A stretch of 64,000 nucleotides of DNA from an uncultured Prevotella sp. (GCA_905236455.1 CAJOPT010000096.1:4922-68921), one strand, 5' to 3'. Positions 1 to 64,000 are shown, counted from the stretch's first letter. Notes: generated by a model not told the origin, from the sequence alone. Numbers and translations: made by a program.

Positions 1-499
1 TCTTTCCGCGCTCTACTGCTATATCAGTGAGCATATCTGTAACCGAATAACGTGTCATTGCCACCATCTTATCACTGAACTGCGACAACTCTTTCAGACG
101 TCCACGCTTGTTGGTTACCAACAACCAATAGGCATTTGTCGCAATTGGCATAGTAAGCGCAGTTCCTTTTCTTCGTAAACGCTCTGCCCTAACCAGATCT
201 GTCACACTTCCCTGAATACTCCCTCCTATCAACGCTGTGTCACAATCCATCTGTGCATTAAACTGCTTAAGGCGGATATCCACTTTCGTGGTGTCATACA
301 ACACACTGTCTTTAAGCAAATATATCGGGAGACAGTCAAGTGTAGGCAAAACTCCTACCTTGAACGCAGCAGCATATTCAGCCGCAAGCTTCTCTTTCTC
401 TGCTTTCGTGCGGGCATGACGCTGTTCATCAGACTCCCCACATGAACTGAGCAAACACAAGAGCAATCCAACTGTCAGACTTTTTATAATTCTTACCAT
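1..499 (-). CDS. ABC transporter substrate-binding lipoprotein (SsuA/NMT1-like), runs off the window edge
   Basis: Not in the ORF track. Manual translation from ATG 499 is open to position 1: MVRIIKSLTVGLLLCLLSSCGESDEQ...FKVGVLPTLDCLPIYL. Lipobox LSSC and a KVGVLPTLDCLP segment typical of class II periplasmic binding proteins. Confidence 0.75.
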   Translation of the reverse strand, partial: MVRIIKSLTVGLLLCLLSSCGESDEQRHARTKAEKEKLAAEYAAAFKVGVLPTLDCLPIYLLKDSVLYDTTKVDIRLKQFNAQMDCDTALIGGSIQGSVTDLVRAERLRRKGTALTMPIATNAYWLLVTNKRGRLKELSQFSDKMVAMTRYSVTDMLTDIAVERGK

Positions 500-784
500 A
501 ATGCAAAAGTACAATTTAGTGAGCAAAGTACAAAACAAAATCACATTTTTATTTCCAAACAAACCATATTAAACTACAATAAAAATACAATGAAACTTTT
601 TTGCTAATCTATTTTTTGAATTTTTCTTGAAGAATTACTATGTTACTAAATAAATAACATAAAATTCAGTCAACAATGGACCATTATTCGAGAAAAAGTC
701 GTATTTTTGTGACACCATTTGAAAACAGACGATAATGATTAAAAGGTCCACACTTTATTATAATAAAATAGTTACTAAAAACAA

Positions 785-952
785 ATGACTATATTGACTA
801 TTATTGGCGTTGTCGTATTGATTCTACTGCTTTTCGTTGGCGGTGGATTGCTGGGATGGCTCATAAAAGGAATTGAAATGATTCTCAGTTTCTTGTCGGA
901 AGGCTGCAGTCATACCTTAGGTTGCCTGTTGGAGCAATTATTTAGAACGTGA
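785..952 (+). CDS. Small hydrophobic membrane protein (55 aa), possibly 3'-truncated/fused
   Basis: Manual translation MTILTIIGVVVLILLLFVGGGLLGWLIKGIEMILSFLSEGCSHTLGCLLEQLFRT*. AT-rich leader and TATTTTTG -7 motif at 702-709. Confidence 0.55.
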   Translation: MTILTIIGVVVLILLLFVGGGLLGWLIKGIEMILSFLSEGCSHTLGCLLEQLFRT

Positions 953-1187
953 GGTAACTGAGGTGCTGACGGAATTGTCTGCACAGGGTTATCAGGTGGA
1001 GTCTGATGAACCGGGCATTTCTACATTCAGAAATGTCAAGTTGAAGAATGGGGAGGAAACCATTGAACTGGTTTGCAGCCAGATGGAACCTGACAAGAAC
1101 GGACAAGAGGACATCACACCTGAGGATGAAGAATGGTGGGTGGAAGATATCTACGAAAACGGAGAATCGTTTGCTAAACAGTTTTAA
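921..1187 (+). pseudogene. 3' fragment of an acidic hypothetical protein
   Basis: The frame of ORF 963..1187 stays open back to TAG 918-920 (VACWSNYLEREVTEVLTEL...) with no good start, and it overlaps the end of the 785 ORF. Protein-like sequence followed 2 nt later by the next ATG. Confidence 0.45.
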
Positions 1188-1189
1188 GT

Positions 1190-1896
1190 ATGGAAATAAG
1201 TTTGAAGGAACATTGGAAAAAGGCTGTGCAGGCAGAGACGGAAGCACGGATGCAGAAGTTGAAGGAATTCATAGAGAGCCATTCATCTAAAGATGGAATG
1301 AATCAAGAGCTAAGACCCGCTATCGACTTCTCTCAGCAATTCCATTATGAACTGTGGGACGACGAGAAGATGAGGCGCAAACTCAACGAGTATCTCGACA
1401 GGACTACGACGAGGAGAAAGCCTACGCGCACCTCGTCCGTCCGTGGATGAAAGCCGTCAGACAATTGCTGGAGTATGTCACAGAGCGCGACCTCGCCACA
1501 GAAGGTGCTGGCGTGGGACGAGAGACCTATATCTTCAGTTGGAAGCCGGAGACGTTTGTGAGGGATTGGTGGCAGCCCTATCTCAATGCCGTGGGTTTTA
1601 AGGGCGTGACGGCTACTGCACCCAAGAACTGCTATGGAGTGAATTTCGGTCAACTGGTCTTAGACTATCAGGAGTGCCGTATTGTGCTGTGGGAATGGAA
1701 TCATGACACCTATTTCCTTCCGTATGTCAGAGCCGATGAGGACATTACCGAACTGAGATGTCCTGATTACCGCTTTTTGAAATTCCGCAGGCTCACACTC
1801 AGCGCCATAGTGGAATACCTCAGACAGTTGCCCCAAATAGCAGAAAAAGCCATCGCCGTCCTGTCCTTAGTGGCCTCGTTTTATTCGGAAGAATAA
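1190..1896 (+). pseudogene. Frameshifted hypothetical protein (~235 aa if repaired)
   Basis: ORFs 1190..1450 and 1354..1896 join into one sensible protein (...KLNEYLDR|DYDEEKAYAHLVRPW...) if one base is added at GAC AG(G) GAC TAC, about 1399-1402. Confidence 0.6.
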
Positions 1897-1970
1897 AAAA
1901 AAGTTGCCCTAATTTTTGAATTTTATCTACGATGTGTCTATATTAGGTCATAACTTCAAAAAAAGAAAGT

Positions 1971-2195
1971 ATGACAACAACAATCAGTACCACCTCAAAG
2001 AATCACTTCAACAAGATCCAGAAGTACCTCAACAACAAAAGGGTCTTCTCTACCCCATCTATCAACAACGGGGGCTACTCCATCACACTCTTCGACCTCA
2101 CATCCTCTCAAACCGACGAACTAATCAAAAAAATGACTCGCCAATTCCACCTTATCTCAATATCACAGTCAGAGCCTTTAGCTCTGGCTGCCTAA
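1971..2195 (+). CDS. Small hypothetical protein (74 aa) ending in -PLALAA
   Basis: ATG after an A-rich leader (AAAAGAAAGT ATG). C-ending codon bias like expressed genes. Fills the gap before the radA promoter. Confidence 0.75.
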   Translation: MTTTISTTSKNHFNKIQKYLNNKRVFSTPSINNGGYSITLFDLTSSQTDELIKKMTRQFHLISISQSEPLALAA

Positions 2196-2272
2196 CCCCC
2201 ACATTACATAAAAGCAAAGAAAAACAAGGCGAAATTTCTCCAAAAATGTTTCCGTATGTCAGCATTATTTTG

Positions 2273-2280
2273 TAATTTTG
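2273..2280 (+). promoter_or_regulatory. Bacteroidetes sigmaA -7 element for radA
   Basis: TAATTTTG matches TAnnTTTG, 4 nt upstream of the ATG. Confidence 0.6.
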
Positions 2281-2284
2281 TACT

Positions 2285-3673
2285 ATGGCAAAAGACAAGA
2301 CAGCATACGTATGCGAAAACTGCGGACAAGAATCTGCGAAATGGGTCGGGAAATGTCCCAGTTGTGGACAATGGAATACATTCAAGGAGATTCGCATCTC
2401 CAGCGATACAGGTACCAGAGCTGCGAAATCAGCTGCCACAACAGTACGGTCAAAGAGTGACAACCAAAACAGACCATTAAGGCTAAAAGACATCTCCTCG
2501 AAAGACGAGCCACGCATTGATATGCGTGACGAGGAACTTAACCGCGTACTTGGAGGAGGACTCGTACCAGGCTCTATCATTCTTCTTGGCGGTGAGCCAG
2601 GCATAGGCAAGAGTACACTTACTCTGCAAACTGTACTGAACATAAACGACAAACGCATTCTCTATGTCAGTGGTGAGGAGAGTGCGCATCAATTGAAAAT
2701 GCGTGCAGAAAGAATAACGACATCGTCGTCAGAAAACCTTCTTATCCTGACAGAGACCTCTTTAGAGAATGTTTTCAATCACATAAAGGAAACCCAACCA
2801 GAGATTGTCGTAATTGACTCTATTCAGACAATGGCTACAGAAGATGTGGATAGCAGCCCTGGAAGTATAAGCCAAGTACGTGAATGCGCTTCTGCCCTAC
2901 TGCGGTTTGCCAAAACGAGTGGTGTGCCTGTTTTGCTTATAGGTCACATAAATAAAGAAGGCTCTTTGGCCGGTCCTAAAATCCTTGAGCATATTGTAGA
3001 CACCGTGATACAGTTTGAGGGAGACCAGCATCACATATACCGTATATTGCGCTCTATAAAGAATCGTTTTGGCAGCACATCAGAACTGGGTATCTACGAG
3101 ATGAAACAGAATGGTCTCAGGCAAGTAAGCAATCCTTCAGAGCTACTTCTGACACAAGACCACGATGGACTATCTGGTATTGCGATCTCAGCTGCCATAG
3201 AAGGAGTAAGACCTTTTCTTGTTGAGACGCAGGCTTTAGTATCAACAGCCGCCTACGGTACTCCACAACGCTCAGCAACAGGCTTCGATCAACGTCGCCT
3301 GAACATGCTATTGGCGGTATTGGAGAAAAGAGTTGGTTTCAAGCTCGCACAAAAAGACGTATTCCTAAATATTGCAGGTGGATTACGTGTTACTGACCTT
3401 GCTACGGATCTCAGTGTTATAGCTGCGGTATTATCAAGCAATGTAGACACGCCAATAGAAAGTGGATGGTGCATGGCCGGAGAGGTTGGACTAAGTGGAG
3501 AAGTGCGTCCTGTAGCACGCATAGAGCAACGTATAGCCGAGGCTGAGAAACTTGGATTCAAGCATATTATAATACCAAAATACAATATGTCTGGAGTCAG
3601 CCACAGAAACAGTCAGATAGAAATTATTCCTGTAAGAAAAGTAGAAGAAGCCCTTCGCGCACTTTTTGGATAA
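2285..3673 (+). CDS. radA: DNA repair protein RadA/Sms
   Basis: Zn ribbon CENCG...CPSC, Walker A GGEPGIGKST, KNRFG motif, C-terminal Lon-like domain. Confidence 0.98.
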   Translation: MAKDKTAYVCENCGQESAKWVGKCPSCGQWNTFKEIRISSDTGTRAAKSAATTVRSKSDNQNRPLRLKDISSKDEPRIDMRDEELNRVLGGGLVPGSIILLGGEPGIGKSTLTLQTVLNINDKRILYVSGEESAHQLKMRAERITTSSSENLLILTETSLENVFNHIKETQPEIVVIDSIQTMATEDVDSSPGSISQVRECASALLRFAKTSGVPVLLIGHINKEGSLAGPKILEHIVDTVIQFEGDQHHIYRILRSIKNRFGSTSELGIYEMKQNGLRQVSNPSELLLTQDHDGLSGIAISAAIEGVRPFLVETQALVSTAAYGTPQRSATGFDQRRLNMLLAVLEKRVGFKLAQKDVFLNIAGGLRVTDLATDLSVIAAVLSSNVDTPIESGWCMAGEVGLSGEVRPVARIEQRIAEAEKLGFKHIIIPKYNMSGVSHRNSQIEIIPVRKVEEALRALFG

Positions 3674-3809
3674 CAACATAAAAACGATATTCATGATAGT
3701 AGTGAGACACATGAGTAAATAATTGTTAAATATTACAAACAAAAAAACAATGAACCGATAAATCATTTATCTTTGCTGCGATTTTATGTCTAACAAAAAA
3801 AGAGAAAGT

Positions 3810-4475
3810 ATGAAAAAGGTATTTATTTTGGCACTAACTGCCGCCACTATTAGTTTTTCAAGTTGTGGAAATAACACTGCACCAAAAGCTGACGCAGTAG
3901 ATTCTACTGAGATTGCCGACAGCATTTCTGCCATTGCAGAAGAGGCAAGTTCTGCCGCAGATGCCGCAATCAATGAGCTCACATCAAAATTGGATGCTAA
4001 AGATGCAAGTGCGTTCCAAGCTGCTCTTGAGGCTGCCAAGGCTAAGGTAGAGGAATTTGTTGCAAAGAATCCAGAAGCTGCAAAGGAGTATCTTACAAAA
4101 GTTCAGACGTTCCTTACAGAGAATGCTGACAAGATTAAGACCGCTATCGGTGACAATGCAGCTGTAAATACTGCTATTGGAGCGTTGACCGCAGCACCAG
4201 TAGACGACATCATCAACAATTTCTCCAGTAAACTGACTGAGGGAAAAGAAGCAGGAACTGAAGCTGTCAACGACGCAAAGGAGAAGCTCGACAAGGCAGC
4301 TGATGCTATAAAGGATGCTCCAGAGGCTGCAAAAGACGCAGCGAACAAAGCTGTTGAAGACGCAAAGAACAAGGCTAACGAGAAAGCAAACGAGGCAATT
4401 AAGGGAGCAAAGGACAAAGCTTCTGAGTCAATAGACAAGGCTGCTTCTGACGTAAAGGGTAAGTTAGGATTGTAA
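3810..4475 (+). CDS. Ala/Lys-rich helical lipoprotein with 11-residue repeats
   Basis: Start moved to MKKVFILALTAATISFSSC (lipobox). C-terminal amphipathic repeats. TATCTTTG promoter motif at 3768-3775. Confidence 0.85.
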   Translation: MKKVFILALTAATISFSSCGNNTAPKADAVDSTEIADSISAIAEEASSAADAAINELTSKLDAKDASAFQAALEAAKAKVEEFVAKNPEAAKEYLTKVQTFLTENADKIKTAIGDNAAVNTAIGALTAAPVDDIINNFSSKLTEGKEAGTEAVNDAKEKLDKAADAIKDAPEAAKDAANKAVEDAKNKANEKANEAIKGAKDKASESIDKAASDVKGKLGL

Positions 4476-4509
4476 TAGCTGATTAAGAATTACCATATAA
4501 AGTTTATAT

Positions 4510-4561
4510 AAAAAGAAAGATGGGATACAGAGATTTATCTCTGTATCCCATCTTTCTTTTT
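4510..4561. terminator. Bidirectional intrinsic terminator
   Basis: 25-bp perfect inverted repeat AAAAAGAAAGATGGGATACAGAGAT / ATCTCTGTATCCCATCTTTCTTTTT between convergent genes. Confidence 0.9.
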
Positions 4562-4609
4562 TAGAATATATTAATCAAATCTATATATTTGTCTCCATTT
4601 AATCACATT

Positions 4610-5065
4610 TCACCGAATCCTGTCTGCCGACTTTACCAACTGCTCATCGTGGCGCACTCCCTTATATGCTAACCAAAACAATATCGCAGAGATAAAAGGA
4701 AAAACTGTAGTCAGGTTCTTATTGTATTCTCCAATATCGCTTAAGCTTGTGTACATAAACACAACATGCAGTATCATCCATATAAGAATGAGTGCTATGC
4801 TGATACTGCACAAGCGCATTTGCAACGGACGGTTCTTGTAAAGAAATACTGTCACTAACGCAATGATACCAGACAGAGCCAGAGTCACAAACAAAGGACA
4901 ATATGCAAAGTTATATACGCCATCATAATCAACCAACGCTAAATTATACAGCACAGGACTGACACCCATGCCCTTCAGCTCGAAACTTCCTAATGGCAAG
5001 AACAAACAGACAAGATTAAGTATTGCCCCAAGCAAGAGATAAAGAGATTGTTTGCGCTGTATCAT
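4610..5065 (-). CDS. DUF4293 family membrane protein
   Basis: MIQRKQSLYLLL start, four hydrophobic segments, C-terminal DEQLVKSADRIR. Overlaps the rpoZ stop. Confidence 0.85.
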   Translation of the reverse strand: MIQRKQSLYLLLGAILNLVCLFLPLGSFELKGMGVSPVLYNLALVDYDGVYNFAYCPLFVTLALSGIIALVTVFLYKNRPLQMRLCSISIALILIWMILHVVFMYTSLSDIGEYNKNLTTVFPFISAILFWLAYKGVRHDEQLVKSADRIR

Positions 5066-5400
5066 CAGAACTCTTCCTGTGTTTCTTTTGACGGGTCACG
5101 CCAGTATATATTATCATCAACAAACTCTTGTGTGGCGAGAAGTGTCGGCTTTGGAAGCTTCTCGTAATATCTTGAGATCTCAATCTGCTCACGATTCTCA
5201 AATACTTCTTCCAAAGAGTCATTGTATGAAGCGAACTCTGCAAGCTTCTTGCTCAAATCCTGCTTTATCTCAACAGATATCTGATTGGCACGCTTTGCTA
5301 TTATAACAACACTCTCATAAATGTTGTTAGACTCCTCACATAGTGACATGATGTCACGGGTAACTGTATTTACCGGTGCTTTTGATTTCTTGTAATCCAT
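5065..5400 (-). CDS. rpoZ: RNA polymerase omega subunit (Bacteroidetes type)
   Basis: NIYESVVIIAKRANQI and PKPTLLATQEF motifs. bamD-rpoZ-DUF4293 gene order. Confidence 0.93.
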   Translation of the reverse strand: MDYKKSKAPVNTVTRDIMSLCEESNNIYESVVIIAKRANQISVEIKQDLSKKLAEFASYNDSLEEVFENREQIEISRYYEKLPKPTLLATQEFVDDNIYWRDPSKETQEEF

Positions 5401-5423
5401 ATATTTAATTTGTCTATATTTTA

Positions 5424-6257
5424 TTATTCGCTATCGGTTTTTGTGTAAACCTTACATTTCTCTATATATTTCTCTGCTGTTGAACGTTCTTTTGAGTCAG
5501 GATATTCATTTATAAAGCCATGACACTCCTCTTCGGCATCCTGATAACGTTCCAGTTTCTTAGAGTCCACACTCATCTGAGCCAACTCAAATTTACTCTT
5601 CATCAACAAAATAGCAAAGTCCTCACGTAAACTACTATATGGGTAGTCATTCAAGGCGTTTTGAGCTGTGATGATACATGCCTCATAATTATTTCCACCA
5701 CTTGTGCAGTTTCCAAAATAGGAGCCAAGGTTATAATATAGCTTGGCTGAGAGAAACTCCTTGCGCACTAATTTGTCTTGTAACTCAAACATGCGCTGCT
5801 CTGCCGTTCCTCTCAACTTCCCGTCGGGATAAAGGTCCAAATACTCCTGAAAGGCAGAAATAGCAGCGACCGTGGGTGTCTGATCCAATCGCGGCTCTGG
5901 AGTTCCCATGTAAAGACTCTGACCTGTATAGAAGGAAGCCATGTCTGCATAATATCCACGTGGATAAGACTGCACATACTTCCGGAAGGTCTCTGCGGCA
6001 CTCTCATAGTCCTTCAATCCATACTCAGACATTGCCAACATGTATAGACACTCCTGTGCGTTTTCCGTGCCTTTTTGTATTGTCACCAATTCCTGCAACA
6101 ATGTCACAGCATTTGTGTACTTTCCCTTAGCAAAGCATTCTTTTGCGTACTCGTATTTGTATTTATAGTCAGAAGACTTATATACACGATTAAATTCCTG
6201 AGCACAACTGCTCAAGAGAATTACTCCAAATACCGCAACAAGAATAGAATTTCTCAT
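5424..6257 (-). CDS. bamD: Outer membrane protein assembly factor BamD
   Basis: Lipobox LLSSC, TPR-like helices, PEPRLDQTPT motif. Start set at MRNSILV. Confidence 0.9.
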   Translation of the reverse strand: MRNSILVAVFGVILLSSCAQEFNRVYKSSDYKYKYEYAKECFAKGKYTNAVTLLQELVTIQKGTENAQECLYMLAMSEYGLKDYESAAETFRKYVQSYPRGYYADMASFYTGQSLYMGTPEPRLDQTPTVAAISAFQEYLDLYPDGKLRGTAEQRMFELQDKLVRKEFLSAKLYYNLGSYFGNCTSGGNNYEACIITAQNALNDYPYSSLREDFAILLMKSKFELAQMSVDSKKLERYQDAEEECHGFINEYPDSKERSTAEKYIEKCKVYTKTDSE

Positions 6258-6467
6258 CTGAATCTTTTTGAACTGCAAAAGTACACATAATTAAATAAAT
6301 ACACAAGGCACATGCCGATTTTTTAGCTAAAAAAACAATAAATAATACAAAAAAGCAACTTAAAACGGCTTTATAAAAAGATAATAGACATTTTATCGGA
6401 AGAAAAACGATTTGTCTCCCACTGCCTTACTTTAGAAAAACACGGCAGTGAGAGACTGTGTATTGGA

Positions 6468-6893
6468 TTAAAGATTATCTTTGATAGCCTTGATCAGTTC
6501 TTGATACTCCGCATCAGTCAGGTAAACCTTACCAGGATTCATCTGGAAAGTGCCGCCATAGTCTGGACCATCCACATATTTAGGAGCCAGGTGGAAATGC
6601 AGATGCGAGAGCTTGTCGCTATATGCTCCATAGTTAATCTTCTCTGGATTAAACGCCTTCTGCATTGCGCGTGTGACTCTTGCGACATCAGACATAAAAG
6701 CGTTACGGTCATCGTCGGACAGTTCATTAAGGTCATTCACATGGTCACGGTACGCAACGAGGCAACGACCGCGATAAGTTTGCTCCTTAAACAAGAAAGC
6801 ACGTGATACAGAAAGTTCGCAAATCTCAATCATCAGGTCATGTAAGGTCTGATTGTTTGTGCAATACAAGCACTCTTTTGGATCACTTTTCAT
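6468..6893 (-). CDS. HIT family protein
   Basis: CLYC N-terminus, KINYG...SHLHFHL histidine triad. Confidence 0.9.
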   Translation of the reverse strand: MKSDPKECLYCTNNQTLHDLMIEICELSVSRAFLFKEQTYRGRCLVAYRDHVNDLNELSDDDRNAFMSDVARVTRAMQKAFNPEKINYGAYSDKLSHLHFHLAPKYVDGPDYGGTFQMNPGKVYLTDAEYQELIKAIKDNL

Positions 6894-6938
6894 AATAGTT
6901 ACTATTTTTTATATGGGTTAAATATTGTACATATATCA

Positions 6939-9900
6939 TTAATACTCAGACCAAGCCTTTATGTCTATGTCGTCAAGCGACATGGTGCAGAAAGCATTAA
7001 TAAAGGCTGAGGCAAGGCGGCTATTCGTAATCAAAGGTATATTAAGGTCAATAGCAGCACGGCGTACTTTATAACCATTGGACAGCTCATGCTGAGTCAG
7101 GTTTTTCGGAATATTAACGACCATATCTATTTCCCTTTTATGCAACAAGTCAAGTGCCTGCGGTTGTTGACCTTCGTCTGAAGGCCAATGCACCAAAGTG
7201 TTTGTAACACCATTCTCCATGAGATATTTTGAGGTTCCGCCTGTAGCATATATCCTATAGCCGTTTGCGACAAGCATCTTTGCGGCATCCAACATCTCTG
7301 CTTTCTGTTTCGCGCCACCAGTAGACAACAAGATACTACCAGGAACTCTTTGCCCTTTATCATTAATACGGTTTGGAATTCTATGTCCAACAGAAAGCAT
7401 TGACTTTAATAACGCGCAGCTTGTATCATCGCCAAGACATCCTACTTCTCCTGTAGATGCCATATCGACACCAAGCACGGGGTCAGCTTTCTGAAGTCGG
7501 TTAAATGAGAATTGAGATGCCTTGATTCCGACATAGTCAAGGTCAAAAAGATTCTTATGCGGCTTCTCTACCTCCACCCCAAGCATCACTTTAGTGGCAA
7601 TATCTATAAGATTAAGTTTCAGCACTTTAGAAACGAATGGAAAAGAACGACTTGCCCTCAGGTTACACTCTATAACCAATATGTCATTATCGCGAGCCAT
7701 ATATTGAATATTGAACGGTCCGTTAATATGTAGAGCTTTAGCAATCTGTCTGCTCGTCCGCTTAATACGTCTTACCGTCTCAACATAAATTTTCTGAGGA
7801 GGAAACTGAATGGTGGCATCACCAGAATGTACTCCAGCAAACTCAATATGCTCACTGATAGCATAAGCAAGTATATCACCATCATGCGCCACAGCATCCA
7901 TCTCAATCTCCTTAGCATGCTCTATAAACTTAGAGACAACCACCGGGTGATCCTCACTTACATTTGCAGCTAACTGCAAGAAACGGGCAAGCTCATCTTC
8001 GTTGGAGCACACATTCATTGCCGCACCAGATAAAACATACGAAGGACGCACCAAGACAGGGAAACCAACACGCTCGACAAAGGCATTAATATCGTCCATG
8101 CTGGTAAGAGCACGCCACTCAGGCTGGTTAACGCCAAGCTCCGTAAGCATTTGTGAGAATTTTGCACGGTCTTCCGCGTTGTCAATATCCTTTGCTGATG
8201 TTCCAAGTATCCTCACATTCTGTTCATCAAGATAAACAGCCAGATTATTAGGTATCTGTCCACCAGTAGAAACAATAACTCCATGAGGTTGCTCAAAGTC
8301 AATGATATCCATGACTCTTTCAAAAGTTAGCTCATCAAAATACAAGCGGTCACACATGTCATAATCTGTTGACACCGTCTCGGGGTTATAGTTTATCATT
8401 ACCGCACGGAATTCTTGTGCACGAATGGTTTTCAGAGCCTGAACACCACACCAGTCAAACTCCACACTTGATCCAATGCGATAGGCTCCAGAACCAAGAA
8501 CTATAATGCTCTTTTTGTCATTCTCAAACTTTATATCGCTATTCACGCCAGAATATGTGACATACAGATAATTTGTCTGTGCGGGATATTCTGCCGCCAT
8601 GGTGTCAATCTGCTTAACCACGGGGAGTATGCCAAGTTTTTTGCGCAAATTACGTACTACCAATAATGCCTTATGCATATTACCGTACTCTTGCTCTAAC
8701 CCTACCGCACGAGCAATCTGGAAGTCGGTAAAGCCGTAGATTTTCGCTGTTCGCAACAACTCTTTGTCAATTTGAGGAATGCCATCCTCTACATTAGAGC
8801 ATTTAACCTTACGGAGTGTCTCATCAATATCAATTATATGCTTTAACTTCAACAGAAACCACTTGTCTATCTTTGTAAGATCATGTATGCGGTCAATTGT
8901 GTATTCTGGCAAATGCATTGCTTTCGAGATAACAAAAATACGATTATCAGTCGGTTTACGCAAAGCGGCTTGTATATCTGGAATAACGAGTTCCTTATTT
9001 TCCACAAAGCCATGCATACCTTGCCCTATCATGCGAAGACCTTTCTGTATAGCCTCCTCAAAATTACGTCCTATAGCCATGACCTCGCCCACAGACTTCA
9101 TAGAAGAGCCCAAAGCTTTGTCTACTCCATGGAATTTTGACAGATCCCAGCGTGGTATCTTACATACCACATAGTCCAATGCCGGCTCAAAGAATGCGCT
9201 TGTAGTCTTTGTGACAGAGTTATTCAGCTCGAATAGTCCATATCCCATACCCAGCTTAGCAGCGACAAAAGCCAACGGATACCCCGTAGCTTTTGATGCG
9301 AGTGCAGATGAGCGGCTGAGACGTGCGTTTACTTCAATGACACGATAGTCCTCACTTTGCGGATCAAAGGCATATTGTACGTTACATTCTCCAACAATTC
9401 CTATATGACGGATTATCTTAATCGCAAGAGCCCGTAACTTGTGATATTCAGAGTTTGAAAGGGTTTGCGATGGTGCAATGACAATAGACTCTCCCGTATG
9501 AATGCCAAGAGGGTCAAAATTCTCCATGTTACATACGGTAATACAATTATCGTACCTATCTCTTACCACCTCATACTCTATTTCCTTCCATCCTTTCAAG
9601 CTTTTCTCAACCAACACCTGAGGAGAGAAAGAAAAAGCTTTCTCGGCTAACTTGTTTAACTCCTTCTCATTATCGCAGAAGCCTGAGCCTAATCCACCTA
9701 ATGCGTAGGCGGCACGTATAATGACAGGATAACCCAACGTCGCAGCTGCCTTCCGAGTCTGCTCTATCGTCTCACACGCCTCACTTTTTATGGTCTTCAC
9801 ACCTATCTCGTTCAGACGCTCCACGAACAGCTCACGGTCTTCCGTGTCCATGATTGCCTGAACAGGAGTACCCAATACTTTGACACCATACTTGTCAAGT

Positions 9901-10217
9901 ATGCCATTTTTATAAAGCTCAACACCACAATTTAGTGCTGTCTGCCCTCCAAAAGCAAGTAATATACCGTCAGGACGCTCTTTCTGTATTACCCTTTCAA
10001 CAAAATATGGTTGTACGGGAAGGAAATATATTTGGTCAGCGACACCTTCAGATGTTTGCACTGTAGCAATATTAGGATTGATAAGGACGGTTTCAACACC
10101 TTCCTCCCTCAATGCCTTCAACGCCTGAGAGCCAGAATAATCAAACTCACCAGCTTCGCCAATCTTCAACGCTCCACTACCAAGAAGCAGGACTTTCTTT
10201 ATATTGTCGTATTTCAT
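6939..10217 (-). CDS. carB: Carbamoyl-phosphate synthase large subunit
   Basis: GSGALKIGEAGEFDYSG, duplicated ATP-grasp domains, C-terminal MGS domain. Confidence 0.99.
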   Translation of the reverse strand: MKYDNIKKVLLLGSGALKIGEAGEFDYSGSQALKALREEGVETVLINPNIATVQTSEGVADQIYFLPVQPYFVERVIQKERPDGILLAFGGQTALNCGVELYKNGILDKYGVKVLGTPVQAIMDTEDRELFVERLNEIGVKTIKSEACETIEQTRKAAATLGYPVIIRAAYALGGLGSGFCDNEKELNKLAEKAFSFSPQVLVEKSLKGWKEIEYEVVRDRYDNCITVCNMENFDPLGIHTGESIVIAPSQTLSNSEYHKLRALAIKIIRHIGIVGECNVQYAFDPQSEDYRVIEVNARLSRSSALASKATGYPLAFVAAKLGMGYGLFELNNSVTKTTSAFFEPALDYVVCKIPRWDLSKFHGVDKALGSSMKSVGEVMAIGRNFEEAIQKGLRMIGQGMHGFVENKELVIPDIQAALRKPTDNRIFVISKAMHLPEYTIDRIHDLTKIDKWFLLKLKHIIDIDETLRKVKCSNVEDGIPQIDKELLRTAKIYGFTDFQIARAVGLEQEYGNMHKALLVVRNLRKKLGILPVVKQIDTMAAEYPAQTNYLYVTYSGVNSDIKFENDKKSIIVLGSGAYRIGSSVEFDWCGVQALKTIRAQEFRAVMINYNPETVSTDYDMCDRLYFDELTFERVMDIIDFEQPHGVIVSTGGQIPNNLAVYLDEQNVRILGTSAKDIDNAEDRAKFSQMLTELGVNQPEWRALTSMDDINAFVERVGFPVLVRPSYVLSGAAMNVCSNEDELARFLQLAANVSEDHPVVVSKFIEHAKEIEMDAVAHDGDILAYAISEHIEFAGVHSGDATIQFPPQKIYVETVRRIKRTSRQIAKALHINGPFNIQYMARDNDILVIECNLRASRSFPFVSKVLKLNLIDIATKVMLGVEVEKPHKNLFDLDYVGIKASQFSFNRLQKADPVLGVDMASTGEVGCLGDDTSCALLKSMLSVGHRIPNRINDKGQRVPGSILLSTGGAKQKAEMLDAAKMLVANGYRIYATGGTSKYLMENGVTNTLVHWPSDEGQQPQALDLLHKREIDMVVNIPKNLTQHELSNGYKVRRAAIDLNIPLITNSRLASAFINAFCTMSLDDIDIKAWSEY

Positions 10218-10238
10218 TGTCTTTCAATAAAGGTATTA

Positions 10239-11318
10239 TTATAATGCTGCTATAAATCTATCAAAAATAAATTCAGTATCAACTGGACCAGAACACGCTT
10301 CTGGATGAAATTGCGAGGAGAACCAAGGATTTTCCTTATGGCGTATACCCTCATTGGAGCCATCGTTCATATTCACAAACAACTCCTCCCAATCGTGTCC
10401 TAATGTCTTTGCATCAACAGCATATCCATGATTTTGACTTGTGATATAACATTTATCGGTACCAACCATTCGTACCGGTTGATTGTGCGAGCGATGTCCG
10501 TATTTCAACTTATAAATATTAGCGCCGCCGGCTTTTGCAAGCAACTGGTTACCCATACAGATGCCACATATAGGTTTTCGACTTCGTGTCATCTGCTTAC
10601 GGATAACAGACACTGCCGCCTCGCACATGTCAGGATCTCCCGGACCATTAGCAAGAAACAAGCCGTCAAAGTCCATATCTGTATAATCGTAATTCCACGG
10701 CACTCTTACGACCTCAACACCCCTATTAATCAGGCAACGTATAATATTAGCTTTTACGCCACAGTCGACCAAGACAACTTTTCGTCCTACTCCTTCATTA
10801 TATTTTATAATATCATTACACGACACTCTGTCAACCCAATTTATAGAACTGTAGTCCAAAGCCGTCGTGTCATTTTTTTCGTCTATGCCTTCATAATGCA
10901 AATGTCCCATCATAACACCATTCTCACGAAGTAACTTTGTAAGTTCACGTGTGTCTATACCTGTTATTCCCGGCACATGTTCTCTTTTCAGCCATTCATC
11001 CAAACTCTCACAAGCATTCCAATGCGAGTATTGCTCACTGTAGTCGCTCACTACAATAGCTGTAGCATGAATTTTGTCACTCTCCATAAATGTAGGCAAG
11101 CCGTTTGGCTCAAAAGTAAATGGGGGCACACCATAATTACCTATCAGAGGATAGGTAAGAACCATTATCTGCCCTGCGTATGATGGATCTGTCAGAGACT
11201 CTGGATACCCCATCATTGCCGTATTGAAAACAACCTCTCCCCTTACGGGCTTTTCATACCCGAAGGAATATCCATAGAACGTAGTTCCGTCGTTCAATTC
11301 TAATGTTACTTTCCTCAT
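10239..11318 (-). CDS. carA: Carbamoyl-phosphate synthase small subunit
   Basis: GEVVFNTAMMGYPESLTDPSY, GICMGNQ catalytic Cys, QFHPE. Confidence 0.99.
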   Translation of the reverse strand: MRKVTLELNDGTTFYGYSFGYEKPVRGEVVFNTAMMGYPESLTDPSYAGQIMVLTYPLIGNYGVPPFTFEPNGLPTFMESDKIHATAIVVSDYSEQYSHWNACESLDEWLKREHVPGITGIDTRELTKLLRENGVMMGHLHYEGIDEKNDTTALDYSSINWVDRVSCNDIIKYNEGVGRKVVLVDCGVKANIIRCLINRGVEVVRVPWNYDYTDMDFDGLFLANGPGDPDMCEAAVSVIRKQMTRSRKPICGICMGNQLLAKAGGANIYKLKYGHRSHNQPVRMVGTDKCYITSQNHGYAVDAKTLGHDWEELFVNMNDGSNEGIRHKENPWFSSQFHPEACSGPVDTEFIFDRFIAAL

Positions 11319-11393
11319 GAATTATATATTATTGTGTTCGTGATTATTGTAATATATAGCCTCTTTCTACTTTATTTGTCCAATAGAATTGCA

Positions 11394-11425
11394 AAAAAGA
11401 GGCGGAGCCGCAAAAACGGTCCGCC
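11394..11425 (-). terminator. Intrinsic terminator after glmS
   Basis: Minus strand GGCGGACCG-TTTTTG-CGGCTCCGCC followed by TCTTTTTT. Confidence 0.7.
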
Positions 11426-11431
11426 ATTTCA

Positions 11432-13276
11432 TTATTCAACAGTAACTGATTTTGCCAAATTCCTGGGCTGGTCGACATCCTTGCCTTTGCAAACGGCGAT
11501 ATGATATGCGAGAAGCTGCAATGGTATAGTGGCAACCAATGGCTCAAGACACTCAAGGACATCCGGCAACTCAATAATCTCATCGGCAATCTTGGATATT
11601 GTCTGGTCACCTTCTGTAACAAGGGCGATAACCCTACCCTTACGTGCCTTTATCTCCTGAATATTTGACAACACTTTCTCATACATGCCATTATGTGTCG
11701 CAATGACAACGACTGGCATATCGGAATCGATCAGTGCAATCGGTCCATGTTTCATTTCCGCGGCAGGATAGCCTTCCGCATGAATATAACTTATTTCTTT
11801 CAGTTTAAGGGCTCCCTCCAATGCGACCGGATAACTAAAGCCACGTCCAAGATATAAGAAATTGCGAGCATACGTGAATGTACGTGCAAGGTCGGCAACC
11901 TTTTCATTCGTCTTAAGTACCATCTTTATCTTATCAGGTATTTCACTTAATCCTTTCACAATACGAAGGTATTCAGTCCTGTCTACCGTACCCTTAGCGT
12001 CAGCTAAAGCCAAAGCGAACATAAGTAGAACTGTCACCTGACCTGTAAATGCCTTCGTTGACGCCACACCAATCTCTGGTCCAACATGGATATAGGTTCC
12101 TGTGTCTGTAGCACGAGGAACACTTGAGCCTATCGCATTACAAATACCGTAGATAAAAGCACCCTTGCTCTTTGCAAGCTGAACGGCGGCCAAGGTGTCA
12201 GCTGTCTCACCACTTTGTGAAATGGCTATGACAACATCATCCTTCGTCACCACAGGATTACGATATCTGAATTCTGAGGCATACTCAACCTCAACAGGCA
12301 CACGGCATAGAGTCTCTATAATTTGTTTGCCTATAAGCCCTGCGTGCCAGCTCGTTCCACAAGCTACAATAAGGACACGCTTTGCGTTTAAGAGTTGCCG
12401 CCGATAGTCTATCATTGCGGATAATGTGACATGGTCGGCTTCTACATTAATGCGTCCACGCATACATGTTGTGAGACATTCCGGCTGTTCAAAAATCTCT
12501 TTCAACATAAAATGCTGATAGCCGCCTTTTTCAATCTGCCCCAGATTAATATCAACTGTTTTTACCTCCAGCTCCTGTTTCTCATTAAGAATACTGACTA
12601 CTTTCAGCTCCTCTCCAAGACGTATAACAGCAATATTACCATCATCAAGATATACGACTTTATCAGTATACTCAATTATAGGGCTTGCGTCAGAGCCAAG
12701 GAAGAACTCATCCTCACCAATACCGACAACCAACGGACTTTGTTTGCGAGCAGCGATGATCTGTCGAGGATCCCTCTTGTCAAGTACAGCTATCGCATAT
12801 GCCCCTATCACCTGATGTAAAGAAACCTGAACAGCGGTGAGCAGGTCAAGATTCTTCTTGTTTTGAACATACTCTATAAGCTGTATTAGAACCTCAGTGT
12901 CTGTGTCTGAGCGGAAAACCACGCCTTTTGAAATAAGGTTTTTCTTGATATCGGAATAGTTCTCAATAATACCATTATGAATAATAGCCAGATTACGAGA
13001 CTCCGAGTAATGTGGGTGCGCATTCAATGAAGATGGCTCACCATGGGTAGCCCAACGAGTATGAGCAATACCCACACTACCGGAAATGTCTTTATCCGTA
13101 CAAAATGTTTCCAAATCGGAAACTTTACCTTTTGTCTTATATACGTTTAACCCATTCTCTTTATTCAAAAGAGCAACACCTGCGCTATCATACCCACGGT
13201 ACTCCAAGCGTTTCAAGCCTTTGATGAGAATCGGATATGCGTCTCTTTTACCTATATAGCCTACGATTCCGCACAT
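11432..13276 (-). CDS. glmS: Glutamine--fructose-6-phosphate transaminase
   Basis: MCGIVG N-terminal Cys, HTRWATHG, SQSGETADT, DQPRNLAKSVTVE. Confidence 0.99.
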   Translation of the reverse strand: MCGIVGYIGKRDAYPILIKGLKRLEYRGYDSAGVALLNKENGLNVYKTKGKVSDLETFCTDKDISGSVGIAHTRWATHGEPSSLNAHPHYSESRNLAIIHNGIIENYSDIKKNLISKGVVFRSDTDTEVLIQLIEYVQNKKNLDLLTAVQVSLHQVIGAYAIAVLDKRDPRQIIAARKQSPLVVGIGEDEFFLGSDASPIIEYTDKVVYLDDGNIAVIRLGEELKVVSILNEKQELEVKTVDINLGQIEKGGYQHFMLKEIFEQPECLTTCMRGRINVEADHVTLSAMIDYRRQLLNAKRVLIVACGTSWHAGLIGKQIIETLCRVPVEVEYASEFRYRNPVVTKDDVVIAISQSGETADTLAAVQLAKSKGAFIYGICNAIGSSVPRATDTGTYIHVGPEIGVASTKAFTGQVTVLLMFALALADAKGTVDRTEYLRIVKGLSEIPDKIKMVLKTNEKVADLARTFTYARNFLYLGRGFSYPVALEGALKLKEISYIHAEGYPAAEMKHGPIALIDSDMPVVVIATHNGMYEKVLSNIQEIKARKGRVIALVTEGDQTISKIADEIIELPDVLECLEPLVATIPLQLLAYHIAVCKGKDVDQPRNLAKSVTVE

Positions 13277-13320
13277 ATTATTCTTATTCTACTGTGTTTG
13301 TGTGTGTTATTTGTGTACTC

Positions 13321-14121
13321 TTAGTTCCTCAGAACATTTACGAGCAGAGAGGCAATGGAAGTCACGATACCGATAACCGAGAACCATATTGTTGTTGAGC
13401 TACCTATACCAGAATTCTTCTTCTGGACATTGTTTGGCTCAATGTATATAACATCATTCTGTTGCAGATAATAATATGGTGAGTTAATGATATTGGCATC
13501 ATTCAGATTAAGACGTATAGAGTGCTTCTGCCCTGACTCATCCTCACGAATGAGAAGCACATTGTCACGACGACCATAGATACTCAAGTCTCCACCCGAG
13601 GCGATTGCCTCTATAATGCTCATCTTCTCGTATGGCACAGGAACTATCTTAGAGCCGATAGAGCCAATCAGTGTAACATGATAGCTTGACATGCGAACCG
13701 TGACAATTGGATTCTCTGTCGCGGCAACATATGGTAACACGCGCTGACGAATACGCTCCTCACATTCACTTTTTGTCAATCCCTGTACGTGTATCTTTCC
13801 TATTACCGGGAAATTAATAAAGCCGTCATTATCTACAAGATATCCCTGCAGAGAGCCACCTGAGGAATTCAGCTCACCAGAGGTACCGACAGCTCTTGAG
13901 ACCGTAAGGTTGAATGGGGCTGATACTCTTGGATCTGTAGTCAGAACGGTAATTGTCAACATATCTTTAGGCATAATTTTGGCATCAAACAACCCACGTG
14001 ACGGAGCCAAACTAATCGTGTCAATATTCTGGAAATAAGCCACTTGCTTGCTACTTGAGCAGCTACCCATAAATAAAATCATAGCAACCATCGCTACGAC
14101 AGATAAAAGTAATTTCTTCAT
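13321..14121 (-). CDS. wza: Polysaccharide export outer-membrane lipoprotein (Wza family)
   Basis: Lipobox FMGSC, YLVDNDGFINFPVIG, SPYYYLQQNDVIYIEPN. Start set at MKKLLL. Confidence 0.88.
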   Translation of the reverse strand: MKKLLLSVVAMVAMILFMGSCSSSKQVAYFQNIDTISLAPSRGLFDAKIMPKDMLTITVLTTDPRVSAPFNLTVSRAVGTSGELNSSGGSLQGYLVDNDGFINFPVIGKIHVQGLTKSECEERIRQRVLPYVAATENPIVTVRMSSYHVTLIGSIGSKIVPVPYEKMSIIEAIASGGDLSIYGRRDNVLLIREDESGQKHSIRLNLNDANIINSPYYYLQQNDVIYIEPNNVQKKNSGIGSSTTIWFSVIGIVTSIASLLVNVLRN

Positions 14122-14327
14122 TTTATTGCGCAATAATATTAAACTTCTGCAAAAGTACGACTATTTTTCGATATGTACAAGAGATTTTTTGAAAAAAATA
14201 TAAGTATAAATAATGAAATGAGGGATTACGAATCCTTTAACAGACCATAACCCCTCCACCAAATCAAATTATTAAGACAGTTTTATTCCCACATAACATG
14301 TAGGCTCATTAATACTACCTCAAGTCA

Positions 14328-15731
14328 TTAATAGAACTTGAAATAGTTGCGCGCATTATTGTATGAAATGTCCTCAACCATCCTTGACAATGAATCCATG
14401 TCATTAGGCAGGAGTCCTCTCTCAACATCATTGCCAAGCAAGTTGCAAAGCAAACGGCGGAAATACTCATGACGCGGATAGCTCAAGAAAGAGCGGCTGT
14501 CAGTAAGCATACCGACAAAGCGGCTGAGCAAACCTAATACTGACAACGCGTTCATCTGGCGGGTCATACCGTCAAGCTGATCATTGAACCACCAGCCTGA
14601 GCCGAACTGAATCTTGCCAGGACAGCTACCGTCTTGGAAGTTGCCAAGCATTGTAGCTATAACCTCGTTGGCACAAGGATTCAATGTGTAAAGAATTGTG
14701 CGTGTGAGTTTTCCCTCAACATTCAGTTCATTGAGGAAATGACTCATTGCCTTAGCGGTAGTAAACTCACCAATAGAGTCAAAACCTGTGTCAGGTCCTA
14801 ATTTATTGTACATTAATGTATTGTTGTCACGGATAGCACCATAATGATACTGCTGAGTCCAATTAGCGGCATAGTCTTGCTCAGCACATACACGCAGGAA
14901 CGCATGTTTATACTGGCGGATTTCAAGTTCTGAGAGCTGTTGTCCGCGCAGAGCTTTCTCAAAGATTATCTCAATCTGGGAGTCAGTATATGGCTCATCA
15001 TAGAACTCCTCAATACCATGGTCAGACAAGCGACAGCCATTCTCATGGAAGAAGTCATGACGTTTCTGTAAAGCATCAACCATATCGGCGAACTTGCTGA
15101 TTTCCACACCACTAACCTCTGAGAGCTGTTTTACATAGTCTGCGAACTCAGGCTTCTCGATATTCATGGCTTTGTCTGGTCGCCAAGCTGGTATCATCTT
15201 AATTTCAAAGCCACTTTCTTTTGTCTGTTTATGGAATCTGAGGTCGTCTACCGGATCATCTGTTGTACAAACACACTCCACATTATAACGACGCATGAAG
15301 CCACGTGCGGTATACTCAGGTTGCTGAAGCTTCTCGTTACACTCATCAAAAATCTCACGGGCTGTCTTTGGACTAAGTAGTTTCTCAATACCAAACGCTG
15401 TTTTCAACTCCAGGTGAGTCCAGTGGTAAAGTGGGTTACGGAAGGTATAAGGAACCGTTTCTGCCCATTTCTCAAATTTCTCCCAGTCGGTAGTATCTTT
15501 TCCTGTACAATAGCGCTCGTCCACGCCATTTGTACGCATAGCGCGCCATTTATAATGGTCTCCTCCAAGCCATAGCTCTGTGATACTCTTAAACTTATGG
15601 TCTGTTGCGACCATTTCAGGGATTAAATGACAGTGATAATCGATAATCGGCATCTTAGCCGCATGATTGTGGAAAAGATCCTGTGCTGTTTTAGTATCCA
15701 ACAGGAAGTTTTCATCCATAAATTGTTTCAT
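14328..15731 (-). CDS. uxaC: Glucuronate isomerase
   Basis: PIIDYHCHL, DHYKWRAMR, QFGSGWWFND, TDSRSFLSYPRHEYFRR. Confidence 0.99.
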   Translation of the reverse strand: MKQFMDENFLLDTKTAQDLFHNHAAKMPIIDYHCHLIPEMVATDHKFKSITELWLGGDHYKWRAMRTNGVDERYCTGKDTTDWEKFEKWAETVPYTFRNPLYHWTHLELKTAFGIEKLLSPKTAREIFDECNEKLQQPEYTARGFMRRYNVECVCTTDDPVDDLRFHKQTKESGFEIKMIPAWRPDKAMNIEKPEFADYVKQLSEVSGVEISKFADMVDALQKRHDFFHENGCRLSDHGIEEFYDEPYTDSQIEIIFEKALRGQQLSELEIRQYKHAFLRVCAEQDYAANWTQQYHYGAIRDNNTLMYNKLGPDTGFDSIGEFTTAKAMSHFLNELNVEGKLTRTILYTLNPCANEVIATMLGNFQDGSCPGKIQFGSGWWFNDQLDGMTRQMNALSVLGLLSRFVGMLTDSRSFLSYPRHEYFRRLLCNLLGNDVERGLLPNDMDSLSRMVEDISYNNARNYFKFY

Positions 15732-15862
15732 TGCTTATAAGGTTTTTAAGTTGAAAGTTTTTGCAAATATACGAATAAATTTTGGAAGTAAATGATTTTT
15801 AAACTATATTTGCACTAAAAATTTGCGCAATCTTAATTCCAAAAGGCAAAAAACAGTTCTAT

Positions 15863-16933
15863 ATGCAATACACAAGTAATAGAATCAACACTTCAGGAGT
15901 CAACAGAACTGATAAAGTTTTGCTGATTTATACAGGCGGAACCATTGGTATGGGACAAAACAACAAGACTGGCGCACTTGAGCCATTGGACTTCAATCAG
16001 TTTCTTAAGAACCTACCGGAAATACAACAGCTTAACACAGAAGTGGAGTCATATCAGTTTACGCCACCGATAGACTCGTCCGACATGACTCCTGAACTAT
16101 GGGCACATATCGCCAGAATTATAATGGAGAGATACCAAGAATATGATGGTTTTGTGGTGTTACACGGTACTGACACGATGGCATATACCGCCTCTGCCCT
16201 ATCCTTCATGCTTGAGAACCTGACGAAACCTGTCATTCTAACGGGAAGCCAGCTTCCAATACGGCAATTGCGTACGGACGGCAAGGAAAACCTTATGACA
16301 AGTATTGAGTTGGCGGCAGCACACCATCCCGACGGAACACCTATAGTACCCGAGGTTTGCATATATTTCAGCGGTAAACTTCTTAGGGGGAACCGCTCAA
16401 CCAAACAAAACGCTGATGGTTTTAACGCCTTCGACACGTTTAATTATCCTCACCTTTGCGATGCTGGTGTCAATTTCACCTTCCATGAGCACCATATCCT
16501 TCATCCCGATTTCCAAAAGCCTGTAACACCTCACTTCTCGCTTGATACGAATGTAATAGTATTCTCATTGTTTCCTGGCATTGAGCAGAATATCGTCAAA
16601 CATGTTTTCGAGGCGCCAGAGCTACGCTCAATCGTGATGCGCTCATACGGCTCGGGAAATGCTCCACAAAAAGCCTGGTTGATTAATTTAATAAAGGAGG
16701 CGAGCAATCGTGGAGTCATTGTCGTAAACATCAGCCAATGTGTGTCTGGCAATGTTGAGATGTCACGCTATGACACTGGCTATCAGTTAAAAGACGCTGG
16801 CGTGATAAGCGGCTACGACAGTACTGTTGAGGCTGCCGTAACAAAACTCATGCATCTTCAAGCTCGTTATAGTGATAGTGGCATGATTCGCAGACTAATG
16901 AATCACAACATAGCCGGAGAAATCAGTATATAA
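15863..16933 (+). CDS. ansA: L-asparaginase type I (cytoplasmic)
   Basis: IYTGGTIGM, HGTDTMAYTAS, ILTGSQLP. No signal peptide. Confidence 0.95.
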   Translation: MQYTSNRINTSGVNRTDKVLLIYTGGTIGMGQNNKTGALEPLDFNQFLKNLPEIQQLNTEVESYQFTPPIDSSDMTPELWAHIARIIMERYQEYDGFVVLHGTDTMAYTASALSFMLENLTKPVILTGSQLPIRQLRTDGKENLMTSIELAAAHHPDGTPIVPEVCIYFSGKLLRGNRSTKQNADGFNAFDTFNYPHLCDAGVNFTFHEHHILHPDFQKPVTPHFSLDTNVIVFSLFPGIEQNIVKHVFEAPELRSIVMRSYGSGNAPQKAWLINLIKEASNRGVIVVNISQCVSGNVEMSRYDTGYQLKDAGVISGYDSTVEAAVTKLMHLQARYSDSGMIRRLMNHNIAGEISI

Positions 16934-16935
16934 AA

Positions 16936-16966
16936 AAAGAGAGAAAGCCGTATTCTTTCTCTCTTT
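16936..16966. terminator. Bidirectional terminator between ansA and tRNA-Cys
   Basis: AAAGAGAGAAAG-7 nt-CTTTCTCTCTTT, 12-bp perfect stem. Confidence 0.7.
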
Positions 16967-16972
16967 CCGATG

Positions 16973-17044
16973 AGGTGCCTGGCGGATTCGAACCGCCGTA
17001 GACGGTTTTGCAGACCGTTGACTAAGCCACTCATCCAAGGCACC
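16973..17044 (-). tRNA. trnC: tRNA-Cys(GCA)
   Basis: GGTGCCT/AGGCACC acceptor stem, ACGGT-CTGCAAA-ACCGT anticodon arm, GGTTCGAATCC T-arm. CCA not encoded (followed by CA). Confidence 0.98.
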
Positions 17045-17062
17045 AATTTCATTTAGCGGTTG

Positions 17063-17094
17063 CAAAGTTAATGTTTTTCTCCGTATCCGCCAAA
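17063..17094 (-). promoter_or_regulatory. sigmaA promoter of tRNA-Cys
   Basis: TTTG (17094-17091), 20-nt spacer, TAACTTTG (17070-17063): canonical -33/-7. Confidence 0.8.
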
Positions 17095-17336
17095 TTTTTC
17101 AACTTATTTTTATTGGAAACTTTCTTTTTTCCCACATTAACACGAACAGGAACATTCTATTTTCCCTTTTGACTGCAAACCGCCCTGCCCTTTCTTACCT
17201 GCTGGCGAAAAGCACATCCCTCACATCCTGCACACGGATCATTGTTTGCTCGCACAATAGTCTTGTAAATCCTAAAACCCGCATAGGACACAGCTATTCC
17301 CAAAACAATATATATAATAATGTATTGCATTAGAAA

Positions 17337-17744
17337 TCATACGGGATTATCACGAGGGTCATCACGGAAAAGATCGTCGGCTGCAATAAGCTCATCATCG
17401 TCAAACCATTGGACAAGCTTGGCATGCGCCTTTTCCTTCACGTCGTCACCAACATCTCCCCACACTTTTCGTAGTACGAAAATCAAGACCGCGAGGTCAT
17501 CACCCAACCCTGCTATTGGAATAGCGTCAGGCACGACATCAATAGGCGTGATCAAATAGCCTAATGCACCAATGATGATTGCTTTTTCCTTCATTGACAC
17601 ACGATCACTCTCCAATGTATAGTACAACAGCAAAGCAGCATAGACAAGCTTTGCTCCCGCACGTTTGGCTATACGCCCTATTTTCTCCATGAAAGCACTT
17701 GGAGTAAACAAATCCTTGTATTGAATAAAATCAGGTAGTTCCAT
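17337..17744 (-). CDS. YkvA/DUF1232 family protein
   Basis: ALGYLITPIDVVPDAIPIAGLGDDLAVL motif. Confidence 0.9.
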   Translation of the reverse strand: MELPDFIQYKDLFTPSAFMEKIGRIAKRAGAKLVYAALLLYYTLESDRVSMKEKAIIIGALGYLITPIDVVPDAIPIAGLGDDLAVLIFVLRKVWGDVGDDVKEKAHAKLVQWFDDDELIAADDLFRDDPRDNPV

Positions 17745-17785
17745 ACATAATACTTTTATTTGTGAGCATCTCCGTTTTCTTTTGC

Positions 17786-18241
17786 CTATGCTTTATGATA
17801 AGCAAGAATATCCTCTACATACTGCCGCACATTGGCATTACGCTTGTTAAGCTTTTCAATACGCATTTTGAGCAACATCTTTCTAAGGAACGTATAAGCG
17901 CCCCATAGGAATAATCCCGCCAATATCGCGAGCAACATCGTCCACTGACCAAACGGCATCTTATTTACAGGATAGAGAAAGGCAAGGACTACTATAGGTA
18001 TAATGATTATTATACCACCTATCGTATAACGGCTCCGCTCCGTACCCTCACTGTCTAATATCGCCTGATAGTCAAAAAGATAGTCCTCCAGCTCATCCTT
18101 GGTGATCTTATATCTCTCAACATTAGGGAAATCCGGGCGGTCGCCGTAATTCTCAATGATGCGCTTCACACGATGCTCGTAATCATCAAGGAGCGAGTCC
18201 ATCATCTCTTTGCTCATGTGAAATGGATTTGTATTTACCAT
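17786..18241 (-). CDS. Hypothetical membrane protein (2 TM)
   Basis: Open 151-aa ORF with two hydrophobic segments, directly downstream of rnpB. Confidence 0.75.
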   Translation of the reverse strand: MVNTNPFHMSKEMMDSLLDDYEHRVKRIIENYGDRPDFPNVERYKITKDELEDYLFDYQAILDSEGTERSRYTIGGIIIIIPIVVLAFLYPVNKMPFGQWTMLLAILAGLFLWGAYTFLRKMLLKMRIEKLNKRNANVRQYVEDILAYHKA

Positions 18242-18271
18242 CGCTTACGTGTTATTTAATTCGTTAAAAAA

Positions 18272-18639
18272 GAAGCAGCGACCCTATAAGCCGGGTTCTG
18301 TTTTTTCAGCCTGCCATCTATCTAATCCGGAAGTCACCCTCCAGCTCAAGCGTTCTACCCTCCATCGCTGGGATATCGGGCGGGCAACCCTCATGCGATG
18401 GTTTACATGAACTTGCAGCCTCCAGCCGGCACAGCCCGCTGATCACCCAGCGGCTGGTGGTCTCTTACACCACCTTCTCACCCTTACCCAAAGGGCGGTT
18501 ATTTTCTTCTGCCGTCACCTACTGTCACCAATAGCTTCTATTTTCGGAAGTGGAGCGCCCTGTGCTGCCCGGACTTTCCTCTCGCCACCTGCCACAAGAA
18601 TGCGTCAGGAAGCCAGCGGCAGAGCCGGATCACTGCTTC
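18272..18639 (-). ncRNA. rnpB: RNase P RNA (type A)
   Basis: Minus strand carries GAGGAAAGTCCGGG and ACAGAACCCGGCTTA P4 signatures. P1 GAAGCAG/CTGCTTC pairing. Confidence 0.97.
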
Positions 18640-18646
18640 AAGGCTG

Positions 18647-18654
18647 CAAAGTTA
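18647..18654 (-). promoter_or_regulatory. -7 element of rnpB
   Basis: TAACTTTG 7 nt upstream of the P1 5' strand. A second TAACTTTG at 18737-18730. Confidence 0.75.
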
Positions 18655-18786
18655 CGAAAAGTCGAGAGCAAAACAAAGAAAAACCATTTCTTTTTTTGCC
18701 GAGACGTAGTAACTTCGCCATATTAATGGCAAAGTTAAGAAAAATAATTGAAAAATGAAAATTGAAAATTGAAAAAAATGGCAAAT

Positions 18787-18835
18787 GACACATCTACGCC
18801 CTTTAGATGTAATCTCTACCCCTCGTACATGACAC
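18787..18835. repeat. Dispersed 49-bp palindromic repeat, copy 1
   Basis: Reverse complement matches 38622..38670 at 44/49 nt. Contains the hairpin ACATCTA-7 nt-TAGATGT. Confidence 0.85.
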
Positions 18836-18850
18836 TTTTTCTATTGATGT

Positions 18851-19027
18851 GTCCCGCGTCACATTGTCCCATCGTCCCATTAAGCATGTGCAGGATGAGG
18901 GATTATGGTAGATTATATGGTTACTATATATATTATACATAATATATATAGTAAAACTTTTCTCTCTCTATTTTTGCTATTATGGAAGTTACCTTAATGG
19001 GACGATGGGACAATGGGACGATGGGAC
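18851..19027. repeat. Inverted-repeat element built from ATGGGAC(G/A) units around an AT-rich core
   Basis: 23-bp perfect IR (18862-18884 / 18993-19015) extending to ~35 bp imperfect. 108-bp spacer with TATATA tracts. Confidence 0.85.
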
Positions 19028-19280
19028 GTGTGGCGCAATTGGTGGAAAACTATATGGATAAGCATGGGAGATGACAGTATGCACAATCTGTTTTGAGCTG
19101 TATAAAAAACTTAAATTGCCAAATAATGCGTTTAAGAGCCGTTAATATAGCAATTTATAGTGTTAAATTGGGATAAAGAAAACCGACAAAATGGCAGATT
19201 AACAATTTTTGCGTCTATATTTGCAATCGTTTTTTCAAACAAAGCTCAAAGAGATAAAAAACAAAGAGAGTAAAATAATT

Positions 19281-20744
19281 ATGAAAATGAAAAATCTATC
19301 AAAGTTTTTGCTGGTTGCGGCATGTGTGACCGCACTGGCATTCTCGGCAGGAGCATTCCTAAAGGTAAATGCCACATCCGCCGAAGCACCAGTTTCAGGA
19401 CAACCCGTTGACTTGACCTACGCGGCAGAGAAAGCTCTTCCCTCCGTTGTTCACATCAAATATGTACAAAACTCCAAGGTCAAGACCGTAGAAGTGCAAG
19501 AGGATCCCTTCGGTGGATTCTTCTCTGATCCGTTCGGATTCTTCGGCAATCCTGGCGGAGGAAGTCAGAGACGTCAGGTGCAGACACCAAAGAGAGAGGC
19601 TACCGGTAGTGGTGTCATCATCTCTGTCGACGGTTATATCGTAACTAATAACCACGTTGTTGAGGGTGCCGACGAGCTTACGGTAACGTTGAATGACAAC
19701 CGTGAGTTCTCCGCTCGAATAGTAGGCAACGACAAGACTACCGATTTGGCACTTATCAAGATTGACGGCAAGAACCTGCCTGCCATAACTATCGCAAACA
19801 GCGATGACGTGAAGGTTGGAGAATGGGTCTTGGCAGTTGGCAACCCTCTGGGTCTTAACAATACTGTCACCGCAGGTATCATCAGTGCCAAGGCACGTAC
19901 GTTAGGTGCTAACGGTGTTGAGTCCTTCATACAAACCGACGCTGCCATCAATGCCGGAAACTCTGGCGGCGCGCTCGTAAACACCCGTGGTGAATTGGTT
20001 GGCATCAACGCCATGCTGACATCTCCTACAGGCAGCAACATCGGCTACGGATTTGCCATCCCGACAACTATAATGAATAAAGTTGTTGACGACATCAAGA
20101 CCTATGGAACAGTACAACGCGCTATGATTGGTATTAGTGGACAAGATGTCAAGAACTATGTTGACGTACAGAAAGAACAGGGCAAGGAAGTAGACCTCGG
20201 CACCATGGAGGGTATATATGTTGGTGAAGTCGTTGAAAATGGAGCCGCTGAGGACGCAGGCATAAAGAAGGGTGACGTCATTGTGGCCATCGACGGTCAA
20301 AACGTAACAAAGTTCGGTGAGTTGCAAGGCGTCGTCGCAAAGAAACGTCCAGGTGACAAAGTCAATATTACATACCTGCGCGACAAACGTAAGCATACCG
20401 CCACCATTACCTTAAAGAACGAGCAAGGCAACACTAAGGTTGTCAAGAATGCTGACCTTGACGTTCTTGGCGGCAACTTCCGCGAGATTACCAAGCAGCA
20501 GAAAGAACAGCTCAACATCAGCTACGGTCTTGAGGTTACGAAGGTTAATAACGGAGCGTTAAAGGAGGCTGGAATCAACAGAGGCTTCATAATACAAAAG
20601 ATCAACGACGAGCCGATAAAGACAATAGACCAGCTACAGAAAGCCGTAAAGACGGCATCAACAAGTAAGACACCTGTTTTGTACATAGAAGGTATCTATC
20701 CTACCGGCAAGAAAAGTTATTTTGCCGTTCCGTTGAGCGACTAA
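19281..20744 (+). CDS. htrA: HtrA/DegP family periplasmic serine protease
   Basis: TNNHVV, DLAL, NAGNSGGAL catalytic triad, two PDZ domains, signal peptide. Start set at MKMKNL. TATATTTG at 19216-19223. Confidence 0.95.
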   Translation: MKMKNLSKFLLVAACVTALAFSAGAFLKVNATSAEAPVSGQPVDLTYAAEKALPSVVHIKYVQNSKVKTVEVQEDPFGGFFSDPFGFFGNPGGGSQRRQVQTPKREATGSGVIISVDGYIVTNNHVVEGADELTVTLNDNREFSARIVGNDKTTDLALIKIDGKNLPAITIANSDDVKVGEWVLAVGNPLGLNNTVTAGIISAKARTLGANGVESFIQTDAAINAGNSGGALVNTRGELVGINAMLTSPTGSNIGYGFAIPTTIMNKVVDDIKTYGTVQRAMIGISGQDVKNYVDVQKEQGKEVDLGTMEGIYVGEVVENGAAEDAGIKKGDVIVAIDGQNVTKFGELQGVVAKKRPGDKVNITYLRDKRKHTATITLKNEQGNTKVVKNADLDVLGGNFREITKQQKEQLNISYGLEVTKVNNGALKEAGINRGFIIQKINDEPIKTIDQLQKAVKTASTSKTPVLYIEGIYPTGKKSYFAVPLSD

Positions 20745-20799
20745 AACAATGATTATAAGCAATTTAGAAGACATATTCTAAAGTATAAATATTATTACG

Positions 20800-20826
20800 C
20801 AAAAGGCTTCTTTAAGGAGCCTTTTG
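20800..20826 (+). terminator. Intrinsic terminator after htrA
   Basis: CAAAAGGCTTC-TTTAA-GGAGCCTTTTG. Confidence 0.75.
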
Positions 20827-20938
20827 TTATTTATTATCACACATTTTTTTGTAACAGACCAAATATTCGAGGTAAAATTTGCATAAGAAAACAAAAAACC
20901 GTAAATTTGCACTTGCTTAAAAAACATCATAGAAAAGA

Positions 20939-21802
20939 ATGAGACAACTTAAGATAACAAAATCTATTACAAATCGAGAGAGTGCTTCTCTTGACAAGTA
21001 TTTGCAAGAAATCGGACACGAGGAGCTAATCACTGTTGAAGAGGAAGTTGAGCTTGCCCAACGCATAAAAAAGGGTGACCGAAGCGCTTTGGAGAAGCTT
21101 ACAAAGGCAAACTTGAGATTTGTTGTCTCTGTTGCCAAGCAATACCAGAACCAAGGATTGAGTCTTCCTGATCTAATCAACGAAGGGAATCTTGGTCTCA
21201 TAAAGGCGGCTGAGAAATTTGACGAGACACGTGGGTTCAAATTCATCTCTTATGCCGTCTGGTGGATCCGCCAGAGTATTCTCCAAGCAATCGCCGAGCA
21301 AAGCCGTATTGTCCGCCTTCCACTCAATCAAGTTGGGTCGGTAAACAAAATCACCCGTGCATATAACAAGTTTGAGCAGGAGCATGAGCGCAGACCAAGC
21401 GTCAACGAAATCGCCGACAAGGTAGATTTGCCAGAAGACAAGATTGCCGACGCGATAAAAGTCAATACCCATCATGTTTCTGTCGATGCGCCATTCGCTG
21501 ATGGAGAAGACAATAGCCTGCTTGACATCCTTCCCAACGACAATTCACCAATGGCTGACAAAGAGTTGGTGAAAGAGAGTCTGCGTGAAGAGATAAACCG
21601 CGCCCTACTCTCTCTCAGCGAACGTGAGCGCAACATCATAGAGGCTTTCTTTGGTATCAATCAGCATGAGATGACACTTGAGGAGATAGGAGACAAATAC
21701 GGACTGACACGAGAGCGTGTCCGGCAGATAAAGGAAAAGGCAATACGCCGTCTTCGCCATAACACTAAGAACAAATTGCTTAAGACATATCTTGGAGAAT
21801 AG
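20939..21802 (+). CDS. rpoD: Primary sigma factor, Bacteroidetes type (lacks region 1.1)
   Basis: [67 protein letters not shown] at 20902-20909. Confidence 0.97.
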
Positions 21803-21839
21803 GTATTATAAATAAATTTTGAAGGTAATAAGATTAAGA

Positions 21840-22412
21840 ATGAATAGACCCAACAATAGAACAAGACTTAAAGGAATAGGATTATGCTTATTTCTTAGTC
21901 TCTTGTCTTGGATGCAGGCATGTCCCGTCTCAGCCAAGGATGGGGATAGCCATAAAGTAGACAAAATCTACATGTTCGGCTTTGCCGCATCCTTCACAGA
22001 CTCATTAGTATACTTTACCGAGATTCAGACTGTCAGAGGTGCCTATATAACGAACAAGAAAGATTTCCTTGTAAACCGTGAGGAGTATTCCAATCAGCTT
22101 CGCAACTATCTCAGGACTAAAGGAAACCAGCATCCCACATGTGTCACAATATACGGGACGAACTTGAAAGCGGTGGCAAAAGAATATGTTAAGTTAAAAG
22201 AAAAGTATACCAAGAAAGCAAAAGGTAACTTTATATTGAAAGACATAGAGAGCAACTCTTTTCAGTACAAACCTGTCGAGCCAGAAGAGGGCATGGTAAT
22301 AGTAGACTCAAAAGAGGCAGAGAAAGCCGCTCGTGAAGCTAAAAAAGAGGGAAAGAATATAAACAGAGGACCCAAGCCTCCAAAGGAAGGAGTTTCTGGT
22401 GACCAGCATTAA
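21840..22412 (+). CDS. Exported hypothetical protein (signal peptide)
   Basis: Basic n-region, h-region GLCLFLSLLSWM, VSA-K cleavage site. 14-nt overlap with the next gene. Confidence 0.75.
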   Translation: MNRPNNRTRLKGIGLCLFLSLLSWMQACPVSAKDGDSHKVDKIYMFGFAASFTDSLVYFTEIQTVRGAYITNKKDFLVNREEYSNQLRNYLRTKGNQHPTCVTIYGTNLKAVAKEYVKLKEKYTKKAKGNFILKDIESNSFQYKPVEPEEGMVIVDSKEAEKAAREAKKEGKNINRGPKPPKEGVSGDQH

Positions 22413-23289
22413 TCATTTCGTTGTCGCAGATCACAACATCTGTATTACTTTTCAGGATTCCCGTATAAACAATATGGGGCTTCTGCGCTCGTTCGAGCCG
22501 TTCAGGGTAAAGGATAATAATGATAAGAAACTATTCTTCCGACTGACAATTGACGATACCATCCGCCCAGTGGAGAAGTCACGCAGAGAGAGAATCCGTA
22601 CCTTTGACACAGGGAATGGAGATACTATTGTAGATAGAATCGATGACGGTGGCTACCAATATATCATCAAAGACCTTAAAGGTGGGGAATGCGCCCTTGT
22701 CATTACTAACAAAGATTTCTCTGATTGCCGATGTGCGTTAAACGGAAACTACGACATGCGGTGCTTCGGACTAAATAACGCATTGATGCTTGTCTTTGCT
22801 TTCGCGGGAAGTCGCCAACAGACACTTCTTGTACATGCCTCTCTGGTAAGGAATAATAACTATGGATATGCGTTTATCGCAAAGAGTGGTACGGGGAAAA
22901 GCACACAGGTAAGTATGTGGCTTAGGTACATCCCGGGATGCGACCTGATGAATGACGATAATCCCATTATACGCATAATTGACGGTCAGCCATATATATA
23001 TGGAAGTCCTTGGAGCGGCAAGACTCCATGCTACCGTAATGTGAAAGCACGCCTCGGTGCCATTACACGCATTGACCGCGCACAAGAGAACTCCATAGAG
23101 CAACTACCTCCAATAGAGGCATTTGCCTCTTTCCTACCCTCGTGTTCCTCTATGAAATGGGATAATGAGATTTATAATGCGATTTGTGATACCATCACAA
23201 AAGTTATAGAAACAACGAATATCTATACATTACATTGCCTTCCAGATAGAGAATCTGCAATTTTATGTCACAAAGAGATATCAAAATAA
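22399..23289 (+). CDS. HprK/PEPCK-like P-loop kinase
   Basis: HAS (His146), Walker A AKSGTGKST, NDD, YGSPWSGK. GTG start. Confidence 0.85.
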   Translation: MTSINHFVVADHNICITFQDSRINNMGLLRSFEPFRVKDNNDKKLFFRLTIDDTIRPVEKSRRERIRTFDTGNGDTIVDRIDDGGYQYIIKDLKGGECALVITNKDFSDCRCALNGNYDMRCFGLNNALMLVFAFAGSRQQTLLVHASLVRNNNYGYAFIAKSGTGKSTQVSMWLRYIPGCDLMNDDNPIIRIIDGQPYIYGSPWSGKTPCYRNVKARLGAITRIDRAQENSIEQLPPIEAFASFLPSCSSMKWDNEIYNAICDTITKVIETTNIYTLHCLPDRESAILCHKEISK

Positions 23290-23750
23290 ACGAGATACAG
23301 TTCCCAAATGCGGAGTTCCTGCCAAAGGTGGTAGAGATGCTTAATGAAGGGCATACTGTAACCTTGCGTCTCAGAGGATTCTCTATGCGTCCGTTTCTTG
23401 AAGACAATCGTGACAAGGCATTACTCACAAAACCGGTAAACCCACAGATAAATGCTCCGGTACTGGCTGAAATCTCACCTGGACATTTCGTGTTGCATCG
23501 TATTATTGACATTCAAGGCGACAATGTCACTTTACGAGGTGATGGCAACCTCGCATGTGAGAGATGCAAGAAGGAAGACATTGTGGGAGACATCATAGGT
23601 TTTTATCGGAAAGGCAGGAACACACTTGACCGGATTGATGGAAAGAAATGGAAAATATATTCATGGTGGTGGACTCGCTTGTATCCTGCCAGAAGATATT
23701 TACTGGCATTCTATCGTAGGATATGGATTCCCATTTTTGGTGTCATCTGA
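23265..23750 (+). CDS. S24/S26 family peptidase (soluble)
   Basis: GFSMRP (Ser40), VLHRI (His78), RGDGN (Asp93). Confidence 0.85.
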   Translation: MSQRDIKINEIQFPNAEFLPKVVEMLNEGHTVTLRLRGFSMRPFLEDNRDKALLTKPVNPQINAPVLAEISPGHFVLHRIIDIQGDNVTLRGDGNLACERCKKEDIVGDIIGFYRKGRNTLDRIDGKKWKIYSWWWTRLYPARRYLLAFYRRIWIPIFGVI

Positions 23751-23792
23751 TTATTAAAACAACAATAAAGCATTCAAAATACTATATCAACA

Positions 23793-24182
23793 ATGAAAGC
23801 AAAACCAGGATTCAAACTTCGCGAAGTGTGCGGAGAACAGATTATCGTAGCTGAAGGAAAGGAGAATATTGATTTCAGCAATATCATCAGTATGAATGAG
23901 AGCTCAGCATATCTTTGGGAAAGAATACAAGATAAGGATTTTACCATTGACGACCTCGCCAATCTGCTCCTTGAACAATATGAGGTTGATGTGGAGACGG
24001 CAAAGAAAGATGTCACTACTCTTGCCGCACAATGGGGGAAAGCTGGTATTATCGAAGGAAACGACATACCTCAGATTGACGTTACTTTTGCAAAACCAGC
24101 CTTTCAAGACAGCCCGGATGCGACAGACAATAGTTCCAAGAAAGGCAAGAAAGGATTCTTCTCGAAGCTTCTGAAGAGATAA
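23793..24182 (+). CDS. PqqD family RiPP recognition element (RRE) protein with C-terminal extension
   Basis: FKLREVCGEQIIV...MNESSAYLWERIQ...YEVDVETAKKDV...GIIE: three strands plus three helices, then a 41-aa tail. Confidence 0.9.
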   Translation: MKAKPGFKLREVCGEQIIVAEGKENIDFSNIISMNESSAYLWERIQDKDFTIDDLANLLLEQYEVDVETAKKDVTTLAAQWGKAGIIEGNDIPQIDVTFAKPAFQDSPDATDNSSKKGKKGFFSKLLKR

Positions 24183-24250
24183 CATATTACTTTACCCCAA
24201 CTTCTTCAGGAGATTTGTCTATAGTAATAAACTACACATCATATTCAAGA

Positions 24251-24871
24251 ATGGAAGAATTACTTAAATATTTCCCAAAATTATCTGAGAAACAACAACG
24301 GCAATATGCGGCGTTGTATGATTTGTATCAGGATTGGAATGCAAAGATTAACGTTATCTCAAGAAAAGACATAGAGAACTTGTACGAGCATCATGTGTTA
24401 CATTCTCTTGCAATAGCAAAAGCCCTGAACTTCAGTGACGGCACGAAGATACTCGACTTTGGTACTGGCGGTGGCTTTCCAGGCATACCGCTGGCGATAA
24501 TGTTTCCCAATGTCCAGTTTAAGTTGATTGATGGAACAGGCAAGAAAATACTTGTTGCAAATGAAGTGGCTAAATCAATTGGCCTTGAGAACATTACCGC
24601 TGAGCATATAAGAGGTGAGGAGGAGAATGGCAAATACGACTTCATCGTAAGCCGTGCCGTTATGCCCCTACCCGATTTAGTTAAAATCGTGCGCAAAAAC
24701 ATCTCCAACAAACATCATAACGCAATGCTCAACGGAATTCTCGTTCTAAAAGGCGGTAATGTTGACAGCGAGATACACCCTTTCCGAAAGAATGTTGAGG
24801 TGTTAAAAATCAAAAACTGGTTCAAGGAAGAATGGTTTGATGAAAAGAATGTTATTTATTTACCTATATAG
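24251..24871 (+). CDS. rsmG: 16S rRNA m7G527 methyltransferase
   Basis: WNAKINVISR, HVLHSL, DFGTGGGFPGIPLAI, SRAV. Start set at MEELLKYF. Confidence 0.97.
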   Translation: MEELLKYFPKLSEKQQRQYAALYDLYQDWNAKINVISRKDIENLYEHHVLHSLAIAKALNFSDGTKILDFGTGGGFPGIPLAIMFPNVQFKLIDGTGKKILVANEVAKSIGLENITAEHIRGEEENGKYDFIVSRAVMPLPDLVKIVRKNISNKHHNAMLNGILVLKGGNVDSEIHPFRKNVEVLKIKNWFKEEWFDEKNVIYLPI

Positions 24872-24876
24872 AAATC

Positions 24877-25527
24877 ATGAGTAATATTAATATAAAATGT
24901 TTCTCTTGCAACATGCTACAAGAAAATTGTTATGTTGTAAGCGACGACACTAAAGAATGTGTTATCATCGATTGTGGAGCTTATTATGATGAAGAGGGAA
25001 AGGCAATCGTTGATTATATAAATTCCAATGGGCTTCACCCTGTGCATCTTCTTGTTACCCACGGACATATTGATCACAACTTTGGCAATCATATTGTTTT
25101 TAAAGCTTTCGGCTTAAGACCTGAAGTGTCCGGGCAAGACGAAGACTATATCATTAACTTAAGCGAGCAGGCAGAAAGAATCTTCCACATCTCATTCGAC
25201 ATAGAGCCTGTGTCGCCAATAAAGATTTTTAAGGAAAACGAGACAATCACATTTGGCAACCACAAGCTAAAAATATTAGAGACACCTGGACACTCGCGGG
25301 GAAGCGTGTGCTTTTATGAGGAAGATGAGCATGTGCTATTTACAGGTGACACACTTTTCCGCAACTCCATTGGCAGGACTGATCTTGGAGGTGGCTCAAT
25401 GATGCAAATCATACAAAGCTTGCGCTTCCTTGCGCAATTACCAGATGACACTGAGGTCTATCCCGGTCATGGAGCGAAGACGACAATAGGTTTCGAGCTT
25501 GAGCATAATCCATATATGGAAAGATGA
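24877..25527 (+). CDS. MBL-fold metallo-hydrolase (glyoxalase II-like)
   Basis: THGHIDH, TPGHSRG, FTGDTLF, YPGHG. Confidence 0.93.
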
Positions 25528-25531
25528 CAAT

Positions 25532-26098
25532 ATGAAGGCAGAGAAAATCATACTCGGCATTGACCCTGGAACGAACGTAATGGGGTACGGCATTATTCGC
25601 GTTGTCGGCAACAAGGCGGAATTGGTCGTGATGGGTGTGATTGACATGCGTAAGGAAAATGACCCGTATCTTCGCTTAGGACGTATCTTTGAGAGGGTTA
25701 CAGGTATCATAAAGGAATATCTGCCTGATGAAATGGCTATCGAGGCTCCATTTTTCGGGAAAAACGTACAATCAATGCTAAAGCTCGGACGCGCTCAAGG
25801 CGTAGCCATTGCCGCGGCAATAGAAAGAGACATTCCAATTCACGAGTATGCTCCATTGAAAATAAAAATGGCTATTACCGGCAATGGCGGAGCATCAAAG
25901 GAACAGGTTGCGGGAATGTTAAAACGGCTCTTGAATATCAATGATAACGACATGCCGAAGTTCATGGACGCAACTGATGCGTTAGGTGCCGCCTATTGCC
26001 ACTTCATGCAGATGGGGCGTCCTGAGAGTGACAAACATTTCAGTAGTTGGAAAGATTTTGTAAACAAGAATCAAAGAAGAGTCAGTAAAGTGCAATAA
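25532..26098 (+). CDS. ruvC: Holliday junction resolvase
   Basis: [28 protein letters not shown]. Confidence 0.97.
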
Positions 26099-26156
26099 TA
26101 AAATTTGTGGCAGCTAAAATCAAAACATAACTGCCCCATAAACAATTAATTAGAAG

Positions 26157-27686
26157 ATGCAGAGGACTATACATATAGAAAATGGAGTATGCAAGCTGCC
26201 AAAATGGAGAATGGCTGAGCCTGTCAACTTCTCCGCATACGACGGTGAGCATCTTGCCATTATTGGTCCTAACGGCGGAGGTAAATCCATGTTTTTAGAC
26301 ATGATGGTAGGTAGGCATCCTATGTTCCCTGACATGATAGGATACGACTTCTCGCCTAACAAGAGTAGCCTTGCGTCGGATAACATCAAATACATTACCT
26401 TCCGCGATACATACGGAGGCGACAACGACCGTACGTACTTCTTACAACAGAGATGGAACCAGATGGAAATAGATATGGAGACGCCGACTGCCGGAGATAA
26501 ATTGGAAGAGGCTTTCCTTATGTATGGCGAAGACACTCCAAGCAGGAGAGAGGTCCAAAGAAGTATTTACAAATTATTCAACATGGAGCACCTTCTTGAC
26601 AAATACATTATTCTCTTGTCAAGTGGTGAGCTCAGGAAGCTTAAACTGGCATCAACACTTTTTGCGGCTCCACGAATACTTATAATAGACAACCCATTTA
26701 TTGGTCTTGACTCAGAAACAAGAGAACAGCTGTCCGAGCTCTTACGCTCAATAGCAAAAAGAGGCTGTCTGGAGAATACGCTCGAGAACCACGACAACAC
26801 ACCATCGCTGAGGATTCAAATAATTTTGGTGTTGTCAAGAACTGACGATATACCTGACTTCATTACCCATGTTGTCGAGGTCAAGGATATGAAGGTGACA
26901 TACAAGAAAGAAATGAAGGATTATCTTGCCGCAAGACCTTCATCTAACACACACATATTGTCACGCCAGATGGAAAAGGAAATCCTACAGCTGCCATATT
27001 CCGACAAGGAATATCATACTCAAGAGATCATAAACATGCGAAACGTGAGTATAAGATATGGCAAACGCACTATATTGAAAGACTTAAACTGGATTGTCAG
27101 AAACGGTGAGCGATGGGCATTAAGCGGACAGAACGGTGCCGGAAAAAGTACTTTACTGAGTCTTGTATGCGCCGACAATCCACAAAGCTACGCATGCGAC
27201 ATCACACTTTTCGACCAGCAACGGGGTACTGGCGAGACCATCTGGGACATAAAGAGACATATAGGATATGTATCGCCTGAGATGCATCGCTCATATCAGC
27301 GCAATATTCCAGCCATACGTATTGTGGCAAGTGGTCTTAAAGACTCCATAGGACTATATGTAAAACCATCGGATGATGATTTTGTAAAATGCAGGTTCTG
27401 GATGAAAGTCTTTGGCATAGAAGGAAAAGAAAGCACATCGTTCCTGGAACTGTCAAGTGGCGAGCAACGCCTGGTTCTACTTGCCCGCGCTTTCGTAAAA
27501 GACCCGGAGCTGCTTATACTTGATGAGCCTCTCCACGGATTGGATGATGCCAACAGGCAACTGGTTAAAGACGTAATAAACGTATTTTGCCAAAGAAAGA
27601 ATAAAACTATGATTATGGTGACACATTATCAAAAGGAATTGCCTGAATGCATTGACCATAGTCTTTTTCTACAGAGACATGCATGA
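26157..27686 (+). CDS. ModF-like tandem ABC ATPase
   Basis: Two NBDs: GPNGGGKS/LSSGE and GQNGAGKST/LSSGEQR/ILDEP. Confidence 0.85.
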   Translation: MQRTIHIENGVCKLPKWRMAEPVNFSAYDGEHLAIIGPNGGGKSMFLDMMVGRHPMFPDMIGYDFSPNKSSLASDNIKYITFRDTYGGDNDRTYFLQQRWNQMEIDMETPTAGDKLEEAFLMYGEDTPSRREVQRSIYKLFNMEHLLDKYIILLSSGELRKLKLASTLFAAPRILIIDNPFIGLDSETREQLSELLRSIAKRGCLENTLENHDNTPSLRIQIILVLSRTDDIPDFITHVVEVKDMKVTYKKEMKDYLAARPSSNTHILSRQMEKEILQLPYSDKEYHTQEIINMRNVSIRYGKRTILKDLNWIVRNGERWALSGQNGAGKSTLLSLVCADNPQSYACDITLFDQQRGTGETIWDIKRHIGYVSPEMHRSYQRNIPAIRIVASGLKDSIGLYVKPSDDDFVKCRFWMKVFGIEGKESTSFLELSSGEQRLVLLARAFVKDPELLILDEPLHGLDDANRQLVKDVINVFCQRKNKTMIMVTHYQKELPECIDHSLFLQRHA

Positions 27687-27751
27687 ATAAAATTAATCGT
27701 AAGAGAATTATAAACGTCTAAAATAAACAAACCATAAATATCAAATTGCAA

Positions 27752-28264
27752 ATGAAAAAGATTTTAATTTTATTAATGATGGCATCAATAACGATGACCA
27801 GTCAGGCACAAGAGGTTTTCAAGGTTATCTATGAAAGTAGTAACAAAACTCTCAATGACCCGAAAGAAGATGTAAATGTGAGGAAAATAGCATTGTTCAA
27901 AGTTGATGCTCTAACCTATCTTAACACTAAGGCTTTGGAAGAGATGGGTGATTCCACACGTGACATTACCACTGAGGTCATGGCACGGCTTATCGCACAA
28001 CGTGATAGTCAGGCTTATTATATGTACGACTATGTCAATTTGCTTATGACTGAGTTCGCACGCGCTAACAACAAAAAGGAAAAGAGCAACATTATTAAAC
28101 TCTTTCATGACACAAGCATAACCAATCCTTTGTACAATGAGCCAGACAGAAATCTGGTTATGGCATACGCCAACCGTGAAGACTTTCTCACTCAGTTCTC
28201 ATTAGACACAGATTGGATTAAAGCCTGTGCTGAAGTACGAAGGAAACTAAGAGAAAGACAATAG
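27752..28264 (+). CDS. Exported hypothetical protein
   Basis: Signal peptide MKKILILLMMASITMTSQA-Q. Confidence 0.8.
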   Translation: MKKILILLMMASITMTSQAQEVFKVIYESSNKTLNDPKEDVNVRKIALFKVDALTYLNTKALEEMGDSTRDITTEVMARLIAQRDSQAYYMYDYVNLLMTEFARANNKKEKSNIIKLFHDTSITNPLYNEPDRNLVMAYANREDFLTQFSLDTDWIKACAEVRRKLRERQ

Positions 28265-28334
28265 TATTATACAGTAATGATTCTGTGCTCTTGTGTGGAA
28301 ACACAATTTGTTTTAGAAAAAAAGCACAAAAAGT

Positions 28335-28365
28335 TTTGGTATTTAGAAAAAATATCATAACTTTG
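28335..28365 (+). promoter_or_regulatory. sigmaA promoter (-33/-7)
   Basis: TTTG 28335-28338, 19-nt spacer, TAACTTTG 28358-28365. Confidence 0.75.
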
Positions 28366-28425
28366 CAATCGTTATCCTGAAAACAATCTTTTTACCTTAA
28401 AAGAACTAATACCTATTGAAGATTG

Positions 28426-28461
28426 AAGCGATCGCCTGCGAAGGTCATCGCTTTGTTTTTT
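28426..28461 (+). terminator. Intrinsic terminator ~60 nt downstream of the promoter
   Basis: AAGCGATCGCCT-GCGA-AGGTCATCGCTT followed by TGTTTTTT. Confidence 0.65.
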
Positions 28462-28614
28462 ATAGGGAGTTCATATATTACGCGACCTTTATTGTTAAAT
28501 ACACATAAATTTGACTGGGAATATTCATTGCCTATAAACTTTTTGCGTACTTTTGCATCGAAGAAAGAAAACTTTATTAAAAGAATAAAATTAATTTGTA
28601 AAGTATATACAAAA

Positions 28615-28992
28615 ATGAAAAAGATTTTAATGATAGTAATGCTGTTTGTAGGTGTAGCCTCAGTTGCATCCGCACAGGCAGAAATCAGATTCGACAAGCT
28701 TACCCATAATTTTGGGACATTCCCCGAGAGTAACGCTACGAGGGAAGCGACATTCACATTTACCAATACAGGCAATCAACCATTAGTGATAAACCAAGTA
28801 GTAGCAAGCTGTGGATGTACGGTGCCATCATACGACAAGAAGCCTATTGCTCCTGGTCAGAAGGGTACTATTGACATAAAATACAACGGAAAGGGAAAGT
28901 TCCCTGGTCATTTCAAGAAAAGCATTACCGTACGCTCAAATGCCAAGACTGAGATGGTACGGTTATATATAGAAGGAGAGATGACGGAGTAA
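28615..28992 (+). CDS. DUF1573 domain exported protein
   Basis: Start set at MKKILMIVMLF. FTFTNTGNQPLVI...ASCGCT motif. Own -7 element TACTTTTG at 28548-28555. Confidence 0.9.
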   Translation: MKKILMIVMLFVGVASVASAQAEIRFDKLTHNFGTFPESNATREATFTFTNTGNQPLVINQVVASCGCTVPSYDKKPIAPGQKGTIDIKYNGKGKFPGHFKKSITVRSNAKTEMVRLYIEGEMTE

Positions 28993-28995
28993 AGG

Positions 28996-30192
28996 TCATC
29001 TGCTCCTCCACAAGACCATAACTTTGCGCTGGATAGCTATGTAGTTTACAATAGTTACCAGCGCAAATAGTATTATACCGAATATTATGGCAGGCATCAT
29101 GGAACCGTCCTGCATCTGCGGATATAATGAATAGATAATATCCATATAATAGTCGCGCACCATGTAAAGGGCCACCCATGCTATTACCAGGACGGAAAGA
29201 TTCAATATCACGGTGAGAGTCTGGTATGGCAATGCCACTCTCGATGGCCTATATCCAATAAGCAATAGATTTTGGAGCTTTGAGGAGTTTTTCTGCACCA
29301 AAAGATAAATACTCAACATAAGTATATAGAAGCTTAAAATAGAGATAACCAAACCAATGAGCATCACAAGTGTAACCACCATTCTCAAGAAATAGGTTGT
29401 CTTCTCCGCGTCAAGCTTTTCATCGTCCATCTCGTACTCCCGATTTTCAAGAAACTTGCCTATCCGCTCGTCCGCAGGGTTCGTTACCTCCACTATAAGA
29501 CGGTTGGGAGCTGCTTCACCATCAGGAGCATAATAATTGTTTGCCCATTTCATGAATGAGTCAGGAACCATTATCTCACTCATCCTACTTGAAAAGCCAA
29601 TAACACGCCCTTTAAAATCATCCTGCTTTCCATTACCTCTGATATTTAGGTTGAAATCAATCATCCCCATCAAGCCTTCGCTGATTTTAGGTAATGAACG
29701 ACTCTGTGCAAAACCAAAGTTATACATACTTATATATGTTCGGGGAAGAATGATTGGAACCTCCTTGCTACCTTCCGTGAATATCCAATCGGTCTTTGGC
29801 ACGTCAATAAACTCATCTGGTATACTCTGAAGGAATATCTCAGAGTTCAAGATGTTATTGCCGTCAACTCCCATCTGTGCGGTAACTTTGAAATCATTGC
29901 CGGTAAAGGCTCCGACCTTCTTAATAAAATCCTGATGTGTAACCTCAGCGATATTGTATTTTGAGAAAGAGGAAGACCGTCCTGATATTGTTGTTCCCGC
30001 TCCTATCTTTTTGCTTATGATAAGATAATCCGATTTCATAAAGCTATCCTCGGCTGTAAATACGGGCACAACATCGCGATAGAACTGTATGCCGAGAAGG
30101 ACGATGAACATTCCAAAAAGATTAGCAAAGAAGAAACCGATAAATTGTGGGATGCTTATATGTTGTCTGAGTAATTTCCAAATAAGTGACAT
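28996..30192 (-). CDS. ABC transporter permease (FtsX/MacB-like)
   Basis: N-terminal TM, large extracytoplasmic region, three C-terminal TMs with LLLIGY motif. Confidence 0.85.
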   Translation of the reverse strand: MSLIWKLLRQHISIPQFIGFFFANLFGMFIVLLGIQFYRDVVPVFTAEDSFMKSDYLIISKKIGAGTTISGRSSSFSKYNIAEVTHQDFIKKVGAFTGNDFKVTAQMGVDGNNILNSEIFLQSIPDEFIDVPKTDWIFTEGSKEVPIILPRTYISMYNFGFAQSRSLPKISEGLMGMIDFNLNIRGNGKQDDFKGRVIGFSSRMSEIMVPDSFMKWANNYYAPDGEAAPNRLIVEVTNPADERIGKFLENREYEMDDEKLDAEKTTYFLRMVVTLVMLIGLVISILSFYILMLSIYLLVQKNSSKLQNLLLIGYRPSRVALPYQTLTVILNLSVLVIAWVALYMVRDYYMDIIYSLYPQMQDGSMMPAIIFGIILFALVTIVNYIAIQRKVMVLWRSR

Positions 30193-30238
30193 TGTATGAA
30201 TCCTTTTATGTGGGAATAATAAGAATAATATTCTGAAA

Positions 30239-30883
30239 TTATAATTTTAGCACTTCATTATATTGCAAATCCATGTGTTTGCCGATACTTGTCACGATGA
30301 CTCCGGCACCTTGAGCAGACGCCTCCTCCATCATCATCTGTCCCATAATATTGGCATTGGTATCGTCAAGATGACTTATTGGCTCGTCAACGAGTAGGAA
30401 ATCAAAAGGCTGAGCCAAAGCACGTATCATAGCAACACGCTGCTGCTGTCCAAAGGACATTCGCCCTACAAGAGCATCTGTTTTGTCAGAAATACCAAGC
30501 CTTTCAAACCATGATAATATCTGTTCACGGGTCTTATGGGATGTAAGCCTGTTCTTTATATCGACATTCTCGTATGCTGTCAGCTCTGGAAAAAGACGGA
30601 GTTCCTGAAACAGGTGACTTATCTTATACTGGCGTATGTCAATCCAATCACGCACTTTTAAGCGTCGCGTGTCTGTATCGTCAAAAAGGATTGTGCCTGA
30701 ATAATCATTACGGTAACCTATCACATAACTACAAAAGGTACTTTTGCCCTGACCGGAGTCGGCTTCCACAAGATACAATTGTCCTTTTTCAAATGTCACC
30801 TCCTCTCTCCACACTTCAGACTCCAAATCGTCACGTTGTGCGAAAACCTGTGGTAACACATTCCTGAATAAAATCTTTTCCAT
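30239..30883 (-). CDS. ABC transporter ATP-binding protein
   Basis: ADSGQGKST, MSFGQQQR, LVDEP. Start set at MEKILF. Confidence 0.88.
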   Translation of the reverse strand: MEKILFRNVLPQVFAQRDDLESEVWREEVTFEKGQLYLVEADSGQGKSTFCSYVIGYRNDYSGTILFDDTDTRRLKVRDWIDIRQYKISHLFQELRLFPELTAYENVDIKNRLTSHKTREQILSWFERLGISDKTDALVGRMSFGQQQRVAMIRALAQPFDFLLVDEPISHLDDTNANIMGQMMMEEASAQGAGVIVTSIGKHMDLQYNEVLKL

Positions 30884-30893
30884 TGAGAATTTA

Positions 30894-32870
30894 TTATTCT
30901 TTCTTATCGTTTGAGACACCATTGGTAAACATGAGGTAGCTCACATCACCAAAAAGAGGTTTCATTAGTCCTTTTAGCGTACTGATAATCTGTTGCTTAT
31001 CGCCATCTACAGCTGAAAGATTAATGACAAGACATGTGGTCTTACCTTTCATCAGCTGCTGTATGCTATCAGGTAGCAGTTGGGAGGCTGTGCCGAGTTT
31101 ACGTTTGCCAAGCTCCTCAAGACTCTCTTTATCCAATGAGCTCATGTCTGACGTCAAGTCTGCAGCCCATCCCATTTGAAGATCATCACCACCTTCTGGT
31201 ATTGTAAGGAGAAGCTCCCCATTAACTTGTTCTACGAATTTATCTATATCAACCTTTACCCCCATCCCAGTAAGCAAAGCTCGCAACTCCTTGTTTTGCT
31301 TCAATGTCGGCAACAATTTTGTTCCATCGGTATTTATCAATAGCGAAAAGAGAGCCGTCGTCGGTATGTTTCTAAGATACTTGCCCTCAATGGGATTCAG
31401 TCGCTTCTGGTAATCATGCAAAGCCGCGTCAATTTGCTTGTCAAAAGAGAAGACATCACTACATTCTACGGAGAGACAATTCTTGACAGATTTAATCTCT
31501 GCGGCAATAAGAACTTGAGACGGATCTGTATCAGCAGGAGCTCCCAACGTAAATAAAGATATGAATTTCTCGGGTAACGCTGATGCCTGAGCCACCATTG
31601 CCACGCCACCTCCTGTTTGCTCTAAACGATCATAGATTGGGGTTCCGACTATACCTTCTTCCGCATTGAGATTTTTCATTATCTGCCGCATCAGTTCTGT
31701 TTGTCCAGCACCGACTGACGGTCCCATGACTTGTATGGTATTCTTATCAAAACCGGCTACCCATACTTTGTTCAAAACCGTAAAGTACTTTCCACGTTGC
31801 TGCTTAAGCTTCTGGCAATAGCCTTTTTCAGACATTTTGTCAAAAGTGTTCCGCAAGTCATCTTCATCATTGACTTTCGCCACCAAACCTAAAGAGCCAT
31901 CTGCCGCCTCAAAGAGAAGTACTCTCTGAGTAATATCAATTCCGCAATCAGAAGCGTCACTGATATGAAAAAGAGCCTTCATAAGACTCGCATTTGACAT
32001 TACCGCCCCGCCTTTAGCCTCTTCATTAGCCTTGGCAAGGTCAACAGAGATCAACGCGGTACTGTTCTCTGGCACTGCGTTTAGATAGTCATTATTAGAA
32101 CACGACGTGAAGAAACATGAGAAAATAAATAGTGGAAGGAGAAACATAAGGAGTCTACGCGCCAAGTTTGCCATCATCATAGCGTAAAGACCTGCGGTCT
32201 CCGTACGCAATCGACTGGAGCCGAGGGAAACAGACTCATAACCGTTTGCCATAGCAATTCTGACTTCATCAATAGAGAAATCACCCTCAGGTCCTACAAG
32301 AACCGTAACATCTTTTATATCAGAAGGTGATGAGATTTCTGAAAAGAAATCCTTACGCTCTATCTCATCATAACAATGGCAAATATATTTCTTACCTTTT
32401 TGCGGGCTCTTTATGAACTCTTTAAAAGGGACAAGAGGGTTTACTCTTGGGCGCCAGGCTTTACGACTCTGCTTTATCGCGGAGTTGACAATTTTGTCAA
32501 GCCTTACGGTACGCATGAATCTGCGTTCGGAAAACTGACAGCACACGAAACTAAGCTCATCGAAGCCTACTTCTGTCGCCTTCTCTGTCATCCACTCAAT
32601 ACGTCCCATATCTTTCGTCGGAGCTATTACGAGATGAAGATGACCATTCCAGGTACGCTCCTGGGGTAATCTCTCCTTAATCTCATACATACAACGCTTT
32701 GTTGCCGCCAGAGTTACTTCTGCCCGATAAAAGACACCCTCGCCGTCCATAAGAAAGAACTCATCACCATCTTTAAGTCGCAGGACCCTAAGAGCATGCA
32801 TAGCTTCGTCTAACGGCAACTCATTTTTATTTTCCGCACCGGGAACATAGAAAAACCTACTTTCTTTCAT
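30894..32870 (-). CDS. rsmE: In-frame fusion: 16S rRNA m3U1498 methyltransferase RsmE (aa 1-~240) + DUF4836-like lipoprotein
   Basis: HALRVLRL, KATEVG, VGPEGDFS, LGSSRLRTETAG. Then RRLLMFLLPLFIFSCFFTSC lipobox and a ~400-aa domain with no stop in between. Confidence 0.85.
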   Translation of the reverse strand: MKESRFFYVPGAENKNELPLDEAMHALRVLRLKDGDEFFLMDGEGVFYRAEVTLAATKRCMYEIKERLPQERTWNGHLHLVIAPTKDMGRIEWMTEKATEVGFDELSFVCCQFSERRFMRTVRLDKIVNSAIKQSRKAWRPRVNPLVPFKEFIKSPQKGKKYICHCYDEIERKDFFSEISSPSDIKDVTVLVGPEGDFSIDEVRIAMANGYESVSLGSSRLRTETAGLYAMMMANLARRLLMFLLPLFIFSCFFTSCSNNDYLNAVPENSTALISVDLAKANEEAKGGAVMSNASLMKALFHISDASDCGIDITQRVLLFEAADGSLGLVAKVNDEDDLRNTFDKMSEKGYCQKLKQQRGKYFTVLNKVWVAGFDKNTIQVMGPSVGAGQTELMRQIMKNLNAEEGIVGTPIYDRLEQTGGGVAMVAQASALPEKFISLFTLGAPADTDPSQVLIAAEIKSVKNCLSVECSDVFSFDKQIDAALHDYQKRLNPIEGKYLRNIPTTALFSLLINTDGTKLLPTLKQNKELRALLTGMGVKVDIDKFVEQVNGELLLTIPEGGDDLQMGWAADLTSDMSSLDKESLEELGKRKLGTASQLLPDSIQQLMKGKTTCLVINLSAVDGDKQQIISTLKGLMKPLFGDVSYLMFTNGVSNDKKE

Positions 32871-32882
32871 TCTTTCATTAAT

Positions 32883-33434
32883 TTACCGTATACTCTTCCT
32901 GCGATTTTTCTCATCGCGCAGATATGACGCCATCTCATACTCTTCGTTTTCTATGGCTTTCTCTAAAGCCTCGTCAAGCATAACATCACTTATTGAGTTG
33001 ATAGGGATTGCCATACCACGACTATTTTCCTGATAAGCCACACTCTGTCTGTTCATCAAACGCTCTTCAATATATAATGGCATTCGACTGATATATGACA
33101 ATAGAATCGCATCACTTGAACGGATAGGAATCATTTCAGAAGTAATATTATTGAGAAGAACTGTCTTATATTCACCATCAACGATGTCGGAGATTAACAC
33201 CTCATAGTCATTAATAGTCCCACTTGCCTTCAGTATTTTACATAACACCTCTGGAAGAAGAACGTCTCTGATTGGCGTGTGCCCCAACCGAATCCCGAAC
33301 TGATACTCCATCTGACTGTCACAGACAATGGCAATCTGCCGAGTCATTGCGACATCCGTAAGGATTATCAGGCCAAGCTTCTCTCCGCCTACAATCTCTG
33401 TAATACCTTTAAATACTAAGCGTATTTTGTTCAT
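32883..33434 (-). CDS. Bifunctional nuclease (DUF151) with C-terminal UVR domain
   Basis: IPIRSSDAILL, ALEKAIENEEYEMASYLRDE. Confidence 0.85.
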   Translation of the reverse strand: MNKIRLVFKGITEIVGGEKLGLIILTDVAMTRQIAIVCDSQMEYQFGIRLGHTPIRDVLLPEVLCKILKASGTINDYEVLISDIVDGEYKTVLLNNITSEMIPIRSSDAILLSYISRMPLYIEERLMNRQSVAYQENSRGMAIPINSISDVMLDEALEKAIENEEYEMASYLRDEKNRRKSIR

Positions 33435-33444
33435 GAAAACATCT

Positions 33445-34770
33445 TTACTTCGAGACCGTAGAATCCTCTCCTGGTTTGAACATTATCGCAAAAGCAACAC
33501 CCACAACAAGGGCAAAGCCTGCGAATATAAACCAGCATGACTGCCAATCGCCAACGAGATATCCATTATCATTCCATGAGCAGAAATGATTGACAATCTC
33601 ACCGGCGGCAAGAGTTCCGACAGTGGCGCCAAGACCATTCGTCATCAGCATGAACAGACCTTGGGCAGACGCTTTTATAGACGGGTCACATTCACGGTCT
33701 ACGAACATGGCTCCGGAGACATTAAAGAAGTCGAAAGCCACGCCATATACTATGCAAGAAAGTATGAAGAGTAACACACCTGGCATCGCGGGATTACCGA
33801 TACCGAAGAAGCCGAAACGGAACACCCATGCAAACATCGACATAAGCATTACGCCCTTTATGCCATAACGACGAAGGAAGAACGGAATCATAAGTATGCA
33901 CAAAGCCTCACTAACCTGAGAGATAGATGTAAGCAGGGTCGCATTATTAGCGGCGAACGAGGTGGCTATGGCCGGGTCAAGGCTTCCCTTGAAACTCGTG
34001 ATGAACGGTCCGGCATAGCCGTTAGTGACCTGTAATGACATACCTAACAATGCGGAGAAAATAAAGAACATTGCCATCTTCTTTGTCTTGAAGAGCTTGA
34101 AGGCATTCAAACCGAATGTCTCAGCAAGTGAAGTGGCAGGCTTTTTCTCAAGCTTACATTGTGGAAGTGTCAACGAATAGATAAACAAAACCATACTTAA
34201 CAGTCCAGACACAAAGAACTGCATATATGTGTACTGGAACTTGTGGGCATTTTCAGACAAAGTAAAGAAGAAACCATTGTCGTAGGTTGCGCAATTCACG
34301 AACCACATTGTGGCAATAAATCCGACAGTACCTAAGACGCGTATTGGCGGGAAGTCCTTTACGGTGTCCAAACCATTATTTTTCAGAATAGTGAAAGCTG
34401 TAGTATTGGTAAGAGCCAAGGTAGGCATATAAAACGCTACACTTAACGTATACATCGCTATGAAAAGTGATTTGTTTGGAAGCTCATTGCCAAATCCCGC
34501 TGAGTAGCCCATAAACCAGCAACCCATCATTGCGGCTCCAGCCACCAAATGGCATAGCCCCAGCAATCTTTGCGGCTGAATATATTTATCAGCTACTATA
34601 CCCATAATTGTCGGCATGAAAATAGATACGATTCCTTGTATGGCATAAAACCACGAGATTTGAGAGCCAAGTCCTGCGGTTCCCAGATAATTACCCATAC
34701 AAGTAAGATAAGCACCCCAAACGGCAAACTCCAAGAAGTTCATCACCGATAAACGTATTTTCAGATTCAT
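33445..34770 (-). CDS. nupG: MFS nucleoside permease
   Basis: LSVMNFLEFAVWGAY, FPPIRVLGTVGF, SISQVSE, SAQGLF. Confidence 0.9.
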   Translation of the reverse strand: MNLKIRLSVMNFLEFAVWGAYLTCMGNYLGTAGLGSQISWFYAIQGIVSIFMPTIMGIVADKYIQPQRLLGLCHLVAGAAMMGCWFMGYSAGFGNELPNKSLFIAMYTLSVAFYMPTLALTNTTAFTILKNNGLDTVKDFPPIRVLGTVGFIATMWFVNCATYDNGFFFTLSENAHKFQYTYMQFFVSGLLSMVLFIYSLTLPQCKLEKKPATSLAETFGLNAFKLFKTKKMAMFFIFSALLGMSLQVTNGYAGPFITSFKGSLDPAIATSFAANNATLLTSISQVSEALCILMIPFFLRRYGIKGVMLMSMFAWVFRFGFFGIGNPAMPGVLLFILSCIVYGVAFDFFNVSGAMFVDRECDPSIKASAQGLFMLMTNGLGATVGTLAAGEIVNHFCSWNDNGYLVGDWQSCWFIFAGFALVVGVAFAIMFKPGEDSTVSK

Positions 34771-35022
34771 AACTCTTTTATTTTAATGGTTTGAATATTT
34801 ATTTGTCGACAAAGATAATCAATAAACCTCAAACCACCACATTTTTTTTTAATTATTTCCGCTGATAACTGAATTTTTGATGGCATAAAAAAATTGATTG
34901 TCTCACGACAACCAATCTTTATTAACCTTAATAATCTAATACCATGAAAAACACGATGCAAAGTTATGCATTTATTTTTGTCCCCGCAAACTAATTGTGT
35001 ACGCAAACAGTTCTTTATAACA

Positions 35023-35676
35023 TTAATTAAACATTGCACCATTCCATTTAAACTTTTTTTGCAACAGAATGGTATTTAAGAGTCTTTTATCATCATCCGA
35101 CATTAATGGAATAGAATAGCTTGCTGCTACCGAATACTCTGATTTTGAGAGAGAAAGCCTGATCATCTTTGGTTCCAGCAATGCTTTTGCATCAATAAAC
35201 ATGTCCTCTTCCATCGAGTCTGGCTTACAGATAAGATCATCTTCTTTAATTTCCGGTAAAAGATTTTGTAACTTATTCCAATGGAAGTCATAAAATGCGA
35301 TTGTGCTTTCCGCCGCTGGTGCGAGATAAGTATGCACAACGCAGATAACAGAGTCTCGCTCACGTGGCAATATCTTCATTTCCAGCTGAGAATACGCCGT
35401 CAGACGCAACCAGAGAAAATCATGGCTACAATCATAAATAAAAGTGGAATCGTTTAAGGAATTAAGCAATCCCTTAAACTCTCCCACTCCATTATCAGCA
35501 TTGAGGTCGCCCCTCATATATTCGGACAACTCAATGCGCATGCTCTTATTTAATAAAGGTATGATGCTATCTGGCATTTCCTGCCATAGATTGCATAATT
35601 GCTGGGCTTTCATCGTGACGGATGCGAGCAGTATGCAACCAAGCATCATAAACCTTTTTAAATCCATCGCCATCAA
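35023..35676 (-). CDS. DUF3256-like exported protein
   Basis: Signal peptide, WQEMPDSIIPLL, ESTIAFYDFHW. 4-nt overlap with the ppdK stop. Confidence 0.75.
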   Translation of the reverse strand: MMAMDLKRFMMLGCILLASVTMKAQQLCNLWQEMPDSIIPLLNKSMRIELSEYMRGDLNADNGVGEFKGLLNSLNDSTFIYDCSHDFLWLRLTAYSQLEMKILPRERDSVICVVHTYLAPAAESTIAFYDFHWNKLQNLLPEIKEDDLICKPDSMEEDMFIDAKALLEPKMIRLSLSKSEYSVAASYSIPLMSDDDKRLLNTILLQKKFKWNGAMFN

Positions 35677-38399
35677 TCCTCCTCAACGGCTGCCTGAGCA
35701 GCTGCAAGACGTGCTATAGGAACACGGAAAGGTGAGCAAGAAGCATAGTTCAGACCTATCTTGGCACAGAACTTGACGCTTGAAGGTTCACCGCCATGCT
35801 CACCACATATACCAGTGCGGAGATTTGGTCGGACAGCCCTACCCTTCTCAACAGCCATCTTCACGAGTTGTCCTACACCTTTCTGGTCGAGAACCTGGAA
35901 TGGATCCACCTTCAGGATCTTCTTCTCGAGATAGACGGGCAGGAACGAAGCGATGTCGTCGCGCGAATAACCGAAGGTCATCTGCGTCAGGTCGTTGGTA
36001 CCGAACGAGAAGTACTCTGCCTGCTCAGCGATGCGGTCGGCGGTGAGGGCAGCACGCGGAATCTCAATCATCGTACCGATCTCGAACTTGATCTCAACAC
36101 CATATTCGGCAAACACTTCCTTCGAAACCTTCTCGATGATGGCCTTCTGCTGCTCGAGCTCGTGGAGCGTACCAATCAGCGGAACCATAATCTCGGGCTG
36201 AGGATCCTTGCCTTCCTTCTTCAACTCGCAAGCAGCACTGAGGATGGCTCGAGTTTGCATAGCGGTGATTTCGGGGAAGGTGATGCCCAGACGGCAACCA
36301 CGATGGCCGAGCATGGGGTTGTTTTCAGCAAGAGAATCAACGCGACGCTTGATGGTCTCTACGCTCACACCCATCTCCTTAGCCATAGTCTCCTGTCCTG
36401 CAAGATCATGCGGAACGAACTCATGGAGCGGCGGATCAAGCAGACGGATATTGACAGGACATCCGTCCATAGCCTCAAGAATACCCTTGAAGTCTGCCTT
36501 CTGATAAGGAAGGAGCTTGGCGAGAGCTTTCTCACGTCCTTCTGCGGAATCAGCAAGGATCATCTCACGCATGGCGATAATCTTCTTATCCTCAAAGAAC
36601 ATGTGCTCGGTACGTGTAAGACCGATACCTTTTGCACCAAAGGCACGAGCGACCTCCGCGTCATGTGGCGTGTCTGCATTAGTACGAACCTGCAACTTCG
36701 TATATTTGTCACAGAGATCCATCAGTTCCTTAAAGTCACCGCTAAGTTCGGCAGCCTTAGTTGGAACCTCACCTGCATAAACCTGTCCTGTAGTACCATT
36801 CAACGAAATATAGTCACCCTCCTTAAATACTTTGCCATCAATCTCAACGGTCTTGGAGTGATAGTCTACATTAAGCGCACCGACACCACTGACGCAGCAC
36901 TTACCCATACCACGGGCAACAACGGCAGCGTGTGAGGTCATACCGCCACGGGCGGTGAGAATACCTTCTGCGGCAGCCATACCAGCGAGGTCTTCTGGTG
37001 AGGTCTCAATACGTACAAGCACTACTTTTTTCTTGCCCTCTTCATGCCAAACCTTGGCATCGTCGGCATGGAACACGATTTGTCCGCATGCGGCACCAGG
37101 AGATGCAGGAAGACCCTGTGCGATAACCTTTGCGTTTGCAAGGGCAACCTTGTCGAATACCGGATGGAGAAGCTCATCAAGCTTGTTTGGCTCACAACGC
37201 ATGATGGCAGTCTTCTCGTCAATCATTCCCTCATGAAGCAGGTCAATGGCGATTTTCACCATGGCTGCGCCAGTACGCTTGCCGTTACGTGTCTGGAGGA
37301 ACCAAAGTTTTCCTTCCTGAACCGTGAACTCCATGTCCTGCATGTCATGATAATGATTCTCCAGTTTCTCCTGGATGGAGTTCAGCTGAGCGTAAATCTC
37401 CGGCATAGCCTCTTCCATAGATGGATATTTTGCGACGCGCTCCTCTTCCGTAATACCGGCGCGCTCTGCCCATCGCTGTGACCCCAGCTTTGTAATCTGC
37501 TGCGGAGTGCGGATTCCGGCAACGACGTCCTCACCCTGAGCATTGACAAGATACTCACCGTTGAAAATGTTCTCACCATTGGCAGCATCGCGACTGAAGC
37601 AGACACCTGTAGCTGATGTGTCACCCATGTTTCCAAATACCATAGCCATGACGCTGACAGCTGTTCCCCACTCGTCGGGAATACCTTCCATCTTACGGTA
37701 AAGAATAGCACGCTCGTTCATCCATGAGCGGAACACCGCACAGATTGCTCCCCAAAGCTGTTCGATAGGATCTGTCGGGAAGTCTTTGCCAGTACGCTCC
37801 TTTATTGCGTTCTTGAACAGTTTGACAAGTTTCTTGAGGTCGTCTACAGAAAGGTCTTTGTCGAGCACCACTCCACTTTCCTTCTTTACGCTCTCGATAA
37901 TCTCCTCAAACGGGTCAATGTCTTCTTTGTTTACAGGCTTCATCTCCAACACCACGTCACCGTACATCTGAACGAAGCGGCGATAGCTGTCGTATACGAA
38001 GTGTGGGTTCTGGGTCTTGGCAACCATTCCCTCAGCCACCTCATCATTAAGACCGAGGTTGAGGATGGTGTCCATCATACCAGGCATGGATGCGCGGGCA
38101 CCGGAACGCACGCTTACCAGCAATGGGTTCTTCGGGTCTCCGAACTTGGAGTCCATCAAATCCTCAATGTGCTTTACGGCTGCCATAACGTCATCGTTCA
38201 GGATTTCCATAATCTTCTCCTGCCCTACCTCATAATACTCATTGCAGCAGTCTGTTGTGATAGTGAAACCTGGAGGAACCGGGACACCGATATGGTTCAT
38301 CTCAGCAAGGTTAGCGCCCTTGCCACCAAGTTCCTCTCGCATCTTTGCATTTCCCTCAGCCTTTCCGTTGCCGAAGGTGTAAACTCTTTTTTGGCTCAT
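35673..38399 (-). CDS. ppdK: Pyruvate, phosphate dikinase
   Basis: LGGKGANLAEM, SVRSGA, GGMTSHAAVVARG (phospho-His), GICGEHGG. Confidence 0.99.
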   Translation of the reverse strand: MSQKRVYTFGNGKAEGNAKMREELGGKGANLAEMNHIGVPVPPGFTITTDCCNEYYEVGQEKIMEILNDDVMAAVKHIEDLMDSKFGDPKNPLLVSVRSGARASMPGMMDTILNLGLNDEVAEGMVAKTQNPHFVYDSYRRFVQMYGDVVLEMKPVNKEDIDPFEEIIESVKKESGVVLDKDLSVDDLKKLVKLFKNAIKERTGKDFPTDPIEQLWGAICAVFRSWMNERAILYRKMEGIPDEWGTAVSVMAMVFGNMGDTSATGVCFSRDAANGENIFNGEYLVNAQGEDVVAGIRTPQQITKLGSQRWAERAGITEEERVAKYPSMEEAMPEIYAQLNSIQEKLENHYHDMQDMEFTVQEGKLWFLQTRNGKRTGAAMVKIAIDLLHEGMIDEKTAIMRCEPNKLDELLHPVFDKVALANAKVIAQGLPASPGAACGQIVFHADDAKVWHEEGKKKVVLVRIETSPEDLAGMAAAEGILTARGGMTSHAAVVARGMGKCCVSGVGALNVDYHSKTVEIDGKVFKEGDYISLNGTTGQVYAGEVPTKAAELSGDFKELMDLCDKYTKLQVRTNADTPHDAEVARAFGAKGIGLTRTEHMFFEDKKIIAMREMILADSAEGREKALAKLLPYQKADFKGILEAMDGCPVNIRLLDPPLHEFVPHDLAGQETMAKEMGVSVETIKRRVDSLAENNPMLGHRGCRLGITFPEITAMQTRAILSAACELKKEGKDPQPEIMVPLIGTLHELEQQKAIIEKVSKEVFAEYGVEIKFEIGTMIEIPRAALTADRIAEQAEYFSFGTNDLTQMTFGYSRDDIASFLPVYLEKKILKVDPFQVLDQKGVGQLVKMAVEKGRAVRPNLRTGICGEHGGEPSSVKFCAKIGLNYASCSPFRVPIARLAAAQAAVEED

Positions 38400-38621
38400 A
38401 ATTTTGATTAGTATATTAAAATTTTCAATTCTCTCAAATGCGTTTTCCGCACAATTCGAACTTTATTGTGCAAAGTTATTAAAATTCTTGGAACCATGCA
38501 AATATTTAATTATTTTTTGCTTGCAATTAATATCGATGAGCGTAATGAGCGTAAGATTGTCTTCCCTGAATATAGTTGACTCCCTTTAAAGTTATACACA
38601 TAAATCTTGCATATAGTACAT

Positions 38622-38670
38622 GTGTCATCTACGAAGGGTAGAGATTACATCTAAGGCGCGCAGATGTGTC
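38622..38670. repeat. Dispersed 49-bp palindromic repeat, copy 2
   Basis: 44/49 identical to the reverse complement of 18787..18835. Confidence 0.85.
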
Positions 38671-38766
38671 GTTTACTCTATAAAATGACGTCAACTGCCC
38701 TACACTTAAGAAATAAAAATACATAAAAGATGAAAGATTCTCAGATATTTGCATTATCTTTGCACT

Positions 38767-39561
38767 ATGATTTCCAAAAGCAGGATAAAACTGATACATT
38801 CACTTGAGCAGAAGAAGTTCAGGAAAAAAGAAGGACTTTTCGTCGCGGAAGGTCCAAAAATTGTCAGTGACCTGTTATACTCCGGCTTCAAACCAAGATT
38901 GCTCGCTGGCTTGCACGACTATCTCAAAAAAAACAGAGCGTACATAGGTAATGACCGCACCACTCTCAACGACATCAACACCGGCGATACAGAGATATAT
39001 GACATCGACGAGGAGACACTTCACAAGATAAGTTTTCTGCAAACGCCACAACAAATCTTAGGCGTATTTGAGATTCCACCATCCAGTCAGAAAAGACTGA
39101 CGCCGCCGACAGAGGATTTGTCATTAGTCCTTGACGGTGTCCAAGATCCTGGAAATTTAGGAACAATCATAAGGATTGCAGACTGGTTCGGTATCGATTA
39201 TGTCTTTTGCTCGCCTGACACAGCCGATGCCTACAATCCAAAAGTGGTACAAGCCACAATGGGAAGCATAGCCCATGTGAGAGTCGTATATACCGATTTA
39301 AATGACTTAATCGACCAATTACCGACAGACTTCCCTGTCTACGGAACGTTTCTTGACGGTGACAACATTTATCAGAAAGAACTATCTGGCAACGGACTTA
39401 TCGTGATGGGAAACGAAGGCAATGGCATATCTCAAGCGTTACGCAAGAAGATTAACAATAAACTACTGATACCCAGTTACAAACAGAATACTGCCGAAAG
39501 CTTAAACGTAGCTATAGCAACAGCTATTACATGTGCAGAATTCAGAAGAAGAAGATTATGA
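38767..39561 (+). CDS. TrmH/SpoU family RNA methyltransferase
   Basis: [34 protein letters not shown]. Start set at MISKSRIK. Confidence 0.95.
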
Positions 39562-40631
39562 GACAAAGACTATTATTCATCGACCGCGACGGCACAATTA
39601 TAGAAGAGCCTGCCGACGAGCAGATTGACTCATTTGAGAAGCTGACATTTGTCAAAGGGGCAATCACAAACCTGGCATTCATCGCCAAAAACCTGGACTT
39701 CAAGCTTATCATGGTAAGCAACCAGGACGGGCTTGGAACCGAAGCTTTCCCTGAGCACACATTTTGGCCTGTACACAACTTTATTTTACAGACATTGGAG
39801 GGGGAAGGTGTCATCTTTGACGCACAGCACATTGACCCGCATTTCCCGGAAGACAACCACCCTGACAGGAAACCGGGAACAGGGATGTTGAAGGAATATT
39901 TCGACGAAGACAAATACGACCTCGACAACAGCTATGTCATAGGTGACAGGGAAACTGACCGCAAGCTGGCTGAGAATCTTGGTTGCAAGGCACTTATACT
40001 CAACGATGAGGGTATGTCATGGGACAAGATCTCTGAGCTGTTGTTCGCCGGAGAGAGACATGCTGAGGTGAGACGGACAACCAAGGAAACCGATATTTTC
40101 GTAAGCATCGACCTTGACGGCACTGGCAAGTGCGACATTGCCACAGGGTTAGGATTCTTCGACCACATGCTTGAACAAATAGGCAAACACGGCATGATAG
40201 ACCTTACGATACATACGAAAGGAGACTTGCATGTTGACGAGCACCACACAATAGAGGACACTGCCATAGCTCTTGGCGAATGTATCGGCATCGCTTTAGG
40301 AAATAAGCGTGGCATAGAACGCTATGGCTATACCCTTCCGATGGACGATTGTCTCTGTTCTGTCGCACTTGACTTCGGAGGACGCCCATGGCTGGTTTGG
40401 GACGCCGAGTTCCGCCGCGAGAAAATCGGCGAGATGCCGACCGAGATGTTCTTACATTTCTTCAAGAGCTTGTCTGACGCGGCAAAGATGAACCTAAACA
40501 TCAAGGCTGAGGGTGACAATGAGCATCACAAGATAGAAGGAATATTCAAAGCTCTTGCCCGTAGCCTCAAGATGGCTGTGAGGCGCGACATTTATCACTA
40601 CGAGTTGCCTTCAACAAAAGGAATGCTATAA
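39558..40631 (+). CDS. hisB: Bifunctional histidinol-phosphatase/imidazoleglycerol-phosphate dehydratase
   Basis: FIDRDGT HAD motif, [22 protein letters not shown]. Confidence 0.97.
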
Positions 40632-40687
40632 TTAATATATAGTAGAGAAATAAAACAAAAAGACTGAGTAATAATACAAATAATAAT

Positions 40688-41443
40688 ATGAAACCGATTT
40701 TCATTGCTGGGCCATGTGTAATCGAATCCGCTGAACTGCTCGACATTGTGGCAAAGGAGCTTGTAAGGATAAACGAAGAGTTAGATGTAGACATAATCTT
40801 CAAGGCTTCTTTCGACAAAGCCAACCGCACGTCGATACAATCCTTCCGTGGACCTGGACTGGAGAAGGGACTTCAAATGCTGGCTGACATCAAGGAACGA
40901 TATGGTCTCAGGATTCTTACCGACATACATGAGAGCTGTCAGGCTGCTCCTGTTGGAGAGATTGTAGACGTCATACAGATCCCCGCTTTCCTTTGCCGCC
41001 AAACCGACCTGTTAGTGGCTGCTGCCCGCACTGGTAAAACCGTCAACATAAAAAAAGCACAGTTCCTCAGCGGTAACGACATGAGATACCCTGTAGAGAA
41101 AGCGAAAGATGCCGGTGCGAAAGATGTATGGCTTACGGAACGTGGCAACAGTTTTGGATATAACAATTTAGTTGTGGACTTCAGAAATATTGACGACATG
41201 CGCCAGTTTGTCCCCACGGTAATCATGGACTGTACACATAGTGTGCAACGCCCTGGAGCCGGCGGAGGAAAAACCAGCGGTGACCGCAAATTCGTTCCGG
41301 CAATGGCAATGGCAGCTAAGGCTTTCGGAGCCACTGGATATTTCTTTGAGGTACACCCCACCCCAGACAAAGGTCTGAGTGATGCGGCAAACATGCTGGA
41401 ATTAAACAAGTTAGAGTCAGTAATTAAAGAATTGTTATCATAA
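40688..41443 (+). CDS. kdsA: KDO8P synthase
   Basis: IAGPCVIES, FKASFDKANRTS, QIPAFLCRQTDL, DCTHSVQ. Confidence 0.98.
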   Translation: MKPIFIAGPCVIESAELLDIVAKELVRINEELDVDIIFKASFDKANRTSIQSFRGPGLEKGLQMLADIKERYGLRILTDIHESCQAAPVGEIVDVIQIPAFLCRQTDLLVAAARTGKTVNIKKAQFLSGNDMRYPVEKAKDAGAKDVWLTERGNSFGYNNLVVDFRNIDDMRQFVPTVIMDCTHSVQRPGAGGGKTSGDRKFVPAMAMAAKAFGATGYFFEVHPTPDKGLSDAANMLELNKLESVIKELLS

Positions 41444-41453
41444 AGGAACATCA

Positions 41454-42404
41454 ATGAAACAAGCAAGACAATACGCCATTCAATGTATTCAAGACGAAGC
41501 GCAAGCGGTCTTGGAATTAATACCACAATTGGATGAGAACTTCGACAAAGCCGTGGAACTAATGTATAACTGCCACGGTAAGGTAATTGTAACCGGTGTT
41601 GGCAAGAGCGGACATATCGGAGCGAAGATTGCCGCCACGCTCTCGTCAACGGGAACACCGGCATTCTTCATCAATCCCTTAGATGTTTTCCATGGAGACT
41701 TAGGCGTTATCACCCAAGATGATGTTGTCTTGGCATTAAGCAATTCCGGACAGACCGACGAGCTGCTTCGTTTCATACCAATGGTTCTACACATGAAAGT
41801 GCCTCTCATTGGCATGAGTGGGAACCCGCATTCTCTCCTCGCGAAATACTCTGACGTGCATATCAAAGTAAAAGTTGAGAAAGAAGCCTGCCCTCTCAAC
41901 CTTGCACCAACAAGCAGCACAACCGCCGCATTGGTAATCGGTGACGCCTTGGCTATTGCGTTGATGCAGGAAAGAAACTTCAAACCTCGTGACTTCGCAC
42001 AATTCCATCCTGGTGGTGAGTTAGGTAAACGGCTGCTGACAACCGCGGCTGACGTGATGCGGTCTGATGAGCTGCCAGTCATACCAAAGGAAATGCACCT
42101 TGGAGAGGCTATCATCCATGTGAGCAAAGGCAAACTCGGTTTAGGAGTATCATTGGAGAATGGACAGGTATGTGGTCTTATCACCGATGGCGACATACGC
42201 CGAGCCATGGAGAAGTGGCAGGAGAAATTCTTCGACAAGACCGTCAATGACATTATGACTCTTAATCCTAAGACCGTCTTCCCGTCGACAAAGATTACGG
42301 AGATACAACGCATCATGCACCGATACAAGATACATACGGTTCTTGTGGTTGACAAAGATAAGCATTTGCTTGGTATCGTTGACCATTATTCATGTATGAT
42401 ATAA
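41454..42404 (+). CDS. kdsD: Arabinose-5-phosphate isomerase (KpsF/GutQ)
   Basis: TGVGKSGHIG, APTSSTT, FHPGGELG, two CBS domains. Confidence 0.95.
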   Translation: MKQARQYAIQCIQDEAQAVLELIPQLDENFDKAVELMYNCHGKVIVTGVGKSGHIGAKIAATLSSTGTPAFFINPLDVFHGDLGVITQDDVVLALSNSGQTDELLRFIPMVLHMKVPLIGMSGNPHSLLAKYSDVHIKVKVEKEACPLNLAPTSSTTAALVIGDALAIALMQERNFKPRDFAQFHPGGELGKRLLTTAADVMRSDELPVIPKEMHLGEAIIHVSKGKLGLGVSLENGQVCGLITDGDIRRAMEKWQEKFFDKTVNDIMTLNPKTVFPSTKITEIQRIMHRYKIHTVLVVDKDKHLLGIVDHYSCMI

Positions 42405-42408
42405 TGAT

Positions 42409-43710
42409 ATGATTATGATTGGAAGTCACGAAAGGAAACTTAAAACAATAGCCTTCCTTTGCCTCTATCTTATGATAATGGCAGTACGGCCTGCTGATGC
42501 ACAGACGGCCGATTCCATTATCGTTAACCAGCTCCGAGAAGAAGGCATTACTTTCTCCAACAACAACTCCGTGACATTACTGATGAATGGTCAGGAGAAA
42601 TTCGATGACCTGTTCAAAGCCATAAAACAAGCAAAGAGTAGTATTCACTTGGAGTACTTTAACTTTCGCAATGACTCCATCGCAAACCTTCTCTTTGACT
42701 TACTGACTGAGAAAGCCAAGGAAGGGGTTGAAATCCGTGCGCTTTTTGATGGATTTGGTAATACGTCCAACAACCAGCCTTTGAAAAAAAAGCATATTAA
42801 AAAGATACGTGACAATGGCATAGAGATACAAGAATTCAACCCTGTCCGATTCCCATGGATAGATGACATATTCAATCGCGATCACCGCAAAATAGTTATA
42901 ATAGACGGTCAGATTGCCTACACCGGGGGTATGAACGTTGCTGACTATTACATCAACGGTACAGAGGTCGTAGGCGAATGGCATGACATGCACTGCCGCA
43001 TTGAAGGCGATGAGGTAAACTCGCTCCAGAGAATATTTTTGAGGATGTGGAACAAGGTCAGCAAGCAGAACGTCAGTGGTGCAAAATACTATCGTGGAAG
43101 CGGACAGACAGAGTCTCTTTTCACAGAGTTGAAACCAGACACGACCATAACAGCCGGTAAAAAGATGGTTGGAATAATCAACCGCGAGCCACATAAATCA
43201 AACAAAATCATCAGAAAGTTTTATCTTAATGCCATCAACGACGCCAAAGACAGTATAAAAATTATAAACCCATACTTCACTCTAAGCGGTCCACTGAAAA
43301 AAGCTTTGAGAAAAGCTGCCAAGAGAGGCGTGAAGGTTGAGATCATGCTATCTGTAAAAAGCGACATACCCTTAACACCTGACTGTGGATTCTATAACGC
43401 CCACAAGCTAATGAAACACGGTTGTAAGATATGGCTGTACGAGCCCGGATTCCATCATACAAAGATCATCATGGTAGACGGCAGATTCTGCACGGTAGGT
43501 AGTGCGAACCTCAATGCCCGTAGCCTGCGTTTTGACTATGAGGAGAATGCTGTTATCATTGACCAACACACGACACGCGAGCTTGATAATCTTTTCGAGC
43601 ATGAAAAAAAGGATAGTTTTGTTCTTACAGAAAAGAAATGGAAAGAATGGCGCTCTCCATGGCAACGGTTTAGAGGATGGTTTGCCCATCTCCTGTCAGC
43701 ATGGCTTTAG
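42409..43710 (+). CDS. cls: Cardiolipin synthase / phospholipase D family
   Basis: Two HKD motifs (DHRKIVIID, HHTKIIMVD). Confidence 0.9.
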   Translation: MIMIGSHERKLKTIAFLCLYLMIMAVRPADAQTADSIIVNQLREEGITFSNNNSVTLLMNGQEKFDDLFKAIKQAKSSIHLEYFNFRNDSIANLLFDLLTEKAKEGVEIRALFDGFGNTSNNQPLKKKHIKKIRDNGIEIQEFNPVRFPWIDDIFNRDHRKIVIIDGQIAYTGGMNVADYYINGTEVVGEWHDMHCRIEGDEVNSLQRIFLRMWNKVSKQNVSGAKYYRGSGQTESLFTELKPDTTITAGKKMVGIINREPHKSNKIIRKFYLNAINDAKDSIKIINPYFTLSGPLKKALRKAAKRGVKVEIMLSVKSDIPLTPDCGFYNAHKLMKHGCKIWLYEPGFHHTKIIMVDGRFCTVGSANLNARSLRFDYEENAVIIDQHTTRELDNLFEHEKKDSFVLTEKKWKEWRSPWQRFRGWFAHLLSAWL

Positions 43711-43722
43711 GGATTAATGTGT

Positions 43723-44340
43723 TTATATCTGACTGATATCAACATATCCTTGCATGACGGCATATATTGTCAAGGCTGAGACACTTCTTAGTCCCAACTT
43801 GTCCATAATGTTCTTACGGTGAGTGACAACTGTCGTCAAAGCGATATTAAGACGGTCGGCAATCTCCTTGTTAATGAATCCCTGCACTATCAACGACAAC
43901 ACTTCTATCTCCCTGTCCGTCAAGACATTGTTTATTGAAGGCAATGACACTGGTGGGATTTTTCCATTTCGCCCATGCCCTTGATGAACCATCATCAATA
44001 AAGACTTCACAAGAGTCTCTTCAGGCACGTTGATACAAAGGCTATGGAATCCACTTAGTTGCGAATTAGGATCTGACGATGTTGTCAAGACAATGGTCTT
44101 GCGCCTCAGCTCACTAAAGAAAATGCGGTTTTCCAAGACTATTGAGATAGATACAAAATAGTGGAAATAATGCTGACCGGCATCTTCCATAGCCCGAAAT
44201 GACTCGTATGAGTTGAATGTTACAATCTGAGCAATAGGCGCCACCATCTGCAACAACTGTTTCAGACCAATTGCAGCCAGGGTATTAGAGTCAATAATAG
44301 CCAGCTGCGGTACATCGTGCATTCTGTTATCACTCATCAC
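43723..44340 (-). CDS. LuxR-family regulator with degenerate receiver domain
   Basis: LTDREIEVL...KEIADRLNIALTTVVTHRKNIMDKLG HTH. Confidence 0.9.
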   Translation of the reverse strand: MMSDNRMHDVPQLAIIDSNTLAAIGLKQLLQMVAPIAQIVTFNSYESFRAMEDAGQHYFHYFVSISIVLENRIFFSELRRKTIVLTTSSDPNSQLSGFHSLCINVPEETLVKSLLMMVHQGHGRNGKIPPVSLPSINNVLTDREIEVLSLIVQGFINKEIADRLNIALTTVVTHRKNIMDKLGLRSVSALTIYAVMQGYVDISQI

Positions 44341-44530
44341 TTACCTCAAGTAGCTCCTTTATTTCCTTATCTGTTTCTGTCAACTTATTTTTACATAACT
44401 TTATAAGATTCTGTGCCACTTTCAGTTGCTCTATCATCTTGTCGATATCAAGTTCTCCTTTTTCCATTTTATCGACAATCTCCTCTAATTGCTGAAGAGC
44501 TTTCTCATATTTGAAATTCTTTTCCATCAT
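44330..44530 (-). CDS. xseB: Exodeoxyribonuclease VII small subunit
   Basis: YEKALQQLEEIVDKME...LIKLCKNKL, adjacent to xseA. Confidence 0.95.
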   Translation of the reverse strand: MMEKNFKYEKALQQLEEIVDKMEKGELDIDKMIEQLKVAQNLIKLCKNKLTETDKEIKELLEVSDE

Positions 44531-44562
44531 TCTATTTGCATTATGCTTATTATGACTTCTGA

Positions 44563-45861
44563 TTATATTACAACAGATTTTATACTTCCGTACCCAAGGC
44601 GGGTTTCTATCTCATCACCTTTTAGCAAATCTTCAGAACGCCGCACCACCTTACCATTGCACAACGTCAGGCTATATCCTTGTTTTAAGAGTCTCTCAGG
44701 ATTCAGTATTTTCATGCGTTGCTCCAATAATGACAGGCGATGATTCTCTTGCATCATTCTCCTCTCAACAAGAGGAACCATCTTTCGCTCCACCGCTTCT
44801 ATATTATAAGCCGCTTCCCGCAAAGAAATCTGTATGTTTGAGCTTAAACGCTGCATTATACGGTCCAGCTTACTAAAATGCCTGTCTTTAACAAGCGAGA
44901 ATTGTAATGGTACGTTTCTTGCGATTCCATCTAAACGCGTCTTCTCATACTCCATCCTGATCGAGACTACTTTTATCAACCTCTTTTTAGCATCTTCTAT
45001 CCTACGAAGAGTCACCAAGTTATGATTAATAAGGAATGCGGCGGCGGCAGTAGGTGTCTTAACTCTTGTGTGTGAGATAATATCAAGGATACTTTCATCA
45101 CGGTCATGACCTATTCCTGTCAGGACTGGTATAGGAAAGTTTGCTACATTCTCAGCCAATATCAATGTGTCAAACCCACTCAAGTCAGCCGTCGCGCCAC
45201 CACCACGAATAATAACCACGACATCAAAATCATTGATACGGTCATTGATACGGTCAAGTGCCTCTACCACACTTTGCTCCACCTGTTCACCTTGCATTAC
45301 TGCCTCAAAAAGCTCAGTATGGAAAACCAAGCCATACTCATTTTCCGCAAGTTGATTGCAAAAGTCACCATATCCTGCAGCTGTAGGTGATGAGATGACC
45401 GCAATATTCTGGGCGAATGACGGGACAACCAATTCTTTCTGCAAATCAAATACTCCCTCTTCTTTCAGTTGCCTGATAATTTCCATCCGTTTTTTCGCCA
45501 TGTCACCTAAAGTAAACTCAGGATTTATGTCTGTAACAATCCACGAGAACCCATAGGCTTCATGAAATTGCGGGAATACTTTTAGCAACACACGCATTCC
45601 AGCAGACATCTGCTGATGTGTCACGCGCTCAAAATGAGGACGGATAAGCATCCAGGTATTACGCCAGCATTTTGCAGAGGCCCGAGCGACGAGTGGGGAT
45701 GATACATTTGCATCTGTCTGTATCAACTCCATATAGCAATGTCCCCTACTCTCCCTGAGTTCAGACAGCTCTGCCTCAACCCAATACTCGCGGTTCAGCT
45801 CTATCTCTATGACTTCCCGAACAATCGAGTTCAGCTCATATAATGTCAGAATCTTTTCCAT
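44563..45861 (-). CDS. xseA: Exodeoxyribonuclease VII large subunit
   Basis: WVEAELS OB fold, AVISSPTAAGYGDF, IIRGGG, TGIGHDRD, KTPTAAA. Confidence 0.97.
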   Translation of the reverse strand: MEKILTLYELNSIVREVIEIELNREYWVEAELSELRESRGHCYMELIQTDANVSSPLVARASAKCWRNTWMLIRPHFERVTHQQMSAGMRVLLKVFPQFHEAYGFSWIVTDINPEFTLGDMAKKRMEIIRQLKEEGVFDLQKELVVPSFAQNIAVISSPTAAGYGDFCNQLAENEYGLVFHTELFEAVMQGEQVEQSVVEALDRINDRINDFDVVVIIRGGGATADLSGFDTLILAENVANFPIPVLTGIGHDRDESILDIISHTRVKTPTAAAAFLINHNLVTLRRIEDAKKRLIKVVSIRMEYEKTRLDGIARNVPLQFSLVKDRHFSKLDRIMQRLSSNIQISLREAAYNIEAVERKMVPLVERRMMQENHRLSLLEQRMKILNPERLLKQGYSLTLCNGKVVRRSEDLLKGDEIETRLGYGSIKSVVI

Positions 45862-45890
45862 TATATATTTCCTCTAATAGTCTGATCGGC

Positions 45891-47255
45891 TCATTTGTTA
45901 TTTGTGTATGCTCTCCAGAAATCAGGAATACCATATCCGAATACATTGTCAGGTGTTTTGTAATTATCACCAGAACGACGAACAATATCTATTATCTCTT
46001 TTGCTGTCTTCCCAGGGAAAGCCTGCCAAAGACAGGCAACCATACCTGCTATGGTGGGACAAGAGAATGACGTACCGTTTGCTTTGGTCAGCTTACCGGT
46101 ACCATCCACAACAGCAGTATTACTTCCCATTGCCATAACATCAGGCTTTACTCGTCCGTCGAAAGATGGTCCGATACTACTGAATGCAGTATTTAAGCAG
46201 GCCGAATCCACGGCTCCGACGGTTAATATCTCCACAGCATCACCGGGAAAATTAATTTTCTTCCACGTACCACGGCCTGCATTTCCCGCACTATTCACAT
46301 GTACTATGCCCTTACCACATAGCATTGATGCCGCGCGTGAAATCAATGCCGTGCGCCCATCTTGCTCATAATAACGGTGACTCGTTGACTTGTCATCAAA
46401 CTCATAATATCCCAATGAACTGGAAATGACATCTGCGCCAACGCTATCGGCAAACTCAGCGGCCGCAACCCAATAGTCTTCCTCTACAAGGCTCTCTGAA
46501 TGGTCATCCTCGCTTCTTAGAAGCCAGTACGAAGCATCTGGAGCCGTTCCGACCATGACATGTGGGACCTTCATTGCCATACATGAAAGCACTGAAGTCC
46601 CATGATCCACCTCCGCAAATGGTTGATGCAATCCAGTTGCCACAAAATCACGGACTCCCAAAATGTTTATATCTTGCATCGATGGTATACGGTCAGCATT
46701 CATAAATCCACCATCAATGATTGCGATAACGACACCCTTCCCCGTGAAACCTGCGGCATGAAGGCTGTCACCTTTAAGCATTGATATCTGACGTTGAGCG
46801 GCACCATAATACCCTGGCATGACCGTATCTGTCTTCGTCAGAGACTGTACCATGGGACGTAACGATACCTTAGCCGCACGTTCTGTCCACACTTTCTCTA
46901 CATCACTAACGCATTCCAAGGTGTTAAGTCTCTCCACAATATCTGAATCATTGGAACTGACAACGACTGAATTGTTCCATTTACTTTTGCTCACAACTTT
47001 AACACCCGTGTGCTCTATCAGCTTTATGTATTCTTGGGAAACAGGTACATCTGTCTCATCAATAGCCAAGCCTTGCCGTTTTCTACGCTCAATGGACTTT
47101 TCAGACAAATATGACTCCGGATGTCTCAACAACTTCCCCACATTTTGCTTGTCAGTCAACTTAACTCTATACAGACAACGCTTTGTTTCTTGTTGAGCAT
47201 AGCCATTAATTGAAATAAGACAGAAAAAGATAAAAATAAACCTGTACATCACCAA
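45891..47255 (-). CDS. Exported S8 subtilase
   Basis: IAIIDGG (Asp), HGTSVL (His), GTSFSCP (Ser), signal peptide. Confidence 0.92.
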   Translation of the reverse strand: MVMYRFIFIFFCLISINGYAQQETKRCLYRVKLTDKQNVGKLLRHPESYLSEKSIERRKRQGLAIDETDVPVSQEYIKLIEHTGVKVVSKSKWNNSVVVSSNDSDIVERLNTLECVSDVEKVWTERAAKVSLRPMVQSLTKTDTVMPGYYGAAQRQISMLKGDSLHAAGFTGKGVVIAIIDGGFMNADRIPSMQDINILGVRDFVATGLHQPFAEVDHGTSVLSCMAMKVPHVMVGTAPDASYWLLRSEDDHSESLVEEDYWVAAAEFADSVGADVISSSLGYYEFDDKSTSHRYYEQDGRTALISRAASMLCGKGIVHVNSAGNAGRGTWKKINFPGDAVEILTVGAVDSACLNTAFSSIGPSFDGRVKPDVMAMGSNTAVVDGTGKLTKANGTSFSCPTIAGMVACLWQAFPGKTAKEIIDIVRRSGDNYKTPDNVFGYGIPDFWRAYTNNK

Positions 47256-47333
47256 CTAAAATATTAATAATGTGCAAAAGTATATCTAAATAATTGAATA
47301 ACCAAAAAATAATTGTACTTTTGCAATCTAATT

Positions 47334-48692
47334 ATGGATAAAAAACAAGCCACTTTAGAATTAGGGACAAGACCTGTAGGCAAATTACTGGTCCAATATG
47401 CCACGCCTGCAATTATTGCCATGACCGCATCAAGCCTATACAATATCATTGACCGTGCTTTCATCGGTCAGATTGTAGGACCTGAGGCGATAGCTGGTCT
47501 CGGCATTACATTCCCGTTTATGAATCTCAGTGGAGCATTTGGAGCAGCCGTAGGAGTTGGAGCATCGACATGTATTTCTGTCAGACTCGGACAAAAGGAC
47601 TATGACAGAGCCGAGCTTTTATTAGGTAATACCGTCACTTTGAACATCATCATCGGATTCCTGTTTATGGTAATATGCCTGATATTCCTCGACCCTATCC
47701 TACTTTTCTTCGGTGCGAGTGACGTGACGCTACCATATGCCAGGGAGTTCATGCAAGTAATTCTCTTAGGAAATATGGTGACACACATGTACTTTGGCAT
47801 GAACGCGGTACTAAGGGCAGCCGGCAAACCCCGCCATGCAATGTATGCCACATTGTTTACCGTATTATGCAATATAATACTTGTCATTGCGTTCGTATGG
47901 TGGTTCCGATGGGGCATCCGCGGTGCCGCATTAGCAACGATAACCTCCCAAATCCTTGCCTTATGCTGGCAGATGTTTATCTTTTCCAACAAAAAAGAAA
48001 TCCTTCACCTCAAACGCGGCATCTATGGCTTAAAGTTCCAGTTGGTTAAGAATATCATCTCCATTGGCATCTCCCCTTTCCTTATGAACGCCACCTCGTG
48101 TGTCATAGTGATTTTCATGAACAACCAGTTTGTGCGATATGGAGGCGACATGGCTGTCGGTGCATATTCGATAGCCAACTCAGTTGTTATGGTATTCTTT
48201 ATGTTTGTTATTGGAATCACCCAAGGTATGCAGCCAATAGTAGGCTATAATTATGGTGCGGAGAAATACGACCGTATGATGCGATGCCTGTGGCTTGCCA
48301 TCGCTTCCGCAACGACTATCTTACTCATAGGCTGGGGATTGTCAATGCTTTTCCCAAAAGAAATAGCCCGTATATTCACCAAAGACGAGACTCTGTTAGG
48401 ATTAGCAGCACGTGGCATACGCATAGACATGCTGGTGTTCTTTGTTGTTGGTTCTCAAGCTGTTATCACCAACTTCTTCCAATGCATAGGAAAAGTGAAG
48501 ATTTCAATATTCCTTTCACTATCTCGCCAACTATTTATGCTTTTGCCACTGGCATATATCTTACCATATTTCTGGCAACTGGACGGAGTATGGTATTCCA
48601 TGCCAATCAGTGACTTTTTGTCGTCGATAACTACACTTCCCATATTATTCTGGAATATCAGGAATTTCAAAACAAAGGAAAGGAAAGTATGA
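47334..48692 (+). CDS. MATE family efflux transporter
   Basis: LYNIIDRAFIG, GIRGAALAT, 12 TM pattern. Start set at MDKKQ. Confidence 0.93.
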   Translation: MDKKQATLELGTRPVGKLLVQYATPAIIAMTASSLYNIIDRAFIGQIVGPEAIAGLGITFPFMNLSGAFGAAVGVGASTCISVRLGQKDYDRAELLLGNTVTLNIIIGFLFMVICLIFLDPILLFFGASDVTLPYAREFMQVILLGNMVTHMYFGMNAVLRAAGKPRHAMYATLFTVLCNIILVIAFVWWFRWGIRGAALATITSQILALCWQMFIFSNKKEILHLKRGIYGLKFQLVKNIISIGISPFLMNATSCVIVIFMNNQFVRYGGDMAVGAYSIANSVVMVFFMFVIGITQGMQPIVGYNYGAEKYDRMMRCLWLAIASATTILLIGWGLSMLFPKEIARIFTKDETLLGLAARGIRIDMLVFFVVGSQAVITNFFQCIGKVKISIFLSLSRQLFMLLPLAYILPYFWQLDGVWYSMPISDFLSSITTLPILFWNIRNFKTKERKV

Positions 48693-49309
48693 AGAAAATA
48701 ATTATCAATATTGGCAGACAACTTGGAAGTGGCGGAAGAATCATCGCCAAAGACCTTGCGGAAGAATTCAATTGCAAGTTTTACGACAAAGAGATTTTGA
48801 ACCTCGCAGCCAAGGAAAGTGGGTTTTCAGAAAAATTCTTTGAGCAAAACGATGAGAGCAAAGGATTCTTCAGGTCACTTGTACACATGCAGATACCTTA
48901 TCTCACCAATAATGTATTCTACCATAACGACTTCTCACAAGAAGGATTGTTCAAGTTTCAAAGTGACGCGATAAGGAAAGCCGCAAGTCATGAGTCTTGC
49001 GTCTTTGTTGGTCGATGTGCCGACTACATCCTACGTGACTATGACAATGTTATTAATATTTTCATCACCGCCAAACTTGAATGGCGAATGGAACAGGTTA
49101 TGAGACGCCACTCATGCGACAAGACCACAGCAGAGAAGATTATCAAAAATGAAGAAAGCAGTCGGACTTCATACTATAATTATTACACTGGTAAGCAATG
49201 GGGTGACAGTACATCATACGACTTGTGTGTAAGGTCTGATCTTTTAGGTTTGAAAGAAACTGAGAAATATATCGCACTATATATAAGGAAGTATTTTGAT
49301 ATACCTTGA
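48689..49309 (+). CDS. Cytidylate kinase-like family protein
   Basis: IGRQLGSGG, FVGRCADYIL, YYNYYTGKQWG. Confidence 0.9.
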   Translation: MKKIIINIGRQLGSGGRIIAKDLAEEFNCKFYDKEILNLAAKESGFSEKFFEQNDESKGFFRSLVHMQIPYLTNNVFYHNDFSQEGLFKFQSDAIRKAASHESCVFVGRCADYILRDYDNVINIFITAKLEWRMEQVMRRHSCDKTTAEKIIKNEESSRTSYYNYYTGKQWGDSTSYDLCVRSDLLGLKETEKYIALYIRKYFDIP

Positions 49310-49399
49310 AGTTATATTTTTCGATTAAGACAATAAATCGGTCAATTCAAAAGTTATCATATAATAAATAGTAATTACTAAACAAAATATACAGCAAAT

Positions 49400-50536
49400 A
49401 TGAAAACAATTGTTATCACAGGTGGCGCAGGTTTCATCGGAAGCCACGTTGTACGTCTTTTTGTAAACAAATATCCTGAATATCATATCATCAATCTCGA
49501 CAAACTGACATACGCCGGTAACTTAGCTAACCTGAAAGATGTTGAGGACAAGCCAAATTATGAGTTTGTGAAAATGGACATCTGCGACTTTGACGCATTC
49601 TATAAGCTAATGCAAGAAAAGAAAGTAGATGGTATAATACACCTTGCCGCTGAGTCACACGTAGACCGCTCCATAAAAGATCCATTTACTTTTGCGAAAA
49701 CCAATGTAATGGGAACACTATCGCTATTGCAGGCCGCAAAACTTTATTGGGAAAGTCTACCTGAGAAATATGAGAACAAGCGTTTCTACCATATCTCAAC
49801 TGACGAAGTATATGGTGCCTTGGAACTAACTCACCCAGAAGGAGTACAGCCACCATTCACAACAACGGCATCTTCTTCTAACCATCACCTTGCCTATGGT
49901 GACAAATTCTTCCTTGAGAGCACGAAGTATAACCCACACTCACCATACTCTGCGGCCAAAGCATCCAGCGATCACTTTGTTCGAGCTTACCATGACACCT
50001 ATGGCATGCCGGTCATTGTCACCAACTGCTCAAACAATTATGGACCGTATCAGTTCCCGGAAAAGCTGATACCTTTGTTCATCAACAACATACGAAACCG
50101 AAAGCCTTTACCTGTTTACGGAAAAGGAGAGAATGTACGCGACTGGCTTTTCGTCGAGGATCATGCCCGTGCCATTGACCTGATCTTCCATAATGGCAAA
50201 ATTGCTGAGACTTATAACATCGGAGGGTTTAATGAATGGAAGAATATTGATATAATAAAAGTGGTTATCAATACCGTTGACCGCTTATTAGGACGTAAGG
50301 AAGGCGAAGACTTAGACCTCATTACTTTTGTAACAGACCGTGCCGGTCATGACCTGCGTTATGCCATAGACTCCTCAAAGCTCCAACGCGAGCTGGGCTG
50401 GGAGCCAAGTCTCCAGTTCGAGGAGGGTATTGAGAAAACTGTCCGTTGGTATCTTGACAACCAAGAATGGCTTGACAATGTCACAAGTGGTGACTATCAG
50501 AAGTACTACGACAACATGTATGGCAACAGGGGCTAA
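49400..50536 (+). CDS. rfbB: dTDP-glucose 4,6-dehydratase
   Basis: TGGAGFIGS, AAESHVDRSI, STDEVYG, YSAAKA, NCSNNYGP. Confidence 0.98.
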   Translation: MKTIVITGGAGFIGSHVVRLFVNKYPEYHIINLDKLTYAGNLANLKDVEDKPNYEFVKMDICDFDAFYKLMQEKKVDGIIHLAAESHVDRSIKDPFTFAKTNVMGTLSLLQAAKLYWESLPEKYENKRFYHISTDEVYGALELTHPEGVQPPFTTTASSSNHHLAYGDKFFLESTKYNPHSPYSAAKASSDHFVRAYHDTYGMPVIVTNCSNNYGPYQFPEKLIPLFINNIRNRKPLPVYGKGENVRDWLFVEDHARAIDLIFHNGKIAETYNIGGFNEWKNIDIIKVVINTVDRLLGRKEGEDLDLITFVTDRAGHDLRYAIDSSKLQRELGWEPSLQFEEGIEKTVRWYLDNQEWLDNVTSGDYQKYYDNMYGNRG

Positions 50537-50591
50537 GCTATTGTGATTGTCTACGCAAGCAAGTCCTTCATATACAATAAGCAGAATAATA

Positions 50592-50891
50592 ATGGATGAT
50601 TTAACAAAAGAATTACAATCGTTCCTTGTTCGTCTTCATTACGACCCTGAATGCATATCCCACAAGGTTGAGCATTACCTTGAGCATCTTATGCATTTAC
50701 TGGCTGTTGATGATGAAATGGCTATCCTCTGCTATTTTGGTATTCTTGGGCATGAGCAAGTCTCGCTTTCTGACCTTGCCTGCGAAAGACATCTGTCACC
50801 GGAGACAATGATAGACAATATTGATAAAAACCTCCACAAGCTTGCTATCACACCTGAATGGCAGATGCTAAAACAAGTAATAGAAAAATGA
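50592..50891 (+). CDS. Small protein with degenerate sigma70 region-4-like HTH
   Basis: Residues 37-84 align by eye to region 4 of the RpoD in this window (12/47 identical). 4-nt overlap with fdtA. Confidence 0.65.
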   Translation: MDDLTKELQSFLVRLHYDPECISHKVEHYLEHLMHLLAVDDEMAILCYFGILGHEQVSLSDLACERHLSPETMIDNIDKNLHKLAITPEWQMLKQVIEK

Positions 50892-51298
50892 ATACAAAAA
50901 AATGGGAAATCATTGAGCTTCCGAAAATAGCTGACCCACGAGGTAACTTGACCGTATCGGAACAGATGAAGAACATACCCTTTGACATTACACGTGTATA
51001 CTGGACCTACGACATCCCCGCAGGAGAGAGCCGTGGCGGACACGCACATAGGACTTGCGAGGAGTTTATCGTTGCTGTCAGCGGCTCATTTGACGTGACT
51101 TTAGATAATGGAAAAGAAAAGAAGGTATTCCATCTTAATCATCCATATCAGGGATTATATGTCGGTACTGGAGTGTGGCGCACGTTAGACGATTTCTCAA
51201 GCAGCGCCGTATGCTTAGTCCTTGCCTCAGAGCTCTTCGATGAGGAGGAATATATTTACGACTATAATGAATTTAAAGAGTTCGTAAAGGATGTTTGA
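50888..51298 (+). CDS. fdtA: dTDP-4-keto-6-deoxyhexose 3,4-ketoisomerase (FdtA/QdtA cupin)
   Basis: DPRGNL, RVYWTYD, RGGHAH, VLASELFDEEEYI. Confidence 0.92.
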   Translation: MNTKKWEIIELPKIADPRGNLTVSEQMKNIPFDITRVYWTYDIPAGESRGGHAHRTCEEFIVAVSGSFDVTLDNGKEKKVFHLNHPYQGLYVGTGVWRTLDDFSSSAVCLVLASELFDEEEYIYDYNEFKEFVKDV

Positions 51299-52232
51299 GA
51301 TCAGGAGATACAGACCTAATCTTGAGAAGGAATGGAACGCCTACGTTGCCAAGGCACGTAATGCCACATTTCTTTTCAACAGGAGTTATATGGATTATCA
51401 TTCAGACCGCTTTGAAGATTATTCCATCATGTTCTATAAGAACGGACACCTGCATTCCATTCTTCCTGCCCATATTAAAGAATCTGTCTTATATTCACAT
51501 TTCGGACTGACATACGGGGGGCTTCTAATGGACATCAATGTAACGGCGGCCGATACTGTACAATTATTCAAAGAGCTGAACGTATATTTAAAGAATGCCG
51601 GAATTACAAAAGTGGTATATCGCCCTGTACCGTATATATATCATCAAATACCTGCCGAGGAAGACCTTTACGCAATATTCTGGCACTGCAACGCAAGACT
51701 CCTTTACAGGAATATCGGGACAACAATATTCATGCGACAAAATCTCCGTTGGCGAAAAGACCACAGAAGACGACTAAAGAACGCACAGTCGCAAGGTATA
51801 AGAGTTGAGAGAGACTCCAGTATTGAGGATTTCTGGAAGGTTCTTGAAGACAATCTTATGAAAAAGTTCTGTGCAAGACCGGTACATACTAAAGAAGAGA
51901 TGCTATTATTAAAGTCGCGTTTTCCCAATGAGATCATACAATACAACGCATACCTTAATGAACAGATTATTGGAGGTATTACATTTTACATAATGCCTAA
52001 TGTCATACACGGACAGTACAGCTCAACTAATGACTTAGGAAAGCAATATGGTGCTATGGAAGCCATCTATGAGCAGGTGATGTATCATGACTATACCGAC
52101 TATACATATCTGGACTTCGGCAGCTCAACAGAAGAGAACGGTAGTATTATCAATGAAGGTCTTATAGCACACAAGGAAGGATATGGCGGGAGAGCTGTCT
52201 GCTACGACACATACGAATGGTTAATACCATAG
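51291..52232 (+). CDS. GNAT/FemAB-like N-acyltransferase
   Basis: ATFLFNRSYMDYHSDRF, SHFGLTYGG, LDFGSS, KEGYGGR. Confidence 0.85.
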   Translation: MFEIRRYRPNLEKEWNAYVAKARNATFLFNRSYMDYHSDRFEDYSIMFYKNGHLHSILPAHIKESVLYSHFGLTYGGLLMDINVTAADTVQLFKELNVYLKNAGITKVVYRPVPYIYHQIPAEEDLYAIFWHCNARLLYRNIGTTIFMRQNLRWRKDHRRRLKNAQSQGIRVERDSSIEDFWKVLEDNLMKKFCARPVHTKEEMLLLKSRFPNEIIQYNAYLNEQIIGGITFYIMPNVIHGQYSSTNDLGKQYGAMEAIYEQVMYHDYTDYTYLDFGSSTEENGSIINEGLIAHKEGYGGRAVCYDTYEWLIP

Positions 52233-52286
52233 CTGGGATTCCACCAACCGCCTCTCCGCCCACAACCATAACAAATATCAATTTAT

Positions 52287-53393
52287 ATGACATTACGAGA
52301 GTTTATAAAATATTGGCTACCCTATGGCATTGAGAACAAGTTGCGTCACCAGCGTGACAAAAGACAAGGATTACTGCCATTGGACGGATATCTAGAATAC
52401 ATAGACAGTGGACAATCTACTGAGTTCTCTGATGTCCCATATAAATACCGTTCCATCATTACCGTACACGGATATGGATATAGTGGCTCCGGAGCGGTAA
52501 TCGACCTGCTAAGGGAGTTCAGTAACGTAAGGACTCTGGCTGGCAACGAACCGCAATTCAACAAATTGAAAGTAGAAGAAGATCTATCTGAGATTGACTT
52601 CCCACAAGTGGCTGGAGGCTTATTTGACTTGGAGCATTATATCAATTCCAGAAATATCTTTCTCAACGATGCCGTGATGAACCGTTTCGTCAGGATGATA
52701 AGTCATTCCGACATCTATTACAGATTCCCGGAGACAAGACCTGCGGTGTTCAAATTCATGCACCACTTAATAAATTTCACTCTCCCACACTTGAAAGAGA
52801 AATACTATAATGGTCCTCAGAGTGAATTGACTGTTAAAGGGTCGGATATATATACCCTGAAGCATTTATCCTTGAAAGAATACAGAAACATTTGCAGGCT
52901 GTTTATTCGCGAGCTTTTCAACAGTATTCCGCCTATTGAGGGAAAAGACACATTGGTTCTTGACGGATTCCTTTGTGACTTGGAATACGACAACAAACGG
53001 TATCAAGAGTTTGTTCCTGGTATTAAGACGATTGTGGTCTATAGGGATCCGAGAGACATCTATGCCTTTGCCATCGACAAAAAGATAGAATGGATACCTT
53101 TGGATGCTGATACTTTTATAGAATGGATAAAGTTGTCAACTGAGCGTTTCGACATACATAGCAGCGACTTTCTGGTTATCAGATTTGAAGATCTGGTAAT
53201 GCAATATCAACATACCCGTGATACGCTTATCGGCTATTTAGGCTTGGAACCGGGTATGCAATGTAAGAATAAGATGTATTTTGACCCTGCCATTTCAGCT
53301 AAGAACATCGGTATCTGGAAGAACAGTAGAGTCAACAAGGGAGATTTCGATAAAATTCATAATAATCTTCCTGAATTATGCTATGATAAATAG
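52287..53393 (+). CDS. Sulfotransferase-fold protein
   Basis: GYGYSGSGAV 5'-PSB-like loop, VYRDPRD 3'-PB motif, IRFEDLV, KNIGIWK. Confidence 0.75.
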   Translation: MTLREFIKYWLPYGIENKLRHQRDKRQGLLPLDGYLEYIDSGQSTEFSDVPYKYRSIITVHGYGYSGSGAVIDLLREFSNVRTLAGNEPQFNKLKVEEDLSEIDFPQVAGGLFDLEHYINSRNIFLNDAVMNRFVRMISHSDIYYRFPETRPAVFKFMHHLINFTLPHLKEKYYNGPQSELTVKGSDIYTLKHLSLKEYRNICRLFIRELFNSIPPIEGKDTLVLDGFLCDLEYDNKRYQEFVPGIKTIVVYRDPRDIYAFAIDKKIEWIPLDADTFIEWIKLSTERFDIHSSDFLVIRFEDLVMQYQHTRDTLIGYLGLEPGMQCKNKMYFDPAISAKNIGIWKNSRVNKGDFDKIHNNLPELCYDK

Positions 53394-53411
53394 CAGTAAA
53401 AAGAGTAGACA

Positions 53412-54875
53412 ATGAGCAGTAGTACTGACGAGAAACGAAGTTACAGAAACGGATTGAAATTTACCTCAATCTTCGGAGGGGTGCAATTCGTACAGGTACT
53501 TGTCTCACTTATACGATCCAAATTCGTTGCCGTATTGCTTGGACCTGGCGGAATGGGCATTTTCGGGCTACTCTCATCTGCAATACAGTTCATTACGTCT
53601 ATTTGCAATTTAGGACTCACGCAAACCGGTGTGCGCGACATCTCCATAGCATACGAGGAAGGCGACAATGAGAAATTTAGCCGCACTGTATCTATTTTTC
53701 AACGCTTGATAGTATTCTCCGGACTGTTTGGGACTATCCTTTGTCTTTTTCTCTCACCACTATTAAGTCTGTTAAGTTTTGGAAATTATGAATACACCTG
53801 GGCTTTTATACTCCTTTCTTGCACACTTCTAATGATACAGATGACAAATGGAAAGGTCGTACTTCTACAAAGCACAAAGAACATGAAACGTATGGCATAC
53901 GCCAGTCTCTATAGCAGCATATTGGGACTGGTACTTACCATACCACTTTATTACATTTTTGGCACTGACGGTATTGTGCCTGCCATGATCATCACAGCTA
54001 TCTCTGGTCTTATATTGTACAATTGGATTGCGAGAAATATTAAATACGATAAGATTCCACTGAAGAACAAGGAGGCATTTAAAGAGGGGAATATACTTAT
54101 AAAGTTGGGATTATTCATAACATTACAGGGGTTTTTCTCCCGACTTGCCACTTACCTTATAAATATCTACATAGGACACGCTGGAAGTATTGACGACGTC
54201 GGTCTATACAATTCTGCCCTGTTCATTATTGACGCGGCTGCCGGCATGGTTTATGCCGCCATCAACTCTGAATATTATCCCCGTTTATCCTCATGTTCCA
54301 ATGATAACAATAAATTCACAAAAACAATAAATCAGCAAATCCATATAGCAATGGTCTTCCTGGGACCAATCCTGGCATTATTCTCACTCTTCTGCGAACT
54401 GGCAACAATCATTTTCCTGTCATCTAAGTTCCTTGATGCCACCATGATGATGCGTATAGCTATATTTGGAACCTTCTTCCGCGGTCCTGCCCTATGCTAT
54501 GCATATACTTTTCTCTCAAAGGGAGATACAAAAGCATACTGGCTGAATGAATTAGCCACAATGGTTGTGAGACTTTCCCTCCATATTATCGGCTACAAAT
54601 TGTGGGGAGTAACAGGTCTTGGAATCGCATATATGGCTACTTATGTTTTCTACTTCCTACAATCGGCCATTGTATGCAGGATTCTATACAAGTACCATTT
54701 CGATTTTGAGCTGTTGCGCGTAATGATCCCACAATTACTAATCGGATGTTGTATTTTCGTAATATCAGAATATAGCGGTTATATTTTCAAATACACTGTT
54801 GGCATACTATTAGTAACACTTAGTGTCTTGTTGGTTTTCAAGGCTATGCGCGAGAAACTATCGAAAAGGATATAA
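53412..54875 (+). CDS. wzx: Polysaccharide flippase (Wzx)
   Basis: TSIFGGVQ...RSKFVAVLLGPGGMG, ~12-14 TM, YYPRLS. Confidence 0.9.
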   Translation: MSSSTDEKRSYRNGLKFTSIFGGVQFVQVLVSLIRSKFVAVLLGPGGMGIFGLLSSAIQFITSICNLGLTQTGVRDISIAYEEGDNEKFSRTVSIFQRLIVFSGLFGTILCLFLSPLLSLLSFGNYEYTWAFILLSCTLLMIQMTNGKVVLLQSTKNMKRMAYASLYSSILGLVLTIPLYYIFGTDGIVPAMIITAISGLILYNWIARNIKYDKIPLKNKEAFKEGNILIKLGLFITLQGFFSRLATYLINIYIGHAGSIDDVGLYNSALFIIDAAAGMVYAAINSEYYPRLSSCSNDNNKFTKTINQQIHIAMVFLGPILALFSLFCELATIIFLSSKFLDATMMMRIAIFGTFFRGPALCYAYTFLSKGDTKAYWLNELATMVVRLSLHIIGYKLWGVTGLGIAYMATYVFYFLQSAIVCRILYKYHFDFELLRVMIPQLLIGCCIFVISEYSGYIFKYTVGILLVTLSVLLVFKAMREKLSKRI

Positions 54876-54912
54876 GGAAACATATTGTTATATCCTTTTC
54901 GATGTGAATCTG

Positions 54913-55257
54913 CTATAAACGATTACCTTCCTTTGGGAAAATAACCGTAGGGGTAAATGTCTTTGCCTCCTCGAAATCCATAAGTGCGTATGAGATAACA
55001 ATAACTACATCACCTGGGATGACCTTACGCGCCGCAGCACCATTAAGGCACAGACAGCCACTGCCTCTCTCGCCCTTGATAACATAGGTCTCAAAGCGTT
55101 CACCATTGTTATTGTTAAGTACCTGAACCTTCTCTCCCTCAATGAGATTGGCTGCTTCCATCAAGTCTTCATCAATAGTAATACTACCCATATAATGAAG
55201 ATTTGCCTCAGTTACAGTAACACAATGCAACTTGCTCTTTAAAACTTCTATCATCAT
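54913..55257 (-). CDS. panD: Aspartate 1-decarboxylase
   Basis: YMGSITID self-cleavage site, [15 protein letters not shown]. Confidence 0.98.
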
Positions 55258-55261
55258 ATTT

Positions 55262-56113
55262 CTATCCTTTATACTTTATATGGTCTATAAGCCGAATCGG
55301 TGTCTTACCGCAATATACCGTGATACAACCAACTACGTATGGACTGTCATCCCACGTCGACACGGGCTGTAACGTATTGCCGTCAACAATCTCAAAGTAT
55401 TCCACATCCAGACCATCGACTGAGTTTATGTCTTTAACGACTCGGTCATGGGTTTCTTGAACGGTATGCCCCTTAGCATACAACACACTGTCACTTAAAG
55501 CTTTATATATCGCTGGAGCTATAGCACGCTCGTCTTTCGACAAAAGAGTATTACGACTACTCTTTGCCAGTCCATCCGCATCCCTGACAATAGGACACTC
55601 TACTATCTGGATGTCAGCACCCATATAGCCCACAAGCTGTTTGATAACGGCAATTTGCTGCCAATCTTTTTCACCAAAATACGCGCGAGTAGGTCTTACG
55701 ATATAAAACAAACGGCTCACAACCTGACATACCCCATTGAAATGACCAGGACGCTTCGCTCCTTCCATAACCGTTGACACTGGAGGGAACTCAAACTTAC
55801 GGTTGTCCGGCACAGGATACATCTCATCTACCGAAGGAGCAAACACATAGTCCGCTCCTACTTTCTCAAGCAAGGCACAGTCAGCATCCAGCGTACGGGG
55901 ATAGCGTGCGAGGTCGTCTGAGTCATTAAATTGCGTGGGATTAAGAAACACCGACACAACAGTAACACTATTATCTTTTACACTGCGCTCTACAAGTGAG
56001 GCATGACCTTCATGAAGAGCCCCCATTGTTGGAACCAGACCAATGCTCTTACCTTCCTTTCTTAAAGGAAAAAGCTCATTCTGGAGATCAACAATACGAT
56101 TGAATATTTTCAT
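55262..56113 (-). CDS. panC: Pantoate--beta-alanine ligase
   Basis: [40 protein letters not shown]. Confidence 0.98.
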
Positions 56114-56307
56114 ATACTATATATTTTCGGGCTGCAAAGTAACAACTTTTTTATTAAAAAGACAAGAATAACATTAAAAATATGACAAATTGGTGTTTTT
56201 TTTAGGCAAAATCAAGTGTAGAGATGATTGATTTTCAAGTTTTTTTCGTACCTTTGCATGTTGTTTACAGGCGTTGATCGCACAACATAACACTAATTAA
56301 AAAGAGA

Positions 56308-57117
56308 ATGGGAAAGAAAGTATTATTTATCAATCAGGAAATTATTCCTTATGTTCCAGATTCAGAAATGTCTTTAATGGGAAGTCTGATTCCACAAAAA
56401 ATGCAGGAAACAGGCTTTGAGATTCGTACTTTCATGCCAAAGTGGGGAACCATCAACGAACGCCGCGGACAACTGCATGAGGTAATACGTCTCTCTGGTA
56501 TGAACCTGATTATTGATGATACCGACCATCCTTTGATTATCAAAGTGGCATCAATCCCACAGTCACGAATTCAGGTATATTTCATTGACAATGAGGATTA
56601 TTTCCAAAAACGCAAGACAACCGTTGACGAGTTAGGTGACGAATATCCCGACAATGGTGAGCGGGCAATATTCTTCGCCAGAGGTGTTCTTGAGACCGTG
56701 AAGAAACTACGTTGGACCCCAGACATAATCCATTGTCAGGGATGGATGAGTGCTGTTATACCATTCTATGTTAAGACCGCATATCACGACGAGCCTCAAT
56801 TTGCGAACACAAAAGTGATTACATCATTGTTCTGCGAACAACCTAAAGGTGATTTTGGCACAAAGTTTAAACAATGTATTGAGTTTCGTGAAGGAAAGAT
56901 CGAGCTCTTGAGCAAATACAAGGAGAACTTTGATTATATCGAACTCGGAAAATTCGCAATAGACTATTCCGATGCCATAATAGAGACAAGCAAGAAGGTC
57001 AATACAGACTTGATAAATTACTCCAAAGAAATTAAAAAGCCTATATTGAAACACCCGTCAAAGGATAAGATTACTGAAAAATATACAGATTTCTACAATC
57101 GTATTTTAGAAGGATAA
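56308..57117 (+). CDS. Glycogen/starch synthase-like protein (GT5 N-terminal domain only)
   Basis: KVLFINQEIIPY, FMPKWG, YPDNGERAIFF, PDIIHCQGW. Only 269 aa. TACCTTTG at 56249-56256. Confidence 0.85.
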   Translation: MGKKVLFINQEIIPYVPDSEMSLMGSLIPQKMQETGFEIRTFMPKWGTINERRGQLHEVIRLSGMNLIIDDTDHPLIIKVASIPQSRIQVYFIDNEDYFQKRKTTVDELGDEYPDNGERAIFFARGVLETVKKLRWTPDIIHCQGWMSAVIPFYVKTAYHDEPQFANTKVITSLFCEQPKGDFGTKFKQCIEFREGKIELLSKYKENFDYIELGKFAIDYSDAIIETSKKVNTDLINYSKEIKKPILKHPSKDKITEKYTDFYNRILEG

Positions 57118-57124
57118 CTAACGT

Positions 57125-58561
57125 ATGAGAATAAAATTATTCGCTGCAGGACTGGCATTTCTTACAATTGCTTTTGCCTCATGTGATGAGTCAACCGACA
57201 CTATCGGTTCTTCCTTAATAAGCAATGTTGACAATCTGGATGTATCTACCGACACATTCAATGTTACAAGCAAGACCATAATTGCCGACTCCGTTCTCTC
57301 AAGAAGTATTATTGGATATCTTGGCAGAGTCATGGATCCGGAAACGGGAGACATAATTACCGGCGATGTGATGGTACAGCTTCATGCTATGGAGAACTAT
57401 AGCATCATATCAGAAGACAGTATTATCAGCAGATTAGACGGAAAGGTCATTGCTGACTCCTGCAAACTGTCTATCATCTACAATAGTTTTTACGGAGACT
57501 CGCTCAGCCAAATGAAACTGAACGTTTACGAGATGGCTAAACCTTTCGAGGAAGGCACAGAGTTCTATTCCAACTATGACCCTGTTAAAGAGGGATATAT
57601 TCGTGTCGGAGAAGGAGCCGTCAACCAAAGCCGCTCATATACACTTGCCGACAACAACTATACGATAGCTGAAAGGTCTGCGTCAAGTTATCAGCCAAAA
57701 ATAACCATTAACCTGAACGACCCGTATACCGACCTTCAAGGAAACACATACAATAACTACGGCACATATTTATTGAGGCAATATTTTTCTAATCCCTCAA
57801 ACTTCAAAAACCAGTATCTTTTCACACATCAGGTTATTCCGGGATTTTACTTTAAGATGACTGGCGGGTTAGGGTCAATGGCTCAAATAACAACAGCACA
57901 ACTCTCCCTATGGTTCCGAGTAGAGAAAAATGACTCCATACTTAAATATGTCACGTCGTTCACCGGTACGGAAGAGGTGCTTCAGACTACCAACTTTACT
58001 AACGACAAGGCTCTTCTTAAACAGATGGCAGAGGACAACAGCTGCACGTATTTAAAGACACCTGCCGGACTGTTTACAGAAGTGACACTACCTGTAGACG
58101 AGATAATGTCCGGGCACCAGAACGACTCCGTGAATTCTGCCAGGATAGAGATTCCACGCGTCAACAATACATACAGCACTAACTATTCCTTTGATATCCC
58201 TCCCACAATACTTATGATACCGAAGGATAGCCTGCACTCATTCTTTGCCCAAAGTAAGATTGCCGATTACAGGACTTCTTTCCTCGCATCTTATTCGAGC
58301 AGTACAAATAAATACGTGTTCTATAATATCTCAGGACTCATCAACAAGATGTATAAATCAAAGCAAAACGGTGGTGAGAACTGGAACAAGGCGGTATTGA
58401 TACCTGTATCTACAGAATATTCAACAACCTCAAGCAACAGTAGTGTATTGTCAAAAGTAACACACGACATGTCACTGACAAGCACCAAACTTGTAGGAGG
58501 CAGTTTAAATCCTGATAAGCTTAAAATAAGTATTGTATACGGTAAGTTCAATGGCAGATAA
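57125..58561 (+). CDS. DUF4270 family lipoprotein
   Basis: Lipobox FASC, YLGRVMDPETG, TYLKTPAGLFTEVTLP. Typical neighbour of the GT5-like gene and panC. Confidence 0.85.
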   Translation: MRIKLFAAGLAFLTIAFASCDESTDTIGSSLISNVDNLDVSTDTFNVTSKTIIADSVLSRSIIGYLGRVMDPETGDIITGDVMVQLHAMENYSIISEDSIISRLDGKVIADSCKLSIIYNSFYGDSLSQMKLNVYEMAKPFEEGTEFYSNYDPVKEGYIRVGEGAVNQSRSYTLADNNYTIAERSASSYQPKITINLNDPYTDLQGNTYNNYGTYLLRQYFSNPSNFKNQYLFTHQVIPGFYFKMTGGLGSMAQITTAQLSLWFRVEKNDSILKYVTSFTGTEEVLQTTNFTNDKALLKQMAEDNSCTYLKTPAGLFTEVTLPVDEIMSGHQNDSVNSARIEIPRVNNTYSTNYSFDIPPTILMIPKDSLHSFFAQSKIADYRTSFLASYSSSTNKYVFYNISGLINKMYKSKQNGGENWNKAVLIPVSTEYSTTSSNSSVLSKVTHDMSLTSTKLVGGSLNPDKLKISIVYGKFNGR

Positions 58562-58810
58562 CTATTTAGAACGCCACTTTGAAGAATATGAAAGGCGGAA
58601 ACAGATTTGGCTTCGAAAGAAAAAGAACATGTCTTCAATAAAAAACATGTCTTCAATAAGGTCACACAATATTGAGAAGCCTGAAGACGAGGCTTTATAA
58701 AGAATGCTATGCCAAAGAGAAACACGTTATTTCATTTTTTGGCACAGCATTTGCATATATGTAACTAATTGCATATTAGTAGAAAGATTAAAAGTAAAAT
58801 TTATAGGAGG

Positions 58811-61348
58811 ATGACATTAATGAGCCATTTTTCACCCAAAGTATCAGAAATACTCTCATTCAGTAAAGAAGAAGCTGAAAGGCTGGCAAGCACATCTGTA
58901 GGCCCGGAGCATCTCTTATTGGGTATACTTAGAGAAAAGAGTGGTCCTGTGAAAGAAATGATGGACACCATGAACGTTAACGTGGAGTCTATTAAATATG
59001 AGCTGGAACAAAGAATACGCCAACAAGACAACGGCAGACTGATATTCTCTTCTGACTTGCTGTTGAACGAGAAAGCCAACAATATTCTCAGGTTGGCAGT
59101 CTTAGAGGCACGGTTGCAAAAAATGCCTATGGTGGAGATACAACACCTTTTGCTGGCAATATTGCATGACAATGTAAACAACGGTGCCAAAGATGTTCTT
59201 GAGAAAAATGACTTGACATACGATACCGTATCTGGTGTCTTGCTGCCAAAAGCAAATGCCACAAACGGTATAGGTATGACTGATGAGGAGGATGAGGAAG
59301 AGAGCTCTATGGTTAATTCACAGCAACAAAGCCAATCCACATCCTCAAAGACTCGTACCAAGACGAAATCAAAGACTCCTGTTCTTGATAATTTCAGCAA
59401 AGACCTCACCCTGGCTGCCACCGAGGGTAAGCTTGACCCTGTTGTAGGACGTGAGAAAGAAATCATGAGGGTGTGTGAGATCCTTGGCAGGCGCAAGAAA
59501 AACAACCCGATTCTTATCGGTGAGCCTGGCGTCGGAAAGAGTGCCATAGTAGAAGGATTGGCACAGATGATTGTGAGACATCATACGTCACCGGTGTTAT
59601 TCAATAAAAGAGTGGTGAACCTTGATATGACAGCTGTTGTAGCAGGCACAAAATACCGTGGTCAGTTTGAGGAGCGTATACGTGCGCTCATCAACGAGCT
59701 TGAGAATAATCCCGATATAATAGTCTTCATGGATGAGATTCATACCATTATCGGGGCCGGCTCCACTCCTGGTTCCATGGATGCTGCCAATATCCTTAAA
59801 CCGGCACTGGCTCGCGGTACCATACAATGCATTGGTGCAACGACGTTAAGTGAATACCGCAACTCCATTGAGAAAGACGGAGCTCTGGAACGCCGCTTCC
59901 AGAAAGTCCTGGTTGAGCCGTCTTCACAGGAGGAGACATTACAGATTCTTACAAATATCAAGGAACGGTATGAAGACCACCATCATGTCACATATACTGA
60001 CGAGGCTCTGCTTGCCTGTGTCAAATTGACAGAGAGATACGTAAACGACCGTTTCTTCCCAGACAAAGCTATTGATGCCATGGACGAGGTTGGCTCACGA
60101 ATGCACCTGCTCCATGCTGAGGTTCCAAAAGAGATTATTGAAAAGGAAAAGGAACTGGAATCTGTCAAGCAGAAGAAGAATGACGCGGTAAGCAATCAGA
60201 ACTTTGAGCTTGCGGCAAGTTACCGTGACCGTCAGGCATCCCTTGAGAAGGAAATCAAGGAGATGAATGAAAAATGGACGAACTGCAACAGCAATGACCG
60301 TCAGGTTATCACCGAGGAGCATGTCGCAGAGGTCGTCTCCATGATGACCGGTGTGCCCGTACAACGCATGAACCAGTCTGAGGGTATCCGCTTAAAAGGT
60401 ATGTCTGAAAACCTAAAGCGGGAGGTAATAGCACAAGACAAGGCGATAGAAAAGATGGTTAAGGCCATTCAGCGAAACCGCATCGGACTAAAGGATCCCA
60501 ACCACCCCATCGGCGCATTCATGTTCCTTGGTCCTACCGGTGTAGGCAAGACCTATCTTGCAAAGAAATTAGCAGAGTTCATGTTCGGCTCTCAAGATGC
60601 ATTGATACGTGTCGACATGAGTGAATACACTGAGAACTTCAATGTGTCAAGGCTGATTGGAGCGCCTCCGGGATATGTAGGATATGAAGAGGGCGGACAA
60701 CTCACAGAGAAGGTTCGCCGCCACCCCTACTCCATCGTACTGCTGGATGAGATAGAAAAGGCACATGGCAACGTCTTCAACCTCTTATTACAGGTATTAG
60801 ACGAAGGAAGACTGACCGATGGCAACGGAAGACTCATTGACTTCAGGAATACTGTCGTCATCATGACATCAAATGCAGGCACACGACAGCTGAAAGAGTT
60901 CGGACATGGTGTCGGCTTCAACGCCGGGCGCTTCAACGCATTCTCACATGACGAGAAGGATAAAGAATATGCGCGGTCAATCATACAAAAAAGCCTCTCA
61001 AAGCAGTTCTCACCGGAGTTCCTCAACCGCCTTGATGAGATTATCACATTCGACCAACTGGACCTCAATGCCATTAAGAGCATTATTGACATTGAGCTGC
61101 GGGGATTAGAGTCCAGAATCAGCCAGTTGGGATATAAGATAGAGCTCTCTGACGCAGCTAAAGAGTTCGTCGCCACAAAGGGATATGACGTGCAGTTTGG
61201 CGCACGACCATTGAAAAGGGCTATCCAAACATACATCGAAGATGGTGTCTCTGAGATGATTCTTAATGAAGAGATCTCACAAGGCTCTACAATATATATA
61301 GACAAAGAAGCTGAAAAAGAGAGTCTGACATTTAACGCAAAAGCATAA
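58811..61348 (+). CDS. clpC: ATP-dependent Clp protease ATP-binding subunit (ClpC-type)
   Basis: Clp_N repeats, [11 protein letters not shown] linker, [24 protein letters not shown]. Start 58811 or 58820. Confidence 0.95.
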
Positions 61349-61355
61349 TGGCGGC

Positions 61356-61414
61356 AAAGCATTGATGCAGACACGGAAAGCATTGATGTAGACACGGTAA
61401 AGCATTGATGTAGA
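61356..61414. repeat. 21-bp tandem repeat (2.8 copies)
   Basis: AAAGCATTGATG(C/T)AGACACGG x2 plus a partial copy. Confidence 0.9.
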
Positions 61415-61440
61415 TTTCCGATAGCTATGCTCTAATAAAA

Positions 61441-61500
61441 AAGTTGTTACAAGATTTCAGAAAGTTGTTACAAGTTTTCAGGAAGTTGTAACAACTTTCA
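61441..61500. repeat. 21-bp tandem repeat (3 copies) forming a terminator-like hairpin
   Basis: AAGTTGT(T/A)ACAA...TTTCAG x3. 61461-61473 pairs perfectly with 61486-61498. Confidence 0.85.
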
Positions 61501-61592
61501 TTCAGAAGCTATGCTTTCTGCCAACAAAGCTATGTCGCTCTCGCCACAGAGCGGCATCTCAATGTTTGATAATGCGTACTAAATAAGCTATC

Positions 61593-62078
61593 TGCTAAAA
61601 ACTAATTTCTAAAAAAAGTATTTTTGCGTCACGCGTCACACTTCCGTGATGACATTACTATTGATAAACACCTGACTACAAGGCACTTAGAAAGCGACTC
61701 ATATTACACTATTACCCACAAAACTGCGTCTGAGATTGTCATTGCGTCGCATTTGCGACACACATGTGACGCAAATGCGATGGAAAAGCAATAAAAATTA
61801 TGCAATATTACAGGCTAAAAGCCACAACAACTGCAACAGAATCCCTGTAAACAGGGCTTTCAGGCATAAAAAACAGACAAGTAGGTCTGTGACACAAATG
61901 TGACGGAAAGCTCATTTCACCTCTTTGATTTGTCTGTAAGCACATGGTCTTGCATAAGAATGCCAACTTAAAACAGGCTTATTATCAACGGCTTCCGTCT
62001 ACTCTACCGTCACAAATCTCTTGAAAAAAGCGTGACGCGTGACGCAAAAATACTTTTTTTAGAAATTAGTTTTTAGCA
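61593..62078. mobile_element. 486-bp non-coding element with 47-bp perfect terminal inverted repeats (MITE-like or orphan origin)
   Basis: TGCTAAAAACTAATTTCTAAAAAAAGTATTTTTGCGTCACGCGTCAC at 61593-61639, exact reverse complement at 62032-62078. No ORF of 60 aa or more in the interior and no TSD seen. The IR is certain, mobility is inferred. Confidence 0.6.
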
Positions 62079-62261
62079 AACGCTACATTTTCCGTTTCCG
62101 TAACATATTGGACACTTTCTTTTTTGTGGCGTATAACTATTGAAACATCAGCCGTAAGGCTGCCGTAAAGAAAATAAGGAATGCCTGTGATAGCAAATAT
62201 GAGATCATCAAGTACCCATGATGACGTCCAGTAATGGTAAAGCGTACTTTGGAACTTTATC

Positions 62262-63569
62262 TTAAGAGGCATGGATTACGACCTTGACGCGGCTGATGCG
62301 ACGCTCCTCTATACCTACTATCTCAAATGAATAGTTTTTATAGTCAATCTTCTCATGCATACTGAGGAAGTCACCCTTGATCTCCAACAATAAGCCGGCA
62401 AGCGTGTCTGCCTCACCCTCTACCTCGGCAAACTCATCATCGTCGATATTTAATATACGGCAGAAATCAGTCATGAGAGTCTTGCCCTCAAAAATATATG
62501 TATTGTAGTTCAGTTTTGAATATGTTCTCTCCTCCTCGTCATACTCATCATTAATCTCACCCACAATCTCCTCAAGAATATCCTCAAGAGTAACCAAACC
62601 GCTTGTGCCTCCAAACTCATCTACCACAATAGCAATATGAACTTTGTTCTCTTGAAACTCACGAAGAAGGTCATCAATCTTCTTTGTCTCTGGAACAAAG
62701 TAAGGAGGGCGTATAAGACTCTGCCAACGGAAGCTGGACGGTTTGGAGATATGAGGCAGAAGATCCTTTATATACAACACCCCTCTGATGTTGTCATCAT
62801 TATCTTGATATACAGGTATGCGTGAATAATTGTTTTCCACGATACACTGTAATACCTCATTAAAAGGACAACTGATATCCAAAGCCACAATATCCTTACG
62901 CGGAGTCATCACCTCTTTTGCCGTCTCGTCACCAAAGCGGATAATACCTTGAAGCATACTCTGCTCATCCTTTATCTCTTCCTTGTCCGTAAGCTCCAAT
63001 GCCTGTTCCAGATCATCAACACTCAATTGCCGATTCTCCCTTTGCACCACTTTCTCCGCAATGTTTCCACTGCTCAAAAGGATATTCTCCAAAGGCCAGA
63101 ACAATCTTCTAAGGAACATTATACCCCCCGACGTCCTTCTGCAGAATTGCAATGGATTCTGCCTACTAAGGACCTTTGGCATGATTTCCCCGAAAAGCAA
63201 TAAAAGGAAAGTAAGGATAACCGTTATAAAGAGGAATTCCACCCATCCTACCTTAAACTTTATCAGTGAGTGAAATATAAAGTTACATAACATTATGATT
63301 GTCACATTCACAAAGTTATTTGTAATCAATATGGTTGCCAATGTCCGCTCACTGCTGTCCCTAAGGATTTCAATACGCTTGTCTGCCATGTTCCTGTCAG
63401 GCTCAAGCTCATTGACATCATTAGGAGTAAGACTGAAAAAAGCTATCTCTGACCCACTTGCGAACCCAGAGACAAACAAGAGGACAACAGCAAGGACAAT
63501 TGCAATAACTACTCCTAAGGTAAGTGGTTGAAACGCCACCAGTGAAGACACGTCAGGTAATTGTTCCAT
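62262..63569 (-). CDS. gldE: GldE / HlyC-CorC family CNNM-CBS protein
   Basis: SGSEIAFFSL, LATILITNNFVN, FGEIMPK, YSRIPVY, VDEFGGTSGLVTLEDILEEIVGEI. Confidence 0.92.
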   Translation of the reverse strand: MEQLPDVSSLVAFQPLTLGVVIAIVLAVVLLFVSGFASGSEIAFFSLTPNDVNELEPDRNMADKRIEILRDSSERTLATILITNNFVNVTIIMLCNFIFHSLIKFKVGWVEFLFITVILTFLLLLFGEIMPKVLSRQNPLQFCRRTSGGIMFLRRLFWPLENILLSSGNIAEKVVQRENRQLSVDDLEQALELTDKEEIKDEQSMLQGIIRFGDETAKEVMTPRKDIVALDISCPFNEVLQCIVENNYSRIPVYQDNDDNIRGVLYIKDLLPHISKPSSFRWQSLIRPPYFVPETKKIDDLLREFQENKVHIAIVVDEFGGTSGLVTLEDILEEIVGEINDEYDEEERTYSKLNYNTYIFEGKTLMTDFCRILNIDDDEFAEVEGEADTLAGLLLEIKGDFLSMHEKIDYKNYSFEIVGIEERRISRVKVVIHAS

Positions 63570-63973
63570 CAGAATGGCATATCAGTTTGATTATTCACAG
63601 GTGGCTCTGATGCCATATTCGCAGGTTGTGGTGTCGGCTCAGCTTTTTTAGGAGACAACAACTCCATATTGTCAGCATATATCTCGGTTACATAACGGCG
63701 CATACCTTTATTATCATCATAGGTACGATATCTGATCCGTCCTTCGATATACAATTTATCCCCCTTATGAACATATTTGTCAACTATCTTGGCAAGCGAG
63801 CGAAAGAAAACCACAGTATGCCAATCAGTATGCTCTGGCACCTGAGTACCATTAGGAAGAGTATATCCACGCTCTGTCGTAGCCAAACTCACTTGAGCTA
63901 CAGCCTGGTCCTGATCATAATACCTTACATCAGGCTCCCTTCCCACATTTCCGATAAGCATGACCTTGTTCAT
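63569..63973 (-). CDS. ssb: Single-stranded DNA-binding protein
   Basis: MNKVMLIGNVG, TDWHTVVFF, LYIEGRI, acidic C-terminus DMPF. Confidence 0.97.
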   Translation of the reverse strand: MNKVMLIGNVGREPDVRYYDQDQAVAQVSLATTERGYTLPNGTQVPEHTDWHTVVFFRSLAKIVDKYVHKGDKLYIEGRIRYRTYDDNKGMRRYVTEIYADNMELLSPKKAEPTPQPANMASEPPVNNQTDMPF

Positions 63974-64000
63974 AACCTACTTCCACATACCTAAATATTT

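Follow-up and report, generated by a model that had tools for sequence, protein, structure and literature searches.

A 486-bp inverted-repeat element in a rumen Prevotella is probably a gene-less miniature of a VapE/VirE-type helicase cassette

Results

Architecture of the element between clpC and gldE

We analysed a 64,000-nucleotide stretch of DNA from an uncultured Prevotella (the window), in which an element of 486 bp occupies positions 61593-62078. A ClpC-type gene (58769-61348, + strand) and gldE (62262-63569, - strand), whose product carries CNNM/CBS/CorC domains, converge on the element from either side, as an earlier description made from the sequence alone (the sequence-only reading) had stated. 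The inverted-repeat element itself is real. Its arms, at 61593-61639 and 62032-62078, form the proposed perfect terminal inverted repeat without a mismatch over 47 nt, and the repeat reaches 64 nt at 89% when mismatches are allowed; a 46-mer from the arm occurs exactly twice in the window and not at all in 100 shuffles. GTGAC(G/A) or its complement is present at precisely the eight positions listed earlier (61627, 61634, 61766, 61889, 61900, 62008, 62032 and 62039), against 0.64 expected per 486 bp from the rest of the window. The central palindrome could likewise be recovered, with 28-nt arms that agree at 79% around the core TCGCATTTGCG/CGCAAATGCGA, and inward-pointing TAnnTTTG boxes were found at 61619 (+) and 62045-62052 (-) and nowhere in the interior (Table 1).

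The element was also described as non-coding, which agrees with our finding that no ORF of the element is kept among its copies. Several public assemblies (L102, L142, L143 and L145) annotate as a gene a 68-aa ORF at 62066-62272 (-), which overlaps both the right arm and the 3' part of gldE and is probably spurious. The right arm has a single mismatch at 62062 in one strain, and directly beyond its outer end lies the sequence AACGCT, which recurs at such ends in other copies.

Table 1. Coordinates of the window element, of the repeats that accompany it and of the small ORF beside the helicase cassette
Feature	Position	Strand	Description
Three tandem 21/22-bp units AAAGCATTGATG(C/T)AGACACGG	61356..61419	+	Outer part of M module
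M module	61440..61520	+	21-bp repeats AAAGTTGTTACAAG(A/T)TTTCAG with palindrome AAAGTTGTAACAACTTT, then AGAAGCTATGCTTT
Left arm	61593..61643	+	A/T-rich outer part beginning TGCTAAAAAC, then box, then heptamers
Left-arm Bacteroidetes -7-type box TATTTTTG	61619-61626	+	
Left-arm tandem heptamers GCGTCAC GCGTCAC	61626-61639	+	
Central imperfect palindrome ATTGCGTCGCATTTGCG...TGTGACGCAAATGCGATGG	61735..61792	.	Includes GTGACG at 61766
Paired sites TGTGACACAAATGTGACGGAAAGC	61886..61910	+	Two GTGAC(A/G), 11 bp apart, about one helical turn
Paired sites CCGTCTACTCTACCGTCAC	61993..62013	-	Reverse complement reads GTGACGG...G.AGACGG; conserved in the subfamily
Right arm, mirror of left	62028..62078	-	Heptamers 62032-62045; outer end ...GTTTTTAGCA
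Right-arm TATTTTTG box	62045-62052	-	
Zinc-ribbon-like ORF	C20:2963-3180; L111:2570-2780; L113:1950-2135; L134 upstream region	- (C20)	

The repeated unit exceeds 486 bp

One point of the earlier description had to be corrected, namely the extent of the repeated unit. The repeats at 61356-61520 accompany the element at every locus of the 486-bp subfamily: this stretch directly adjoins all five known subfamily copies and is found inside the 650-900-bp copies of the same family, where the 61356-61419 repeats have their homologue in an internal block. At 61440-61520 it carries AAAGTTGTTACAA repeats that are multi-copy in the genome, and we regard this M module as a candidate operator array. Directly 3' of the clpC stop codon, the 21/22-bp repeat AAAGCATTGATGTAGACACGG is a variable-number tandem repeat; there are three units in the window, four in L142 and five in L137/L141, L142 having an insertion of 22 bp and L137/L141 one of 44 bp at ~61398-61415. 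Members of the 486-bp subfamily are only ~70-77% identical overall, yet arm cores, palindrome and paired GTGAC sites show no variation among them (almost none for the pair at 61886..61910). The palindrome is kept as invariant columns in 5/5 members, two of which have its unit GTGACGCAAATGCGATGGAAA doubled, and its half-site recurs in the larger copies.

A species-specific, intergenic repeat family

The arm core TTTGCGTCACGCGTCAC occurs 39 times at ~29 loci, all of them intergenic, in the 2.57-Mb draft genome of this rumen Prevotella, so the copy-number check proposed earlier shows the element to be multi-copy. With the 486-bp sequence as query, two full-length relatives were detected in its own genome at ~70% identity, and the arms alone match ~40 places. 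Ten copies in the genome are complete: three of 486-514 bp, including the one in the window, six of 650-900 bp and one of 1710 bp. The non-coding complete copies all lie in intergenic gaps, with every gene orientation represented. In the larger copies the two ends are not quite alike, the bases immediately beyond TGCT are conserved, and the interiors are well conserved and rich in GCGTCAC-like sites. The junction of box and heptamers is kept in 39/39 arms. Because ~20 contig ends of the draft fall within members, the family breaks short-read assembly.

The range of the family is narrow. There were no occurrences of TTTGCGTCACGCGTCAC in 40 relatives (24 of the same genus), the family was not found in 300 sampled Prevotella species, and a scan of 185,579 species representatives returned single chance matches only. 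Phage and plasmid collections contained no family match, the one match to a viral contig being a chance 17-mer.

The absence of a target-site duplication (TSD), proposed earlier for the window element, extends to ~25 other complete copies; no TSD of any length was seen at any offset in these copies, which come from three assemblies, ~15 of them from the two assemblies other than the draft. When ORFs of at least 120 aa in the genome were compared all against all, no multi-copy transposase-like ORF emerged, and the only multi-copy ORFs near arms encode Fib_succ-type lipoproteins, which are plain neighbours. Three paralogous lipoproteins with a Fibrobacter-type C-terminal domain each adjoin a family arm (C113:20243-21289, C14:38624-39316 and C90:102-656). 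In every assembly examined, arm pairs enclose only non-coding DNA or a helicase, and neither the genome nor two further assemblies of the species hold a relative that shares these ends and encodes a transposase. No REP-like joined 'empty' target was found, and a tblastn search for helicase remnants in the interiors of gene-less copies gave chance matches only.

A separate 45-bp REP-like repeat (…TTTCTTTCAGTCGCTTCGCTTTGTGAAAGCGTACTGAAGAAACGATT…) occurs at least 33 times in the genome, sometimes in tandem (e.g., C61:7185-7242, C72:7614 and C24:3378-3430), and is inserted in both arms of some members (C73:71367-71411, C40:22905-22950). It is unrelated to the family and is the sole part common to other Prevotella, being present in 41/301 genomes, with tandem 48-bp arrays in G005.

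The sequence-only reading also raised the possibility that the inward promoters of the element give rise to RNA, either as complementary transcripts or as one long fold-back RNA. The two consensus TAnnTTTG boxes, the junction kept in all arms and the conserved interior blocks are what a non-coding RNA locus, with convergent, partly complementary transcripts or a fold-back RNA that has its own function, would display. In contrast, a permissive Rfam scan of the element gave only three chance-level matches (E ≥ 0.2, far under gathering scores), the RNAalifold covariation term is unfavourable (+4.3) with no covariation in the interior, and transcripts starting after the -7 box would share only ~14-20 nt of complementarity. 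Across copies, compensatory changes do preserve the complementarity between the two arms of a copy, but they are limited to the arms and explained equally well by a constraint on the DNA, fitting a requirement for matched arms at that level. We consider an RNA locus quite improbable.

The sole coding member of the family is a helicase cassette

Only one family member is coding. At C20:1253-2962, the same arms, to which the left arm of the window element is 94-98% identical, and the same AAAGTTGTTACAA repeats surround a single ORF of 483 aa. The order is upstream arm, AAAGTTGTTACAA repeat module, helicase gene and downstream arm in mirror orientation, so that in the full cassette the M module lies between the upstream arm and the start codon of the helicase; the same repeats are also located upstream of the helicase in the allele L111. 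The upstream arm comprises an A/T-rich part, a -7 promoter box and a pair of GCGTCAC heptamers at the expected transcription start; at the other end, the TGA stop codon of the gene falls within the downstream heptamer pair GTGACGCGTGACGC. Each arm thus carries two GCGTCAC, in mirror orientation and beside ~30 bp of A/T-rich DNA.

The 483-aa protein is a VapE/VirE-type SF3 helicase (PF05272, 1e-29; PF19263; PF12990/DUF3874 at the C terminus). Its predicted structure (pLDDT 83) has as best match the SaPI1 Rep1 protein (PDB 7PDS; E 4e-14, TM 0.56-0.62), over the full length of ~450 columns and including the C-terminal helix-strand region 405-476, and 7PDS was also matched by sequence search (E 0.0025). 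The model therefore suggests a SaPI-type initiator, that is, a VapE-like SF3 helicase with a putative DNA-reading domain at its C terminus. The surroundings of the cassette are not those of a phage-inducible island, as there is no integrase and the neighbours encode GS-III, TSCPD, Peptidase_M15_3, HU-HIG and TatC. Over its VapE and DUF3874 parts the protein is 47-55% identical to the BT4734-like family. BT4734-type proteins of Bacteroidales are primase-helicases with a VirE N-terminal domain and an AEP primase (PF08800+PF05272+PF12990; PMC11724360), and most homologues of the C20 protein are indeed ~690-aa proteins of this type. As the C20 protein is without the N-terminal primase domain that these carry, it may not be a complete replicase.

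The genome contains only two VapE-like genes. Upstream of the second, C7:1964-3877 (638 aa), an array at C7:3880-4130 repeats a ~22-bp sequence (…AGTGCCCGGCTATGATGTAG…) four to five times and holds no GCGTCAC sites.

Allelic cassettes differ in helicase and repeats together

Comparison of C20 with L111, from another strain of the same species, revealed flanks that are 95-100% identical and a block of 50-65% identity that begins and ends exactly at the outer ends of the arms. Within this block L111 encodes a 487-aa helicase with 55% amino-acid identity to that of C20, and has an alignable but different arm, the same AAAGTTGTTACAA repeats and repeats of its own, GCTGTCACGCTATCAC. It also has its own 20-nt perfect inverted repeat, TTTTGCTGTCACGCTATCAC, the downstream copy of which overlaps the end of the gene. 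Both alleles segregate among the assemblies of the species, and the block always lies between Peptidase_M15_3 plus the zinc-ribbon-like ORF on one side and the HU-HIG gene on the other. These alignments indicate that the arm-to-arm block is a discrete cassette, exchanged between strains as one unit. The C-terminal ~85 residues of the helicase are the least conserved between the two alleles, with ~31% identity, compared with 76% for the ATPase core. This joint variation of repeats and C-terminal domain lends indirect support to a helicase that would bind its own iterons and start replication at them.

Six gene-less ends with the core of the second allele are present in the genome of the window, so that each helicase allele has its own family of gene-less copies (orphans). 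This second, smaller family is represented at C111:212-600, C115:333-680, C101:29490-29580 and C97:24380-24440, where the arms share their outer sequence, TTTGCTAAAAACTAATTT, with the first family but have the core TGCTGTCACGCTATCAC matching the alternative allele. In both C101 and C111, an A/T-rich spacer separates a GTGACGCGTGAC end from a GCTGTCAC end, the two being arranged back to back. Strain FLNX has the other helicase allele at the cassette locus yet retains ~25 orphans of the GCGTCAC type, so orphans persist without their cognate gene at the cassette site.

Could a protein other than the helicase read the repeats? HU-HIG, the zinc-ribbon protein or a host regulator might do so, in which case the family would be a dispersed operator or nucleoid-organising set. 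The HU-HIG gene begins 17 nt past the downstream arm in C20, L154 and L113, and in three organisms a small zinc-ribbon-like ORF rich in Cys (…RYPSGTYRHVCNQCRW…) terminates only a few bases short of the upstream arm. The palindromes of the M module resemble the binding sites of a dimeric regulator, and the persistence of orphans in a strain with the other helicase allele would also be compatible with a different reader. Both neighbouring genes, however, lie outside the swapped block and are ~99% identical between strains with different repeats, and only the helicase, above all its C-terminal domain, varies with the repeat sequence. We judge this alternative to be unlikely. In the strain with the 487-aa allele, HU-HIG is interrupted ~93 bp past its start, immediately beside the cassette, by a DDE_Tnp_1 insertion sequence (L111:4567-6246 / L157:7034-8614).

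The same design in other Prevotella

VapE-type genes in five other Prevotella genomes also have cassette-specific short tandem repeats on both sides, in inverted orientation. The 12-bp-period repeat of the cassette in genome G013 occurs 192 times there, compared with 0 for a reversed control; at dozens of loci the copies are paired in inverted orientation, with 50-500 bp between them, and the outer arm sequence is conserved. In G016 the equivalent repeat occurs 19 times. Homology of arms and adjacent repeats to helicase-gene flanks is thus found in the same genome, in other strains and in other species. We also considered whether the arms at C20 might be secondary repeat insertions beside a helicase gene, which is unlikely since an identical layout, built from different repeats, is seen in the other allele and in other species.

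In six lake and soil MAGs of Bacteroidales/Bacteroidota (L013, L038, L015, L040, L023 and L019), a T-run is followed by GCGTCAC/GTGTCAC arrays of two to five units. These arrays sit in short intergenic gaps, often between convergent genes, and may be arms of analogous cassettes in distant Bacteroidota.

These data bear on the possibility that the element is a classical MITE, i.e., an insertion sequence with an internal deletion for which a DDE transposase, recognising the 50-bp arms but missing from the draft, would act in trans. The 47-nt perfect terminal inverted repeats around a short non-coding body, the TG...CA termini and the many dispersed, intergenic copies are all typical of such elements. 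A missing transposase could also be accounted for by under-assembly of the repeats, in which ~20 contig ends lie; the smallest contig is 2 kb, and short repeat contigs may have been dropped. Nevertheless, a MITE does not sit well with ~25 complete copies devoid of a TSD, with a genome free of multi-copy transposase-like ORFs and with arm pairs that hold only non-coding DNA or a helicase in every assembly. Nor does it account for the same end design, built from different repeats, around the helicase genes of other strains and species, and we give it a low probability. The earlier proposal of a non-autonomous mobile unit stands as regards structure: there are many intergenic copies without a gene, they are confined to the species, and a larger relative that does encode a protein shares their ends; a TSD and a transposase are lacking.

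Position and orientation are stable among strains

In seven further assemblies of the species, the window element is found at the same place and in the same orientation. Strains differ only in a small number of point changes, including one in the right arm, and in having 3, 4 or 5 of the 21/22-bp repeats. Five other family loci are collinear between strains, and the copy on C65 is present in all strains in which the locus was found. We detected no insertion polymorphism among strains at either the window or the C65 locus and therefore infer mobility only from dispersal and species specificity. As to the search for an autonomous relative and for empty sites, proposed with the sequence-only reading, a larger coding relative with the same ends exists, and the nearest species (GldE 76-79% identical) do not have clpC beside gldE, so that they lack the junction in which an empty site was sought.

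A further suggestion had been a recombinase-invertible segment. We considered in this light an inverton, in which a site-specific recombinase acting on the inverted repeats would flip promoter-bearing DNA and thereby control transcription of clpC or gldE. In its favour, promoter-like boxes accompany inverted repeats here in a genome of the Bacteroidota, a phylum in which invertons are common. All eight independent assemblies, however, are collinear and show a single orientation with the same sequence, as the five other loci do, and no recombinase gene is found within ~5 kb, where the Pfam content is Thr synthase, decarboxylase, SSB, GldE, ClpC and BamH. Moreover, since the promoter boxes point inward from both ends, inversion would change nothing, and the flanking genes converge on the element. 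An inverton is exceedingly unlikely here. With position and orientation the same across assemblies, both inversion and current transposition are unsupported.

Two local differences between strains were noted. In L140 (ERZ842392 NODE_8095), an identical gldE is followed, 68 bp past its stop codon (window position 62194), by unrelated A/T-rich DNA with radical-SAM/SPASM and aminotransferase genes in place of the element and clpC. This break is either a strain-specific rearrangement or a chimeric assembly and is not at the arm; as coverage is low and the divergence begins 116 bp outside the arm, L140 is uninformative on polymorphism. Comparison of C40:18027-22400 with L098 showed that FLNX is without ~3.4 kb beside the C40 copy of the 486-bp subfamily. 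The remaining 1.2 kb, element included, is 85% identical in FLNX, compared with ~99.5% genome-wide, and constitutes a local divergence hotspot.

Discussion

A proposed orphan platform derived from a helicase cassette

The sequence-only reading, which had left its own interpretation exposed to contrary findings, survives: the element is not single-copy, it is absent from relatives, and one copy flanks a primase-family helicase. Among the possibilities it listed, that of an orphaned iteron origin from a primase/VirE-type element is the best supported, as the arms and repeats are homologous to the flanks of VapE/VirE-type helicase genes. In the window copy, both arms and the repeat module remain, and the gene gives way to ~360 bp with six more conserved GTGAC(G/A) sites and the palindrome. 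It resembles a miniature mobile element with a helicase-bearing parent because it is one of ~29 gene-less copies of the ends and controls of a helicase gene. The element is most likely an orphan binding platform, origin-like or operator-like, for the C-terminal winged-helix domain of the helicase.

The heptamers would be iterons read by this winged-helix-like domain, and two oppositely oriented iteron pairs beside easily melted A/T-rich DNA could form an origin-like loading site. As the heptamers directly follow the -7 box, the same pairs would also serve as an operator that shuts the arm promoters. The orphans, scattered in intergenic DNA, would then be additional binding, loading or titration sites for the helicase, and the ends of the cassette would have reached ~29 sites through copying that does not duplicate the target. 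Taken as a whole, a gene-less miniature of a Prevotella-native helicase cassette, with the proposed platform role and end-copying, is in our view probable. Several considerations count against it. Unlike in SaPIs, the iteron sets flank the whole gene or, in the orphan, ~360 bp, and A/T-rich DNA lies outside the iterons; the C20 protein is without the primase domain of most homologues; FLNX retains orphans although it has the other allele at the cassette locus; the neighbouring HU-HIG or the small zinc-ribbon protein could read some of the repeats; strains show no insertion polymorphism; and the interior holds no recognisable trace of a helicase gene.

It is tempting to speculate further that Prevotella, and probably other Bacteroidales, harbour an undescribed class of selfish elements whose sole gene encodes a Rep-like, self-loading helicase between mirror iteron arms and which would propagate themselves and their gene-less miniatures without transposase or integrase. 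Replication initiated locally by the helicase might, for example, lead to strand invasion or template switching elsewhere in the chromosome, alleles that differ in iteron specificity would be rivals for a single chromosomal slot, and the 486-bp element would be a non-autonomous member of a new transposon-like class. We regard this extension as rather doubtful.

With the helicase-cassette origin that we favour, BT4734/VirE/VapE-type primase-helicases, whose genes rank with the most frequent ones of unexplained function in gut and rumen Bacteroidales, gain candidate DNA sites in the form of cassette-specific heptamers in mirrored arms. Gene and arms appear as a swappable unit, and the gene-less end copies per cassette range from tens to nearly two hundred. 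If the helicase loads at orphans, a bacterial chromosome would contain dozens of latent secondary origins or protein sinks, with consequences for replication, for the transcription of neighbouring genes and for genome rearrangement; if copies spread by way of the helicase, this would be a mobile-element mechanism that does without a transposase. On the practical side, repeats of this kind interrupt short-read assemblies, as the contig ends of the present MAG illustrate.

Comparison with known systems

In the literature on Prevotella MITEs, on VirE/BT4734/DUF3874/HU-HIG and on VapE iterons, we found no description of the iteron-arm architecture or of gene-less derivatives. The closest parallel is the replication module of SaPIs and other PICIs, a Rep or Pri-Rep SF3 helicase with an iteron origin. 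SaPI Reps are self-loading helicase-initiators whose C-terminal winged-helix domain recognises penta- or hexanucleotide iterons, and in their origins an AT-rich region is flanked on either side by two or more iterons, which point in opposite directions (PMC9371898). The Prevotella cassettes are similar in several respects. The model of the parent VapE-like helicase matches Rep1 from one end to the other; short, cassette-specific repeats, at least two on each side, are opposed and lie beside A/T-rich DNA; and the repeat sequence varies together with the C-terminal domain. The layout is different, in that the repeat sets of the cassette bracket the gene whereas those of SaPIs form one block downstream of rep, where they flank a short AT-rich spacer rather than a whole gene or, in the orphan, ~360 bp. 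The cassette also stands alone in the chromosome, without integrase, packaging or regulatory genes or any link to a phage, and has dozens of gene-less copies over the chromosome. We know of no such chromosome-wide, gene-less dispersal of SaPI origins.

Bacterial MITEs and mosaic intergenic repeats, such as Correia/NEMIS, BIME/REP, RUP and the Porphyromonas gingivalis MITEs including BrickBuilt (PMC4596501), share with the present family short, non-coding units with inverted-repeat ends at tens of intergenic sites in one lineage, as well as mosaicism with other small repeats and variable tandem repeats inside. Unlike them, the window family is without a TSD, has as its only coding relative a helicase rather than a transposase, bears tandem heptamers (putative protein-binding sites) in its arms and shows no insertion polymorphism among strains. 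Iteron plasmid origins of the RepA/pi type also combine multiple short direct repeats with an A/T-rich region, and there, too, the repeats overlap a promoter, so that the initiator could repress its own transcription; here the protein is an SF3 helicase instead of a RepA-type winged-helix dimer, and the sites are chromosomal and number ~29. The invertons of capsule and fimbrial loci in Bacteroidales, from the same phylum, likewise have inverted repeats enclosing promoter-bearing DNA, whereas the window element is fixed in orientation, has no recombinase, has both promoters directed inward and has iteron-containing arms as long as 47-51 bp. The parts are therefore of known kinds, a Rep-plus-iteron module and MITE-like repeats, and it is their combination, together with the chromosomal dispersal of helicase-origin miniatures, that is new.
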